Origin: an uncultured Alphaproteobacteria bacterium
GTDB lineage: Bacteria > Pseudomonadota > Alphaproteobacteria > Rhizobiales > Aestuariivirgaceae
Reading direction: 5' to 3'
Assembly: GCA_963850355.1 (NCBI GenBank)
Contig: CAWKKP010000003.1
Location: 394,660-458,659 of the forward strand
DNA length: 64,000 bases
Shown: positions 1-64,000 of the stretch, piece after piece
How positions within the stretch are numbered: the first letter of the stretch is position 1
Layout: every line of letters begins with the position of its first letter
The notes under the pieces: model-generated
What the model saw: the letters and a program-made list of their open reading frames with translations, nothing else
Told to the model about the DNA's origin: nothing
Database searches by the model: none
Program-made: the position numbers and the translations under genes

Positions 1-1
1 T

Positions 2-856
2 TTGGATGATAAACAAAACGTCAATCGCGCTTTGTTGCAAAGTGGCGCTGGCATTTCGGAAATGAACACCGTGCGCAAACACCTCTCGCTTATCAAAGGT
101 GGAAAACTTGCGTTGGCCGCTGCACCTGCGAAAGTCGTCACACTTCTGATTTCAGATGTGCCAGGAGACGACCCAGCAATCATTGCTTCTGGCCCAACAG
201 TTGCAGATCAAACAACACAGCGAGACGCACTCGACATTCTGCAACGCTATCATGTTGAGGTCTCAAGTTTGGTTACACAAGTCTTAAGTGCCAAAACGCC
301 AACTCAACAATTGGCCGCCGCTGATGTGCGCATGATTGCGTCACCCCTGATGGCCCTGAATGCAGCCGCAGATTTTTCAGTCCAAAATGGCGTAACGCCC
401 CTCATATTGGGAGATGCGATCGAAGGCGAAGCGAAAGACGTGGGAAAAGCTCTGGCGGGCATTGCCATGTCCTGCCAACGTCATGGTCTCCCCATCAAAG
501 CGCCGTGTGTGTTGCTCAGTGGCGGGGAAACAACTGTCACCATTCGAAACCAGAATCCGGGCAGGGGTGGGCGCAATACTGAATGTCTCCTGTCAGCTGC
601 ATTGACACTGCAGGGTCAAAGTAAAATTTGGGCAATCGCAGGTGACTCTGATGGCATCGACGGAACTGAAAATGCTGCCGGTGCAATTATCGGCCCTGAC
701 ACCTTGCAAAGAGCGCGAGCAGCCCAGGTTGATCCACATATGTTACTTTCGAACCACGACAGCTATGCATTCTTCAGTGCAATCAATGATCTCGTCATCA
801 CCGGGCCAACACTGACGAACGTCAACGACTTTAGAGCATTCCTAATTCTTCCTTGA
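2..856 (+). CDS. Glycerate kinase, MOFRL/TtuD-GckA family (5'-truncated by window edge)
   Basis: Motifs ISDVPGDD, IASGPT, GGETTV, GRGGRN, SDGIDG and C-terminal TGPTLTNVND are typical of class II glycerate kinases; the frame is open from base 2. Confidence 0.9.
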   Translation: MDDKQNVNRALLQSGAGISEMNTVRKHLSLIKGGKLALAAAPAKVVTLLISDVPGDDPAIIASGPTVADQTTQRDALDILQRYHVEVSSLVTQVLSAKTPTQQLAAADVRMIASPLMALNAAADFSVQNGVTPLILGDAIEGEAKDVGKALAGIAMSCQRHGLPIKAPCVLLSGGETTVTIRNQNPGRGGRNTECLLSAALTLQGQSKIWAIAGDSDGIDGTENAAGAIIGPDTLQRARAAQVDPHMLLSNHDSYAFFSAINDLVITGPTLTNVNDFRAFLILP

Positions 857-946
857 GAGAAGGCGTGACTTCAATCAACCCGTGACACGCCACGATAGTT
901 TCAGCTAAATCATTCCCTGATGCCGCCTGTTTGGAGTTGGCTGGAG

Positions 947-1936
947 ATGAATGATTTGAGTAACGTGCCTCACGTCCATGGTAGCAACAGCTTGCCGCGC
1001 AATCCGGGCACGGCGCTGGCGGCGGAATGGTTTGAAACGGCGCAGGTCAACACCTCCGCCGCGGAGCGCCGTGCTGCATCGCTCACCACCCGCCGTACTG
1101 TGAAAAAAGAATACCAAGCCGCATGGCTGGTAAAAGCCTTGCAGTGCATCGACCTCACAACACTGGCAGGTGATGACACGCCTGGTCGCGTGCATCGCTT
1201 GTGCGCAAAAGCCATGCGACCTTTGCGAGATGATATCGTCGATGGCTTGAAACTCGGTGAAATGCCCAAAGTGGGTGCCGTATGTGTGTATCCAACAATG
1301 GTGCCCCACGCTGTCAAGGCCCTAAAGGGATCGGGTATTCCTGTGGCTTCTGTCGCAACAGGGTTTCCCGCTGGCCTCACGCCACTCCCCATGCGACTTG
1401 CAGAAATCAAATATGCCGTGGAAGAAGGAGCACAGGAAATTGACATTGTCATTCACCGTGCTCAGGTTCTAATGCAAGACTGGAACGCACTTTACGATGA
1501 AGTCAAAGCCATGCGCGAAGCCTGTGGTGCGGCACATTTGAAAACCATTCTTGCAACGGGCGATCTGAAAACGCTGCGCAATGTCTACAAGGCTTCAATG
1601 GTGTGCATGCAAGCGGGTGCCGACTTCATCAAAACTTCAACGGGCAAGGAAGACGTGAATGCAACACTGCCTGTCAGCCTGACAATGGTGCGTGCACTGC
1701 GCGACTACGAAACATACACAGGCCATAAAATTGGTTTTAAACCCGCAGGTGGCTTAAAAACATCAAAAGACGCCATGAATTGGTTGATCCTGATGAAAGA
1801 AGAACTCGGCCGCCGTTGGTTGGAGCCCGATCTCTTTCGGATCGGCGCATCTTCCATGTTGGCCGACATTGAACGCCAACTCGAACACTTCCTCACGGGC
1901 CGCTATTCGGCCCTTTCCCACCACCCGATGGCTTAA
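947..1936 (+). CDS. deoC: Deoxyribose-phosphate aldolase
   Basis: IDLTTL, VCVYP, VATGFP, EIDIV, LKTIL, FIKTSTGK, GFKPAGG and FRIGASS motifs. ATG 947 has GGAG at 933-936; 920 is the alternative start. Confidence 0.92.
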   Translation: MNDLSNVPHVHGSNSLPRNPGTALAAEWFETAQVNTSAAERRAASLTTRRTVKKEYQAAWLVKALQCIDLTTLAGDDTPGRVHRLCAKAMRPLRDDIVDGLKLGEMPKVGAVCVYPTMVPHAVKALKGSGIPVASVATGFPAGLTPLPMRLAEIKYAVEEGAQEIDIVIHRAQVLMQDWNALYDEVKAMREACGAAHLKTILATGDLKTLRNVYKASMVCMQAGADFIKTSTGKEDVNATLPVSLTMVRALRDYETYTGHKIGFKPAGGLKTSKDAMNWLILMKEELGRRWLEPDLFRIGASSMLADIERQLEHFLTGRYSALSHHPMA

Positions 1937-1945
1937 GGTTTCTCC

Positions 1946-4342
1946 ATGCCGACAGTGACAGACGTACTTGACACAATGGATTACGGACCAGCGCCTGAGT
2001 CCAATACTCACGTGAAAGACTGGTTGAAAATTCACGAAAAAGGTTTTGGCCATTTCATCAATGGCACTTTTGTCGCTTCAAAGGCTGGTCGCCTCGACGT
2101 GTTCAATCCTGCAACACATGAAAAATTGGCAACTGTGCCAAATGGCAGTGTTGCGGATGTCGATGCGGCAGTTGCCAGCGCGCGTAAAGCATTCAAGTCG
2201 TGGAACAAGTTGACAGGTTTTGAACGCGCAAAGCATCTCTATGCGTTGGCCCGGCATATTCAAAAGTGCGAACGCTTCTTGTCAGTGCTCGAAACCATGG
2301 ACAATGGCAAAACCATTCGTGAGTCACGTGACATCGATATTCCCCTTGTCGCCCGTCATTTCTATCACCATGCAGGATGGGCACAGTTGATGCCCACTGA
2401 ATTTCAAGGCCATGAGGCGCTTGGCGTCTGTGGTCAAATTATTCCGTGGAACTTCCCACTGTTAATGCTGGCATGGAAAATTGCTCCTGCATTAGCTGCC
2501 GGAAACACCGTTGTATTAAAGCCTGCAGAGTTTACGCCCTTGACGGCACTGGCTTTTGGTCAAATCTGCACTGAGGCCGGTCTACCAGATGGCGTCGTAA
2601 ACATCATCACCGGCGATGGCGACACAGGCGCCGCCCTCGTTGCCCATAAAGACGTAAACAAAATCGCCTTCACGGGTTCAACGGATGTTGGTCGATTGAT
2701 CCGTATACAGACGGCTGGATCAGGCAAGAAACTGTCATTGGAGCTTGGTGGAAAATCACCCTTCATAGTGTTCGAAGATGCCGACATGGAAGCGGCCGTC
2801 GAAGGAGTTGTGGACGCCGTCTGGTTCAACCAAGGCCAAGTTTGCTGTGCTGGTACACGTTTATTGGTGCAAGAAGGTGTTTACAGTAAATTTATCGCGC
2901 GCTTGAAAACCCGCATGGCATCATTGCGGGTGGGCGATCCACTCGACAAGTCAAATGATATGGGCCCACTGGTTGACCCCGTGCAGTTGCAACGCGTGAC
3001 CGAACTCGTCAACAAAGGAAAATCCGAAGGTGGCACTTTGGTGCAATCGCCGTGTGACTTGCCAAAGCATGGCAATTACTTCGCACCTTCATTATTCTTG
3101 GATGTCGATACGTCCTCAACAGTCATGCGAGAAGAAATTTTTGGCCCCGTCATTTCGGCGATGACCTTCCGCACACCAGACGAAGCCGCAGCTCTGGCCA
3201 ATCATTCGCGCTATGGACTGGCCGCTTCGATCTGGTCTGAGAATTTGAACGTCGCACTCGAAGCAGCAGCACGGGTGAAGGCAGGCATTGTCTGGATCAA
3301 TTGCACCAACCAGTTTGATGCCGCTGCCGGTTTTGGGGGTTACAAAGAATCAGGGTTTGGTCGTGAAGGGGGCCGCGAAGGCCTGTATGAATACATGCAA
3401 CCCATCGCTGACAAAAGCGTTGGCGTTGCAAAAGCAATCAAACCTGCAACGACCAGGGCAGCACCCGCGATTGTGGAGGCTGCTAACCATTCCCACGCCA
3501 TAGATCGCACCGCAAAACTCTATATCGGCGGCAAACAAACGCGCCCCGACAGCGGCTATTCCTACGCTATTCAAAACACCAAAGGAAAGCTCTTGGGCCA
3601 TGCAGGCCTCGGTAATCGGAAAGATATTCGCAACGCGGTTGAAGCAGCGCTAAAAGCATCGGCGTGGTCCTCGGCTTCCGCCCACAACCGCGCACAGGTG
3701 ATTTACTACATCGCAGAAAATCTTTCCCTACGATCAGATGACTTTGTGAAACGCCTGACTGAAACAGGCGCTAACACCAAACAAGCAAAACGCGAAGTTG
3801 AAACTGCTCTCCAGCGTATCTTCTACTATGCGGCCCATGCCGACAAGTATGATGGTCGTATTCATTCCACCAACACCAAACGCCAAACGACTCTGGCATT
3901 CAACGAGCCCTATGGTGTGATGGGCGTTGTCTGCCCCGATGATCAACCTTTGCTCGGCTTGGTCTCGCTCTTGATGCCGGCCCTCGCCCTTGGCAATCGC
4001 GTGATTATCATTCCTTCACAACAACACGCATTATTGGCGGCAGATTTTTATCAGGTACTCGACACCTCAGATGTACCGGCGGGTGCTGTGAACATCATAA
4101 CGGGCGGGCGTGATGAGCTGGCTAAAACAATTGCGGAGCATGACGAAGTTGCAGCCATGTGGTATCACGGTAGCGCTGTTGGTTCTGCTATGGTTGAGAA
4201 AGCTTCAGCAGGCAATCTTAAACCCACTTGGGTTAATCATGGGCGAGCTGTTGATTGGTACAACCCAGAAACGGGCGAAGGGCCGGAATATCTGCGCCGC
4301 GCCTCGCAAGTAAAGAATATTTGGATTCCCTATGGTGAATGA
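1946..4342 (+). CDS. Aldehyde dehydrogenase, 798 aa ALDH16-like architecture (full ALDH plus second partial ALDH domain)
   Basis: IIPWNFP, LKPAE, FTGS, LELGGK (catalytic Glu), GQVCCAG (catalytic Cys) and EEIFGP. The C-terminal ~270 aa repeat the cofactor-binding domain (KLYIGGKQ...EPYGVMGVV...LKPTW) without a catalytic domain. Confidence 0.92.
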   Translation: MPTVTDVLDTMDYGPAPESNTHVKDWLKIHEKGFGHFINGTFVASKAGRLDVFNPATHEKLATVPNGSVADVDAAVASARKAFKSWNKLTGFERAKHLYALARHIQKCERFLSVLETMDNGKTIRESRDIDIPLVARHFYHHAGWAQLMPTEFQGHEALGVCGQIIPWNFPLLMLAWKIAPALAAGNTVVLKPAEFTPLTALAFGQICTEAGLPDGVVNIITGDGDTGAALVAHKDVNKIAFTGSTDVGRLIRIQTAGSGKKLSLELGGKSPFIVFEDADMEAAVEGVVDAVWFNQGQVCCAGTRLLVQEGVYSKFIARLKTRMASLRVGDPLDKSNDMGPLVDPVQLQRVTELVNKGKSEGGTLVQSPCDLPKHGNYFAPSLFLDVDTSSTVMREEIFGPVISAMTFRTPDEAAALANHSRYGLAASIWSENLNVALEAAARVKAGIVWINCTNQFDAAAGFGGYKESGFGREGGREGLYEYMQPIADKSVGVAKAIKPATTRAAPAIVEAANHSHAIDRTAKLYIGGKQTRPDSGYSYAIQNTKGKLLGHAGLGNRKDIRNAVEAALKASAWSSASAHNRAQVIYYIAENLSLRSDDFVKRLTETGANTKQAKREVETALQRIFYYAAHADKYDGRIHSTNTKRQTTLAFNEPYGVMGVVCPDDQPLLGLVSLLMPALALGNRVIIIPSQQHALLAADFYQVLDTSDVPAGAVNIITGGRDELAKTIAEHDEVAAMWYHGSAVGSAMVEKASAGNLKPTWVNHGRAVDWYNPETGEGPEYLRRASQVKNIWIPYGE

Positions 4343-5337
4343 GGATTTGTCTTCCCATCTGAATATGTTGTTCGAAGTCGCCACCAAGGCGACTTCATTT
4401 TATGACCTACCCGATGATCTAAAAATAACACTCATTAATCTCACAGAGAACGCGACTTATAAAGTGGAAGCTCCTGATGGCCAACGCTGGGCTTTGCGCG
4501 TCCATCGTCGGGGATACCATGCGCGAGACGCCATTGCCTCTGAACTCGCGTGGCAACAGGATTTGCGAAACACGGGCGTCGTCACCACACCAAAAACCGT
4601 AACGGGTAAAAACAGCGAACTGATCCAAGATATTTCAGATGGCAAATCGCAAGCGCCCCACCATGTCGTTCTATCCGAATGGGAAGCGGGTCTCGAACCC
4701 GGTATAGGTGAAAATCTCATCGTAACCTTCCAACAGCTTGGTGAAATCGCTGCGCGCATGCACCGTCATGCCCGGCAATGGCAGCGCCCCACAGTGGTTT
4801 CAACGCCACACTTGGGATTTTGAAACAAGTCTGGGCGAGACCAACCCCCATTGGGGGCGCTGGCGCGAAGGCATGGGGGTCGACGCCCAAAAGCAGAAAC
4901 TTTTTGGTCGCGCCGTTGATGTGATCTCAAAACGCCTCAACGCCTACGGCAAGACCCGTGAGAATTTTGGCCTTGTGCATGGTGACCTGCGACTTGCTAA
5001 CCTGTTGATAGATGGCGCAACCGTAAAAGTGCTGGATTTCGACGACTGTGGATTTGGATGGTTCATGTCAGACGCAGTAACGCCCGTGTCATTCTACGAA
5101 CACGAACCGCAAGTTCTGGATTTGATCGAAGCCTGGAAATATGGCTATCGCAAAATCGCCCCCATTTCACCGCGAGACGAAGCTGAAATTCCAACTTTTA
5201 TGATGCTGCGTCGATTGTTGCTTGTGGCTTGGCTTGGCTCCCATGCCGACACCGAACTCGCCCGGTCGATGGGCTTGGAATACTCAGATCAGACCGTTGA
5301 TCTCTGCGAACACTACCTTTCCAAGACCAACCCATAG
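4332..5337 (+). CDS. Aminoglycoside phosphotransferase / homoserine kinase type II-like kinase (1-base frameshift near 4790)
   Basis: ORF 4332..4823 (SENATY-like TENATY, ALRVHR) joins ORF 4738..5337 (HGDLRLAN, LDFDDCG). Removing one C of the CCCC run at 4787-4790 gives a continuous 334 aa protein (..WQRPQWFQRHTWD..). Confidence 0.82.
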
Positions 5338-5392
5338 CGCATTTTCAGGCTTCATTTTTTAGCGCTTGCGGACATCTCGAAAGTCAGCAATG

Positions 5393-5408
5393 AATTGATA
5401 TATCAGTT
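5393..5408. promoter_or_regulatory. Near-perfect palindrome, candidate operator
   Basis: AATTGATATATCAGTT (14 of 16 positions symmetric) in the intergenic region upstream of the SBP gene. Confidence 0.35.
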
Positions 5409-5523
5409 GGCCGGACGAATGTTGCACGACAGACCAGCAACACTCGTAACAGAGCCTGAAAACAATTCGGCGTCCATGTTTTGGCAAGGGCACGGATAAG
5501 TAAATGTAATGGGAGGATACCAT

Positions 5524-7002
5524 ATGAAAATGAAATCTATTGTAACCGGTGCATTGTTTGCCGGTGTGGCCTTGGGCGGCCTTGCCGCTTCGGCCTCAGC
5601 TGGTGAGTATGATGGTGTAACCATCAATATTCTCACACGGCCAGGTCCAGTTATTGCTGGCCGTTTGGCTGAACGCGGCAAAGAATTTGAAGCGATGACA
5701 GGTGCCAAGATTGTTGTCAGCGAAGTTCCATTTGCCGAAATCTTCCAAAAAATTCAAACCGACTGGACGACAGGCACCAACTCGATTGACGTTGGCGTGT
5801 TTGCAGCAGGTTGGGGCGTTGAATTGGATGCCGCTGGTTTGCTGACAGACCTTGATCCATATGTCGCCAAGGACACCAAAATCGACCTCGCTGACGTTGC
5901 GGGATATTTCCGCGAATTCGGCCAAAAAATCGGTGGCAAAACCAAGCTGCTGATGGTCGATGGCGACTTCCAGATGGTATACTATCGTAAGGACGTTCTG
6001 GAAGCCAATGGCCAAGCTGTTCCAAAAACATGGGACGACTATCTCGCTGTTGCTGCTGCGATTCATGGCAAAGACATGAACGGCGACGGTGTTGCTGATT
6101 ACGGCTCTTGCATCTTCAAGAAACGTAACGCCCAATCCTATTTCGCCATTCAAACAGTTGCTGCTTCCTATGTGCAAACCATGGGAACGGCCCAAGGCTT
6201 CCACTTCGACGGCAAGACCATGAAGCCAGTCATCAACAATGCTGCATGGAAGAAGGCGTTCGAAGTTTATAAAGAAACTGGCAAGTATGGCCCAGCTGAA
6301 GAACTCAATATGGATATCGGCGATACCCGTGGTCTGTTCAAAGCAGGACGTTGCGGTTTAATCATTGAATGGGGCGATCCAGGCCCGATGTCGATTGAAA
6401 AAGATGCAGGCGCTATTAAGGACAAGCTCTATGCCATTTCGGCTCTGGGCACCAAGGAAGTGCTTGACCGTGCAACGGGTGCTTTGGTTCCAGTAACCAA
6501 GGAAAATTCACCTCATTCGATTGATGGCATCAACTATGCGCCATTCGCAGCCTTCGGTGGCTGGGCTGGTGCAGTTAATGCCAAGCTTGATGACAAGAAG
6601 AAGCAGGCTTCCTACGACTTCCTGTCTTACATGAATCAAGCTGCACAATCGAACGTGGACGTGACGTTGGGTTGGACGGGCTACAACGCCTATCGCACAT
6701 CGCAGCTCACCAGCATTGACGGTTGGGTGAAGGCTGGCTTCTCACCCGAAGCAGCCAAGAACTACCTTGACGCCATCAACGGTGCTTTGGCCAACCCGAA
6801 CATGGCTTCAGACTTCAAGATCCCCGGTGCGAATGGTTATTCGTCGGTGGTTCTGGACCGCGAACTCGCCCGCTATCTCGCAGGCGAAATCACGGTTGAT
6901 GAAGCTTTGAAGAATATCGAAGCAGGTTGGGAAGAAATCACGGAAGACTTTGGTCGTGATGCGCAAATCAAGGCACAGGGCTTGGCCTTGGGTGGTGGTT
7001 GA
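5524..7002 (+). CDS. Sugar ABC transporter substrate-binding protein (family 1)
   Basis: GGAGG RBS at ~5512, signal peptide MKMKSIVTGALFAGVALGGLAASASA, and YYRKD and PKTWDD motifs; lies upstream of two permeases and an ATPase. Confidence 0.92.
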   Translation: MKMKSIVTGALFAGVALGGLAASASAGEYDGVTINILTRPGPVIAGRLAERGKEFEAMTGAKIVVSEVPFAEIFQKIQTDWTTGTNSIDVGVFAAGWGVELDAAGLLTDLDPYVAKDTKIDLADVAGYFREFGQKIGGKTKLLMVDGDFQMVYYRKDVLEANGQAVPKTWDDYLAVAAAIHGKDMNGDGVADYGSCIFKKRNAQSYFAIQTVAASYVQTMGTAQGFHFDGKTMKPVINNAAWKKAFEVYKETGKYGPAEELNMDIGDTRGLFKAGRCGLIIEWGDPGPMSIEKDAGAIKDKLYAISALGTKEVLDRATGALVPVTKENSPHSIDGINYAPFAAFGGWAGAVNAKLDDKKKQASYDFLSYMNQAAQSNVDVTLGWTGYNAYRTSQLTSIDGWVKAGFSPEAAKNYLDAINGALANPNMASDFKIPGANGYSSVVLDRELARYLAGEITVDEALKNIEAGWEEITEDFGRDAQIKAQGLALGGG

Positions 7003-7018
7003 TATCTAGGAACAATGC

Positions 7019-7049
7019 GGGGCCGGACATACGTTCGGCCCTGTTTTTT
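7019..7049 (+). terminator. Hairpin plus U-tract after the SBP gene (terminator or mRNA stabiliser)
   Basis: GGGGCCGGAC-ATAC-GTTCGGCCCT followed by GTTTTTT. Confidence 0.65.
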
Positions 7050-7157
7050 AGTAACGAATTTCCGGGGCTACCGTGACAACAGAAGTCGCCACATACACTG
7101 AAATCCTGGGGTGAATGGTTTGATCGCCACGCGCGCACATTTTTTATTGCGCCAGCT

Positions 7158-8198
7158 GTGACGCTGATTTTAATCTTTGCAATTTTCCCGACATTTTATT
7201 CCGTCGTCTTCGCGCTCAGTCGCGTTAAATTCTCCCCTGACGGACTGAAATTCCGTTTTGTTTGGTTCCAAAACTTCCAAAAGCAATTTGCGGGTAATGA
7301 ACAAGTCCACTTTCTAGGCCGCTTGGGCGACATCAGTGTTATCGGCTGGTTGCTCATCGCCGTTGCTGCAGCAGCCACAATCTGGTGGCTTTATCGCTAC
7401 GCGATGCGCGAGTTTTGGTGGTTGGGTTTTATTGGCCGCTTGATTTCAGCTGCGGGCTTTATGTTCATTGCTTACCTGCTGGCCGCAACGCTTTTGTCAG
7501 GTAACCAGTGGGGCACGTTGCTGACTACACTGTTTTACGTGCTTGTGGGCTGTAGTTTACAATTTGTCATCGGCACGGGACTCGCATTCCTCTGTTCGCA
7601 ACCCGTCGTCGGTAAAAACTTCTTCCGAGTGTTGTTCTTCATTCCCCTAATGATCACGCCACTGGGCGTTGGTTATGCATTTAAAATGATCCTCGACATT
7701 ACCAAAGGCCCCTTCCAACCTTTCTGGAATTGGATTGGATTGCAGGATTGGGCGTGGTCCACCGATGCGTGGGCCGCGCGCTGGTTTGTCGTGGTGGGTG
7801 ACTCTTGGCAGTGGATTCCCTTTATCTTCATCTGCATGTTGGCCGCATTGGAAAATGTGCCCAAAGACCATGTGGAAGCAGCAGAAGTTGATGGTGCGTC
7901 AAGCGTACAAATTTTCCGCGAAATCATTTGGCCGCAAATTGTTCCCGTCGCTGCAACGGTGTTTTTGATCCGTATGATTGAAGGGTTCAAGATCGTTGAT
8001 CTACCCAACATCATGACTTCCGGTGGTCCCGGCATTGCAACGGAATCCATGTCGCTGCATTCCTTTTTCGTCTGGCGCGCCAATGACTATGGCCAATCAG
8101 CCGCCGTTGCCTATCTCTTGCTCATCATCACGGTTTTGGTGTGCTCTTCCTTCTTCAACTATGTAGTGTTGAAGCAATTGCGGAGGGCGCACGCATGA
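7158..8198 (+). CDS. Carbohydrate ABC transporter permease (MalF/UgpA-like); true start probably upstream
   Basis: Multiple TM segments and the EAA loop EAAEVDGAS. The frame is open back to 7077 (..KSWGEWFDRHARTFFIAPAV) but has no in-frame ATG; a GTG at 7073 is one base out of frame. Confidence 0.88.
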   Translation: MTLILIFAIFPTFYSVVFALSRVKFSPDGLKFRFVWFQNFQKQFAGNEQVHFLGRLGDISVIGWLLIAVAAAATIWWLYRYAMREFWWLGFIGRLISAAGFMFIAYLLAATLLSGNQWGTLLTTLFYVLVGCSLQFVIGTGLAFLCSQPVVGKNFFRVLFFIPLMITPLGVGYAFKMILDITKGPFQPFWNWIGLQDWAWSTDAWAARWFVVVGDSWQWIPFIFICMLAALENVPKDHVEAAEVDGASSVQIFREIIWPQIVPVAATVFLIRMIEGFKIVDLPNIMTSGGPGIATESMSLHSFFVWRANDYGQSAAVAYLLLIITVLVCSSFFNYVVLKQLRRAHA

Positions 8199-9271
8199 GC
8201 AATCAAACCTTCAAACTCGACAAAACCAACCGCACACTGATGCAGCGCCTGTTTGAGCCACCGACGGTTGGCAAAATGTCGCCCGTCGCCAAAGTGGTTG
8301 CTTACTCAATTCTGATTTTCTGGTCGGCCTTCGTGATTTTCCCACTCTATTGGGTGGTGATTACGTCATTCAAAGATGCGCAGATTGTCAACGAAGGTCC
8401 CTATTATATTCCCTTCATTGATTTCCAACCAACCTTAGACGGTTGGCGCCGACAGTTTGTCGACGATGCCGCCAAAGTTTTTCCGGCCTTTTTCAATTCA
8501 GTGATTATCGCTATTGCGTCAACTGCACTCTGTATCGTCATTGGTTCTATGGCGGCCTATGCGTTGGCGCGGATTCAATACAAGCCCAAGTTCGGCAACG
8601 TGATCTTGTTTGTGATCATGTCACTCGCAGCCATTTTAGCCTCGACCTATGCAGGTGTGCATTGGTTCTTTGCAGCAGCCATTGCTTTGGCTTTGTTCTT
8701 TCTTCTTGCGCGCGCTTTTGGCAAACACTTCAAAGGCCAACTTGGCAATGGCGACATTTTGTTCTGGATCATCTCCCAACGCATTTTACCGCCCGTCGTA
8801 GTGGTTATTCCGGTTTACATGATGTTCCAGGCTGTTGGCATGATTGACACCCATGCGGCATTGATCCTGGTTTATGCCGTCGCCAATTTGCCCATTGTTG
8901 TTTGGCTGATGCATGACTTCTTCGCCAATCTGCCCATTGAATTGGAAGAGTCGGCCCAGCTTGATGGTGCCACCCGATTTGGTATTTTCTGGGATATTGT
9001 GTTGCCGCTCACCAGACCCGGTCTCGCAGCAACAACACTTCTCACACTCATTCTCAACTGGAATGAATATCTCTTTGCTGTGTTTCTCTCGACCTCTAAA
9101 GCCCAGACAATGCCTATCATGGTGGCGGCGAAAAACGCAGGCGAGCGCGGCATTCTCTGGTGGGAAATGTGCGCCATCATCGTGGTTATGATCATACCTG
9201 TAATCATCATGGCGATTATTCTACAACGCTTTATTGCCAAGGGTGTTCTCCTTGGTGCAGTCAAAGGTTAG
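8195..9271 (+). CDS. Carbohydrate ABC transporter permease (MalG-like)
   Basis: ATG 8195 overlaps the upstream TGA; EESAQLDGA EAA loop, WNEYLFA and C-terminal QRFIAKGVLLGAVKG. Confidence 0.92.
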   Translation: MSNQTFKLDKTNRTLMQRLFEPPTVGKMSPVAKVVAYSILIFWSAFVIFPLYWVVITSFKDAQIVNEGPYYIPFIDFQPTLDGWRRQFVDDAAKVFPAFFNSVIIAIASTALCIVIGSMAAYALARIQYKPKFGNVILFVIMSLAAILASTYAGVHWFFAAAIALALFFLLARAFGKHFKGQLGNGDILFWIISQRILPPVVVVIPVYMMFQAVGMIDTHAALILVYAVANLPIVVWLMHDFFANLPIELEESAQLDGATRFGIFWDIVLPLTRPGLAATTLLTLILNWNEYLFAVFLSTSKAQTMPIMVAAKNAGERGILWWEMCAIIVVMIIPVIIMAIILQRFIAKGVLLGAVKG

Positions 9272-9277
9272 AAACTC

Positions 9278-10348
9278 ATGTCTTCCGTGAAACCCGGCGT
9301 CCCCGTCTCATTTGACAAGGTGCAAAAATCCTTCGGCAACGTGCGTGTGCTAGAGGAGTTTGATCTGAGCGTGAAGCCGGGCGAATTCCTTGTTCTGTTG
9401 GGCGCGTCGGGCTCAGGTAAAACCACGGCCCTCCGCATTCTGTCTGGCTTGGAACAAGCCACGTCAGGCCGCGTCAGTATTGGCGACCGTGATGTGACCG
9501 ACGTCTTGCCGAAGTATCGTGACATCTCCATGGTGTTCCAGTCCTATGCGCTTTACCCACACAAAACCGTGGGTGAAAACATCGGCTTCCCGCTGAAAGT
9601 GCGCAAGGTCAATCCGGCTGAAATGGACGTGGCGATCCGTGAAGCCGCAGCTCAAGTTGAGCTGGAGCAATTGCTGCATCGTTACCCCCGTGAGTTATCG
9701 GGCGGTCAACGGCAACGTGTCGCCTTGGCCCGCGCAATCATCCGTCGCCCTTCAGTGTTTTTGATGGACGAACCGCTGTCAAACCTTGATGCAAAACTGC
9801 GTGGCCATATGCGCGCTGAACTCAAACACATGCAGCAGTCGCTTGGCATCACGACAATCTATGTTACGCATGATCAGATTGAAGCCATGACACTGGCCCA
9901 CCGTGTGGCCATTCTCGAAAAAGGTGTACTGCAACAACTCGCCTCACCTTCCGAAATTTATAACGACCCCGCCAATTTGTTTGTGGCTCAGTTCATTGGT
10001 TCACCGCCCATGAACATCATCAAAGGTGAATTGGAAGGCGACAGCTTCACGGCCCATGGCAGCACTGTGAAAGTCCCGGTAAAGGGGCGTGTTGCCAAAG
10101 CCGTGTTGGGTGTCCGCCCGGAAGATTGTGAAATCACATCCGTAGCCAAAGGCGCATTGAAAGGCGAAATATTCACCACCGAATTGATTGGTGACCACAC
10201 TCTCGTTACTCTGAAATTGGGTCAAGACTTCGTAGTGGTAAAAGCCGCTAAGGACTTCACGGCCAAACGTGGCGAGGCCATTGGCGTTACATTTGCCAAA
10301 ACTGCATCATATGTCTTCGAGGCCGAGTCTGGTAAGAGACTGCGCTAA
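9278..10348 (+). CDS. Sugar ABC transporter ATP-binding protein (MalK-like)
   Basis: Walker A GASGSGKT, VFQSYALYPH, LSGGQRQR, LMDEP, VTHDQ and a C-terminal TOBE region. Confidence 0.95.
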   Translation: MSSVKPGVPVSFDKVQKSFGNVRVLEEFDLSVKPGEFLVLLGASGSGKTTALRILSGLEQATSGRVSIGDRDVTDVLPKYRDISMVFQSYALYPHKTVGENIGFPLKVRKVNPAEMDVAIREAAAQVELEQLLHRYPRELSGGQRQRVALARAIIRRPSVFLMDEPLSNLDAKLRGHMRAELKHMQQSLGITTIYVTHDQIEAMTLAHRVAILEKGVLQQLASPSEIYNDPANLFVAQFIGSPPMNIIKGELEGDSFTAHGSTVKVPVKGRVAKAVLGVRPEDCEITSVAKGALKGEIFTTELIGDHTLVTLKLGQDFVVVKAAKDFTAKRGEAIGVTFAKTASYVFEAESGKRLR

Positions 10349-10374
10349 ACTATCCTCATTCAAAGTTGAAATTC

Positions 10375-11796
10375 ATGTCGCAAGCAGAAATCGGATTAAT
10401 TGGCCTTGGAGTCATGGGGGCCAATCTGGCGCTCAACATTGCTGAGAAGGGCTTCACCATAGCAGTCTACAACCGCACCTGGTCGACGACTGAAAAATTC
10501 ATCGCTGAAGCTGGAGCGCTAAGACCGAAGATTATTGCCTTTCGTACGCTTGCTGAACTCGCGGCAGCCATTCGTCCACCGCGCCCTGTCATCATCATGG
10601 TCAAAGCCGGTGACGCTGTTGACGAGCAGATTGCAAATCTTTGTGAAGTTCTGGATCGCAACGACATCATCATTGACGCCGGCAACGCCAATTTCCATGA
10701 CACCATCAGGCGCGACAAAGATTTGGCACAGACGGGCCTCACCTTTATCGGCATGGGTGTGTCGGGCGGTGAAGAGGGCGCACGCCACGGCCCATCCATC
10801 ATGGTGGGTGGTTTGGAGGCATCCTACCAACGCGTCGAAAAAGTGCTGAATGCCATCGCGGCCAAATACAAGAAGCAGTCCTGCTGCGCATGGATGGGGC
10901 CTGACGGTGCGGGACACTTTGTCAAAACCGTTCACAACGGCATTGAATATGCAGACATGCAAATGATTGCTGAAATCTATGGCGTGATGCGCGATGGCCT
11001 CGGCATGAAGGCAGCAGATATTTCCAAAGTATTCGCCAAATGGAACGAGGGCAAACTCAATTCATACTTGATTGAAATCACTGCGAAGGTTTTGGCAAAG
11101 GTTGATGCCAAAACCAAAAAACCACTGGTCGACATCATCGTGGACCGCGCTGGCCAAAAAGGCACAGGCAAGTGGTCCGTCATCGAAGCACAAATGATGG
11201 GTGTTCCCGCCACAACACTCGAAGCTGCAGTGGCAGCGCGCATATTGTCGTCCATGAAAGACGAACGCGGCGTTGCCGAAACAACTTACAAAATACCTCG
11301 TAAAAAGCTTACCGTTTCCTCACGCGCGGCCATACTGCGCCAACTTAAATCGGCGCTCTACGCCGGGAAGATCGCTGCCTATGCACAAGGCTTTGAAATG
11401 ATGCAGCAGGCATCCATAGATCGTAATTGGAATTTGCCGCTTGGCACAATCGCCAGCATTTGGCGTGAAGGCTGTATCATCAGGTCGCAGTTTCTCGATC
11501 TGATCACTTCATCATTCAGAAAGAGCAGTGGTAAAGGCAACTTGCTGCTCTTCCCTGACTTTTCGAAAATGATGAAAGCCAATCATGTGGCACTCAGAAA
11601 AACAGTTGCTGAAGCGGCAATGGCAGGACTGCCAATGCCTGCCTTATCATCTGCACTGAATTACTTCGACGCTTACAGACAAGCGCGCGGCACCGCAAAC
11701 CTCATTCAAGGCCAGCGTGATTTTTTTGGCGCACATGGCTTTGAACGCACTGGTGAGTCAGGTGAACACCACGGCAACTGGTCATCAAAAGATTAA
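10375..11796 (+). CDS. gnd: 6-phosphogluconate dehydrogenase, NADP-dependent, decarboxylating
   Basis: GLIGLGVMG, YNRT, VSGGEEGA, GHFVKTVHNGIEY, GQKGTGKW and QRDFFGAH motifs. Confidence 0.96.
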   Translation: MSQAEIGLIGLGVMGANLALNIAEKGFTIAVYNRTWSTTEKFIAEAGALRPKIIAFRTLAELAAAIRPPRPVIIMVKAGDAVDEQIANLCEVLDRNDIIIDAGNANFHDTIRRDKDLAQTGLTFIGMGVSGGEEGARHGPSIMVGGLEASYQRVEKVLNAIAAKYKKQSCCAWMGPDGAGHFVKTVHNGIEYADMQMIAEIYGVMRDGLGMKAADISKVFAKWNEGKLNSYLIEITAKVLAKVDAKTKKPLVDIIVDRAGQKGTGKWSVIEAQMMGVPATTLEAAVAARILSSMKDERGVAETTYKIPRKKLTVSSRAAILRQLKSALYAGKIAAYAQGFEMMQQASIDRNWNLPLGTIASIWREGCIIRSQFLDLITSSFRKSSGKGNLLLFPDFSKMMKANHVALRKTVAEAAMAGLPMPALSSALNYFDAYRQARGTANLIQGQRDFFGAHGFERTGESGEHHGNWSSKD

Positions 11797-11804
11797 ACCG
11801 ACAT

Positions 11805-12867
11805 TCAATTGATCCGCAGACCTTCAGCATCAAACACATGAAGCTGTGACGGATTTATAGCCACAGCACACTTCACCACCCTCACCACGTGGTGGTTCGC
11901 CCCGCACCTCGACAACCAACATTTGATTGTCTGGCAATCGCACATGGGCATATCCAGTCTCACCAAGCCGCTCAATAATATCAATCGTTCCCGCAATGCC
12001 CTTGTCCGACAAACTCAGATGTTCAGGCCTGCAGCCCACCTTCAACTTATCGCCGACTTTAACGCGGGCAGGCAAATTGACCTTGATGGCAAACCCATTA
12101 CCGACTTCCAATGTATTCTTGCCCTTAACAATCGCAGGCAAAATGTTCATGGCGGGAGAGCCGATGAACTGCGCCACAAACAAATTTGCAGGCTTGTAGT
12201 AAAGCTCCAGCGGTTTTCCAGTTTGTTCGATGCGGCCTTGATTCATCACGACAATGACATCAGCCAGGGTCATCGCTTCCACTTGGTCGTGCGTCACATA
12301 AAGTATGGTGGCCTTTAACAGCTTATGCAGTTTTGCAATCTCAACGCGCGTGTTAATGCGAAGCGCGGCGTCCAAGTTGGACAGCGGCTCATCAAACAAA
12401 AACACTTTGGGTTTGCGAACAATTGCACGACCAATGGCAACCCGTTGGCGCTGGCCACCTGAAAGTTCCTTGGGCCTGCGTTTGAGGAGGGAGTCGAGCT
12501 GCAAAATACGAGACGCTTCCGCCACACGCCTTGCAATTTCGTCCTTTGGCGTACCTGCAAATTTCAATCCGAAGGCCATGTTGTTTTCAACATTCATATG
12601 GGGATAAAGCGCATAGGACTGAAACACCATGGCGATTTCCCGCTGTGCCGGTGCAAGATCACTGACAGTGCGATGATCAATCGAAATGCTGCCACCGCCA
12701 ATAGGTTCGAGCCCCGCGACTGCGCGCAGCAGTGTAGACTTCCCGCAGCCCGATGGCCCCACGAGCACCACAAACGACCCGTCGGCCACCGTCAAATTGA
12801 TATCATTCAACACATCAACGGTACCGTAAGACTTGTGCAGTTTGGTGATTTCAACACTGGCCATCAT
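11805..12867 (-). CDS. Sugar ABC transporter ATP-binding protein (frameshift near 11880)
   Basis: GPSGCGKS, LSGGQRQR, LFDEP and VTHDQ. The typical C-terminus AVAINPSQLHVFDAEGLRIN is in the adjacent frame ending at 11805, 8 nt from the gnd stop. Confidence 0.9.
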
Positions 12868-12871
12868 GCAC

Positions 12872-13702
12872 TCATTTCACGGCACCCGACGTTAAACCGC
12901 GGATGAGTTGGCGGGAGAAAATAACATAAAGGATCAAGACCGGGATGATGGCCGTCGAAAGTGCAGCGAGCACGGCATTCCAATCCGTAATATATTGACC
13001 AAGAAATTGCTGCACGCCCAAGGTGATGGTTTGTTTGCCGCCGGTTGGTGCCAAAAGCAGCGGGAACCACAAATCATTCCACACGGGGATCATCGTAAAC
13101 ACAGCCACAGTCGCCATGGCCGGGCGCAACAGCGGCAGGATGATAAAAAAGAAAATGTTATACTCCGAAAGCCCATCGCAGCGCCCTGCCTCGCGCAAAT
13201 CCCTTGGAATCTGCTGAATGAATTCTGACAGGATAAACACTGCCAAAGGCAAATTTTGCGCCACATACACCATCACCAACGCAGTGAGTGTATTGATCAA
13301 GTTCAACTCTGACACCATTTGAATGATAGACACAGACCCCAAACGTATCGGCACCATGATACCGAGAGACAAGAAACACCGCAAGCAAGGTGTTCCATTT
13401 GAACTTATACTCGGTCAAGTGCCCATGCAGCCATGGCACCTAACAAAAGCGTTACAAAAATTGTGCCCAACCGTCACCACAATCGAATTGAGGTAATAGG
13501 TACCAATCGCCCCATCGCCGAACACTTTGTAATAGCCAATCAGATCGACGTTCGAAGGCATAGGCGGTTGCAGTGGCGTGTTAAAAATTGCCCGCTTTGC
13601 CTTGAAGGAATTCATAATCACGAGAATGATTGGAAACAGTGCGAGTGCTGTATAGAGGCCCAAGATGGCGTGCACAAAAAAGGATGACACAGGCTTCCGC
13701 AT
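12872..13702 (-). CDS. Carbohydrate ABC transporter permease (three 1-base insertions at ~13467, 13418, 13375)
   Basis: Pieces 13415..13702, 13158..13439 and 12872..13384 join as ..VVTVGTIFVTLLLGAMAAWALTEYKFKWNTLLAVFLSLGIMVPIRL..; EAGRCDG EAA loop and WNDLWFP. Confidence 0.86.
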
Positions 13703-14670
13703 CAGAATGAATACCTCTGCATGCGCCGCTGGATCAAAAAGAGATAAACCATCAACCCGCAGAGAATAATCAGCAACATCATGGTCGCAATAGTAGCACC
13801 CATTGATACATCACCGATTTGTAACTGATTGCCAAAGAACACGCGATAAAACAGCGTACCCATAATATCAGCTGAATAATTGGGTCCCGCCAACGCGCCC
13901 TTCATTGCATAGATCAGATCAAAAGCGTTGAAATTGTTGACGAAGGTCAGCACTGAAACAAGACCTATGGTCGGCCAGATCAACGGCAGCTTCACATAGA
14001 CGAAAGCCTGGAACTGGTTCAATCCGTCCACAGTAGCCGCATCGATCAGCTCATCGGGAATGGCGAGCAAGGCTGTGTAAATCAAGATCATGGGGATACC
14101 CACAAACTGCCACACGGAAATCAATGAAATCGTGAGCAACGCCGTAGACTCTTGTCCAAGCCAGGGCGCGAACAGTGAACCCAGCCCTACGGACTTCAAC
14201 AGTATTTTTGAAATCCCCCACAGCGGCGAAAGTATCAGCTGCCATGAAAAGCCGATCACAACCACGGACAACATCGTCGGCATAAAAATCAGAGTGCGGT
14301 AGGCAGCGCGAAAACGCAGCACAGGCAAACTTAGCAACGCCGCCAACACGAGGCCAATGGGGTTCTGCACAAGCATATGAATGAGGAAGAATTTGCAGTT
14401 GTTCCAAAAAGCATTCCAAAATGGCGCGGACCAAGTGGGGTCTGTCAGCAACGTTTTGAAATTCTGAATTCCAACATAAACCAAAGAGGCGTCGTCTTGC
14501 TTTTGGTAGAATGAAGAAATAATCGTGTCGATCAAAGGATAGATCGAGAACGCGGTGTAAATTAAAATGGCAGGCGCTAAGAAAAACAACAACACACGCG
14601 CATAGGCCATTTGCGTCATACCGACGAGGCCGCTTTGCATCTTTCTGCTGTGTTGATTTTCCATTGCCAC
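13702..14670 (-). CDS. Carbohydrate ABC transporter permease
   Basis: FLAPAILIY N-terminus, DAATVDG EAA loop, FNAFDLIY and several TM helices. Confidence 0.92.
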   Translation of the reverse strand: MAMENQHSRKMQSGLVGMTQMAYARVLLFFLAPAILIYTAFSIYPLIDTIISSFYQKQDDASLVYVGIQNFKTLLTDPTWSAPFWNAFWNNCKFFLIHMLVQNPIGLVLAALLSLPVLRFRAAYRTLIFMPTMLSVVVIGFSWQLILSPLWGISKILLKSVGLGSLFAPWLGQESTALLTISLISVWQFVGIPMILIYTALLAIPDELIDAATVDGLNQFQAFVYVKLPLIWPTIGLVSVLTFVNNFNAFDLIYAMKGALAGPNYSADIMGTLFYRVFFGNQLQIGDVSMGATIATMMLLIILCGLMVYLFLIQRRMQRYSF

Positions 14671-14680
14671 CTAAACAAGA

Positions 14681-14713
14681 AGAGGGGGAAGGTTATGATC
14701 CTCCACCCCATCT
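14681..14713 (-). terminator. Imperfect hairpin between SBP and permease (likely mRNA stabiliser)
   Basis: Minus strand AGATGGGGTGGAGG-ATCATAA-CCTTCCCCCTCT. Confidence 0.4.
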
Positions 14714-14731
14714 ATCATGTCGTTTCAGGGT

Positions 14732-15986
14732 TTATTTCTGTTGTGGTGCATACCACTTCTTGAGTCCGTCCTGCAGTTGGGCCGCAGCAGCATCAGGCGT
14801 GAGTGTGCCATTCAGCACTTGCGCTGAAACGTTCCACATTTCATTTTCAAGATTTGGCGTACCACGCGACAGAATTTGATAGCTGTTGCGTATCGTTGAC
14901 TTACAGGTGCCGCGCCAGTTGATGAACTCTTGCGCCACGTCATCTGTCAACGTCACTTTGCCGTTCGAAAGCGGGAAGAATCCTGGCAGAGCATTGGCAA
15001 AGATATTGGCAAATTCCTCAGAACCAACCCAGTCAAGGAACTTCTTGGCTTCTTCTGAGTTTCCGGACTTCGCATTGAGGCCAATGCCAATATCCGTATG
15101 GTCTGAAATATAACAATCAGAGCCCGCAGGGGGTGGTGCTTTGAAGGCCCCCATATTGACCTTCTGTCCGCGGAACGTCGAAATATCCCATGAACCCGCC
15201 GCATAAATCGCACCCTTGCCAAGGCCAAACAAGTTTTGGCTGTCAGGGTAAGTCTGCGCCTTAAAGCCATCCCCCATATAAGGCGACCACTTGGCCAGAG
15301 CTGCGAAAGTGTCGACATAGGGCTTGTCAGTCAGTTTGGCAGTGCCGTCGATCAGACCTTTGCGGCCTTCTTCACCTTTCCAATAATTGGGTCCAATGTT
15401 CTGGAAGCCCATGGTAGCCGCTTCCCACTGGTCATTGGTGCCCATGACGAGTGGCGTATATGTGCCATTGGCTTTTAACTTTTCCAGTACGCCCAAGAAT
15501 TCTTCTTCCGTCTTCGGTGGCTCAACGCCGACTTCTTTGAAGATGTCTTTGTTGTAGATGAAACCATGGATAACTGATGCCATGGGCACACAGAACGTGC
15601 TTTTGCCGTCGTCTGTTGTCCACGCGCTCTTCGCAACATCGGAGAAGTTTGCCATTGATGCGAGATCATTCAAAGCAGCAAGGTGGCCCTTGTTAAAAAG
15701 TTCCAGCGAAGCATCAAAAGGTCTGACACGTAATAATATCGCCAGCCGTGCCACCTTCAAGCCGAGCATTCAAAGCGGCGTTATATTCTTTCGGCGCAGT
15801 CGGAGTGAATTCAACCTGGATATCAGGATATTTCGCGTTGAAAGCCGGAATGAGTTTTTCCTTCCAAATGGCCGCATCGTCGTTGCGCCAGCTTTCAATC
15901 GTGAGTTTTCCGGCCAGCGCAGCACTTGCCATCGCGGTTGTGGCGACAGCTGCGAGCAGCATTGTCTTCAGAGTGTTTTGTAACAT
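14732..15986 (-). CDS. ABC transporter substrate-binding protein, amino-sugar locus (frameshift near 15726)
   Basis: Signal peptide in 15714..15986. Removing one base joins ..GTAGDIITCRPFDASLEL.. to 14732..15769, giving ~417 aa with FIYNKD. Confidence 0.88.
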
Positions 15987-16032
15987 GGTTTTACGTCTCC
16001 TCCTGTTGAAGAGGTACAGGCTACACCCATGT

Positions 16033-16923
16033 TTAAATCTTCGACAAGGCCAGTCTTAAGTTTCCTTTTGTGGCAGCCAGTAATTTTTGCGCCGCAGCAA
16101 AGTCAGCAACTCCCCTACAGAGTAACACTGCGGGCTTAATCTCATTGCCCGTGGCCTTCAGGGCTGCGGAAGCAGTCACTTCGGAAACCGCCGCAATCTT
16201 CATCACAATCTTCCGCGCCCGCAATGCAAGTTTATCATTGCCCGATTGCACATTCACCATCAACCCATCATGAACCGCACCCAGCCGTGTAAAGGCGAGA
16301 GTGGAGATCAGATTGAGAGTGGCTTTCTGCGCCGTTCCAGCCCCCATGCGCGTCGAACCGGAGATCACTTCGGCCCCAGTGTCAATGAACACTTCAAGAT
16401 CAGCCGCAGCGCCAAGCGGTGAACCGGCATTGTTAACGACAGAAATGACAGCACAGCCATTGGCGCGCGCCTGTTGCGCCGCTGCAATGGTGTAGGGCGT
16501 ACGGCCTGATGCTGCGATTGCGATCAGCACGTCTTTATCAGTGCAAGCTTGAGCAGCCAAACGACCAGCGGCTTCATCATCCTCTGCATCCGCAAGCGTT
16601 TCAAACATCGCGGCGCGACCACCGGCGATAAGATATTCAAGTTTCTCGTCGTCCATGCCAAAAGTTGCTGGCAATTCCGTGCCGTCTTGCGTGCCAACCC
16701 GGATAGAGGTTCCAGCGCCTGCGTAGAAAAGTTTTCCACCATTTCCAATACGTTCGGCAACCACGTTGGCGGCGCCTGCAATCGCGGGCAGGGACCTTTC
16801 AACTGCATCGAGTGCGCGGCGCTGGCCAGCCAGCAGAGTTGTAAGAATGCGCTGGTCGTCCCACGCGTCAAATCCAGACAGGTCTGGAAGGCTGGATTCG
16901 GTTGAAGTCGGTACAAAAGCCAT
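16033..16923 (-). CDS. murQ: N-acetylmuramic acid 6-phosphate etherase
   Basis: TE near the N-terminus, YAGAGTSIR, DGTELPATFG, AEDD, IAASGRTPY, GAEVISGSTRMGAGTAQK and MVNVQSGNDKL match the MurQ family. Confidence 0.88.
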   Translation of the reverse strand: MAFVPTSTESSLPDLSGFDAWDDQRILTTLLAGQRRALDAVERSLPAIAGAANVVAERIGNGGKLFYAGAGTSIRVGTQDGTELPATFGMDDEKLEYLIAGGRAAMFETLADAEDDEAAGRLAAQACTDKDVLIAIAASGRTPYTIAAAQQARANGCAVISVVNNAGSPLGAAADLEVFIDTGAEVISGSTRMGAGTAQKATLNLISTLAFTRLGAVHDGLMVNVQSGNDKLALRARKIVMKIAAVSEVTASAALKATGNEIKPAVLLCRGVADFAAAQKLLAATKGNLRLALSKI

Positions 16924-16931
16924 AGCAAATC

Positions 16932-16938
16932 AATACCA
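16932..16938 (-). promoter_or_regulatory. TGGTATT half-site upstream of murQ (candidate NagQ-type site)
   Basis: Plus strand AATACCA is the reverse complement of TGGTATT and lies 9 nt upstream of the murQ start. Confidence 0.5.
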
Positions 16939-17043
16939 AATCAGCACCGCTTGTCCAGTCAAAATGCAAACTCAGCCAATTTCAACCAATTTAATGCAAG
17001 TATTTCAGCGTGTTAAATATGATTAAAATTGCGCTTTCCAATA

Positions 17044-17061
17044 TGGTATTGTTTTGGTATT
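17044..17061 (+). promoter_or_regulatory. TGGTATT-N4-TGGTATT direct repeat (candidate NagQ-type operator)
   Basis: Exact 7-bp direct repeat with 11-bp period just upstream of the kinase ATG at 17071, next to a GntR/HutC gene. Confidence 0.65.
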
Positions 17062-17070
17062 GTTGTGAGC

Positions 17071-17955
17071 ATGACCACTTCACGTGAGTATTTTTTGGGC
17101 ATTGATGGCGGCGGTTCGAAATGCCGTGCGCGTATCCGAGACGTCCAAGGCGGTTTGCTGGGCGAAGCCATCGGCGGGGCGTCCAATATTTATCAGGACT
17201 TCAAAGGTTCGATTGCCAACATTGTGGCGGCCGCAACTGAAGCCGCCAAACATGCGCAAGTTAATGTGTCGGAACTGCATGCCGGCTTGGGCTTGGCGGG
17301 GATCGTAACGTCTGTTGGCGCTGATAAAATCCAATCTGCGCATCTGCCCTTTGCTTCCGTAACTGCAGACAATGATGCATTCGTCGCTTGCGTTGGTGCC
17401 TTCAGTGGTGAAAACGGCGGGATCGTCATCGCGGGCACCGGCTCCATTGGTTTGGGGATTGTCGACGGACAACGTCACATGGTCGGCGGTTGGGGTTTTC
17501 AACTGGGCGATCATGGCTCTGGCGCTTGGCTCGGCCACCACGCCGTGCGCCGCGCCGCACTGGCCCTCGATGGTTTGTTACAACCAACGGCACTCATTGA
17601 CGCCGTGCTAAAAAAATCAGGTGAGACGCGGCAATCACTCTCGCGCTGGTCAGAAGGAGCTACGCCCAAAGACTACGCGGCATTCGCACCCCTCGTATTT
17701 GAGCATGCCGCGAAAGCTGACGTGCAAGGCATGACGATTGTGATTGAAGGTGCTGCAGCAATTTCAAAACTCGGTCACGCCCTCTTGGTGCGCGGCGCGA
17801 AACGTCTTTGCCTCATGGGTGGACTGTCACAAGTCTACCCTCCCTACTTGGACGCCGACGTGCGCGCTGCATTGGTGCAGCCGCAAGCCGATGCAATGGA
17901 TGGTGCAATTATGCTGGCGCGAAAAGCCCAAGGCTTGCCGGAGCGGTGGTCATGA
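17071..17955 (+). CDS. BadF/BadG/BcrA/BcrD-family sugar kinase (GlcNAc/MurNAc kinase)
   Basis: GIDGGGSKCR, DNDAFVAC, IAGTGS and GGWGFQLGDHGSG motifs; nag gene context. Confidence 0.88.
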   Translation: MTTSREYFLGIDGGGSKCRARIRDVQGGLLGEAIGGASNIYQDFKGSIANIVAAATEAAKHAQVNVSELHAGLGLAGIVTSVGADKIQSAHLPFASVTADNDAFVACVGAFSGENGGIVIAGTGSIGLGIVDGQRHMVGGWGFQLGDHGSGAWLGHHAVRRAALALDGLLQPTALIDAVLKKSGETRQSLSRWSEGATPKDYAAFAPLVFEHAAKADVQGMTIVIEGAAAISKLGHALLVRGAKRLCLMGGLSQVYPPYLDADVRAALVQPQADAMDGAIMLARKAQGLPERWS

Positions 17956-18722
17956 CAACGGCGCGACGCATTTTTGCGCAACACGGCTTTGACGCAAAAG
18001 AAAGCGCACCACTATATGTGCGCCTGAAAGCCTTGGTACATAATGCAATTGCGCAAGGTGAACTAAAACCAGGAGATGCTGTGCCAAGCGAGCGCGACAT
18101 TGCGGAATTGTTAGACATCAGTCGTGTTACCGTTCGCAAGGCCTTTACACAATTGGTGGGTGAAGGATTTCTCATTCAACGGCGTGGTTCCGGCACTTAT
18201 ATCAGCGAACGCACAACGCGAATTGAACAACCCTTATCGCGCCTCACAAGTTTCAGTGATGATATGAAGCTGCGCGGCTTCAAAACAGATGCTGATTGGA
18301 TAGACAGATCATCGGGACTGCCCACACCAGAAGAAGCGTTAAAACTGTCCATCTCGCCGTCTGAATATGTTTATCGCTTCCATCGCCTACGCCGTGCTGA
18401 TGGTGAACCGCTAGCGATTGAATTGGCCGTTGTGCCGCAACGGTTTCTTGATCATCCCATGTCCGTGACCCATTCGCTTTATGATGCACTGGGTGCCAAA
18501 GGTTTTCGCCCCGTACGCGCATTACAACGGCTTCATGCCACTGCACTGTCACCACAAGATGCCGGGTGGTTGGAATTACCTCAAGGCAGCCCGGCACTTT
18601 TCATTGAACGCATATCCTATTTGTCAGACGGCAGAAGTGTCGAATACACCCGCTCACACTATCGCGGTGACAGTTATGATTTCGTCGCCGAACTCACACT
18701 TGCACCGGAACAACAGCCATGA
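17952..18722 (+). CDS. GntR/HutC-subfamily transcriptional regulator (NagQ-like)
   Basis: PLYVRL..PSERDIAELLDISRVTVRKA..RRGSGTY wHTH plus UTRA domain; ATGA overlap with the kinase. Confidence 0.92.
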   Translation: MTTARRIFAQHGFDAKESAPLYVRLKALVHNAIAQGELKPGDAVPSERDIAELLDISRVTVRKAFTQLVGEGFLIQRRGSGTYISERTTRIEQPLSRLTSFSDDMKLRGFKTDADWIDRSSGLPTPEEALKLSISPSEYVYRFHRLRRADGEPLAIELAVVPQRFLDHPMSVTHSLYDALGAKGFRPVRALQRLHATALSPQDAGWLELPQGSPALFIERISYLSDGRSVEYTRSHYRGDSYDFVAELTLAPEQQP

Positions 18723-19723
18723 GCTTGATGAGCCAAGAAGCCCGAGAAGCGCCGGAAGCCGTTCAACGTTTTCTCGAAATGAATAAACTCGTTTTGAGAG
18801 AAATTGGCCAACGTCTTTCTGCAACACCGCCCACATTAGTCCTCACATCAGCACGCGGCAGTTCCGACAATGCAGCTGCATATTTAAAGTACCTGACTGA
18901 AATTGTGACAGGCACTCCCGTCGCGTCAATCGGTGCTTCGGTTGTCAGTGTCTATGGCGCAAAACTGAAAGCCCAAAATAGTTTGGCCGTAACAATTTCG
19001 CAGTCAGGAAAAAGCCCGGATATCGTGGCATTGCAACAGGCCGCGCGGCAGGCAGGTGCCTTCACAGTTGCAATCGTCAATGTCGAAAACTCTCCAGCAG
19101 CTCATGCCGCTGACCTGTGCTTGCCCTTGTATGCCGGTGTTGAGCAAAGCGTTGCCGCCACAAAGTCATTTATCGTTTCACTTGTCGCCGCCGCGTCATT
19201 GGTCGCGGCATGGTCGAAAGACGAAGTACTCTCAAGCGCCATTCAAGACTTGCCTAGGCAATTGCATGAAGCTGCTCAACTGCAATGGCCGAGTTTCGTA
19301 GATTCCGTCGCCACGAAAGGGTCGCTCTATGTCTTAGGGCGCGGTCCTTCGTTGCCCGTTGCCGCTGAAATTGCACTCAAACTCAAAGAGACATGTGCCA
19401 TCCACGCCGAGGCCTTTTCCACCGCAGAGGTCATGCACGGCCCGCTTGAACTGGTAGAGAATGGCTTCCCCATTCTCGCCTTTGCGCAGCATGATGCCGC
19501 GCGGGAAGGCACGCTGTTGGCAGTCAAGCGCATGCGCAACGCAGGCGCAAATGTGTTGGTTGCAGGTGAAGCAGCTCTACCCACCGTCTCAGCATCCCAT
19601 CCCTTGCTTGAACCCATCGTGATGGTGCAAACGGCCTACCTTGCAGTTGAACGCGTGGCCGCAGCACTAGGACGAAACCCCGATCAACCGCGGCTTCTCA
19701 AAAAAGTAACGGAGACAATGTAA
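18719..19723 (+). CDS. SIS-domain glucosamine-6-phosphate deaminase (NagB-II type)
   Basis: ARGSSDNA, ISQSGKSPD, SVAATKSF, ALKLKET and EVMHGP double SIS domain, with no glutaminase domain. Confidence 0.88.
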   Translation: MSLMSQEAREAPEAVQRFLEMNKLVLREIGQRLSATPPTLVLTSARGSSDNAAAYLKYLTEIVTGTPVASIGASVVSVYGAKLKAQNSLAVTISQSGKSPDIVALQQAARQAGAFTVAIVNVENSPAAHAADLCLPLYAGVEQSVAATKSFIVSLVAAASLVAAWSKDEVLSSAIQDLPRQLHEAAQLQWPSFVDSVATKGSLYVLGRGPSLPVAAEIALKLKETCAIHAEAFSTAEVMHGPLELVENGFPILAFAQHDAAREGTLLAVKRMRNAGANVLVAGEAALPTVSASHPLLEPIVMVQTAYLAVERVAAALGRNPDQPRLLKKVTETM

Positions 19724-20853
19724 TGACTTTCGCATTGATCGGCGCACGCGTGTTTGATGGCAGCGTGTTCCTTGACAACACTGCTGTGTTAATCGAAGGC
19801 AACCGCATTGCAGCCGTTCAGTTGCAATCAACCTTGTCGTCCTCAGTTAAAACTATCCAACTAAATGGCGGACTATTGGCTCCGGGATTTATTGATGTGC
19901 AGGTCAACGGCGGCGGCGGCGCATTGCTCAACAATGAACCTAACGAGCAGAGCGTAAGAAGCATCGCTGAATCCCACCGCCAACATGGTACCGTTGGACT
20001 TCTGCCAACGGTGATTACCGACACGCCGCAAGTGATTGCAAACGCCATCGCTGCAATACGCGCCGCGCGTGCCAGTGGCGTTCCAGGTGTGCTCGGCATT
20101 CACATTGAAGGACCCTTCCTCGACCCCCAAAAAAAAGGCGCACACGAAGCTCAATTCATCAGGCCCTTACAAGAATCAGACATTCAACAACTTGCAAATG
20201 CCGATTGCGGCAAGGTCATGTTAACAGTCGCCCCCAACTGCGTTTCACCTACTGACGTCAATAGACTGGTCGCTGCGGGTGTGAAGGTTAGTCTCGGTCA
20301 TTCCGACGCGACCTATGCAGAAGCGCGCCTTGCACTTGACGCCGGAGCAAGCAGCTTTACGCACTTATTCAACGCTATGAGTCAATTGTCAGGACGCGAA
20401 CCGGGCATGGTCGGCGCTGCATTGACTGACAACGGAAGTTTCATCGGCATCATTGCGGACGGCTATCACGTGCATGACTCCTCATTGAAACTCGCATTGG
20501 CAGCGACATCAACAGATCGATTTATGTTGGTCAGTGATGCTATGCCCACAGCCGCAGGCGGACCAGACCAATTTGAACTGCAAGGTCGCGTCGTAAAGCG
20601 CGTTGGCGATCGCCTCACTTTAAGTGACGGGACTTTGGCAGGCTCCAACCTAACCATGGATGCAGCCGTGCGTTATTGCGTCAACGCACTAGGCGTCGAC
20701 GTGGCGACAGCCCTGCGCATGGCCTCATTAAATCCCGCCCGTTTTTTAGGCCTTCACACCGAGATCGGCCATATCAGCGTCGGAGCCAAGGCAAGCTTGG
20801 TCCACCTCGATAATGACCTTAACGTTAAGCAAACATGGATTGATGGACAATGA
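19723..20853 (+). CDS. nagA: N-acetylglucosamine-6-phosphate deacetylase
   Basis: PGFIDVQVNG, GIHIEGPF, LGHS, THLFNAM, IADGYHV, LVSDAM and LAGS motifs. Confidence 0.96.
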   Translation: MTFALIGARVFDGSVFLDNTAVLIEGNRIAAVQLQSTLSSSVKTIQLNGGLLAPGFIDVQVNGGGGALLNNEPNEQSVRSIAESHRQHGTVGLLPTVITDTPQVIANAIAAIRAARASGVPGVLGIHIEGPFLDPQKKGAHEAQFIRPLQESDIQQLANADCGKVMLTVAPNCVSPTDVNRLVAAGVKVSLGHSDATYAEARLALDAGASSFTHLFNAMSQLSGREPGMVGAALTDNGSFIGIIADGYHVHDSSLKLALAATSTDRFMLVSDAMPTAAGGPDQFELQGRVVKRVGDRLTLSDGTLAGSNLTMDAAVRYCVNALGVDVATALRMASLNPARFLGLHTEIGHISVGAKASLVHLDNDLNVKQTWIDGQ

Positions 20854-21914
20854 GTAAGATACAAGTCTTGGTCGTAGGTGTCGGAAACATGGGCCTATCG
20901 CATGCTCGCGCCTATGCCGCCAACAGTGGTTTTGAACTCGTCGGATTATGCAGCAGAAACATTTCGAGCAGGAAAGATTTGGAAGCGGAGTTTCCAACCG
21001 TCTCTAAGTTCGACGACTACAACACCGCATTGCAAGCGACAAAACCTGATGCCGTCTCCATCAACACCTGGCCCGACACCCATGCGGAATATGCCATCAA
21101 GGCCTTGAATGCGGGATGCCATCTCTTCGTCGAAAAGCCACTGGCAGTGACTGTTGCCGGGGCAGAAGACATTGCGCAATTGGCACGGCGTAAAAATCTC
21201 AAGATTGTCATTGGCTATATACTGCGTGTGCACCCATCATGGGTGAAATTTGTTGAGGTTGGAAAGACGTTGGGCAAGCCCCTTGTCATGCGCATGAACC
21301 TCAATCAGCAATCGTCTGGCCCACAATGGGATGTGCACAAACACCTGATGAATTCGATTTCTCCCATCGTCGATTGTGGCGTTCATTATGTTGATGTCAT
21401 GTGCCAAGTCACAGGCGCAAAACCCAAACAGGTGCATGCCGTCGGCGTGCGCCTCACTGAAGACATCCACGAGAGCATGTACAACTATGGCCACCTCCAC
21501 GTCAGCTTCGATGACGGTTCCGTTGGCTGGTATGAAGCGGGCTGGGGCCCGATGATGAGTGAGACTGCCTTCTTTGTAAAAGACATGATCGGACCCAAAG
21601 GCTCCGTGTCAATTGCCATGGATAAGTCAAAGGCTGATTCATCTGACGTGGACGCCCACACAAAAACCTCGGCACTCCGCGTGCACCACAGCGGCTTGAA
21701 ATCTGACGGAACCTTCGCGCTTCAAGACGATGTCATACGCATGGATGATGAACCCGGCCATCAAGAACTCTGCAATCGCGAGCAAGCGCTTTTCCTTGAC
21801 GCCATCACAAATGATCGCGACATGACGCGACACGTCGAAGAGGCGATCAACTCCCTCCGCATTGTGCTTGCAGCCGATGAAAGTGTGCGGACAGGCAGAG
21901 TTGTTGAGTTATGA
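20850..21914 (+). CDS. Gfo/Idh/MocA family oxidoreductase
   Basis: GVGNMG Rossmann motif, VEKP and DCGVHYVD; ATGA overlap with nagA. Confidence 0.9.
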   Translation: MSKIQVLVVGVGNMGLSHARAYAANSGFELVGLCSRNISSRKDLEAEFPTVSKFDDYNTALQATKPDAVSINTWPDTHAEYAIKALNAGCHLFVEKPLAVTVAGAEDIAQLARRKNLKIVIGYILRVHPSWVKFVEVGKTLGKPLVMRMNLNQQSSGPQWDVHKHLMNSISPIVDCGVHYVDVMCQVTGAKPKQVHAVGVRLTEDIHESMYNYGHLHVSFDDGSVGWYEAGWGPMMSETAFFVKDMIGPKGSVSIAMDKSKADSSDVDAHTKTSALRVHHSGLKSDGTFALQDDVIRMDDEPGHQELCNREQALFLDAITNDRDMTRHVEEAINSLRIVLAADESVRTGRVVEL

Positions 21915-21922
21915 CGGTTTGA

Positions 21923-23406
21923 TCAGGCCCGCAGATAGGCGTCCAGCGCCTCGCGTTGCGATGCTGTTAGCACAAGACCGTGTTTGGTGCGCCGAAACAG
22001 AATATCCTCAGCCGTCTGCGCCCATTCATGTTTGCGCAAATAGGAGACTTCCACCGCATAAAGCAGACCGCCAAAATGCTGTCCCAAATCATCAACACTC
22101 TGAGCGTCCTTCAGGATCAACGCAGCTCGCGTGCCATAAAGCCGCGCATAATGCGTCACCAAGTCTTTCGGAAGTCCGCTGTACCGAGCCAGCAACTTTC
22201 CGAGGAAACCATCGAAATCACCATTCGGAATATCGCCGCCGGGCAGGGCAGCCGTCGCCGTCCAGTCCCCACTCATCTCGGGAAAGTAGGGCATGAGTTT
22301 CTGCAACGCATGCCCAGCCAACTTGCGATAGGTCGTGATCTTTCCACCAAACACAGAAAGCAGTGGCGGCTCACCTTCAACCTCGAAAACATAGTCACGG
22401 GTCACAGCCGAAGGATTGTCAGCATTGTCGTCATAAAGCGGGCGCACACCGGAGAATGAATGTAAAACATCCGCACGCACCAACTGCTTGCGGCTGTAAC
22501 GGTTCACCGCATCAAGCAGATATGAAATTTCAGTCTCAGCGATTGCGACTGTCTCAGCCTCGCCTTCATGCGGAATATCAGTTGTACCAATGAGTGCCAA
22601 ATTGCCTTGATAGGGGTTTACAAAAATCACTCGCTTATCAGTGTTCTGAAACAAATAAGCGTTAGGGCCGTCCCAAAATTTCTCAACAATGATGTGAGAG
22701 CCTTTCACCAGTCGCACTTTGCGCTTTGAGTTTGAACCCGTAACCGCCGTCAGAACTTTCTCAACCCAAGGCCCCGCTGCATTGGCAATTGCTTTGGCAT
22801 TTACATGTCGCACAGTGCCATTTGCGATTTCAATTCCACATCCCACACGCCATCAACACGACGAGCCGAAACTGCGCGTGTGCGCGTGTAAATCGTTGCA
22901 CCGCGTTCTTGAGCGTCCATCACATTCAATATAACAAGCCGCGCGTCGTCAACCCAACAATCTGAATATTCGAAAGCCTTGCGATACTTTTGTTGTATCG
23001 CATTTCCTTCGGGGTCGAGTGACAGATCAAGTGTCCGCGTACCAGGTAAATTTACCCGTCCACCTAAGTGGTCATACAGAAAAAGCCCAAGGCGGATCAG
23101 CCACGCTGGGCGTTGTTCGGGCGAGTGCGGAATGACAAAGCGCAGAGGCCAAACAATATGTGGTGCCGCATTGAGCAGCACTTCGCGTTCTATGAGAGCC
23201 TCACGCACCAATCGAAATTCATAATACTCGAGATAGCGCAACCCACCGTGAATGAGTTTGCCTGATCGCGAAGACGTGCCTTGTGCAAAGTCATCTTTTT
23301 CACAGAGCGCGACACGAAGTCCGCGACCTGCTGCATCGCGCGCGATGCCAGCACCGTTAATGCCGCCGCCAATGACGAGAAGATCAACTATCGCACTGTC
23401 TTTCAT
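21923..23406 (-). CDS. eryB: FAD-dependent polyol-phosphate dehydrogenase, GlpD/EryB type (1-base deletion near 22830)
   Basis: GGGINGAGIARDAAGRG, GTSSRSGKLIHGGLRYLEYYEFRLVREAL, DPEG, LVKGSH and GGKITTYR. Adding one A joins ..VELKIANGTVR..; ~494 aa, downstream of an eryA-like kinase. Confidence 0.8.
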
Positions 23407-23415
23407 AACAACACC

Positions 23416-24459
23416 TCAGCAGCGATTTATGGCAGGTTCACCCGCTAGATAACGTCGCACTTCTTCTGCTGCCAGTCCCGCTGCATATCTCACCGTATGA
23501 ACAGATGCGCCTGCAATATGCGGCGTCAACGTCACATTCGGCAATTGCAGCAACGGCAAATCCGGTGGAACAGGTTCGACGTTGAAAGTTTCCAGCATGG
23601 CACCGCGCAAATGCCCCTCCGACATCACACGATACAATGCGTCATAATCCAACAGCGGACCACGCGCGGTATTGATCAACGTGGCATCAGGTTTCATACG
23701 GCGCAGCATTTCTTCATTGATCATTTTAGTGGTTTCAGGCGTAACGCGCGCATGCAGAGAAATGACGTCTGCCTCGTCCAACACCTTATCAAGCGATGCA
23801 TGAACAACACCGTCGCGTAAATCTTCGGCAGTCAACTGCACATAGGGATCGCTGACGAGAATACGACAGCCGAACGCTTTCAGGAACTTCACAACCCGGC
23901 GTCCCACTTCGCCGTAGCCGACCAGCCCCACCGTCATTTCGTGTAACTCGCGGCCTGCAACATCAGCGCGATACAGGTCTCCGCGGTAGTTCCCCTTACG
24001 CAACGCGTCATGACCTCGCGTGATATTGCGCGTTTCCGAGAGGATCGCACCAATTGTAAACTCCGCAACTGCCGATGCATTGCGGCCCGGTGTATTAACG
24101 ACTGTAATGCCACGTTCACGCGCCGCGTTCATATCAATGTTCACAGGGCCACCACGCGAAACCGCCACAAATCTGAGATGTGGCAAACGTTCCATGATTT
24201 GGGCTGACAATGGGGCAAGATGTGTCACTAGAATTTCAGCATCAGCGACCAATGCCACAACCTCATCCGCCGTCCCCATGTATTCCTTGAGTCCATCCAT
24301 ACCAGGCGCCGCATAACCATGTTCCATCGGCTGATCCGGCCATTGTAAGTCATGGACAGAAATATCGAATTCGTAAAGTTTGCAGCGGTCGCGCAAGGCT
24401 TCTTCAAACATCTGGGAAAGCATGAACAAATCACCAATCACAGCGACTTTGCGTTTCAT
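23416..24459 (-). CDS. D-isomer-specific 2-hydroxyacid dehydrogenase family protein
   Basis: NTPGRNASAVAE, VGLVGYGEVG, LHAR, INTARG and TPHIAG; start overlaps the kinase stop. Confidence 0.9.
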   Translation of the reverse strand: MKRKVAVIGDLFMLSQMFEEALRDRCKLYEFDISVHDLQWPDQPMEHGYAAPGMDGLKEYMGTADEVVALVADAEILVTHLAPLSAQIMERLPHLRFVAVSRGGPVNIDMNAARERGITVVNTPGRNASAVAEFTIGAILSETRNITRGHDALRKGNYRGDLYRADVAGRELHEMTVGLVGYGEVGRRVVKFLKAFGCRILVSDPYVQLTAEDLRDGVVHASLDKVLDEADVISLHARVTPETTKMINEEMLRRMKPDATLINTARGPLLDYDALYRVMSEGHLRGAMLETFNVEPVPPDLPLLQLPNVTLTPHIAGASVHTVRYAAGLAAEEVRRYLAGEPAINRC

Positions 24460-26011
24460 CTCGTTGCTCCAAGTCCACGCCAAATGGGTCGCATGGCTTT
24501 GCGGGATTCGACGTAATGGGGAAATACCTTTTCATATCGCGCCGTCAATGCTTGTTCCGGTGCGGTCGTGTCACCAAGATGCGGCTCTACCCAAACCTCA
24601 GCACACTCCGTCATGTTGGAATAGAGCTTCTGCTGCACGGCAGCGATCATCGCGGCTCCTGCCGCACCTGATTCTTCTCGCGACACACTGCGTATGCCGG
24701 CATCGAGAACATTGGCGAGGATCGCGCGCAATGCTTTGGAACGTGCTGCACCACCCGTCACACGGATTTCCATGGGCATGGGCCCCATAGCCAGATAACA
24801 ATCACGCGCGGCAAATGCCAAGCCCTCAAACACACTGCGCATCATGTCGTAGTAATCCGTCGTCGTATCGAGACCATTAAACATTGCGCGAGCTGACGGC
24901 TCCATAAAGGGGCCACGTTCACCGGCCTTCGAGATATAGGGATGAAAAAGCAGTTTGGCCGGTTCGCGTGACAAGATTTTGTCGTCAATAGATTTAAGCA
25001 AATCAGCACGCGATTTTTCTACACCACTGTCTTGCAATATGCCGCGTGCCACATCAAGCCACCAGTCAATGTTTAATGTCGAGGCCATATTGGACTGGAT
25101 TTGCGCCACCATGCCAGGTGCGGGAAAAGCCATGGTGTAACCTGATTTTTCAGCATTCAATTGCACTTTCAACACATCAGACTGCAACCGCATATGCATG
25201 CCCGTCGATCCAACAATCGTACAACCAGACTGTCCCGTGGGATCATACTAGACCTCCACCAAGGCCAGTACAGAGAACATCGACATAGCCCAGGCAAACC
25301 GGAGTGCCCTTTTTCAAACCTGTGGCTTTTGCAGCTGCAGCGAGTGAGTTGCCCGCAAACATCAGTGCCATCGACAATCGGTGTTAACACTGATTTTGCA
25401 TTCGGGGCGCCAAGCTGATCGAGAATGTCAGGCAGATACGATCCTGACTTTTATAATCACCGAAAGTGAAGTTCGCTTCAGAAGGATCAGTCACCCTTTC
25501 GCCAGTGAGATTAAAATAGATCCAATCCTTGCAATGAAACGCATGGGTTGCCTTGGCCAAAACTTCAGGGCGGTGTCGATGCATCCACGCCAACTGCACA
25601 CTCATTTGACAGACATTCACGCCAGTTCCGGTGCGCGCATAATGCGCCGCATAATTCCCCCGACGTCGTGAACTCTTCGACGATTTCAGCAGCGCGCGCG
25701 TCAAGCCACAACCATGCGGGCGCTACCGGTGCCCCCGACTTATCAATCAGCCACATACCGTCACCTTGTCCCGTGACCGAGATTGCGATGAGCCGTGACG
25801 CAAGGTCGGGAATCTGTTCTGTGAGCTGCTTCAACGTGGCTGCCGTATCGCGCCATGTCCGCTGCATATCCTGTTCTACGCCACCATCAGGTAGTGTTTC
25901 GTAACTGTTGGTAACTGCGGCTGCAGCAAGCTGCGTGCCATCAGTTGAAAATGCAACGGACTTGATAACGGATGTACCCGCGTCAATACCAATAATTATG
26001 CCGTCCGTCAT
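24456..26011 (-). CDS. eryA: FGGY-family polyol kinase, erythritol kinase-like (four frameshifts at ~25659, 25440, 25342, 25249)
   Basis: IIIGIDAGTSVIK, VTGQGDG, WLDARA, HCKDW..LTGERVTDPSEANFTFG, GSTGMHMR and GERGPF. The pieces reassemble to ~517 aa and resemble Brucella EryA as I recall it. Confidence 0.75.
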
Positions 26012-26027
26012 TATCGCTCCAACGCAA

Positions 26028-27526
26028 TTAGCCCATGACCTTGGTGCCAAGGCTGTGGCCCACGTTGGCAACAGTTACAGGCTTCGCAACGCGCATTTCT
26101 TCTACGCTGCGCACATGTTGACGTGCAGCACCCGCCCAATCGCGTGTCTTCACTTTTGGATTGCGCATCCGTTCTTTTGCAGCTGGAATTGCGTGTGCGT
26201 ATTGAGGCAACCACTGGGCCTGCGCCACTATCATTTCATCAACCATCTGCCACACTTCATCCGGTGTACAAATGGCGCCAACAAGTGGATCATGCAACAC
26301 CGCTAGCTTCAGCAATTCCACATCACCCGTCATGGCGGCCTGTACCGACATGCGCTGCACGTTAATTGAAGACATGCAGGTTGCAGCACAGGCCAATGGC
26401 AATTCAATACCTTCCATCATATTGATTCCGAAATCGATCAACATATCCAGGTGATTCAACAATGCAATCTGTAGGAAGATTCTTGATCGTGCCGCTATTC
26501 TTAACATTGAAGTGGCCGCGATAGCCGCGTCCCGTTTCCATCGCTTCGATGATCCAGGACGCATGCTCATCCGTGCGTTGATAGTCCGCAAGCATTTTTC
26601 CAGCCTGTTCTAGAAACTGTGGAAAGTCTTGCTCAAACCAGTTCCGATTTTCAGTGCTGTAGCGCAGATATCCACCCGTCTCGCCGTGGATCCAGTCTGT
26701 CAACGAAATCCATTTGGTAATGTCCTCTGGGCGCTTGCGGTACCACGGCAGATATTCGGACAAATGCCCATTGGATTCCGTCGAATAAAATCCAAATCGT
26801 TTCAATACATCAATGCGGACTTTTTCTTGATCGGCAAATAACGGATGACTTCTCGAATGCCGCCACCAATTCATCCTTTGAAATCGTGCGTCCCTTGTGA
26901 TTGAGGCCAACATACCAAGTCTGGTGATTGATGCCCGAACAGATGATATCAAGTTCCGTGTGGTCTTTGATCTTCAGAGCCTGTGCAATCTGCCGCCATC
27001 CATTTTGTACGCCGTGACACAAACCAACGGTGTTGACCTTCCCGTAATCGATACAAGCCCAGGTGTTCATGGCCATGGGGTTGGCATAGTTGAGATGAAG
27101 CAAATCGCTATGGGCGAGTTCACGCATGTCTTTGCAGAAGTCCATCATGGCAGCCATGGTGCGCTGGCCATACATGATGCCGCCTGCGCAAATGGTGTCG
27201 CCGACGCATTGGTCAACGCCATACTTCAAAGGAATGTTGACATCAGTGGCATAGGCCTCAAGCCCACCAATGCGCACGCAGTTCATGATATATTTAGCAC
27301 CATCAAAAGCTTTGCGGCGGTCCGTTGTGGCCGTCACTTTCGTTGGCAACTTGTTCACATCAACAATGCGTTGAATGATTTGGGTGGCCATATCCAAGTT
27401 CTTGGCACTGATGTCTGTAAGTGCGATCTCAATGCCAGCGAATTCAGGGACTTTCAAAATATCACTGACAAGTTTCTTGGTAAACCCAATAGAACCCGCA
27501 CCAATGATTGCAATCTTGAAAGTCAT
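26028..27526 (-). CDS. Family 4 glycoside hydrolase, alpha-galactosidase-like second paralogue (frameshifts at ~26848, 26432)
   Basis: KIAIIGAGS, DTICAGG, NYANP, GLCHG, GINHQTW, TESNGHLSEY, VESP and DPLVGA. Removing two bases gives ~498 aa. Confidence 0.88.
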
Positions 27527-27536
27527 GACACGTACC

Positions 27537-29045
27537 TCATAAACTCCGTAAAAATGCTGCGTGTCCCAAAGCTTGTGGCGCGGCAGCGCGATATTCCCGC
27601 GTCAAACTATCAGCTGCAGCCTTAGCCTTCTTCTTCAATTCAGGCATGGCTTCCATCTGCTTTTGTGCAACGTCGCGATTGAGCAATCCCAATCCATCCA
27701 ATACCGGATAATGCAATTGCTGTTCAGTGTGGGCAAATCGACCCGGCAGGGGTGTGAAATCAGAGTAGTCAGGCATTTTGTTTTGCCAGGCCGCAAGGCG
27801 ATCTTTCGTCGGATTTCCAATGCAATGCTCGGCGACATGTTTCCAGAACGGCGTATCGCGCCGCGTTGTGACATAGTGCAGATTAATGAAATCGCGAAAG
27901 TCATCGACCTGGCGGCTTACAAAGGCGTTGTAAGTCTCGCGGTCTTGCACAACGCGGTTCATATGGAAATTTGTGAACACCATCATCTGCACCACGGTTC
28001 CGTGGATAGAAGTGGCTTCCAAGGGTTCTAGAAATGATGACGACAAGCCCAACGACAAGCAATTGTTGATCCAGGCATCTTTCTGGCGTCCCACATCAAA
28101 GCGCAAATCATTGCGCGGCTCAATCTTGTGTCCGAGAGTTTTCTCAATCTCGGCCTGAGCCTGCTCCGGATTCAAAAACGCATCGGAATAGACATAGCCA
28201 CAGCCAAAACGGGTTTGCGTGGGGATGGACCACAACCATCCGGAGTTTTGTGCCCAAGCCAGCGTATAGGGCGGAATTTCTTCCCCCTCTTTTAGATCAA
28301 TCCAAAATGGCATGGCCCGGTTGACAGGCAGTTGATCGCGGTAGGATACCCATTCGCCACCTAGCTCTTTGCCAATCAAGCTTTTGCGAAAACCAGTGCA
28401 GTCAAAGAAAAATTCGCCTTCAACCGGTTCACCATCGGTGAGCAGTTTTGTAATGTCTCCAGTTTCCGAACTGCGTTCCACGCCCATCACCTGCGCATCA
28501 ACCGTCACAACGCCTTTAGACTTTTTGCGCAACCATTTGCCCGCAAGCGCCTGATCAAAATGATAGGCATGGTGATAGGGACTCATGGCAATCAGATCGC
28601 CATTTGTTTTGCGCGCAAAAGGCGATTTATTCTGATCTAGCAGATAGCCGAACAAATGAGTGTCCGATACTTTTCGGCCTGCTGCTACAGAAAATATGTC
28701 GATGTAACTCTGCGGCACGCCACCTTGCGTCTCTAACACTAAATGCGGATCATCGATAGGACCGTCATACTGATGGCCCACCGCCTTCCAATCTTTATGC
28801 CTTATGCCGAATTTGATTGTCGCTTCCGTCTGGTGCAGAAACTCAAATTCGTCGAGGCCCAAGTGTTTCAACAATTGCCGAAACACTGCCGTTGTGCCTT
28901 CGCCCACACCGATGGTCGGAATCTTCGAGGATTCGACAACGGTGATCGTCGCATCCAACTTCTGACGCTTTGCCGCATCTTGCAACATTAACGCTGCAAG
29001 CCAACCCGCCGTTCCACCACCAACGATGACGTACCGCATTGTCAT
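27537..29045 (-). CDS. Tryptophan halogenase family flavin-dependent enzyme
   Basis: GGGTAGW FAD motif, IGVGEGT, ATIK78FG (position of PrnA K79), DCTGF, GWLWSIP (WxWxIP) and FLEPLEATSI; intact 502 aa. Confidence 0.9.
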   Translation of the reverse strand: MTMRYVIVGGGTAGWLAALMLQDAAKRQKLDATITVVESSKIPTIGVGEGTTAVFRQLLKHLGLDEFEFLHQTEATIKFGIRHKDWKAVGHQYDGPIDDPHLVLETQGGVPQSYIDIFSVAAGRKVSDTHLFGYLLDQNKSPFARKTNGDLIAMSPYHHAYHFDQALAGKWLRKKSKGVVTVDAQVMGVERSSETGDITKLLTDGEPVEGEFFFDCTGFRKSLIGKELGGEWVSYRDQLPVNRAMPFWIDLKEGEEIPPYTLAWAQNSGWLWSIPTQTRFGCGYVYSDAFLNPEQAQAEIEKTLGHKIEPRNDLRFDVGRQKDAWINNCLSLGLSSSFLEPLEATSIHGTVVQMMVFTNFHMNRVVQDRETYNAFVSRQVDDFRDFINLHYVTTRRDTPFWKHVAEHCIGNPTKDRLAAWQNKMPDYSDFTPLPGRFAHTEQQLHYPVLDGLGLLNRDVAQKQMEAMPELKKKAKAAADSLTREYRAAAPQALGHAAFLRSL

Positions 29046-30418
29046 TCAGCAGCTTGCCGTGGTTTATGCACGCGGGCAAATTCCGGCAACCAGTCTCCGT
29101 GGGCGGCCAGCAAATCATCGGTCAGATCCCAAATTTGTTGGAGATCCAATTCTGCCGCTGTGTGTGGGTCCATCATAGCGGCGTGGTAAATGTGTTCCCG
29201 ATTTTGGTCCACCAATGCACGCACTGTAAGCTCCTGCACATTGATGTTGGTGCGGATCAGCGCTGTTAACTGTGGTGGCAGAGCGCCCACGTAAGTCGGT
29301 TGGATGCCGCGATCATCTACCAGACAGGGTACCTCTGCTGCACAATCATCCGGCAGTGAAGTGATGCAACCATTGTTGCGCTGGTTGCCGTAGATGACAG
29401 ACGGTTCACCAGTCCAGACCGAGTTAACAATGGAGGATGCATATTCGTGCGACGCTTCAACTTTGATGGTTTCTGCAGCTTTGAAATCAGCCGAGTTTTT
29501 TTTCCAACGGGCAATTTGTTCGATGCAGCGCTTTGGATACTCGTCCAGTGGAATACCAAATTTCTCGATCAAGTCCTCGCGGCCCTCTTTGATAAAGTAC
29601 GGCGTGTACTCTGCGAAATGCTCTGAACTTTCAGTAACGAAATAACCAAGCCGCTTCAACATTTCATAACGCACCTTGTTGGGGCAACGCAGATTCCAGT
29701 GGGATGGCTTGGGGAATCGGCCTTCTTCATAGCCACGCAATAAATCAGGATACAAGTTGCGATACGAACCGTCTTTCTGGCGGTGCTCGAAATTCAAGTA
29801 GAACGCCATGTGGTTAATACCTGCCGCACGGTAGCGGATTTCCTCAACCGGGATGTCAAGATCACGCGCCAGTTCGTAAGCCGTGCCCTGTACGGAATGA
29901 CACAAGCCCACTTGTTTGATCTTGGGGTATTTCTGCGAAATGGCCCAGGTGTTAATTGCCATGGGGTTCACATATTGCAGCAAATGCGCGTCAGGGCAGA
30001 TTTGCATCATGTCCTCGCAAATCTTCCAAAGATGCGGCACGGTACGGAGGCCGCGCATAATGCCACCGACGCCCAAGGTGTCGGCAATGGTTTGGCGCAA
30101 ATTGTATTTCTTTGGCACTTCAAAGTCAGTGACAGTGCACGGTTCGTAACCACCAATTTGAAATGCAACCACCACGAAGTTTGCACCTTGTAGCGCATTC
30201 TTTTGATTGGTGTGGGTTTCAACCTTGGCTTTCACACCAAGCGTCTTGATGATTTTTCCAGCAACAATTTCAAACTCACTCAAACGCTCAGGGTTGATAT
30301 CCATCAAAGCGATGGTAGCGCCCGACGTAGCGGGACGTTGAAGTATATCGCCGATGATATTTTTCATGAACACTGTTGAGCCAGCGCCGATGAACGTAAT
30401 ACGTGGATTTGCGGACAT
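29042..30418 (-). CDS. melA: Alpha-galactosidase, GH4 (MelA-like)
   Basis: RITFIGAGSTVF, QTIADTLGVGG, QYVNPM, GLCHSVQG, AGINHMA, TESSEHFAEY and AMMDPHTAAEL; intact 458 aa. Confidence 0.92.
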   Translation of the reverse strand: MSANPRITFIGAGSTVFMKNIIGDILQRPATSGATIALMDINPERLSEFEIVAGKIIKTLGVKAKVETHTNQKNALQGANFVVVAFQIGGYEPCTVTDFEVPKKYNLRQTIADTLGVGGIMRGLRTVPHLWKICEDMMQICPDAHLLQYVNPMAINTWAISQKYPKIKQVGLCHSVQGTAYELARDLDIPVEEIRYRAAGINHMAFYLNFEHRQKDGSYRNLYPDLLRGYEEGRFPKPSHWNLRCPNKVRYEMLKRLGYFVTESSEHFAEYTPYFIKEGREDLIEKFGIPLDEYPKRCIEQIARWKKNSADFKAAETIKVEASHEYASSIVNSVWTGEPSVIYGNQRNNGCITSLPDDCAAEVPCLVDDRGIQPTYVGALPPQLTALIRTNINVQELTVRALVDQNREHIYHAAMMDPHTAAELDLQQIWDLTDDLLAAHGDWLPEFARVHKPRQAAE

Positions 30419-30435
30419 GGTTTATTCCTCTTTCG

Positions 30436-32058
30436 TCAAGCAGCAATGTCAAATGCTGCGCGCACAAGGCGCTTGGTGTAGTCGGTTTTAGGGTTGGTCA
30501 ATACATCGGCCACGGGACCGTGTTCCATGATTTTTCCGTTCTGCATGACGATGACGCGGTGGCACAAAGCCCGCACCACTTTCAAATCATGGGAGATGAA
30601 TAGATAAGAGAGCCCGCGCTCGCGTTGCAGTTTGCGCAAAAGTTCAATGATCTGGGCCTGCACCGATAGATCCAGCGCCGACGTCGGTTCATCCAACATG
30701 ATGAATTCTGGTTCCATGGCAATGGCGCGGGCGATGGCCAAGCGTTGACGTTGTCCCCCTGAAAATTCATGGGGGAAGCGCGAGAGAATATCCGTGGGCA
30801 TGCCGGAATCGGTGAGGGCCTGCTTCACCCGTTCCAGTCGATCTGCATCGCTGCTGCCAATACTGTTGACGATCAATCCCTCTTCAATAATTTGCCGCAC
30901 ACTCATGCGCGGGTTCATGGATGAGAAGGGATCTTGAAACACAATCTGCATGCGTTTGCGGAAAGGGCGGAGGCCATCTCGGTCAAGTTTTTCAATGCGA
31001 CGACCATCAAAACTGATCTCGCCCTCTTGCGGATTGAGCAATCGAATAAGGGCTTGGCCAAAGGTGGTTTTGCCCGAGCCAGACTCACCCACGAGCCCTA
31101 AGGTTTCGCCGCGCTTCAAATCTAAACTCAATCCATCAACGGCTTGCAGCGGGTGATAGGTGGCATTGAAAAATCCACCCTTCTTGAGTGTGTAAGTCAC
31201 CCGCACATTGTTGCCCACCAGAATGCTGGGTTGTTCACCCACCAGCGGATTGGCAATGCCTTTGGGGTCTGACGACAACAAACGTTTGGTGTAAGGGTGC
31301 TGCGGTTTTTCAAACAGTGCTTTGGTGAGGTTATGCTCTTTCACCTCGCCATGCTGCATCACGTAAACACGATCCGCAAATTGGCGCACCACCGTCAAAT
31401 CATGGGTGATCAGAATCACAGCCATGCCGTACTTGTCTTTGAGGTCTTTGATCAGGTTTAGAATTTGCGCCTGCACAGTCACGTCCAGCGCCGTCGTTGG
31501 TTCATCGGCAATCAAAATATCGGGGCGATTTGCCAGTGCCATGGCAATCATCACGCGTTGGCGCTGACCACCAGAGAGTTGATGCGGATATTGCTTGATG
31601 CGCGATTCAGGATCAGGAATTTGCACTTCACGCAAAAGCTCCAGCGCCTTGGCTTGGGCGTCCTTCCGAGAGATTTTATTGTGGAGGTGCAGCACTTCGC
31701 AGATTTGCGAACCGATGGTGTAAACTGGATTGAGGGAACTCATTGGTTCCTGAAAAATCATAGATACACGCGAGCCGCGCAGCTTCCGCATTTCGTTTTC
31801 CGGCAGTTTCAAAACATCTTGCCCCGCCATGATGATTTGTGCGTCTTTGCCAACTGTCGCGCGCTTGGTCAGCAGCCGCATGATGGCGCGGGCGGTGACG
31901 GATTTACCTGAACCTGACTCCCCCACAATCGCGATCGTCTCACCTTTGCGCAAAGCAAAGCTGACGTTCTTAACCGCATTCACAACGCCGCCCTCCACTT
32001 TGAAGGACACGGCCACATTGCGGGCTTCGAGGATAATGTCGTTGGTGTTTTCCATCAT
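30436..32058 (-). CDS. agpD: ABC transporter ATP-binding protein with two NBDs (peptide/nickel family), alpha-galactoside importer
   Basis: Two GESGSGK Walker A motifs, LSGGQRQR and FSGGQRQR, two DEPT motifs; start at 32058 or 32055. Confidence 0.9.
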   Translation of the reverse strand: MMENTNDIILEARNVAVSFKVEGGVVNAVKNVSFALRKGETIAIVGESGSGKSVTARAIMRLLTKRATVGKDAQIIMAGQDVLKLPENEMRKLRGSRVSMIFQEPMSSLNPVYTIGSQICEVLHLHNKISRKDAQAKALELLREVQIPDPESRIKQYPHQLSGGQRQRVMIAMALANRPDILIADEPTTALDVTVQAQILNLIKDLKDKYGMAVILITHDLTVVRQFADRVYVMQHGEVKEHNLTKALFEKPQHPYTKRLLSSDPKGIANPLVGEQPSILVGNNVRVTYTLKKGGFFNATYHPLQAVDGLSLDLKRGETLGLVGESGSGKTTFGQALIRLLNPQEGEISFDGRRIEKLDRDGLRPFRKRMQIVFQDPFSSMNPRMSVRQIIEEGLIVNSIGSSDADRLERVKQALTDSGMPTDILSRFPHEFSGGQRQRLAIARAIAMEPEFIMLDEPTSALDLSVQAQIIELLRKLQRERGLSYLFISHDLKVVRALCHRVIVMQNGKIMEHGPVADVLTNPKTDYTKRLVRAAFDIAA

Positions 32059-32062
32059 CACC

Positions 32063-33214
32063 TCAATAGGGGTCAATCGCATCGCGTAAGCCATCGCCCA
32101 GCGCATTGAATGCGAAGACGGCGAGCAGCACGAAACCAACGGGTGAGAGAATCCACGGATAGGAGCCGATGACCGAGAAGGTGCCAGTATCTTGCAACAT
32201 CAACCCCCAGGAAATCAGCGGTGGCTTCACGGCAAATCCTAAGAAGCCAAGGAAAGATTCCAACAACACGATGGCCGGTATGCCAAGTGTGACCGCCACG
32301 ATCACATGCGACATGACGTTTGGCAGAATGTGCCGCAAGATAATGCGCTTGTCGCTGGCACCCACAGCTTGTGCCGCACGCACATATTCAATGCGGGCCA
32401 GCGACAAGGTTTTGGCGCGCACTTCAACCGACAATCGGGCCCAGCGAATAAGCGCCATGACGATGACCACAAATATCAGAAACACGGATGTTGGTGCCGT
32501 AACAGGAATGAGGGTTGTTAAAGTGAGGAAGAGCGGCAGTTCAGGGAAGGCCAGAAAGATTTCCACAACACGTTGCGTCCAAGTGTCAAAGCGCCCACCC
32601 AAATAGCCTGATGTCATACCCACCAAGGTTCCAACGATGGTGATAAAAGCCACTGTCACCAAGGCAATGGCCAATGAAATCCGTGAGCCGACAATCCCTC
32701 GTGATAAAATATCGCGACCGAATTTGTCAGTGCCCAGCAGATGAAAAGGTTTGCCATCATCGGTTCCAAATAAATGCAAGTCGGATGGAATGAGCCCAAG
32801 TGTCTTATACTTATAACCCCGCACAAAGAACTTGATGGGACGCGGATTATCATAGTCCGGCCCGATGAGGGGTTGGAACGTTATGGGGTCCAACTCTGTG
32901 CCTTCTTTCATGGCATAGGTTTGTGGGCGGAGCGTATAACCGTCTTTGCCAGAAAAGCCTGACGGATCAGGTGGCGCATAGGCAATGAACGGCGTCTTTG
33001 GTTCGACGGGTGCCACAAAATCCGCGAATACGGCGATCAGCAACAACAAGCCAACCAATATCAATCCCAACATGCCAGTGACGGAACGGCGCAACTTGCG
33101 CCACACCAGTGTGGCGTAGCCTTCGCTTTTAGCAAAACGAGATGAAGCGGGTGCTGCATCAAGGTAGGATGCATCTTCTTGCTTCACGAAGGGTGCGAAC
33201 AGATCTTTGCTCAT
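32063..33214 (-). CDS. agpC: ABC transporter permease (OppC-like)
   Basis: LGTDKFGRD, RIEYVRAAQAVGA and ILRHILPN; synteny with agpA. Confidence 0.88.
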   Translation of the reverse strand: MSKDLFAPFVKQEDASYLDAAPASSRFAKSEGYATLVWRKLRRSVTGMLGLILVGLLLLIAVFADFVAPVEPKTPFIAYAPPDPSGFSGKDGYTLRPQTYAMKEGTELDPITFQPLIGPDYDNPRPIKFFVRGYKYKTLGLIPSDLHLFGTDDGKPFHLLGTDKFGRDILSRGIVGSRISLAIALVTVAFITIVGTLVGMTSGYLGGRFDTWTQRVVEIFLAFPELPLFLTLTTLIPVTAPTSVFLIFVVIVMALIRWARLSVEVRAKTLSLARIEYVRAAQAVGASDKRIILRHILPNVMSHVIVAVTLGIPAIVLLESFLGFLGFAVKPPLISWGLMLQDTGTFSVIGSYPWILSPVGFVLLAVFAFNALGDGLRDAIDPY

Positions 33215-34212
33215 GCCGCATCTCCCAAACGAATGCGGGGGTCCATCCAGGCCAGCAACATATCTGCGAGGATATTGCCAAGTATGAGTGTTGCACCCAA
33301 TATCAACATCAAGGTGCCCGTCACCAAAACATCGCCGCGATACATGGAGCCGACAATGGCAGGGCCAATAGTTGGCAGTGAAAAAATAATGGCAACTTCA
33401 ATTTCGCCCGTGAGCATGTAAGGCAACACAACAGCCTGATAGCCGATCAGCGGATGCAACGCATTCGGCACGGCATGTTTCATGATGACGCCGGCTTCGC
33501 TCATGCCCTTGGCGCGCGCGGTTTCAACATATTGGGCGTTCAAAGTGTCAAGCAAGTTGGCGCGCATGACCCGCATGTTATAAGCGAGGCCGCCAATGGT
33601 TGCGATCAACACAACAGGCCAAATGTGTCTCACCAAATCCAGAAATTTTGCCCACGACATGGGCTGGCCACCATACTTCGTCGAGTAAAATGAACCCAGT
33701 TCCTGCACATTGAAGTGGAATGCCATGAAGTAAAGAATGATCAGCGCCATAAGGAAACGCGGGATGGTCATGCCGAGGAATGTGAAAATCGAGAGAATTG
33801 TATCAACCCAGGAATACTGTTTGGTGGCTGCCAAAATACCGAGGCCGATGCCAAACAGTGTTGCCAAGAAATGGCAAACCAAAGCGATGCCAAGCGTTGC
33901 AGGCAAACGTTGCCACACTACTTCTGAAACCGGCCTGTTGTAAAAATAACTGTGCCCGAAATCACCGACAAAAAAGCCTTTAATCCAGCGAAAATATTGG
34001 AAGACAATGGGGTCATTCAGGCCATTATCGATACGGAATTTTTCTGCAGCGGCACGCGCCACTTCGTCAGACACATTGTTGAACAGCAACATGCCCTCAA
34101 TATAGTCTGCGTAATCGCCAGGCGGCGCCTGAATGATGCCATAGGTCAGCACGCTCATCACGAAGAGAACGGGAATGGCGGAGAAAATGCGTATGGTGAA
34201 ATAGCGGAGCAT
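33211..34212 (-). CDS. agpB: ABC transporter permease (OppB-like)
   Basis: APPGD, GDFGHS, YVETARAKG and HAVPNA; ATG 34212 preferred. Confidence 0.88.
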   Translation of the reverse strand: MLRYFTIRIFSAIPVLFVMSVLTYGIIQAPPGDYADYIEGMLLFNNVSDEVARAAAEKFRIDNGLNDPIVFQYFRWIKGFFVGDFGHSYFYNRPVSEVVWQRLPATLGIALVCHFLATLFGIGLGILAATKQYSWVDTILSIFTFLGMTIPRFLMALIILYFMAFHFNVQELGSFYSTKYGGQPMSWAKFLDLVRHIWPVVLIATIGGLAYNMRVMRANLLDTLNAQYVETARAKGMSEAGVIMKHAVPNALHPLIGYQAVVLPYMLTGEIEVAIIFSLPTIGPAIVGSMYRGDVLVTGTLMLILGATLILGNILADMLLAWMDPRIRLGDAA

Positions 34213-34232
34213 GGGGATTCTGAGAAAAGAAC

Positions 34233-34358
34233 GAAGAGACCTCACCCACCACTGCTTCGCAGCGGTCCCCCTCTCCAGAGGAGAGGGAGAGGCTTAATGC
34301 GCTCCCAGTCGCTTCTCCTCCGGAGAAGCTGGCGCGCAGCGCCTGATGAGGTCTCTTC
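34233..34358. repeat. RIME/REP-like palindromic intergenic element
   Basis: 12-bp terminal inverted repeat GAAGAGACCTCA..TGAGGTCTCTTC enclosing internal hairpins (CCCTCTCC..GGAGAGGG, CTTCTCC..GGAGAAG, GGCGC..GCGCC) typical of alphaproteobacterial mosaic repeats. Confidence 0.8.
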
Positions 34359-34365
34359 CTTTTCG

Positions 34366-36435
34366 TTACTTCATCACACCCTTGCCACCTGGCACATCAG
34401 CCAGTGTGTTCGGGTACACTTCGTGTGACGCTTGCTTGTCCTTTGGCACATACACGCGCTCACGGATGATGTTATCTTCAGCCCAGTTGTACATGAAGAT
34501 TGGAGCGCCCGGCGCAATATTGGCAAAGCGCTTGTTCATGATGAGTGCACCTGGATACTGGGTCAGACCAGCCCAGTAGACATTCTCAGTCGCGATCTTC
34601 TGGTAGTCCTTCATCAAAGCAATACGTTCAGCTGTGTCTTTCGACGCGATGAACTTGTTGACGATCTCTACCAACTGCTTTTCGAAGTCGAGCAAATCAA
34701 CCTCACCCTTGCCGTCACCCGACTGATGGAACTCGCTGGTTGTTGGTCCGATTGGTGCCAGTCGTGCGGTGTTTTGCACAGCGGTCGACAGCTCCTGATT
34801 GGCGCGCCAGACGTGCCAGTCAAACTTGCCGGACTTGCGGGCGTTGTCGCGGTCATTGCCAGCCATCAGGTTGGGAATGATGCGCAGGCCGACTTGCTCA
34901 CCCATGGCGACGATGCCTTCGGCAAGAGACTTGTCTGAACCATAGTCCAAATTGCTCAACACTGTGATTTCAACATCCTTGCCACCATCTGGGTGGTTCA
35001 GAATACCGTTACCATCAGTGTCTTTCAAACCGGCGAGGGCAAATTCAGCTTTTGCGGCTTCCACATCGAACGGATAATAAACCGTCGAAGCTTTGTCGTA
35101 GTAGGTATTGTCGCCGTAAAGGCCGCCGGGATAAATCGCGGTGAACGGACCTTTCACCAATGACTCGCCCAAGCGTTGACGATCCAACATTGAGGTCACG
35201 CCTTTGCGGAAGTTCAGGTTGCGGTTCAACTTGCGCATCGACTTGGCGCGATCATCGGGTTCACCCCAGGCATTGTCGCTCAGGTTAAAGTGCAACACAT
35301 AGCCGATGGTGCGTTGGCCAAATTCAAGTCGGGCTGGTGAAGCAGGGTCAGCCGCTTTCTTGAGAGCTTCAACATAGTTTTCAGCTTGCTCAAGGTTTGA
35401 GAAGTCGCCTGTGCCTGCAACGGCTTGCACGTCACGATCGCCCCATGTGGACAAACGGTAATGCATTTCATTGAGGTAGGGCAGCTGCTGGCCAGTTTCG
35501 TCCACTTTCCAATAATAGGGATTGCGGCGCAGAATCACGATGTCATCGGGGCGGTGTTCAACCACAACCCAAGCACCCAGTGTTGGCATGCCCATATAGG
35601 ACGGACCAAAAGCATTCTTATACTGCTCATAGGTGTTCTTGGAATTCTTCGGATGCTGCGGCGCCAAGATATGCGACGGGCCAGGGCAGAAGTTCATGTA
35701 GGACATGGAATACAGAACTTGCGTCGGGAAGGCGTCCTTGAACGTCCACTTGATGGTGTAGGCATCAACTTTTTCAAGTTCGGTTCCAGCACCAAATGTT
35801 TCAACCGACTCACCACCCAAAGGATTGACCTCAGGATCTTTGATGTTGAATTCCCAGTGATACATGATGTCATCGGCGTCAAAAGCGTCACCGTCAGACC
35901 ATTTGGCACCTTCGATCAGCTTCATCGTCAATTGTTTGCCGTCAGCCGACCATTCCCAAGATTTGGCAACGTTTGGCAGCGGGGCCAATTCTTCAGCCTT
36001 CACCTGGAACAACGGTCCGGTGCGCGTCAGGCATTCCTGCAAACCAATGTCGATGCCGCCCCAACCTTGTGATTGACCAGCCCAATAGTTCCAACCCTCA
36101 GGACGACCACCAATGACGTGGCGCATAACATCGCCATAGACGCCAACGCCGTCTTTCATGTTGCCGGTTTTGTAAACCATTGGCTCTTTTGGCAGGCGGT
36201 CTTTCACAGCGGGCAGCTTGCCAGCGTCAACCAAAGCTTTCACAAAGTCTGGCTCGCTATAGGCAGGCAGCGCTTTATATTCGAGAATGTCGTTGATGCC
36301 GACAAAAGTGACTTTGCCTTGGGCATCGAACGCAGGCGCATCCGGCACGGCTGTCATCATGGCATCGGCCATGACAGCAGTTGCCGAAACACCCAACGCC
36401 AGCATGCCGGCGACAAGGGTTGTAATTTTTTTCAT
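34366..36435 (-). CDS. agpA: Alpha-galactoside-binding periplasmic protein (SBP family 5)
   Basis: Signal peptide; GVYGDVMRHVIGGRPEGWNY, QGWGGIDIG, CPGPSHIL and NWAEDNIIRERV closely match Sinorhizobium AgpA as I recall it; lies upstream of GH4 genes. Confidence 0.9.
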   Translation of the reverse strand: MKKITTLVAGMLALGVSATAVMADAMMTAVPDAPAFDAQGKVTFVGINDILEYKALPAYSEPDFVKALVDAGKLPAVKDRLPKEPMVYKTGNMKDGVGVYGDVMRHVIGGRPEGWNYWAGQSQGWGGIDIGLQECLTRTGPLFQVKAEELAPLPNVAKSWEWSADGKQLTMKLIEGAKWSDGDAFDADDIMYHWEFNIKDPEVNPLGGESVETFGAGTELEKVDAYTIKWTFKDAFPTQVLYSMSYMNFCPGPSHILAPQHPKNSKNTYEQYKNAFGPSYMGMPTLGAWVVVEHRPDDIVILRRNPYYWKVDETGQQLPYLNEMHYRLSTWGDRDVQAVAGTGDFSNLEQAENYVEALKKAADPASPARLEFGQRTIGYVLHFNLSDNAWGEPDDRAKSMRKLNRNLNFRKGVTSMLDRQRLGESLVKGPFTAIYPGGLYGDNTYYDKASTVYYPFDVEAAKAEFALAGLKDTDGNGILNHPDGGKDVEITVLSNLDYGSDKSLAEGIVAMGEQVGLRIIPNLMAGNDRDNARKSGKFDWHVWRANQELSTAVQNTARLAPIGPTTSEFHQSGDGKGEVDLLDFEKQLVEIVNKFIASKDTAERIALMKDYQKIATENVYWAGLTQYPGALIMNKRFANIAPGAPIFMYNWAEDNIIRERVYVPKDKQASHEVYPNTLADVPGGKGVMK

Positions 36436-36625
36436 CTATAGTCCTCCCAAAAGGTACCCGTTTTTTATGTGCACACGCGTTGTCCGCGATTTTAGATTAT
36501 AGTCGTGCTTGGACAGCGCGATGCGACCATGATCGCGCCAATAACGGCGAGCGACAATCCGAAAAACAAAACATTGGTTCCGGGTTTTTAAGATTGACAA
36601 AAATCTCCACCCAGCCGCTAATGTC

Positions 36626-37575
36626 GTGGTGAAGAAGCCAACACCCTCAACCGAAGTCATGTCGCCGGAGCGGCGGTTCTATTCCCGCAGCAAGGCGTTT
36701 GGCCGTTTCGGCATGCGTATTTTCAAGCCAACATTGATGGCTCATCCTCATTGGCATGGTCATGTCGAGGCAAACTTCGTCCGCAATGCCCGCTTACATT
36801 ATATCGTCGATGGTGAGCGCTTGGTTGTCGAGCCAAACCAATTGGTTTTATTTTGGGCTGGCGTGCCGCATCAACTGGTTGCTGTCGAAAACCTCGAAAA
36901 ATCAGAAGCTGAACTTTGCAATATCTACCTGCCGCTCGACACATTTCTGTTCATGCCCCACATCGCAAATTTGCAAGTCGCATTGCTCACTGGCGGCATG
37001 GTGGTTTTTCCGCACGATCTTTGTGTTTCGGACATTTTAAGCGATGGTACATTGATTACCGCGCCAATGATCCAGAACGATTGGACATTTTGAAACTGGA
37101 ACTCAGTGCCGTGTTTCGCCGCGTTGGTTTGGCTCCCTTGGAGTTTCTGAAAAAACCCTGGCAGCTCCAATCTGAATCCAACAGCTTGCATTCACCCCAT
37201 GTGCGCCATGTGGTAGCGATGGTGCGCCATGTGTTGGAAAATATTGCCGAGCCATTGCGCAATGAAAATGTGACCCGCGTTACGGGCCTTCATACCAACT
37301 ACGCACTGGTGCTTTTCACCCGCACCATGAACATTTCCTTGAAACAATTCATCATCCGCATGCGACTTCTAAAGGCCCGCGGCATGCTACTCGAAAGCGA
37401 TTTGGCCATTACGACGATTGCTGCTGAAAGCGGCTTTGGTTCAACAAGCCAGTTTTATGCGCATTTTTCAGCGGCCTATGATACCTCACCGCAACAATTG
37501 CGCGACAACTACCTGAAGTCCTCGGTCAAAGCGGCGTTGATAAACGCGCAACCCAGAAACGCGATTCCAGCCTGA
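36626..37575 (+). CDS. AraC-family regulator, MelR/AgpT-like (1-base deletion near 37035)
   Basis: Cupin HWHGHVEANF..FWAGVPHQL in 36626..37093; C-terminal HTH (GLHTNY..MRLLKAR..SGFGSTSQFY) in 36916..37575; divergent from agpA. Confidence 0.88.
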
Positions 37576-37582
37576 AGAACTT

Positions 37583-38335
37583 TCACGCCACCAATTGCGC
37601 AACGAGGGCATCAATCATGCGTGGCAGGTCATAGGGAAACCGTGCCGTGATCAAATTGCCATCCACCACGCAAGGTTCATCGATGACCGTGGCACCAGCA
37701 TTTTCGATATCAATTTGAATGTTCCAAACGGCAGTGGCCTTTTTGCCCTTCAGCATTTTTGCACTCACCATCACCCAAGGCCCATGGCAAATGCCGCACG
37801 TTGGTTTTCCAGCGGCATGCATATCTCGTACAAAATCTTGAGCAAGTTTATCGGCGCGCAGAAAATCGGGGTTCCAACAACCGCCCGGTAAAATAACAGC
37901 GTCGTAGTCTTTGACTTTCGCTTCATCCAGATAGGTATCAATTTTCAACCATCCCGCATTTTCCATCAGGCGTATGGCAAGCACATGGGTTTTGGTTTGT
38001 TCCGGAAAGCGCAAACCCAGCGTGGCCGGAAACTCACCAATACGTGGTGCAACAATATGAACAACAGCGCCATGCTCAGTCAGCCAACGCATCGACCCCA
38101 GAATTTCCACTTCTTCCACACCATTGGTGCAGCAGATCGCAATTTTCTTGCCTTTGAGCAAATTTGGATTGCTCGGCGGATCAAACAAAAAGCGATGCAG
38201 TTCCTGATTGAGATTGCCATCGGCCGTTGCCAACAATTCGGTCGATATGGAAGGCACTGGCGATGTGGACATGAACTGCTGCATGCGATGTAAAATAGCT
38301 TCGGTGGCCGTGGTGGGTGCGACTGGCTTGTTCAT
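37583..38335 (-). CDS. DJ-1/PfpI family protein (type 1 glutamine amidotransferase fold, glyoxalase/deglycase-like)
   Basis: NGVEEVE, YDAVILPGG, GICHGP (nucleophile Cys-His), DGNLITAR; ~60 aa N-terminal extension. Confidence 0.88.
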   Translation of the reverse strand: MNKPVAPTTATEAILHRMQQFMSTSPVPSISTELLATADGNLNQELHRFLFDPPSNPNLLKGKKIAICCTNGVEEVEILGSMRWLTEHGAVVHIVAPRIGEFPATLGLRFPEQTKTHVLAIRLMENAGWLKIDTYLDEAKVKDYDAVILPGGCWNPDFLRADKLAQDFVRDMHAAGKPTCGICHGPWVMVSAKMLKGKKATAVWNIQIDIENAGATVIDEPCVVDGNLITARFPYDLPRMIDALVAQLVA

Positions 38336-38428
38336 GGCAAACTCCCGTTTTTGAGATAGCGCAGCTTCCGATGTTTACGTGCTGTCGTCCAGAGAATTCA
38401 TTGACAAGTCAGCCATTCCGGATTGAAC

Positions 38429-38443
38429 TTTGATTCAATCAAA
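38429..38443. promoter_or_regulatory. Perfect 7-1-7 palindrome, candidate operator
   Basis: TTTGATT-C-AATCAAA between a TTGACA (38401-38406) and the GGGAG RBS of the epimerase gene. Confidence 0.45.
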
Positions 38444-38456
38444 AGCGGGAGTCGTC

Positions 38457-39305
38457 ATGAAATTTGGGTTCAACCTGTTGCTGTGGACACCCCACGTCAC
38501 GGCAGAGCATTTGCCAATTTTGCGCGCCCTGAAAAAGGCAGGTTATGACGGCGTGGAGATTCCAGTATTTGAAGGAACGCCCGAACATTATGCATGGCTG
38601 GGGGGCGAACTTGACAAGTTGGGGTTGGGGCGCACCACCGTCAGTGTGCTCGGTCCCGGTAATAATCCATTGTCATCTGACAAGGCCCAACAGAAGGCGG
38701 CCCTTGACCGGGCAAAGTGGGTCATTGATTGTAACGCCGCTTTGGGGTCCGAGATTCTAGGTGGACCCATGCATTCCGAACTTGGGTATTTTTCAGGAAA
38801 CCCCGCGACCAAGCAGGAGCGTGCCCGAGCCATTTCGTTCCACCGCAAAGCTGGTGACTATGCTGCCAAGAAAAACGTGCGCTTCGCCCTAGAAGCTCTC
38901 AATCGCTTTGAGTGCTATTTATTGAACACCATGGAACAACTGGGTGACTATCTCGACGAGGTTGACCACCCTGCAGTGAAAGCCATGTACGACACGTTTC
39001 ATTCTAACATCGAAGAAAAAGATCCAATTGCTGCCATCAAAACCATCAAGCGGCACCTCATCCATGTTCACATCTCAGAAAACGATCGCGGCACGCCCGG
39101 TCGCGGTCATTTGCCATTGGACGCAACTTACAAAGCTTTGAAGTCCGCCAAATACGATGGCTACATGACCATCGAAGCCTTTGGTCGTGCAATGCCTGCA
39201 TTGGCCGCAGCAACCCGCGTCTGGCGTGACTTCTTTCCAAACCGAGAACAAGTGTACCGCGAAGGCCTGAAAAACATGAAGCAGGGTTGGGCCAAAGCCC
39301 GATGA
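38457..39305 (+). CDS. Sugar phosphate isomerase/epimerase, D-psicose/D-tagatose 3-epimerase family
   Basis: GYDGVEIP, EALNRFECY, YDTFHSNIEE, HVHISENDRG and IEAF metal-binding pattern. Confidence 0.88.
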   Translation: MKFGFNLLLWTPHVTAEHLPILRALKKAGYDGVEIPVFEGTPEHYAWLGGELDKLGLGRTTVSVLGPGNNPLSSDKAQQKAALDRAKWVIDCNAALGSEILGGPMHSELGYFSGNPATKQERARAISFHRKAGDYAAKKNVRFALEALNRFECYLLNTMEQLGDYLDEVDHPAVKAMYDTFHSNIEEKDPIAAIKTIKRHLIHVHISENDRGTPGRGHLPLDATYKALKSAKYDGYMTIEAFGRAMPALAAATRVWRDFFPNREQVYREGLKNMKQGWAKAR

Positions 39306-40505
39306 CATTCCAAAGCCGTTTATGTTGTGGGAACCTTTGATACCAAAGGGGCCGAACTGACATATGCGGCAGAGCGGGTAGTCGCTGCAGGTGCCAAGGT
39401 CGTAACCGTTGATGTATCAACGACAACAAGTTCAACAATCTGCGATGTGTCGGCAGCGCAAATCGCATCCCATCATCCCGCGGGTTCTTCTGCAGTTTTG
39501 GGCCTAAGCGATCGTGGTGCTGCAGTAACGGCAATGGCCGAAGCGCTGACCGCATTTATGCTTCAGCAAAAAGACATTGGAGCAGTTTTGGGGCTTGGCG
39601 GATCTGGTAACACTGCCATCGTGACGGCTGCCATGCGGGCTCTGCCGGTGGGATTGCCTAAAATCATGGTCTCAACTTTGGCCTCTGGCAATGTTGCCCC
39701 TTTTGTTGGGCCGAGCGACATCATGATGATGCATGCCGTCGCAGATATTGCCGGGCTGAATACCATTACGAGGGCCGTGATAGGCAATGCCGCCCATGCT
39801 GCGGCGGGCATGGTGTTGAATGCAGTTCCGCAGTTTCCTCAATCCAAACCCTGCCTCGGCCTCACCATGTTTGGGGTCACAACCCAAGCCATCACACAAA
39901 TTCGTAATCACCTTGAAAACGATAACGAGTGTTTCGTGTTTCATGCCACGGGCACTGGCGGTCAGTGTTTTGAGAAACTGGTTGATTCAGGTTTTCTGAC
40001 GTCCGCTATTGATCTGACAACAACCGAAGTGGCTGATTATCTATTCGGTGGCATTCTTCCTTGTACAGATGATCGATTTGGATCTTTCATTCGCAAGAAA
40101 ATCCCTTACGTGGGCTCAGTCGGCGCGTTAGACATGATCAACTTTGGTCCGCGAGACACTGTTCCGGCACAACACCATGCCCGTAACCTCTACGTTCACA
40201 ATCCCGTGGTTACTCTGATGCGCACAAGCGTTGAAGAAAATGACGCAATTGGAAAGTGGATTGTCCAGCGATTGAACAAGATGGAGGGACCTGTGCGTTT
40301 TCTGCTGCCTCTCAAAAGCGTCTCAGCCATTGATGCACCGGGAAAGCCATTTCATGATCCCGAAGCAGATGCAGCACTTTTTGCGGCCATTCGAAAAGGC
40401 TGGAAATCCGCTGCCAATCGACAATTGATTGAAGTCGATGCCCACATCAACGATCTTGCATTCACGGACAGTGTTGTTGATGCTTACAATGAAATTCTGA
40501 AATGA
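39302..40505 (+). CDS. Tm-1-like ATP-binding domain protein (UPF0261) (1-base insertion near 39308)
   Basis: VVGTFDTKGAE, GLGGSGNT, LPVGLPKIMVST, TMFGVTT, FHATGTGG, DLTTTE and GALDMINF. ATG 39302 overlaps the upstream TGA and gives MTSKAVYVVGT after removing one T. Confidence 0.88.
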
Positions 40506-40511
40506 GGTCAC

Positions 40512-41342
40512 ATGCCAAAGTTTGAACGCAAAACGCTGCTTTCTAAATTCCAAGCCATGGTCAAGGCACGAAAGCCCATCATCGGCGGCGGGGCAGGGAC
40601 CGGCCTTTCCGCAAAATGCGAAGAAGCCGGAGGCATTGATCTTATCGTGATTTATAATTCGGGCCGCTACCGCATGGCAGGCCGTGGTTCACTCGCGGGC
40701 TTGCTGGCCTATGGCAACGCCAATGAGATCGTCAAGGAAATGGCCTACGAAGTTTTACCTGTCGTTTCGCACACCCCCGTGTTGGCTGGTGTTAATGGTA
40801 CCGACCCGTTCATGATAGTGGATCATTTTCTTGATGAGCTGAAAGCGCTGGGTTTTGCAGGGGTGCAAAATTTTCCAACGGTGGGATTGTTCGATGGCGT
40901 GTTTCGCAAAAACTTGGAAGAGACGGGCATGGGCTTTGGACTCGAAGTTGATATGATCAAAGCCGCGAATGCAAAAGACATGCTTACAACGCCTTACGTT
41001 TTCTCTGCTGACGAAGCTGTGGCGATGGCGAAAGCTGGTGCTGATATCATTGTGCCGCATATGGGCCTTACAACGGGCGGTGCCATTGGTGCAGAAACCG
41101 CACTGAAGCTCAAGGATTGTCCAGCTCTGATTGAGAAGTGGGCTGAGGCTGCACGTAAAGTTCGGAAAGACATCATTGTGTTATGTCATGGTGGACCCAT
41201 CTCTTCGCCGGAGGACGCCGCCTACATTTTGAAGAACACCGCAAACGTGCATGGCTTCTACGGTGCAAGTTCCTTGGAACGATTGCCAACCGAGACCGCA
41301 CTCATCCACCAAACCAAGGCCTTCAAGGCCATTTCATTCTAG
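40512..41342 (+). CDS. Phosphoenolpyruvate hydrolase-like TIM-barrel protein (TBST family)
   Basis: [50 protein letters not shown] and GASSLER; typical partner of UPF0261. Confidence 0.9.
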
Positions 41343-41351
41343 GGAAATATC

Positions 41352-42299
41352 ATGGCCCGTGCCTATGCCAGTGCAATAATCGATGCCCCCATTGAAACGG
41401 TATGGGGCGTTATTCGAGACTTTAACGGGCTGCCAAATTGGACGCCCTTTGTTGCAAAGTCGAAAATTGAAAGCGGCCTCGATGCCGATGTTGTTGGCTG
41501 CATCAGGTCATTTCATTTGCACAATGGCACCCATATTCGCGAACGCCTGCTGACGCTCGACGATGCGCGTCACACACTCACCTATAATTTCGAAAAACCC
41601 GCATTCCCGGTGAAGAACTACATCGCCACCATGCACTTGATGCCGGTGACCCAGAGTAACAAAACTTTTGCTGAATGGGAGGCGGTGTTTGACGAGGCCC
41701 CCGAAGAGCATGGCAAATATGAGAAAATCATTTCGAAAGAGGTCTTTGCAGCGGGATGGGCTGCCCTTAACGCTAAGCTGAAGCGGGAAAAACCAAAACC
41801 TCCAACTGGTGCCGTCCGCTGGAAAGGCGGCCAACCCAACAAGGTGTGGACCTCACGCGTTATCAAAGTCCCAAGTGAAAAAGTATGGGCCGTGATGCGT
41901 AACTTTGCGGGCATGGGCGCTTGGCACAGTGACATCACCAAAATGCACATGTTGAAACGCGCGCGTTCTGACAAGGTATCTGGCATTCGGGACTTTTATT
42001 TCGGTGCAGGGCATTTGAATGAAGAATTGCTGCACCTCTGCGACATCACCAAATCCTTCTCCTATCGGATCACCAAAAGTGAATTGCCATGGATCAATTA
42101 TGTGTCGGGTCCGCGGCTATGGCCCGTGACATCGAGCAACACAACATTTGGTGTTTGGACCGGGGATTGGCAGGCCAGTCCGCAAGATGATTTAACGCTG
42201 ATGCCCAACACCGAGCAGAATGTTTACCAACGGGCCTTTGCCGGGGTGGAGCAACTCATCGCGGGGAAAAGCAAGAACCGGACGGCGAAGTTAGGATAG
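41352..42299 (+). CDS. Protein with two tandem SRPBCC (START/Bet v1-like) domains
   Basis: Domain 1 IDAPIETVWGVIRDFNGLPNW..GCIRSF..IRERL..LTY; domain 2 IKVPSEKVWAVMRNFAGMGAW..GIRDF..LNEEL..FSY. Confidence 0.8.
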   Translation: MARAYASAIIDAPIETVWGVIRDFNGLPNWTPFVAKSKIESGLDADVVGCIRSFHLHNGTHIRERLLTLDDARHTLTYNFEKPAFPVKNYIATMHLMPVTQSNKTFAEWEAVFDEAPEEHGKYEKIISKEVFAAGWAALNAKLKREKPKPPTGAVRWKGGQPNKVWTSRVIKVPSEKVWAVMRNFAGMGAWHSDITKMHMLKRARSDKVSGIRDFYFGAGHLNEELLHLCDITKSFSYRITKSELPWINYVSGPRLWPVTSSNTTFGVWTGDWQASPQDDLTLMPNTEQNVYQRAFAGVEQLIAGKSKNRTAKLG

Positions 42300-42443
42300 G
42301 CGTTTAAACCCATAATAAGAACCGCAGAGACGGATCTGTTGGTTCGGCCAGGGGGTAGTAGCGTAGGATTTAAAAGCTTCTGTAGGACGACGCCAGGTAC
42401 CCTGCCGGTCATTTCAATCGTAGGTTTAAAGACCTACGTCATC

Positions 42444-42773
42444 TCAATCTGTATGAAACACACTTTCCGCGCTCGCCCACCACTCCCCAGCCTTGCGCGT
42501 TTCAAGCGGCACCTGCATCGGGTCGGTGATATCCCACCATTCCTGCATGCGCGGCGCTGATTTGATGCGCTCCATATCACCGTCATAGTCCGTACCCACA
42601 TACTCCCAATAGGAGATCAGCAAGTTTTCAGGCTCTTTGAGAAAAATACTGTAGTTGCGCACATTGCTGTCGGCGATGGCTTTAAGAATTTCAGGCCATA
42701 CTGCGGCATGTATGCGTTTGTACTCAGGAATGATCTCTGGTTTCACAGCGATAATGCGGCACATTCTTTCCAT
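42444..42773 (-). CDS. L-rhamnose mutarotase family protein
   Basis: EYKRIHAAVWPE, NYSIFL and QEWW motifs; ATG 42773 with GAGG RBS; 109 aa. Confidence 0.88.
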   Translation of the reverse strand: MERMCRIIAVKPEIIPEYKRIHAAVWPEILKAIADSNVRNYSIFLKEPENLLISYWEYVGTDYDGDMERIKSAPRMQEWWDITDPMQVPLETRKAGEWWASAESVFHTD

Positions 42774-42783
42774 AGGCAGTCCC

Positions 42784-43476
42784 TCAATAGGTGGCGCGAC
42801 CGCCTGAAATGTCAAACACAGCACCCGTGGAGAATGAGCATTCCTCACTGGCAAGCCAGCAAATCAAACTGGCCACTTCGTCTACCGTGCCAAATCGCGG
42901 CTTTGGAATTTTGGCCAGCATGAAGTCGATATGCGCTTGCGGCATCTGATCAAATATCGGCGTGCGCACAGCAGCAGGTGTTACGGCATTCACGGTGATA
43001 TTGGTTTTAGCAAGTTCCTTGGCCAATGATTTGGTAAATCCAATCACCCCAGCCTTTGACGCGGAATAGGCGGAGGCATTGGGGTTGCCTTCCTTTCCTG
43101 CAATCGACGCCACATTGACGATGCGGCCATAATTCTGCGCCACCATGATCGGCACCACAGCTTTGTTGGTAAAGAATGTTCCATTCAAATTGATGGCGAT
43201 GGTCTGCATCCATCCGTCAACAGGAAACTCGGTCACCGGCACAGTTGGCCCAGTGATGCCCGCACTGTTTACCAGAATATCAATGCCACCAAGTTGCTTC
43301 AAAGTCTGTGAAACGGCATTCGCAACTGAAGTGACATCGGAAATATCGGTGATGATAGCGCCATTCATATCCCAAATGGCCACACGACCACCTTCGCTTT
43401 CAATGCGTTGAGCAACGGCTTCACCGATGCCTGAAAGCCCCCCTGTGACGACCGCACGCTTACCTGTAAATCTCAT
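42784..43476 (-). CDS. SDR oxidoreductase, similar to 2-keto-3-deoxy-L-rhamnonate 4-dehydrogenase (LRA5) type
   Basis: TGGLSGIG, NSAGITG, ASIAGKEGNPNASAYSASK (YxxxK) and C-terminal DISGGRATY. Confidence 0.82.
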   Translation of the reverse strand: MRFTGKRAVVTGGLSGIGEAVAQRIESEGGRVAIWDMNGAIITDISDVTSVANAVSQTLKQLGGIDILVNSAGITGPTVPVTEFPVDGWMQTIAINLNGTFFTNKAVVPIMVAQNYGRIVNVASIAGKEGNPNASAYSASKAGVIGFTKSLAKELAKTNITVNAVTPAAVRTPIFDQMPQAHIDFMLAKIPKPRFGTVDEVASLICWLASEECSFSTGAVFDISGGRATY

Positions 43477-43510
43477 AACTCAGTTTCCCATTTTCTCATG
43501 GAGTAACAGT

Positions 43511-43942
43511 TCAGCTTTTCTTGGATCGCATCCAAATCAAAAGTGCGAGAACTGTTGCAACGCCAGCAACACTCCACACAAAGGGATGTGCATAAAACTT
43601 CGTCGCAGCCAACATTGCCTTTCCGGAAGTTGTGTTCGGATCAGGTGGTTTCAGGAAAAACACGCCATAAAGATGCGCCGCTGCAATCGACACAACGAGC
43701 ACAATGCAAAACACCATGGCCACCACCATGGCGATCGTAATGACGGAACGCGTTTGCACACCAGGTTGTGCCAAAGGCAAAAGATTATTGATCAAACCCG
43801 CAAGTACCACAAGAATGGCACCCAATGAAAACAGGCCGATGCTGAAGGGTTGAAAAATCAGGATCAACGCCACAATGCCAAGACCGATGATTGAATACTC
43901 CATGCGCCGTGCGCCCACATTGCTCAATGCACCATTGCTCAT
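43511..43942 (-). CDS. Small integral membrane protein of unknown function
   Basis: 143 aa with ~4 hydrophobic segments; ATGA overlap with the upstream ATPase stop. Confidence 0.78.
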   Translation of the reverse strand: MSNGALSNVGARRMEYSIIGLGIVALILIFQPFSIGLFSLGAILVVLAGLINNLLPLAQPGVQTRSVITIAMVVAMVFCIVLVVSIAAAHLYGVFFLKPPDPNTTSGKAMLAATKFYAHPFVWSVAGVATVLALLIWMRSKKS

Positions 43943-45027
43943 GCGCGCACCGCCTTTCCATCTTGCCCAAAGACATGAGTTTGCGAGGGGTCTAGCTTGA
44001 GCGTCAACGCCTCACCCGTTTTCACCTTTTTCTCACGCGCCACTACAACACGAATGTCATTGCCCTGTTTTGTGCGCGCGTGAATGAGGGTTTCGGCCCC
44101 CATGGGTTCAATCAATTCCGCAACGGCTGAAATTGTATCGGAACCTTTTACTGAAACCGGAATAAACGCGCGCGGACGAATGCCGATGGTAATTTTTCCA
44201 CGCTCCAATTTGCCAACTGCTGGGTTAGCTGCGAGTTTGATTTGTTGATCGCCCAATCGTAAATCTGCAACGCCACTGTTGTAAGCGCTGAAGTCTGCTT
44301 CAACCAAATTCATTTGCGGTGTGCCAATAAAGCTGGCCACAAACACATTGGCAGGTTTTGCAAACACTTCATGTGGCGAGCCAACTTGTTCAATCAATCC
44401 ATCGCGCATGATGGCGATGCGATCTGCCATCGTCAGCGCCTCGAGCTGATCGTGTGTTACGATCACCGTAGCCTTCGACAGATTAGACAGCACCTGTTTG
44501 ATTTGTCCACGCATGGAATGCCGCAACTCTACATCGAGACGCGACAGTGGTTCATCGAACAGAAAGCAATTGGGATCGCGCACAATCGCACGCGCAACGG
44601 CAACACGTTGCTTTTCGCCCTCGGACACTTGCCCGGGCAAACGGCCTAACACGTCCTTGAGATGCAGAATGTCAGCGACTTTGTTGACTCGCGCTTCGAC
44701 CTCTGCTGCTCCAAGTTTTTCATAGTGCAGAGGCATGGCAATGTTTTCGCCAACGGTTAGCGCGGGATAGAGCGCATAGAATTGGAACACCATGGCGATG
44801 TCTCGTTTTTCAGGCGGCAGCGCATTCATGTTATGACCACCAATGATCACTTCACCTGACGTCGCGCGTTCAAGTCCTGCGATCATCCGCAGTGTGGTTG
44901 TTTTGCCGCAGCCTGATGGCCCGAGCAGGCATACGACTTCGCCAGCATTCACCGACAAATCAGCATCGCGCACGGCGGTAAACTCACCGAATTTCTTTGT
45001 GATCTTTTTGATTTCGATTGTCGACAT
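43939..45027 (-). CDS. Sugar ABC transporter ATP-binding protein (degenerate signature)
   Basis: GPSGCGKT, LFDEP and VTHDQ are canonical, but the signature reads VSEGE. Confidence 0.93.
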   Translation of the reverse strand: MSTIEIKKITKKFGEFTAVRDADLSVNAGEVVCLLGPSGCGKTTTLRMIAGLERATSGEVIIGGHNMNALPPEKRDIAMVFQFYALYPALTVGENIAMPLHYEKLGAAEVEARVNKVADILHLKDVLGRLPGQVSEGEKQRVAVARAIVRDPNCFLFDEPLSRLDVELRHSMRGQIKQVLSNLSKATVIVTHDQLEALTMADRIAIMRDGLIEQVGSPHEVFAKPANVFVASFIGTPQMNLVEADFSAYNSGVADLRLGDQQIKLAANPAVGKLERGKITIGIRPRAFIPVSVKGSDTISAVAELIEPMGAETLIHARTKQGNDIRVVVAREKKVKTGEALTLKLDPSQTHVFGQDGKAVRA

Positions 45028-45028
45028 G

Positions 45029-45973
45029 TCAGCGCTTTACCGTTCCGAATGTAACGCCGCGCAGCAATTGGTCCTGCAGGAAGAACGTCACGAAAAACAC
45101 CGGGATCAAAAACAGCGTTTCGATGGCTGCAAGCAATCCCCACAACACACCAATACCACCACCACCCACAGCCTGACTCATGCCCACAGGTACGGTGCGC
45201 GTATCAACGCCTGTGAGGAGGAGGGCGAACAGAAACTCGTTCCACGTGAGAATAAGTCCGAACACAAATGTTGCTGCAAGGCCCGCCAAGACTTGAGGCA
45301 GACAAATTTTAAAGAAGACTTTGATGTCAGATGAACCATCAATGCGTGCAGCATCTTCAACATCCAATGAAAGTTCATCAAAGAAACTCTTCATCATCCA
45401 GATCGTGAATGGTAAATTGAATGCGGTGTAAAGCAGAATAATGCCGATGTATGATCCCGATAGACCTGTCACCCGGAACATCAAGATGACAGGAATGATC
45501 ACAACGATGGCAGGTAACATGCGCGTTGTCAGGATGATAAAGAGATAAGTGTCATTGCCTTTTAAGGGATAACGCGAAAAGCCAAAAGCCGCGAGTGTGC
45601 CGATGACGAGAGCCAGAAAAACCGACACGCCTGCAATCACAAGAGAATTGAAAAAATACTTTGCAAAGCCAGTATTCTCAACCACGCCACCCGATGTCAT
45701 GGCACGTGAAAACACCGATGTGTAATTTTCCAGTGTCGGCGTGAAGGTAAGATGTTCAGGGATCAATCCAAAGAACGTAGTGGGGAAGAACTTAGGCGGA
45801 ATGGCCAGCGCTTCAGTCTGAACTTTGAAGCTGGTGATGATGATCAACAGAACGGGCAAAAAGTAAATCAAGCTGATGACACCAGCAAACAGAGTCTGCC
45901 CCCAGCCAGCTTCGCTCACGCCAGAGGCTTTGCGAAAGCCAAGCTTTTCCCAGAGGGATGAAGACGCAGCCAT
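45029..45973 (-). CDS. Carbohydrate ABC transporter permease (MalG-like)
   Basis: EDAARIDG EAA loop, WNEFLFA and TM helices. Confidence 0.92.
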   Translation of the reverse strand: MAASSSLWEKLGFRKASGVSEAGWGQTLFAGVISLIYFLPVLLIIITSFKVQTEALAIPPKFFPTTFFGLIPEHLTFTPTLENYTSVFSRAMTSGGVVENTGFAKYFFNSLVIAGVSVFLALVIGTLAAFGFSRYPLKGNDTYLFIILTTRMLPAIVVIIPVILMFRVTGLSGSYIGIILLYTAFNLPFTIWMMKSFFDELSLDVEDAARIDGSSDIKVFFKICLPQVLAGLAATFVFGLILTWNEFLFALLLTGVDTRTVPVGMSQAVGGGGIGVLWGLLAAIETLFLIPVFFVTFFLQDQLLRGVTFGTVKR

Positions 45974-47037
45974 CAGTTTGCTCCTTCGCTGCGCCGATTG
46001 GCGATGTAGAGGTAAAGATTGGTGAGCACGATCACAATGAACAGCATGACGTAGGATATTGCAGCGCTTTCGCTGGTTTTGTTTTGCTCACTGGCAAGAC
46101 GTTGGAGATGATAGGCAATGGTCATCGTATCATTGCCGCCCTTGGTGAGCAGCTGCACCATGTCGGAAAGTTTAAACGCTTCAATGGTGCGGAACAATAG
46201 TGCGAGCATGAGAAGGCTGCGGATATAGGGGAACGTGATGCTCCAAAACCGACGCCAACTTGAAACCCGGTCGATGGCAGCTGCTTCATAAAGATATTTC
46301 GGCACCGACACGAGACCAGCAAGCACGAGCAGCATGACGAAGGGCGACCACATCCACGCGTCAGCAAACACGATACCCGCAACGGCACCGGCCTTATTGT
46401 CCATCAAGATAAACTGTTGGTCAGTGAAAAGACGAATAAAATAACTGAGCAATCCAAATGTGGGATCGTAATAGTATGAAAAGAACACACCCGCAGCGAC
46501 AACCGACAGCATCATCGGTGTCAGCACGAGAATAAGAAGATACTTGCGCAACGGAAACTGTTTGGAGAACAGCAACGCCAGCAGAAATCCAACAATCATT
46601 TGAGCTGCAACCGTCAGCACCACGAACATTGCTGTGTTGACAAGGTTGGCCCAGTTCTCAGGTGCCTTCAAATCATCGGTCAACACTTTGGTGTAATTGG
46701 TAAGACCAACAAAGCGAATGGTCTGCTGGTTGGATTGATAGGCGAAGAAAGAAAGGCCCAAAGACCAGAGCAACGGAAAGATGTTCATCACAAACAAAAC
46801 CGCAATAGCGGGAGCGACCAAGAGGCCACCATAATTATGCCTGCGAAAGGCGTTGACGGTGATAGCTGCAGCAACAAGTGCGGCCATGGCACCCACTGTC
46901 CAAAAGGAAGCAGCAGCGGGGAGTGTTGCAATAGCAACGGCTGAAACAACGAGCCCTGCCAAAATGGCGAGCTTCCAGTTGTCGGGCCGCAGCGTGAAAA
47001 GACTTTGCGTTGGTGCGATGTCGAGTGTTGCGGTCAT
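45973..47037 (-). CDS. Carbohydrate ABC transporter permease (MalF-like)
   Basis: EAAAIDR EAA loop, WMWSPF and RTIEAFK. Confidence 0.92.
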   Translation of the reverse strand: MTATLDIAPTQSLFTLRPDNWKLAILAGLVVSAVAIATLPAAASFWTVGAMAALVAAAITVNAFRRHNYGGLLVAPAIAVLFVMNIFPLLWSLGLSFFAYQSNQQTIRFVGLTNYTKVLTDDLKAPENWANLVNTAMFVVLTVAAQMIVGFLLALLFSKQFPLRKYLLILVLTPMMLSVVAAGVFFSYYYDPTFGLLSYFIRLFTDQQFILMDNKAGAVAGIVFADAWMWSPFVMLLVLAGLVSVPKYLYEAAAIDRVSSWRRFWSITFPYIRSLLMLALLFRTIEAFKLSDMVQLLTKGGNDTMTIAYHLQRLASEQNKTSESAAISYVMLFIVIVLTNLYLYIANRRSEGAN

Positions 47038-47120
47038 GCGACGGTAAAATGCCTAAAGATGAAATGTTCCCCGACGTTGCCGAAGTGCGCGGGGAATTCG
47101 ACGACAATTTGAGTGACGAA

Positions 47121-47154
47121 CAAATGTGCGCAGCACGATCACTGCGCACATTTG
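47121..47154. terminator. Perfect 13-bp hairpin downstream of the SBP gene
   Basis: CAAATGTGCGCAG-N8-CTGCGCACATTTG; a second TTCCCCG..CGGGGAA stem lies at ~47067-47097. Confidence 0.65.
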
Positions 47155-47162
47155 CAAGAGTG

Positions 47163-48596
47163 TTACTTGATCAATCCAGCTTCCGTCAGCAAGTTCTGTT
47201 GGAACTTGGCAACATTGTCCAAAGTGGTCTTGGCGTCTTGTTTGCCGGTGATGGCAAGGTCGAACTGGTCTTGCTGTTGCGTCAGCAGTTCAAAGAACTG
47301 TGGCACGTGCCACACGTCTTTTTGCCAATCCAGCGAGGCCGCCCAAGCGCGGTTCCAAGGACGATACGTCACATACTTTGGATCGGTAAACACCGACTTC
47401 ATGGCAGACTGACCACCTGATGCAGCAAACTGATGCTGAATTTCAGGCGACAACCACCACTTCACGAAGCCCATGGCTTCGGTCAGCTGTTCTGGTGTGG
47501 TCCATGTGGTGAGCACGAATGGCTGACCACCGATGTTGGACCAACGCACCATCTTGCCATCAGCACCCATTGTGCCGGGAGCCATGCCGAACACCAACTT
47601 GTCAGAGACTTTTGACGTCTTCGGATCAAGCGAGGCTTCGCCAAGACCAATCCAGTCAATGTTCATGGCAACTTTGCCTTCACGGAACAATTCGTCTGAC
47701 TTGAAAATGTCCATCGTGCCGGTTTTTGCCACAGGCGGCATCAGATCAATGAAGCTCAAGTAGCTTTCCAAAGCCTTCACTGCTTCTGGTGAGTTCACAA
47801 CGCCTTCAGCTTGTCCTGTTGGTTGCTTGGTTTCATCCCACGTGCCACCACCCATTTGCCAAATGAAGCCGTTGATCTGCATCGACGAGAAGTCGTAGCC
47901 TTTACCGGCTTGGAATGCGATGCCGTAGAAATCATCATCGGCAGGTTTGCCTGCAAGCATTTCACCTTTTTTGCGTTTGAAGAAAACGCCAACATTCTTG
48001 AAGTCGTCCCAAGTCATGGCGTCAAGTTCTTCGCCCGTGCAGGGAAGCTTCTTGCTGAACTTTGCCATGAAGGCTTTCTGTTCGTCTTCATTGCAAAGAA
48101 TGTCAGAGCGGCCAAAATTCACCAAAACGTCGGGGAATTGTGGGAAGCCATAATAGTTCGGCGTCGAGTTTGGATAGGTCGAATAGGCATTCAGCGGCGC
48201 TGGATGCATATCAGCCATGGTCTTTTGCAATTCAGGATCGGCATCAATCAAGTCGTTCACTTTGCGGAAATAACCACCTTCAACAAAGGCACCCAACCAT
48301 TGCGAATCCGAAACGGCGAAATTGTATTTCTGTTCGCCCGATGTCAGCGATGCGTTGACGCGCGTATAGAAATCTGGCCATGGAATGAAATCGACTTCGA
48401 GTTTAACGGTGTTGCCGGTTTTCGATTTGTACTGCTCGTCGAACATCTTTTTCATGATGCGCGTTGGTGGCCAATCCGGCACAGCCATTGTCAATGTCAC
48501 TTCGCCAGCAAACGCGTTCAGCGCGCCGCCAACGGTCAGCGATGCAGCAAAGGCAATCCCCGCCACAATGCTTTTGGTTTTTGTCATATAGCTCAT
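47163..48596 (-). CDS. Sugar ABC transporter substrate-binding protein
   Basis: ATG 48596 with GGAGG RBS; signal peptide MSYMTKTKSIVAGIAFAASL..AFA; family 1 SBP features. The ORF-track start at 48788 overlaps the ATPase and is over-called. Confidence 0.9.
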   Translation of the reverse strand: MSYMTKTKSIVAGIAFAASLTVGGALNAFAGEVTLTMAVPDWPPTRIMKKMFDEQYKSKTGNTVKLEVDFIPWPDFYTRVNASLTSGEQKYNFAVSDSQWLGAFVEGGYFRKVNDLIDADPELQKTMADMHPAPLNAYSTYPNSTPNYYGFPQFPDVLVNFGRSDILCNEDEQKAFMAKFSKKLPCTGEELDAMTWDDFKNVGVFFKRKKGEMLAGKPADDDFYGIAFQAGKGYDFSSMQINGFIWQMGGGTWDETKQPTGQAEGVVNSPEAVKALESYLSFIDLMPPVAKTGTMDIFKSDELFREGKVAMNIDWIGLGEASLDPKTSKVSDKLVFGMAPGTMGADGKMVRWSNIGGQPFVLTTWTTPEQLTEAMGFVKWWLSPEIQHQFAASGGQSAMKSVFTDPKYVTYRPWNRAWAASLDWQKDVWHVPQFFELLTQQQDQFDLAITGKQDAKTTLDNVAKFQQNLLTEAGLIK

Positions 48597-48645
48597 ACTC
48601 TGTTTCCTCCATTGATGAACTGTATTTGCTTCCTGCCGCTGTTCG

Positions 48646-49731
48646 TCATGTGAGAGCCTGACCATTTGCAGCATTGAAGATGTGGAACTTTTTGGGATCA
48701 ATATAAATGTCAGCCATTTGGCCGGGTTGAATGGCAAGCGCGCTGCTTTCCGGCACCACCATGCGTAATGTTTCGCCTGCAGCTTCAACAGAGATCACGG
48801 TGATATCGCCCAGTGGCTCCAGCATTTGTACGCGAGACTTGGTTGCAGCTTCGCCTTTTTGGGCAAAGCGAATATCACTGGGCCGGATGCCAAGGAATGC
48901 CGCTTCGCCAGTTTGAACAGATTTCAGTTTCGCTTTCGGCACTATGGTACCGAGTGACGTCTCAAACGCGCCCTTGTTGGCTTTGGCCTTGATCATATTC
49001 ATGTGCGGCGAACCAATTTTTCCGGCCACATAAATATCGCTCGGGTTTTCATAAAGCTCGTCCGGCGTGCCCTGTTGGACAACAGCCCCATCCCGCATGA
49101 CGGCAATTTCTTCACCCATCGACAATGCTTCAAGCTCGTCAGGTGTTGCATAAACAATCGTCATGCCAAACTGGCGGTGTAAGCGTTTCAACTCGGCGCG
49201 CATGTCGTGGCGGAGTTTCGCATCAAGATTTGTCAGAGGTTCATCAAGCAGCAGAATTTTAGGACGGCGGATGAGCGAGCGACCCAAAGCCACGCGTTGT
49301 TGTTCACCACCTGATAAGGTGCTGGGCTTGCGTTCTAACCTTGGCAGAAGCTTTAGCATGGTGGCGGTTTCTTTCACCCGCTTGTCGATGTCTTCACGCG
49401 CTACACCTTCTTCGCGCAAAGGATAGGCGAAATTCTCATAGACGGTGAGATGCGGATAAAGCGCAAAAGACTGAAACACCATCGACACCCCGCGACCCGC
49501 GATAGGTGCCGCCGTGTGGTCTTGTCCAAATATATCAACGCGGCCAACATCGGGGCGCACCAATCCTGCAATTGTTCTTAAGGTCGTGGTTTTGCCAACA
49601 GAGCTTGGTCCAAACAGCACGAAGAAGCGGCCATCAGCAACTTCGAAGGAGAGGTTCTCAAGTGCGCGCACCGAACCATAGGATTTGGAAACCCCTGATA
49701 ATCGTAACGCTGGTGTCGTCGCTTCAGACAT
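48646..49731 (-). CDS. Sugar ABC transporter ATP-binding protein (degenerate Walker A and H-loop)
   Basis: GPSSVGKT, LSGGEQQR and LLDEP, with H-switch YATPD; ATG 49731 with GAGG RBS. Confidence 0.92.
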   Translation of the reverse strand: MSEATTPALRLSGVSKSYGSVRALENLSFEVADGRFFVLFGPSSVGKTTTLRTIAGLVRPDVGRVDIFGQDHTAAPIAGRGVSMVFQSFALYPHLTVYENFAYPLREEGVAREDIDKRVKETATMLKLLPRLERKPSTLSGGEQQRVALGRSLIRRPKILLLDEPLTNLDAKLRHDMRAELKRLHRQFGMTIVYATPDELEALSMGEEIAVMRDGAVVQQGTPDELYENPSDIYVAGKIGSPHMNMIKAKANKGAFETSLGTIVPKAKLKSVQTGEAAFLGIRPSDIRFAQKGEAATKSRVQMLEPLGDITVISVEAAGETLRMVVPESSALAIQPGQMADIYIDPKKFHIFNAANGQALT

Positions 49732-49803
49732 CAAACCATCCTCGATGCAACTGGAAGCAATTGAGACTAACCCGCCGTTTGAAACATGCAAGCCCTGAGT
49801 TGA

Positions 49804-50943
49804 TCACTTTGCGGTCTCCCATTTTCCGGAGGCAGCAGATTTCAGAACCGCATCTGTCACCAGATCTGTTGCCAATGCATCACGGAAGGTTGGGGCAGCG
49901 GCTTTGCCCGTTTCAAGCCCTTCGATAAAGTCGGCGGCTTGGTGCACAAAACTGTGTTCGTATCCGATTTGCAAACCCGGCACCCACCACTTGGACATAT
50001 AGGGATGATCGCCGTCTGTGACGTGAATAGAGCGCCAACCGCGCGTTCGGCCTTCATCCCGGTGATCGAAATATTGCAAGCGGTGCAGATCGTGAAGGTC
50101 CCATTGGATCGAGGCCTTCTCACCATTGATCTCCAAAGTGTAGAGCGCTTTGTGACCACGGGCGTAGCGCGTAGCTTCAAAATTTGCGAGTGAACCATTG
50201 TCAAAGCGCGCCAAAAACAAACTGGCGTCGTCGATGCCCACTTTTTCTAATTTGCCTGTAAGGGTGTGCTCTCGTTCCTTGATAAACGTTTCTGTCATGC
50301 CGATGACGGTGTTGATGCCGCCGTTGAGCCACATGGCTGTATCAATGCAATGGGCCAGCAAGTCGCCAGTCACACCGCTGCCAGCAACATTCACATCAAG
50401 CCGCCAAAGGCCTTGGCCACCTTGGGGCAAGTCTGCTGAAATTGTCCAATCCTGTAGAAACTTGGCACGATAGTGAAAAATCTTGCCGAGCTTTCCCTCA
50501 TCAATAAATTGTTTGGCAAGCGTAACAGCTGGAATACGCCGATAGTTATACCAGACCATGTTGGCGACTTTGGCTGCCTCAACGGCCTTCACCATTGCGG
50601 CTGATTCCTTGGCATTGCGACCAAGCGGTTTTTCACACATCACCATCTTGCCAGCAGCTGCGGCAGCCATCGCAATGTCCATATGCATGTCGTTCGATGC
50701 GGCAATATCAATAACGTCGATGTCTTTGCGCTCGACAAGTTTGCGCCAATCAGTTTCCGTTAACTCATAGCCCCACTGATCAGCGAAGGCTTTGAGTTTG
50801 CCTGCATCGCGGGCGCAGGCCGCTTTCAAAACAGGTTTGTGTTGCAGATCAAAAAAATGTCCTGCTTGTGAAAACGCATTGGAATGTGCACGACCCATGA
50901 AGCCATAGCCGACCATGCCAATGTTAAGAGGTTTCTTGCTCAT
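49804..50943 (-). CDS. Gfo/Idh/MocA family oxidoreductase
   Basis: [22 protein letters not shown] and GYEHSF; ATG 50943 overlaps the upstream stop. Confidence 0.92.
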
Positions 50944-51995
50944 CACGCTTGCCAACCGTGTTTGTCGCGCACCTTGATCATGGCCGCGAGAATGTCGTTC
51001 CAAGTTTTCTGTTGCAGCATCACATCATTGGGGAACATGCAGCCATCCCAGCAAATATGGCGGAAGGCTTTGGTCAGTGCGCCGTCGCGATCGCGCAACC
51101 AATAGCCAGCATGCTTCGGCACATCGAGTTTACCGTTCTTATCGGTGATCATGCAGTGCTTACCAGTCTTGTCATGATAGCCAAGACCCTTCACCGTGCC
51201 GTCGTTCTGTGCGACATGGAAGTCAATTGTCCACGGTCGCAGCGCATCGGTCATTTTCTTCAATGCTTCGTCGAGAGTTTTCTTGCTCTTCCAATCAAAC
51301 TTGGCAGGAAGCAGACGCGACTTTGGCGCGTTGTAACCCATCGTATATAAAAGCGTGTGCGCCATATCGGCTTGGAAACCAATGGTCTGCGGGCGATCCG
51401 TTTCTTCAAGGGTGTTGATCATATCGCGCCAAGAATGCATGCCGCCCCAGCAAATTTCACCTTCAGCTGCGAGGCGTTCGCCATAGTCAGAGGCCACGCT
51501 GCATGCTTCGCGGAAAGTTTTTGCGATCTTTTTTGTATTGCCAACAGGGTCTTTGGCCCAATCGGCAGGACCAGCAGCCGAGTCAATGCGAACAACGCCA
51601 TAGTGCCTAACTCCGAGATCGCGCAATCGCTTGCCGAGCTTGCAAGACTTTTCAACATTGGCCACGAACTTCTTGCGATCAGCTAGCGACCCCATTGCCG
51701 ATCCCCCGCCGACGGGCGGCCAAACGGGGGCCACGATTGAGCCGATGTTTAAGTTTTTCGCACGCACCTTGTCGGCAAGCCGTTTCACTTCATCATCTGT
51801 GAAATCAAGATTGGTGTGGGGTGCAACATGGAAAATGTCGATGCCGTCAAACTTGACACCGTCGACGCTGGCATTGGCTGTGAGGTCTATCAAAGTGTCG
51901 AGTGCAATGCCCGGTTCCGATTCTGATCCCTTGCCCACAAGTCCGGGCCACATTGCGTTATGGAGTTTGGGATAGTTGTTTTTCCCGGCCATCAT
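50943..51995 (-). CDS. Xylose isomerase-like TIM barrel protein (sugar phosphate isomerase/epimerase superfamily)
   Basis: [41 protein letters not shown] and HICWDG acidic/His metal-ligand pattern. Confidence 0.8.
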
Positions 51996-52053
51996 GTCCT
52001 CGCAGATTGTGCAACTCCATCCACAGTAGGACGACTTTAGGCTTGCTGTCTAC

Positions 52054-52077
52054 AACTGTTATATTAGTATGACAGTT
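52054..52077. promoter_or_regulatory. Imperfect 24-bp palindrome, candidate GntR/FadR operator
   Basis: AACTGTTATATTAGTATGACAGTT (20 of 24 symmetric), directly upstream of the GntR ATG in the divergent promoter region. Confidence 0.55.
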
Positions 52078-52771
52078 ATGCAAAAACTACTCCGCGAAAC
52101 CCGGCTTGATCGTAAAGCGCCGCTTGCGAGAGCAAATTTACACCTTGATTAGAAGCCTGATTTTAACAGGGAAAATCGGCCCCAGCGAAGTCATTGACGA
52201 GAAAGAAATTGCTTCACTCCTGAAGATTTCACGAACGCCCGTGCGCGAAGCCGTGAAAAAACTGAGTGACGAACACCTTGTCGACGTTGTCGCGCAATCG
52301 GGTACGCGCGCGTCTCGCATTGACCGCCATGAAGTGGAGCAAGCCTTCTTGATTCGCCGCGCATTGGAAATGGAAATCGCGGGACTGGCGGCCCTTCGCA
52401 TGTCGCAAATTCATGTCGATGCTTTGTCGGACATATTGATTGCTCACGCACGAGCCATTGAACGCAAAGACTTTATTGAGGCCATTGCCATTGACGATCG
52501 GTTTCACCGCACAATTGCTGAGATCAGCAATATGCCACGCCTGTGGCGTGCAATTGAAATTTCAAAAGCCCAACTTGACCGTTGCCGTTACATGATGCTG
52601 CCGCGCTCAGGCGAAGCTGAAGCAACACTTGAACAACATCGTGAAATCATCCGTGCATTGAACAGTAGAGATCCTGAACGCGCAAGACTTGCCATGGGTT
52701 CTCATCTTGAAAAGGCATATAGCAATGCGGCCAAAGTGCTTGATGCCGAATTGAAGAAGACCGGCAACTAA
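52078..52771 (+). CDS. GntR/FadR-family regulator with FCD domain (1-base insertion near 52125)
   Basis: ISRTPVREA wHTH, DDRFH and EQHREI; ATG 52078 gives MQKLLRETRLDRKAPLREQIY after removing one T. Confidence 0.9.
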
Positions 52772-54406
52772 CCTCGACTGGCCAAGCCTTCAAACAGCAT
52801 CGCAACGGCCTCGGCACCGGGATCGGTCACTCCATTCAAGTTTGACTCTGAAACGTAACTCGAGCGACCAGCACGGGCGCGTTTCATCTTTGCAGTCGCA
52901 TCAGCACCTTTGCGAGCGGCGCGTGCGGCATCCTCCACGATTCCGCCACGAGACAATACAGTCGAGGGCAGGCACCAAGGCATCAAGCATCGTGCGGTCG
53001 CCGGGCTTTGCCCCACCATAGGCCATCATCTTTTCAAGGCCAGCGTGCAACGCATTCTGCCATGACTGCCCCGAAGCGGCGGCTTGGCCTGCAGCCGTGA
53101 ACATGATGGCCATTAACACGCCGCTCGAACCACCCATGCTGCGCATGAAGCTGGCGCTGGCTGACGAAAAGAATGCATCAAGTCTGGCCAATGGCAATTT
53201 ATGAAGGTTGGCTTTCAAGTGCCGTGCTGCTGTTGCAATGGTTGATCCTGTATCCCCATCGCCGACTTTGGCATCGAGTGCATTCAGTTTTTGTTCCGCT
53301 CCAAGCAGAATATCGCAACTGCTTCCAACCAATGCAGCCAAAGCATCGTTTTTGCTGGCTCGTACCGGTTTCACTTTCATCGCGCGCGGCAGTTTTACCA
53401 ATTTCGGTTGCACGTGTGTGTGCATGCCTGGCCACACCAATGGGGCTGCAGGTGATTTGAGCGCAACTTCAAAGTCAGGTGTCAATGGCAACAGGCTCAA
53501 TGAAAAGCCGTGCATATCCAGCGAAGTCACAAGTGCTGCAGGTCCACACACAAGTTTGATCTTTTTGCCGTGGCGACTTTTCAAAACCTCATTCGCCAAT
53601 AAATTCATTTCGAGCGGCGTAGCAGAACCAAGATTGTTGATCATTAAGGCATAGCTGCGGGCAGGTTTCACTTTCTTAAACAGGCGATCAGTGACGAGAG
53701 CGACGGAGTGTTGCGCACCTTGGAATGTGACCAAATCCGCGCCCGGTTCTCCGTGAATGCCAAGTCCCAGTTCGGCTTTGCCATCGGGTATGCGGTCTTC
53801 ACGGCCAATGCCGGGCAAGGTGCAAGACGTCAACGCAATGCCCAATGAAACCAGCCCGTCTGCGGCGCGCTGAGCGATATGAGCGACCTTTTTGAGCGGC
53901 CAACCCTTGGCCGCATAATGGCCGGCGATCTTTTCAACAAACAACACACCTGCAATGCCGCGTGGTTGTTCAATCCCTGGAATTGCGATGTCTTCTTTCA
54001 CGATAATAATTTCGACCTGCTTGCCAAGGGCACGCGCGCGTTCCGCCGCAAGACCAAAGTTCAAGCGATCGCCAGTGTAGTTTTTGAAAATCAACAAGCA
54101 GCCACCCTTGCCAGTCACAGACATAATGGCTGCAAACACGGCATCCACACTTGGGGAGGCAAAAACTTCACCGCATACAGCGGCCGTCAAAAGTCCCGGA
54201 CCCACAAACCCTGCATGGGCTGGCTCGTGTCCAGAACCCCCGCCAGCCACAAGGGCCACGTGTTTGGCATTATGATCGGTGCGCAAGATCACTTTGATGC
54301 CGGGATAGCCATCAAGCCGCGCCAAATTTGCACCACCAGACGATCGCAACAGCCCATCCAGCGCGTCAACGACGAGTTTTTCCTTGCTGTTGATGAATTG
54401 CGCCAT
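52768..54406 (-). CDS. dhaK: Dihydroxyacetone kinase family, fused DhaK-DhaL (ATP-dependent) (1-base insertion near 52960)
   Basis: GGGSGHEPAHAG, KNYTGDRLNF, GIHGEPG, DGDTGST, MGGSSG, GDRTMLDAL and C-terminal AGRSSYV..DPGA in the adjacent frame; ~545 aa. Confidence 0.88.
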
Positions 54407-54597
54407 TGCAGAGTTCTCCTAGAGATTTTGCTTGGCGTATTGTTACGCATAACTGTGATGTGGAGCACAAGGATGTCGCTCGGAGCCGCATATGATTACC
54501 CAGAATGTCGGAAATCGATTGATGCATGGCGAAAACGGATGCGATAAACAAGCACTCAGCTTTCAGAATGGGAGCACAAACAAAGGGACCGACGAAA

Positions 54598-55848
54598 TTG
54601 AAATATTCAGGTTGGCGGGTCATCGCTGAGGCATTGACAGGTCACAAGGGGTGGAAGCCAGTTTGGCGCGATCCTGTTCCGCAGGCTGAATATGATTATA
54701 TTATCGTCGGTGGCGGTGGGCATGGACTTGCAACGGCCTATTATCTCGCCAAGGAGTTTGGCCAAGCCCGCATTGCGGTGTTGGAAAAGGGTTATCTGGG
54801 TGGCGGCAATGTGGGGCGCAATACCACGATTATCCGGTCTAACTATCTGCTCGATGGCAATGAGCCGTTCTATGAGTTTTCATTGAAGTTGTGGGAAGGC
54901 TTGGAGCAAGACTTCAATTACAATGCAATGGTAAGCCAACGCGGCATTATGAACTTGATCCACACCGACGCGCAACGCGATGCGTTTACACGGCGCGGCA
55001 ATGGCATGATCCTCAATGGTGCTGATGCGGAGCTGCTGAACCGTGATCAAGTGAAAGCGATTTATCCCTTCCTGAATTTTGATAATGCGCGTTTCCCCAT
55101 CAAAGGTGCACTGGCACAAAAGCGTGGCGGCACAGTGCGCCATGATGCCGTAGCCTGGGGCTATGCCCGTGGTGCCGACATACGCGGCGTCGATCTCATT
55201 CAAAATTGCGAAGTCACAGGTTTCAAGATTGCAGATGGCCGCGTGCGTGGCGTTGAAACAACGCGCGGCTTTATTGGTGCTAAAAAAATTGGCGTTGCTG
55301 TGGCGGGCTCATCGTCAAAAGTCATGGCCCATGCTGGCATGCGCTTGCCAATCGAAAGTCATGTGTTGCAGGCTTTCGTGTCTGAAGGTTTAAAACCGTT
55401 GATTGACGGCGTGATGACTTTTGGTGCCGGGCACTTCTACGTCAGTCAATCCGACAAGGGCGGCCTCGTGTTTGGAGGCGACATAGATGGTTACAATTCT
55501 TACGCCCAACGCGGCAACTTGCCTGTGATCGAGGATGTAGCGGAAGGCGGCATGGCACTGATGCCAATGATTGGCAGGGCCAGATTATTGCGCGCTTGGG
55601 GTGGCATCATGGACATGTCGATGGATGGTTCACCCATTATAGATAAAACACATATCGACGGCCTCTACTTCAACGGCGGTTGGTGCTACGGTGGCTTTAA
55701 AGCAACGCCTGCCAGCGGCTGGTGCTTTGCACATTTGCTCGCAAAAGACGAACCTCACAAAACAGCCACCGCCTATCGTTTTGATCGCTTCCTGAAAGGA
55801 TTGATGATCGACGAAAAAGGCATGGGCGCAACACCGAATTTGCATTGA
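54598..55848 (+). CDS. soxB: Sarcosine oxidase beta subunit family (possibly MgdA)
   Basis: GGGGHGLATAY, GNVGRNT, HDAVAWG and GGWCYGGFKATP; TTG 54598 with AAGGGA RBS gives 416 aa. Confidence 0.92.
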   Translation: MKYSGWRVIAEALTGHKGWKPVWRDPVPQAEYDYIIVGGGGHGLATAYYLAKEFGQARIAVLEKGYLGGGNVGRNTTIIRSNYLLDGNEPFYEFSLKLWEGLEQDFNYNAMVSQRGIMNLIHTDAQRDAFTRRGNGMILNGADAELLNRDQVKAIYPFLNFDNARFPIKGALAQKRGGTVRHDAVAWGYARGADIRGVDLIQNCEVTGFKIADGRVRGVETTRGFIGAKKIGVAVAGSSSKVMAHAGMRLPIESHVLQAFVSEGLKPLIDGVMTFGAGHFYVSQSDKGGLVFGGDIDGYNSYAQRGNLPVIEDVAEGGMALMPMIGRARLLRAWGGIMDMSMDGSPIIDKTHIDGLYFNGGWCYGGFKATPASGWCFAHLLAKDEPHKTATAYRFDRFLKGLMIDEKGMGATPNLH

Positions 55849-55855
55849 GAACGCC

Positions 55856-56143
55856 ATGATCATCAACCATCCCCTCCTAGGTCCACGTGATGCGCAAGAG
55901 TTCGTTTATCTCGGCGACGCGAGCTTGATGAACAGGCCCGATGGCATGGCGCCTGATGCCATCGCCGCATTTCATGACTATGCCTATCAACGCAACAACC
56001 CGGCTGGCGAGCACCGTGAGCTTTGGTATCACGAACAAGGTGATCGCAGTTGGCTTGTGGTCACGCGCAACACCGTGACGCATGAGATTACCAAAGTTGA
56101 GATGGCGCGCGACGTTGCCCGCAGTTTGGGGCGTTCAACATGA
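55856..56143 (+). CDS. soxD: Sarcosine oxidase delta subunit family (cysteine-free variant)
   Basis: GPRDAQEFVYLG, RNNPAGEHRELWYH and RNTVTHEI; sits between soxB and soxA. Confidence 0.88.
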   Translation: MIINHPLLGPRDAQEFVYLGDASLMNRPDGMAPDAIAAFHDYAYQRNNPAGEHRELWYHEQGDRSWLVVTRNTVTHEITKVEMARDVARSLGRST

Positions 56144-59091
56144 GTCAGAGCAATCGCATCACAGGCGGCCAGATTGATCGCAGCAAAACGCTTTCCTTCA
56201 CGTTCGATGGCAAGTCTTTCACCGGTCACCCCGGTGATACGCTAGCATCTGCTTTGCTCGCCAATGGCGTGCAGTTGATGGGGCGGAGCTTCAAGTATCA
56301 TCGTCCGCGTGGACCATTGTCGGCAGGTTCAGAAGAACCCAACGCGCTGGTTGAATTGCGAACGGGTGCAAGACTTGAACCCAACACACGGGCTACCGTC
56401 GCAGAATTATTCGACGGACTTGAAGCCAACAGCCAAAATCGTTGGCCGTCATTGGCCTTCGATGCCTTGTCAATTAATGATCGTCTCTCAAGTTTTTTCG
56501 CCGCTGGTTTTTACTACAAAACCTTCATGTGGCCTGCGGCTTTCTGGGAGAAGCTCTATGAGCCAATCATTCGCCGGGCGGCGGGCTTGGGCTCGATGTC
56601 GAAACACGAAGACCCTGATCAATATGACAAAGGCTTTCTGCATTGTGACCTATTGATCATTGGTGCTGGTCCCGCTGGTTTGATGGCCGCGCTCACGGCG
56701 GGACGCGCCGGTGCGCGTGTGATTTTAGCAGATGAAGATTTCCGAATGGGTGGGCGGTTAAATGCCGAGACCTATGACGTTGGTGGCGCGACTGGCACTG
56801 AATGGGCGGCGGCTGTTGTCTCCGAATTGGCAAGCCTGCCCAACGTGCGGCTTATGTCTCGTACTACAGTCATTGGCGCATTTGACCATGGCATTTACAG
56901 CGCAGTGGAACGGGTGAGTGATCATTTGACCGTACCACTCCCCGGAAGGCCACGGCAGACGCTGTGGCGGATATATTCACAACACGCCATTCTAGCTGGT
57001 GGTGCCACGGAACGCCCCATCGCGTTTGAAAATAATGATCGTCCCGGCATTATGTTGGCGGGCAGCTTGCGCGCCTATGCCAATCGTTGGGCTGTGACTG
57101 TGGGTGATCGCGTTGCGGTGTTTACGAACAACGATGACGGATTGCGAACCGCGACGGATTTGCAAGCCAAAGGCGCTGATGTTGTTGCACTGATAGACAG
57201 TCGCGAAGGCGGCGCATTGTTGCCGGGCATTCGGCATTTGCGCGGGGCCGAAGTCATCGATACCGAAGGTCGGCTTGGTTTGAAGTCGATCACTGTGCGG
57301 CATGCCAATGGAAAAACCGAAACCATCAACGCGAACGCACTGGGTGTTTCGGGTGGATGGAATCCCAATGTCAACATCACCTCGCACCATCGTTCGAAGC
57401 CAAATTGGGATGAAGGCATCGCAGCCTTTGTACCGGGTGAGGGTGGTCCTGCCAATCTCGCCGCCGCAGGTGCCGCAAACGGTGCAATGTCAACCCATGC
57501 CGCTTTGGTGACAGGGAAATCGCAGGCCGTGCAGGTTCTTTCTGCGCTTGGTATCAAGGTCGCCGAAAGTGCATTGCCCAAAGCCGAAGACGCACCTGTT
57601 GCCATCAAGCCGCTCTGGTATGTGAAATCAGGCAAGGGTCGTGCATGGATTGATTTCCAGAATGATGTGACTGTCAAAGATGTGAAACTGGCGCATCAGG
57701 AAAATTTCTCATCCGTCGAACACTTGAAACGCTACACCACGCTTGGCATGGCGACGGACCAGGGCAAGACGGGCAATGTCGTTGGACTTGCTGTAATGGC
57801 GGAATTAACCGGTCGATCAATTCCCGAAACCGGAACAACAATTTATCGCCCACCTTATACACCAGTGGCCATGGGTACCCTCGCTGGTCGATCACGCGGC
57901 AAAGAGTTCAAACCATTTCGCCTCACGCCATCGCACAAGTGGGCGACAGAGCAGGGCGCAATCTTTGTCGAAGTCGGCATGTGGTTGCGCACGCAATGGC
58001 TGCCGCGCGCAGGCGAAACCCATTGGCGGCAATCGGTTGATCGCGAAGTTTTGGCGACAAGAAAATCCGTTGGCATTTGCGATGTCACAACTCTGGGCAA
58101 AATTGACATCCAAGGCACGGACGCTGGCAAATTTCTGGATCGCGTTTACGCCAATACATTTTCATCATTGGCCGTTGGCAAGTGTCGTTATGGCTTAATG
58201 TTGCGCGAAGACGGCATCGTCTTCGACGACGGCACCACGGCGCGTATGGGTGAACATGAATATGTGATGACGACGACGACAGCGAATGCTGTCACCGTAT
58301 TCCGCCATCTCGAATTTGTGCGGCAATGCCTCTATCCCGATTTGGATGTACAACTGATTTCGACAACGGAAGCTTGGGCGCAGTATTCTGTTGCAGGTCC
58401 GAATGCGCGAAAGCTGCTTGCGAAGATTGTGGATCAGGACATTTCTGATGAGGTATTCCCTTACATGGGAGCAGGCAACATCACTGTCTGTGGCGGCTTG
58501 CGCGCGCGGCTATTCCGCATCAGTTTCTCCGGCGAATTGGCATTCGAGATTGCTGTGCCCACACGCTACGGCGATGCGATGATCCGCAAGCTCGTCGAGG
58601 TTGGCAAAGAGTTTGATGCAGTTGTTTATGGCACTGAAACTTTAGGCGTCATGCGTATCGAAAAGGGCCATGTGGCAGGCAATGAATTGAATGGCCAATC
58701 GACTGCACTCAACATGGGCCTTGGCAAAATGGTGTCGAAAAAGAAAGACTCCATTGGCATGGTGCTGTCGCAACGCGAAGGAATGAACGCCCCTAACGGC
58801 TATCGCCTGGTTGGTGTCAAACCTGTTGATGCGTCGCAACCCTTGACGGCAGGGCAGTCATTTTTTGGAGATCGGCGCCGCGCCTGTTTTGGAAAGTGAT
58901 GGTGGTTGGTTGACATCGATGGTTTACTCGCCACATATCGGATCACAATTGCGCTTGGATATTTGAAAGCCGGTGACAAGAAAATGGGCCAGCGCATGCG
59001 GGCGGTCAATTTCCTCAACAAGACGGATGTGGAGATTGAAATAGTCAGCCCGCATTTCTTTGATCCAGAGGGAGAACGTCTCCGTGGCTAA
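56140..59091 (+). CDS. soxA: Sarcosine oxidase alpha subunit family (compensating frameshifts at ~58853 and ~58948)
   Basis: RSFKYHRPRG, GAGPAG, KRYTTLGMATDQGK and GcvT-like DVTTLGK..MLREDG. The C-terminus ..VSPHFFDPEGERLRG is in the same frame, ending at 59091. Confidence 0.92.
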
Positions 59092-59652
59092 TTCTCCATT
59101 GAAGTCGCTCACGGCACTGGGCAATGATGATCCGAAAATTGTTGAGATCGGAAGCTATCGCATCGCCGAACGGTTTGACGTCGCACTTGCGTCAGTCGCC
59201 GCGCGTAAGGGCCGCCAGAGGGCTATGGCAAAAGCAGCTAAAGCCGCCAAAGTGCCACTTCCAGGTCCTGCACAGTCTGCGTCGTCGGCAATCTTATAGC
59301 GCATTTTGGCTATCAGCCGATCAGTGGATGGTCGAAGCCCCATTTGCCACTTACGAAGACATCGCAGCGCATTTGAAAACCTTGTTTGGTGATGCAGCGT
59401 CGATCACTGAACAAACCGATGCGTGGGTTCGCCTTGATGTGTCAGCCCCAAATTTGCATCCGCTATTCGAACGACTTTGCAATGTTGATCTGTCCAACTG
59501 CTCCGATAGGTTTTGCTTCGCGCACGGTGATCGAGCATTTGGGCTGTTATCTCATCAAGCACAGCAAGAGTGATGTAACACTTTACGGTCCACGTTCGTC
59601 TGCGGCCAGTCTCTTGCATGTTCTCGAAGTCGCAGCGCAATCTGTGGTTTGA
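59084..59652 (+). CDS. soxG: Sarcosine oxidase gamma subunit family (insertions at ~59291 and ~59502)
   Basis: GTG 59084 overlaps the soxA end; the pieces give LKSLTALG, AFWLSADQWMV, EQTDAW, RLCNVD, RTVIEHL and RSSAASL; ~188 aa. Confidence 0.82.
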
Positions 59653-59726
59653 TTGATCCGGCCCTTGTCGGCTCTCATGTTTCCCTGTAGTGAAAAAATT
59701 GATTTTGACATTCACAGGCATGAGAC

Positions 59727-60397
59727 ATGAGCAACGCGAAAGAAACCGATTGAAATTCCGCGTGGCAAGCCCGCCTTCGATCAAGACCCCCACCGGGTGC
59801 GTGAAATTTCCGAGCGTAACCTTGAAGCCGCCATCGGCCGTGAAGTACGAAATTTCCGCCGCCAACAAGGCATGACGGTTGCTGATCTCTCAAGTGTGAC
59901 AGGAATTTCCATTGGCATGTTGTCGAAGATTGAAAACGGCAATACGTCACCGTCACTCACCACACTGCAAGTGCTCAGCCATGCATTCTCGGTGCCCGTC
60001 ACTGCATTTTTCAAAAGCTATGAAGAACGCCGCGAAGCGGTGCACGTCAAAGCCGGTGAACATATTGAAATTGAAAGACGCGGCACGAGGGCCGGTCATC
60101 AATATAATCTGTTGGGCCACATCGGCTCAAACTCGTCAGGCGTTGTCGTTGAACCTTACATTATCACGCTGACCACCGAGAGTGACACATTCCCCGCTTT
60201 TCAACACGAAGGCTTGGAACTGCTCTATATGCTGGAAGGTGAAGTAGATTATCGCCACGGCGACCAGGTCTATAAATTGAAGCCCGGTGATAGCTTGTTC
60301 TTCGACGCGGATTCGCCGCACGGCCCAGAAAACTTTAGCCAAATTGCCTGCGCGCTATTTGTCGGTCATTTCCTATCCACAAGGCAAGAACACTTAA
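59727..60397 (+). CDS. XRE-family HTH plus cupin transcriptional regulator (insertions at ~59740 and ~60335)
   Basis: MLSKIENGNTSPSL HTH and cupin HEGLE..GDSLFFDADSPHG. Corrected ends are MSNAKKPIEIPRG.. and ..LPARYLSVISYPQGKNT. Confidence 0.86.
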
Positions 60398-60551
60398 GGT
60401 AATGTGCTGCACTGCATCATGACTTGTTCTTGACAATCCCAGATATCGGACGTTTCCTGACAGACAACAAAATTGCCCCGTTGCAAATCGAATCAATGGG
60501 CGGACTGGTCGTGACGGGAAAAAAAGTACCAGGCCTGCGGGAGGAACGTCG

Positions 60552-60839
60552 ATGTCTGACCTCAATCAAAGGATTGAGGCCATGTACCGCTCAGATGTGC
60601 GCGGTGCTTGGTCTTTTGTCGCGGCTCTATGGATTGCCGTGCTATTTGTACTTTTCATGTCTTGGCCGCATATTCCCGACAGCACAGTGCGCATCGTCGC
60701 TTTGATTGCAGCGGCTGCAGTTCTCATTTTCAATACGGCCTCAATCGCTGCGATGGTGAAAAACTACGCTGCTGACAAACACTTCATCTACGGCCTTGAT
60801 ATCAAGACGTTGGATGAAGTCCGCAAGCATAAAGTCTGA
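60552..60839 (+). CDS. Small membrane protein of unknown function
   Basis: GGAGG RBS, 95 aa, two hydrophobic segments. Confidence 0.78.
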   Translation: MSDLNQRIEAMYRSDVRGAWSFVAALWIAVLFVLFMSWPHIPDSTVRIVALIAAAAVLIFNTASIAAMVKNYAADKHFIYGLDIKTLDEVRKHKV

Positions 60840-60850
60840 GGGGGCGCATC

Positions 60851-61231
60851 ATGGCAAAATACAATCCACCAGAACAAGCCAAGGCGATGCAATGGTTCGA
60901 TATCGTTGTTATTGTCGGCGCGATATTTTTGGCGTTGTGGTTCCCGCTCTATATGGGCTGGGCTGGCAATACCAAAGTTGTTGAAAAAATTGAAAACCCG
61001 ACTTGGGAATTGCTGAAGCAAACGCCAGCGCAAGTCGAGCAATGGGTGAAGCTTGGTTACGCTGATGCAGCGGCGGCCCATGACGTCATTCAAAGCAAAT
61101 GGGACTACTCCATTAACTGGGTGCAGTTGATTTTGTTGACCATCGCATTGGTTGGATATTTCGTCTTTCTGTTCCGGGCCTCTGACAAAGAGTATCGCGA
61201 TGTGATCGACGAAAAGTTCAACGGCAAATAG
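60851..61231 (+). CDS. Small membrane protein of unknown function
   Basis: GAGG RBS, 126 aa, two TM segments around a soluble loop. Confidence 0.78.
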   Translation: MAKYNPPEQAKAMQWFDIVVIVGAIFLALWFPLYMGWAGNTKVVEKIENPTWELLKQTPAQVEQWVKLGYADAAAAHDVIQSKWDYSINWVQLILLTIALVGYFVFLFRASDKEYRDVIDEKFNGK

Positions 61232-61243
61232 GAGCTCACGATC

Positions 61244-61405
61244 ATGTGGATGACCATCGCAAATATCGGTTGGGCTGTGTCGGCGCTGTTTGCAGCCTGG
61301 ATGCTCTACGACTGGTTCACAACGGACTCGAAATATTCAGAAGCTGAGCTGACATCATCGCGTGAAGGCGAGATCGAAGCCATGACTGAAAAACATCGGA
61401 TTTAA
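61244..61405 (+). CDS. 53-aa small membrane protein (absent from the ORF track)
   Basis: GGAG RBS at ~61231; MWMTIANIGWAVSALFAAWMLYDWFTTDSKYSEAELTSSREGEIEAMTEKHRI; fills the gap exactly and its stop abuts the permease RBS. Confidence 0.72.
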   Translation: MWMTIANIGWAVSALFAAWMLYDWFTTDSKYSEAELTSSREGEIEAMTEKHRI

Positions 61406-61415
61406 GGAGGACAAA

Positions 61416-62807
61416 ATGGCAAACACACCAACAGCCTCCAACCACATCTCACTCTCGCGCGTGTTAGGCCCCGCTCATGTTTGGGCCTTGGGCGTCGGCA
61501 TTGTTTTGGTCGGTGAGTACACCGGCTGGAATTTCTCGGCTGATAAAGGCGGCGCGCTCGCTGCTCTCATCATCTGCTGGGTAGTAGGGCTACTTTACAC
61601 CTCAGTGGCCATGATCGATTCCGAAGTCACATCGACCGTTGCCGCCGCTGGTGGCCAGTACGCGCAAGCCAAGCACATTGTTGGCCCGCTGATGGCCTTC
61701 AACGTGGCACTTTATCTGGTCTTCGCTTACACCATGCTTGAAGTCTCAAACGCAATTGTGGTGGCGGACACGATCAAAGCCTATGCAGGAGAGGGCTTTA
61801 CCGATTGGCATTATCGAGGGGTGATTGCGACCATCATCATGGTGCTCGCAGCGCTCAATTATCGCGGCGTGTTGATGACGCTGAATGTCAACTTGGTCAT
61901 CACAGCATTTGCCTATCTGGCCATCATCGTGTTGTTCTTCTCCGTGCAACCTTGGTCACAAGGCGAAGTCCTGAAGCTTGGACAAATGATTACTCCGGAG
62001 AATGCGTTGCCCTATGGCTGGCTGGGCGTGATCGCGGGTTTCCATTGGGGCATCTGGTATTACCTCGGCATTGAAGGCACCACGCAAGCTGCTGAGGAAG
62101 TGCGTTCACCGGCCCGTTCACTGCCTTATGGCACGATGGCTGGCATGATCACGCTGCTGATTGGTGCGTCATTAACGTGGTATGTCTGTGCATCGCTAAT
62201 GCCGTGGCAGTATCTGGGCTTCACCTATTTCCCCTTGTTGGATGCAGGCAAACTCACCGGCAGCAAGTCGCTGGAGATGTTGATGTTTGCTGCAACAGTT
62301 CTTGCCGCCACGGCTTCGGCCAATGGTTGCATTAACGATGCGGCACGCGCTTGGTTCTCGCTCGGTCGTGACCGCTATATTCCGACATGGTTCTCGGCTG
62401 TTCATCCAAAGTATCGCACACCCTATCGTTCAATCCTGTTCTTGGTGCCAATTGCATTGGCTTTTGCCTTCACGGCAAATCTGGGTCAGGCGATTACATT
62501 CTCGATCCTGTCGGGCGTGTTGCACTACACGTTTATGTCGCTGAATATCATCATGTTCCGCAACAAATGGCCGCTGGGGTCAATACGGCGCGGTTACACC
62601 CACCCGTTTCATCCCTTGCCCGCAATCGTGCTGTTCATCCTCTGTGTGGTCACGTTCTTCGCGATCTTCTTGGGCTATGGCGCACAGCTTACGGCGATGG
62701 TGGTGTTCTACATTATCATGTCCCTTTGGTTCCATTTCTACCGCTACCAATATGTAAAGCGTGGCGCACAGTTCACCATGCCTTGGCCAAAACCCAAGGG
62801 CTATTGA
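61416..62807 (+). CDS. APC-family amino acid/amine permease (ethanolamine permease-like)
   Basis: LGVGIVLVG, AGGQY, WYYLGIEG and AEEVRSP; ~12 TM segments; AAGGAGG RBS. Confidence 0.92.
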   Translation: MANTPTASNHISLSRVLGPAHVWALGVGIVLVGEYTGWNFSADKGGALAALIICWVVGLLYTSVAMIDSEVTSTVAAAGGQYAQAKHIVGPLMAFNVALYLVFAYTMLEVSNAIVVADTIKAYAGEGFTDWHYRGVIATIIMVLAALNYRGVLMTLNVNLVITAFAYLAIIVLFFSVQPWSQGEVLKLGQMITPENALPYGWLGVIAGFHWGIWYYLGIEGTTQAAEEVRSPARSLPYGTMAGMITLLIGASLTWYVCASLMPWQYLGFTYFPLLDAGKLTGSKSLEMLMFAATVLAATASANGCINDAARAWFSLGRDRYIPTWFSAVHPKYRTPYRSILFLVPIALAFAFTANLGQAITFSILSGVLHYTFMSLNIIMFRNKWPLGSIRRGYTHPFHPLPAIVLFILCVVTFFAIFLGYGAQLTAMVVFYIIMSLWFHFYRYQYVKRGAQFTMPWPKPKGY

Positions 62808-62825
62808 TGAACAACTTTCGACTTC

Positions 62826-62852
62826 ATGGCCCGCTGAAAGGCGGGCCATTTT
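62826..62852 (+). terminator. Rho-independent terminator
   Basis: ATGGCCCGC-TGAAAG-GCGGGCCAT followed by TTT, 19 nt after the permease stop. Confidence 0.7.
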
Positions 62853-62859
62853 AATTGTC

Positions 62860-63540
62860 ATGAGTACATTACAAACCATTCTCGGATTGGTTGTTGCCAC
62901 GGCTCTGGCTGCGGTGCTGTGGCGTCAGTACCACCGACAAGATGCCAAACGCGCTGATCAAGGGCGAGTTTTGTTTGAACCCATCGTGTCGCTGTTTGAT
63001 GCACCCGAAATTGAGCGCGATATGACAGCAGGTGTTTGGTCGCTCAACGGACGATATCGTGACCAGAACTTTCAATTCAAAACGGTTGCTGACACATTGG
63101 CGACGCGCAAACTTCCTAGCCTTTGGCTCATGGTCACATTGCCAGAGCCGCAGCCTGTAAGTTCAACGACAGATATGATGATGCGTGCAGCAGGCGTTTC
63201 TTCTTTCTCCAATTTTGATTTTCTGCCGCACACACTTTCCTTGCCCGCCGGCTTTCCGGAACAAGCGACGATCCGTAGTGACGTTGAAAAAGGCAGTGAA
63301 GCGGTTCCAATGATGGCGCGTCATCTCGAACTTTTTCATCGTGGTCGAGGTAAAGAGTTTTTGATTTCGCCAAAGGGACTGCGCATCGTAGTGCAACTCG
63401 CCGAAGGAGATCGCGCACGCTACGGTGTTTTCCGCGAAGCCAACTTCGAAGGCACATCGATAGATGTTGAACTCGCAAAACAGCTGATGGACACACTCAT
63501 CAATCTACGGAATGATATTCGCGATCATGTCACAGCGTAA
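62860..63540 (+). CDS. Hypothetical protein with N-terminal membrane anchor
   Basis: 226 aa from ATG 62860 with a hydrophobic N-terminus; its stop overlaps the next gene. Confidence 0.7.
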   Translation: MSTLQTILGLVVATALAAVLWRQYHRQDAKRADQGRVLFEPIVSLFDAPEIERDMTAGVWSLNGRYRDQNFQFKTVADTLATRKLPSLWLMVTLPEPQPVSSTTDMMMRAAGVSSFSNFDFLPHTLSLPAGFPEQATIRSDVEKGSEAVPMMARHLELFHRGRGKEFLISPKGLRIVVQLAEGDRARYGVFREANFEGTSIDVELAKQLMDTLINLRNDIRDHVTA

Positions 63541-63766
63541 AAAACCAATTCTCGTGCTTGCGGCGTCTCTTGTGCCAGGCGCTGGCCATGTTTTGCTGGG
63601 TCAGGCCCAGCGCGGACTGATGTTCATTTTCTTCATGACGATTTTAGGATGGATCAGCACAAAAATCATGCCGGAGACCGCAAGTTTTGTGGGGCGGCAC
63701 ATTGGCGGCGTTTTCATCTGGGGAATGTCAATTATTGATGCCTATCGCCTGAATCGAGCCCCGTAA
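63527..63766 (+). CDS. Small membrane protein of unknown function
   Basis: 79 aa; LVPGAGHVLLG motif (TM2-like) and three hydrophobic segments. Confidence 0.7.
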   Translation: MSQRKKPILVLAASLVPGAGHVLLGQAQRGLMFIFFMTILGWISTKIMPETASFVGRHIGGVFIWGMSIIDAYRLNRAP

Positions 63767-63784
63767 CCCAGTGAAAAAAGTTTC

Positions 63785-63812
63785 TTGACAGTTGAAATGC
63801 TAGAACTACGTT
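63785..63812 (+). promoter_or_regulatory. Putative sigma70 promoter
   Basis: TTGACA (63785-63790), 16 nt spacer, TACGTT; upstream of an AGGAGA RBS. Confidence 0.45.
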
Positions 63813-63848
63813 ATATGCAGCAGAGCTTGTGAAGCAGGAGAAAATACC

Positions 63849-64000
63849 ATGTGCGGCATCGTTGGGTTGTTCCTAAAAGACCCGAAATTGGAACCAAAAC
63901 TAGGCGCCATGTTAACGGACATGCTCATTACCATGACGGACCGTGGCCCCGACTCAGCGGGCATTGCGATTTATGGACGCCCCGTGAAGGGACATGCAAA
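63849..64000 (+). CDS. Class II glutamine amidotransferase, GlxB/MgsA-like (3'-truncated by window edge)
   Basis: MCGIVGLFLKDPKLEPKLGAMLTDMLITMTDRGPDSAGIAIYG: N-terminal nucleophile Cys and RGPDSAG motif; not in the ORF track. Confidence 0.85.
   Translation, partial: MCGIVGLFLKDPKLEPKLGAMLTDMLITMTDRGPDSAGIAIYGRPVKGHA

Follow-up and report, generated by a model that had tools for sequence, protein, structure and literature searches.

Type I ABC importers are modeled on homodimeric motors with two equivalent ATP sites (MalK2, HisP2, MetN2), and how much ATP each imported substrate costs them remains a matter of debate. Degenerate ATP sites, by contrast, are a central theme of ABC exporter mechanism. 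Each ATP site of an ABC transporter is composed of the Walker A/B motifs and H-loop of one domain and the signature of the other, and several heterodimeric exporters, namely TM287/288, TmrAB, BmrCD, TAP1/2 and CFTR, combine one consensus site with one degenerate site (PMC7756269, PMC3971661). For exporters, one source names a missing Walker B catalytic Glu as a hallmark of the degenerate site (PMC7544095). For two CUT2-type importers with fused ATPases, RbsA and NupO, sequence analysis predicted that one ATP site is non-functional (PMC11466899), so a degenerate site in an importer has precedent. The CUT1 importers MalFGK2, UgpAEC2 and LpqY-SugABC (1G29, 1Q12, 2R6G, 7CAD) have a single ATPase gene and two identical consensus sites. 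A system with two ATPases is GlpSTPQUV, an ABC importer through which Rhizobium leguminosarum VF39 takes up glycerol (Ding et al. 2012, doi 10.1099/mic.0.057281-0, as cited in PMC7912956), and to which the Cupriavidus system Rmet_2229-2234 is related (PMC7912956). A literature search found no paper describing complementary ATP-site asymmetry for CUT1 importers.

The locus described here lies in a window of 64,000 nt, the whole stretch of DNA that was analyzed. Like GlpSTPQUV, it is CUT1-like and consists of six parts: a binding protein, two permeases, a small membrane protein and two MalK-like ATPases that differ from each other. These genes and two upstream neighbors are as follows.

50943-51995, minus strand: xylose-isomerase-like TIM barrel, upstream and co-directional, preceding the oxidoreductase gene
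49804-50943, minus strand: Gfo/Idh/MocA oxidoreductase, upstream and co-directional; resembles levoglucosan dehydrogenase, below the family cut-off
48646..49731, minus strand: ATPase A, 361 aa, ATG at 49731; intact ORF with ABC_tran and C-terminal OB_MalK and TOBE_2
49588..49611, minus strand: codons of the ATPase A Walker A motif GPSSVGKT, aa 41-48
49138..49152, minus strand: codons of the ATPase A H-loop YATPD, aa 194-198
47163..48596, minus strand: periplasmic substrate-binding protein, 477 aa, ATG at 48596; SBP_bac_1 and SBP_bac_8 matches
45973..47037, minus strand: permease 1, MalF/UgpA-like, 354 aa; BPD_transp_1
45029..45973, minus strand: permease 2, MalG/UgpE-like, 314 aa; BPD_transp_1, start overlapping the permease 1 stop
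43939..45027, minus strand: ATPase B, 362 aa; intact ORF with OB_MalK and TOBE_2 domains
44614..44628, minus strand: codons of the ATPase B signature VSEGE, aa 134-138
43511..43942, minus strand: small hydrophobic protein, 143 aa, probably an integral membrane protein; start overlapping the ATPase B stop by 4 nt

The last four transporter genes overlap or lie 1 nt apart. A GGAGGA ribosome-binding site precedes the ATG of the binding-protein gene at 48596, and its product begins with a signal-like segment; the longest ORF for this gene begins at 48788, but that start would overlap ATPase A. The small membrane protein matched no Pfam family. It is found in every complete orthologous locus, and its conserved FQP motif recurs in the small proteins from Labrenzia and the Bathyarchaeia-like contig.

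With MalK/UgpC-type ATPases, two BPD_transp_1 permeases and a family-1 solute-binding protein, the system belongs among the CUT1-type (TC 3.A.1.1) type I importers. Both ATPases match PF00005, PF17912 and PF08402; among solved structures, MalK and other sugar ATPases are closest to them (E 2e-86 to 2e-74), and their best NCBIfam matches are UgpC and MalK, both below the equivalog cut-offs. The current annotation of both subunits is generic, either "sugar ABC transporter ATP-binding protein" or "UgpC". The domain architecture and the permease and binding-protein families are the same as in MalFGK2, UgpAEC2 and LpqY-SugABC, but the window encodes two different ATPases in place of one.

The two ATPases are 38% identical and deviate from the consensus in different motifs. 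A preliminary description of this DNA had reported that ATPase A has an altered Walker A motif (GPSSVGKT), no switch His in its H-loop (YATPD) and an intact LSGGE signature, and that ATPase B has an intact Walker A and H-loop together with the signature VSEGE. Both statements hold in the ORFs, and the first also in a phmmer alignment with Thermococcus litoralis MalK (1G29), where Ser44 of ATPase A takes the place of the second Walker A Gly and Pro197 that of the switch His in the MalK H-loop YVTHD. The Walker A change is a mild one because GPSSVGKT still fits the P-loop pattern GxxxxGK[ST], with only the fourth Gly, typical of ABC proteins, being lost; a standard GP[TPS]GAGKT is common among His-less relatives. 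ATPase A further has the Q-loop MVFQ, the signature at aa 139-143, the Walker B LLLDEP at aa 160-165 and the D-loop LTNLDA, and its Walker B catalytic Glu, Q-loop Gln, Walker A Lys/Thr and A-loop Tyr are all intact. ATPase B has the Walker A GPSGCGKT, the Walker B FLFDEP and the H-loop VTHD at aa 190-193. The other CUT1-type ATPases of the source genome have the Walker A GPSGCGK[ST] (GASGSGKT in one case), LSGGQ and VTHD.

What do these deviations mean for the motor? The six genes probably encode a CUT1-like type I importer for a sugar or polyol, driven by an obligate heterodimer of ATPases A and B with one consensus site and one degenerate site that would only bind ATP. The motif positions and the standard head-to-tail geometry of ABC dimers support the earlier proposal that all degenerate elements fall in one composite site. 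The consensus, hydrolytic site would combine the Walker A, Walker B and H-loop of ATPase B with the LSGGE signature of ATPase A, and the degenerate site would combine the Walker A GPSSVGKT, the Walker B and the His-less H-loop (Pro197) of ATPase A with the VSEGE signature of ATPase B. Only the A/B pairing gives one full consensus site, because a homodimer of either subunit would carry two defective sites. The degenerate site likely binds ATP-Mg, since ATPase A keeps the A-loop Tyr, Walker A Lys/Thr, Q-loop Gln and Walker B Asp-Glu, and in doing so it would most likely help to close or hold the dimer. It would hydrolyze ATP slowly or not at all, such that one ATP is presumably hydrolyzed per cycle. 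Some residual hydrolysis there is possible because 80 of 80 orthologs of ATPase A retain the Walker B catalytic Glu.

The same arrangement is familiar from the heterodimeric exporters, in which the deviant H-loop of one domain and the deviant signature of the other also meet in a single composite site, leaving the second site fully at consensus. The window system likewise has non-identical nucleotide-binding domains, with every deviation in one composite site and a second site that is fully consensus. The exporters, however, have a type IV fold and fused membrane domains, whereas the window encodes a binding-protein-dependent type I importer with separate ATPases that carry C-terminal regulatory domains. 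The catalytic Glu that is often lost from the degenerate sites of exporters is retained in the window-type ATPase A (LLLDEP). RbsA and NupO differ in other respects: their domains are fused, they are classed as type II importers, and their degenerate site lacks the Walker A Lys (PMC11466899), whereas the window system has separate MalK-type subunits, is type I and keeps the Lys.

The motif pattern is highly conserved. Among orthologs of 72-83% identity, GPS[SA]xGKT, MVFQ, LSGGEQQR, LLLDEP and [YF]ATPD are found in all 80 copies of ATPase A, and GPSGCGKT, [VI]SEGE and VTHD in 53 of 54 copies of ATPase B; in the 54th ATPase B ORF, the motif patterns matched neither Walker A nor signature. Because the pattern is invariant at this level of identity, it is beyond what would be expected by chance. 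The ATPase A pattern also occurs in 120 of 120 database homologs. Co-conservation of YATPD and SEGE, suggested in the preliminary description as a check, was observed in 53 of 54 complete orthologous operons, and the gene order (ATPase A, binding protein, two permeases, ATPase B, small membrane protein) is the same in 54 of 54 complete loci.

Is the window system a glycerol importer of the GlpSTPQUV type? The preliminary description had named two-ATPase glycerol importers as likely relatives, and this holds only in a loose sense, through the ATP sites: complementary asymmetry is present at glpSTPQUV-type loci in 20 of 20 Pseudomonadota genomes, and also in the source genome's own copy. GlpS has the Walker A G.T..GK[ST], LSGGQ and an H-loop without the switch His, YAT[TS]E; GlpT has the canonical Walker A G[PS]SGCGK[ST], VTHD and the signature L[TSA][AP]D. 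The two kinds of domain can even be fused, as in a database protein of 588 aa (P0123) in which a His-less domain of the GlpS kind is joined to a signature-degenerate domain of the GlpT kind. Nonetheless, the window system is not itself a member of the glpSTPQUV family, which is ruled out by the low identity of its components (31-38% for the ATPases, 27-28% for the permeases and 23% for the binding proteins), the lack of a DUF2160 protein (GlpU) and a different gene order. The small membrane protein of the window has no Pfam match and no BLASTP similarity to the DUF2160 protein of the source genome, and hhalign gave no signal between them with what were crude alignments. In the window, the two ATPase genes bracket those for the binding protein and the permeases, whereas glpS and glpT are side by side; the binding protein has 477 aa as opposed to about 575 aa for the GlpV type, the 23% figure being its identity to the GlpV-like protein of the source genome; the H-loop residue is Pro in ATPase A and Thr in GlpS; and the neighbors are Gfo/Idh/MocA and TIM-barrel genes rather than glpK and glpD. 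In a free tree, ATPase A groups with the ATPD-type clade and ATPase B with the partner clade, with GlpS and GlpT on long branches apart, which is still compatible with a common origin.

His-less ATPases of the ATPase A type form a large clade that reaches Archaea, Poribacteria and Aerophobetes. For six of six distant members that were looked up, a second ATPase is encoded nearby or in the same operon, and the partner signature is degenerate in five of these six pairs: LGEGE in Labrenzia, LDMGT in a Bathyarchaeia-like contig, LTVGE in archaeon HR01, LTADQ in Poribacteria and LTSGQ in Aerophobetes. The sixth, L135, has a partner that retains LSGGQ and branches with ordinary CUT1 ATPases; therefore, the signature change is not obligatory. 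In four of the distant systems (L132, L133, L135 and L136), the two ATPase genes are side by side, and two ATPase pairs stand together without permease genes in the stretch of DNA inspected. Across this deep divergence, the His-less subunits always keep LSGG[EQ] or ASGGE, and their partners always keep GPSG[CS]GK[ST] and VTHD while the signature drifts. Every His-less relative inspected retains the Walker B DEP. In the tree, the His-less clade of the ATPD type (21 rows, support 85/92) is sister (90/86) to the partner clade (9 rows, 91/88), and the subclades of both branch in the same order, which indicates that A- and B-type subunits arose by one old duplication and were then inherited jointly. 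As judged from this distribution of motifs, the ATP-site asymmetry is a family trait and not a local oddity.

There are other ways to read these sequences. Both ATP sites could be catalytically competent, with Pro for His and VSEGE tolerated, other residues standing in for the His, and two ATP used per cycle as in MalK2. The strict conservation of the catalytic Glu, Walker A Lys/Thr, Q-loop Gln and A-loop Tyr of ATPase A would fit this, as would a Walker A that is still a general P-loop and the intact partner signature of L135. Nevertheless, it is unlikely, because constraint over deep divergence is one-sided: the consensus is kept only in the B-type H-loop and the A-type signature, and the opposite elements drift. 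A partner signature that ranges over LDMGT, LTADQ and VSEGE would not be expected if both sites had to hydrolyze ATP. Moreover, MalK, HisP and HlyB become almost inactive as ATPases when the H-loop His is mutated, and substitutions of the signature Gly nearly abolish hydrolysis in the same proteins. About as improbable, at roughly one chance in eight, is the converse, a dead interface that does not bind nucleotide, with ATPase A in a structural or regulatory role in which it docks on one permease and supplies only its signature and C-terminal domain. The window's subclade and GlpS have indeed lost the fourth Walker A Gly, the Glu of VSEGE could repel the gamma-phosphate, and both subunits keep the OB_MalK and TOBE_2 regulatory domains. 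Without ATP binding, however, there would be little reason for the A-loop Tyr, Walker A Lys/Thr, Walker B Asp and Q-loop Gln to be invariant in the 80 orthologs and in distant His-less relatives.

The possibility that ATPases A and B are alternative motors, acting as separate homodimers or with one of them shared with other permeases, is very improbable. Multitask CUT1 ATPases do exist, with MsmX and MsiK being shared among permeases, and the two genes are separated within the operon, one toward each end. Against this stand the two defective sites of either homodimer, the retention of both genes in every one of the 54 complete loci and their adjacency in the four distant systems, the shared branching order of the A- and B-type clades, and the natural fusion of the two domains in the Glp-type branch. 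The obligate A/B heterodimer with one binding-only site thus remains the preferred reading.

A broader reading, held with only slightly better than even confidence, is that an ancient and large branch of MalK-type importers in Bacteria and Archaea, comprising the ATPD type and possibly GlpST, may have obligate heterodimeric motors with one non-hydrolytic site and use one ATP per cycle. This branch would have arisen by a single duplication followed by joint diversification, often with a small extra membrane subunit. If true, it would offer a natural, genetically tractable type I importer for measuring ATP-to-substrate stoichiometry and the role of the degenerate site; a widespread, conserved family with an asymmetric motor would make the question of ATP per substrate directly testable. 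Accessible members include the glycerol importer of rhizobia and Cupriavidus and the window-type systems of the culturable hosts Aestuariivirga litoralis, Dongia and Labrenzia. The asymmetry may also be relevant to how oligotrophs that import low-value substrates balance their energy, and it bears on the annotation of both ATPase subunits.

The TIM-barrel and Gfo/Idh/MocA genes probably encode catabolic enzymes that work together with the transporter. They are linked to it in most orthologous loci, Dongia being an exception. Because an oxidoreductase and a TIM-barrel enzyme are linked in this way, the locus suggests a sugar or polyol substrate that is oxidized and then isomerized. A similar pair of TIM-barrel and oxidoreductase genes adjoins the archaeal system in L131.

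What kind of transporter does the locus encode? The genes of interest form a single block of co-directional genes in the window (43511-51995, minus strand):

50943-51995, minus strand: xylose-isomerase-like TIM barrel
49804-50943, minus strand: Gfo/Idh/MocA oxidoreductase
48646-49731, minus strand: ATPase A
47163-48596, minus strand: binding protein (SBP_bac_1/8)
45973-47037, minus strand: permease 1 (BPD_transp_1)
45029-45973, minus strand: permease 2 (BPD_transp_1)
43939-45027, minus strand: ATPase B
43511-43942, minus strand: 143-aa membrane protein without a Pfam family, its start overlapping the ATPase B stop by 4 nt

From the TIM-barrel gene to the gene for the 143-aa protein, the intergenic gaps are -1, 72, 49, 125, -1, 1, and -4 nt; a short-chain dehydrogenase gene comes next, 34 nt further on, and then a rhamnose-mutarotase-like gene after another 13 nt. 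Both ATPases have ABC_tran, OB_MalK, and TOBE_2 domains. In NCBIfam, the ATPases match UgpC and MalK best and the permeases UgpA/UgpE/MalF/MalG, but none of these matches reaches its equivalog cut-off. Thus, judging from the domain and NCBIfam matches of its ATPases, permeases, and binding protein, the system is a CUT1-like type I importer. The host genome (3.15 Mb, 8 contigs) lies near Aestuariivirga, Hyphomicrobiales. The oxidoreductase is similar to levoglucosan dehydrogenase (E 1e-95), but its score of 321 bits falls short of the cut-off, 650. Divergent from the operon is a GntR/FCD-type regulator gene (52106-52771, plus strand), and beside it lies a fused dihydroxyacetone (glycerone) kinase gene (52901-54406, minus strand) whose score of 452 bits lies under the equivalog cut-off of 575.

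The two ATPases differ from the consensus in complementary ways, as the preliminary description had claimed.

Nucleotide-binding motifs of the two ATPases
Walker A: GPSSVGKT in ATPase A; GPSGCGKT in ATPase B
Q-loop: MVFQ in ATPase A; MVFQ in ATPase B
Signature: LSGGE in ATPase A; VSEGE in ATPase B
Walker B: LLLDEP in ATPase A; FLFDEP in ATPase B
D-loop: LTNLDA in ATPase A; LSRLDV in ATPase B
H-loop: YATPD in ATPase A; VTHD in ATPase B

In the alignment to MalK of T. litoralis (PDB 1G29, E 2e-86), the ATPase A segment 'tivyatpdeleals' stands opposite 'TTIYVTHDQVEAMT', and 'gpssvgktt' stands opposite 'GPSGCGKTT', so that Pro197 occupies the position of the switch His and Ser44 that of the second Walker A Gly. 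These changes need qualification. GPSSVGKT still matches the general P-loop, and ATPase A retains the catalytic Glu and all the residues needed for ATP-Mg binding.

The motif changes, whose absence from orthologues would have counted against the preliminary description, are conserved among orthologous loci. Scanning one genome per species by pattern turned up 398 relatives of ATPase A, from which the best 80 loci (71.7-83.1% identity) were kept. Their hosts are mostly Aestuariivirga and other Hyphomicrobiales, together with Dongiaceae, assemblies labelled Rhodobacterales and Rhodobiaceae, and one labelled Verrucomicrobiia. All 80 of these best ATPase A orthologues have GPS[SA]xGKT, MVFQSF, LSGGEQQR, [IV]LLLDEPLTNLDA, and [YF]ATPD, with the A-loop Tyr in every listed variant. 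For ATPase B, GPSGCGKT, [VI]SEGEKQR, FLFDEPLSRLDV, and VTHD are found in 53 of 54 loci; in the remaining ORF, the pattern search gave neither Walker A nor signature. Similarly, all 120 database homologues of ATPase A with at least 74% identity have GPS[SA]xGKT, LSGGEQQR, and [AS]TPD. The order ATPase A, binding protein, two permeases, ATPase B, small membrane protein is found in 54/54 loci long enough to show it, and TIM-barrel and Gfo genes lie upstream of ATPase A in most loci, not in Dongia. The operon labelled Verrucomicrobiia (L067, DATKFM010000055.1) is 72-79% identical to that of the window; this points to a recent transfer or a binning error, since its proteins nest within the alphaproteobacterial Dongia branch.

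His-less ATPases, in which the switch His of the H-loop is replaced, extend well beyond these orthologues. A search with ATPase A against 1.84 billion representative proteins uncovered many further MalK-like ATPases with [AVST]T[PTA]D instead of THD, and a profile built from ten of these brought up members in Bathyarchaeia, Thaumarchaeota, Poribacteria, Aerophobetes, and Alphaproteobacteria. In all six genomic contexts fetched for distant His-less ATPases, a second ATPase is encoded alongside or in the same operon.

Distant His-less ATPases and the signatures of their partners
L131, Bathyarchaeia-like sediment contig: GPTGAGKT, LSGGE, ATPD; partner LDMGT
L132, archaeon HR01: FSTPD; partner LTVGE
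L133, Poribacteria: ATPD; partner LTADQ
L134, Labrenzia: GPSASGKT, ASGGE, ATPD; partner LGEGE
L135, NCBI assembly: TTPD; partner LSGGQ (intact)
L136, Aerophobetes: ATPD; partner LTSGQ

All six partners retain a canonical Walker A and VTHD. The Labrenzia locus has the gene order of the window, and its small membrane protein shares the FQP motif. In L131, a 94-aa membrane protein sits between the two ATPases, and TIM-barrel and Gfo genes adjoin (L131:2313-10689); the link between this transporter type, a xylose-isomerase-like TIM barrel, and Gfo/Idh/MocA seen at 49804-51995 in the window thus recurs there. Six Gfo/Idh/MocA genes lie around the HR01 locus. The fetched stretches of L133 and L136 contain the two ATPase genes together but no permease genes, which argues that the pair is the functional unit. 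The exception is L135 (L135:6880-9104), where a His-less ATPase (YTTPD, GPSGAGKT) accompanies an intact-LSGGQ partner that branches among ordinary CUT1 ATPases; either the H-loop was lost before the signature decayed, or a replacement partner was acquired.

How did the pairs arise? In a careful maximum-likelihood tree of 68 nucleotide-binding domains, the ATPD-type His-less clade, which includes ATPase A (21 rows, support 85/92), is sister to the partner clade (9 rows, 91/88), with joint support of 90/86. The groupings (L133, L136) and (L131, (L134, window group)) branch in identical order in both clades, while L132 is basal among the partners only. Sister clades with matching branching order point to a single old duplication followed by joint inheritance of the two paralogues. 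The L135 partner, which alone has an intact signature, groups with ordinary CUT1 ATPases and, from this placement, looks like a replacement.

What would this asymmetry mean for ATP hydrolysis? In the head-to-tail dimers of ABC ATPases, one domain contributes Walker A/B, Q-loop, and H-loop to a given site and the other contributes the signature (PMC7756269, PMC3971661). An ATPase A homodimer would have two His-less sites and an ATPase B homodimer two sites with a bad signature. Only the A-B heterodimer would have one full consensus site, made up of Walker A/B and H-loop from ATPase B and LSGGE from ATPase A. Alternative homodimers seem unlikely. Across a divergence that takes in both Bacteria and Archaea, consensus is kept in the signature of the His-less subunit and in its partner's Walker A and H-loop, and the opposite elements are lost or drifting; this one-sided constraint is the strongest comparative evidence for the heterodimer reading. 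The proposal in the preliminary description of a heterodimer with one degenerate site is therefore supported at the level of sequence by motif conservation and one-sided constraint, and we consider an A-B heterodimer with one impaired ATP site probable.

The main alternatives concern the degenerate site, which would combine the Walker A and H-loop of ATPase A with the signature of ATPase B. This site could have lost ATP binding altogether, or, at the other extreme, both sites could be active. Since ATPase A keeps its nucleotide-binding residues as well as the catalytic Glu, binding with slow or no hydrolysis is favored over either. A heterodimer with a site of this kind would hydrolyze one ATP per cycle.

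A similar asymmetry is found in a known type of glycerol importer. An ABC ATPase scan of the window's genome found exactly one His-less ATPase besides ATPase A, in a second two-ATPase system outside the window (G000:C8:492156-499863). This system consists of an FGGY kinase, a GlpS-like ATPase (GPTLSGKT, LSGGQ, YATTE), a GlpT-like ATPase (GPSGCGKT, signature LTADL, VTHD), two permeases, a DUF2160 protein (E 5e-35), and a 574-aa binding protein, an arrangement that corresponds to glpSTPQUV of Rhizobium leguminosarum (Ding et al. 2012, cited in PMC7912956). Its ATPases show the same complementary asymmetry as the window's pair. Indeed, the pattern holds in all 20 DUF2160 loci fetched from different Pseudomonadota families: GlpS has G.T..GK[ST] (with the fourth Gly in only one), LSGGQQQR, and YAT[TS]E in 20/20, and GlpT has Walker A G[PS]SGCGK[ST], VTHD, and signature L[TSA][AP]D in 20/20. 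GlpS and GlpT have very long branches (1.76 and 1.58) and fall outside the ATPD-type and partner clades in the free tree. AU tests rejected neither a constraint uniting all His-less subunits, ATPD-type and GlpS (p 0.52), nor one uniting all degenerate-signature partners (p 0.62); the constrained trees score slightly better than the free tree, with long branches involved. The two types may go back to a common origin or may be a product of convergence. The window system itself was rejected as a glpSTPQUV member: it has no DUF2160 protein, low identities, and a different gene order and neighbors.

Degenerate ATP sites are well described in ABC exporters (PMC7756269, PMC3971661, PMC7544095), and have been inferred from sequence in the fused importer ATPases RbsA and NupO (PMC11466899). 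We found no description of the asymmetry of GlpS/GlpT or other two-ATPase CUT1 systems in the open-access full-text literature, where papers naming glpS and glpT treat both simply as ATP-binding proteins; an earlier account is possible. The window locus belongs to a class of type I importers with asymmetric motors that is large, conserved, and apparently undescribed, and the value lies in the class more than in this single locus.

The 143-aa membrane protein (43511-43942) is present in 54/54 complete orthologous loci, and its FQP-containing first hydrophobic segment is shared with the 101-aa Labrenzia protein and the 94-aa L131 protein. Comparison with DUF2160 by hmmscan, BLASTP, or hhalign on rough alignments gave no signal, although very remote homology is possible. 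By analogy, it may be an extra subunit comparable to DUF2160, without detectable relationship.

Other arrangements of paired ATPases were also seen. One glpSTPQUV-type locus (L120, G099:C1:1364000-1380300) carries, before its single GlpT, two tandem GlpS-like genes: one encodes GGIKAGKT and YATTN, the other GRTLAGKT and YATTE. In three long database proteins (P0272, P0303, P0318), the end of one ATPase gene seems to be joined to the gene that follows; these do not look like true fusions and were left out of the evidence. P0123 (588 aa), from the representative search, joins a GlpS-like domain (GPMRAGKT, LSGGQ, YATTD) to a GlpT-like domain (GPSGCGKT, signature LATDV, VTHD) and then a TOBE domain in one polypeptide; this fusion, if real, supports the two subunits working as a pair. 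P0271 (644 aa, from a 22-kb ENA contig) is a fused MalK-like pair whose first domain has the signature LSSGD and whose second resembles the His-less clade (GPTGAGKT, LSGGEMQR) yet keeps VTHD; its motifs suggest that it may be an intermediate state.
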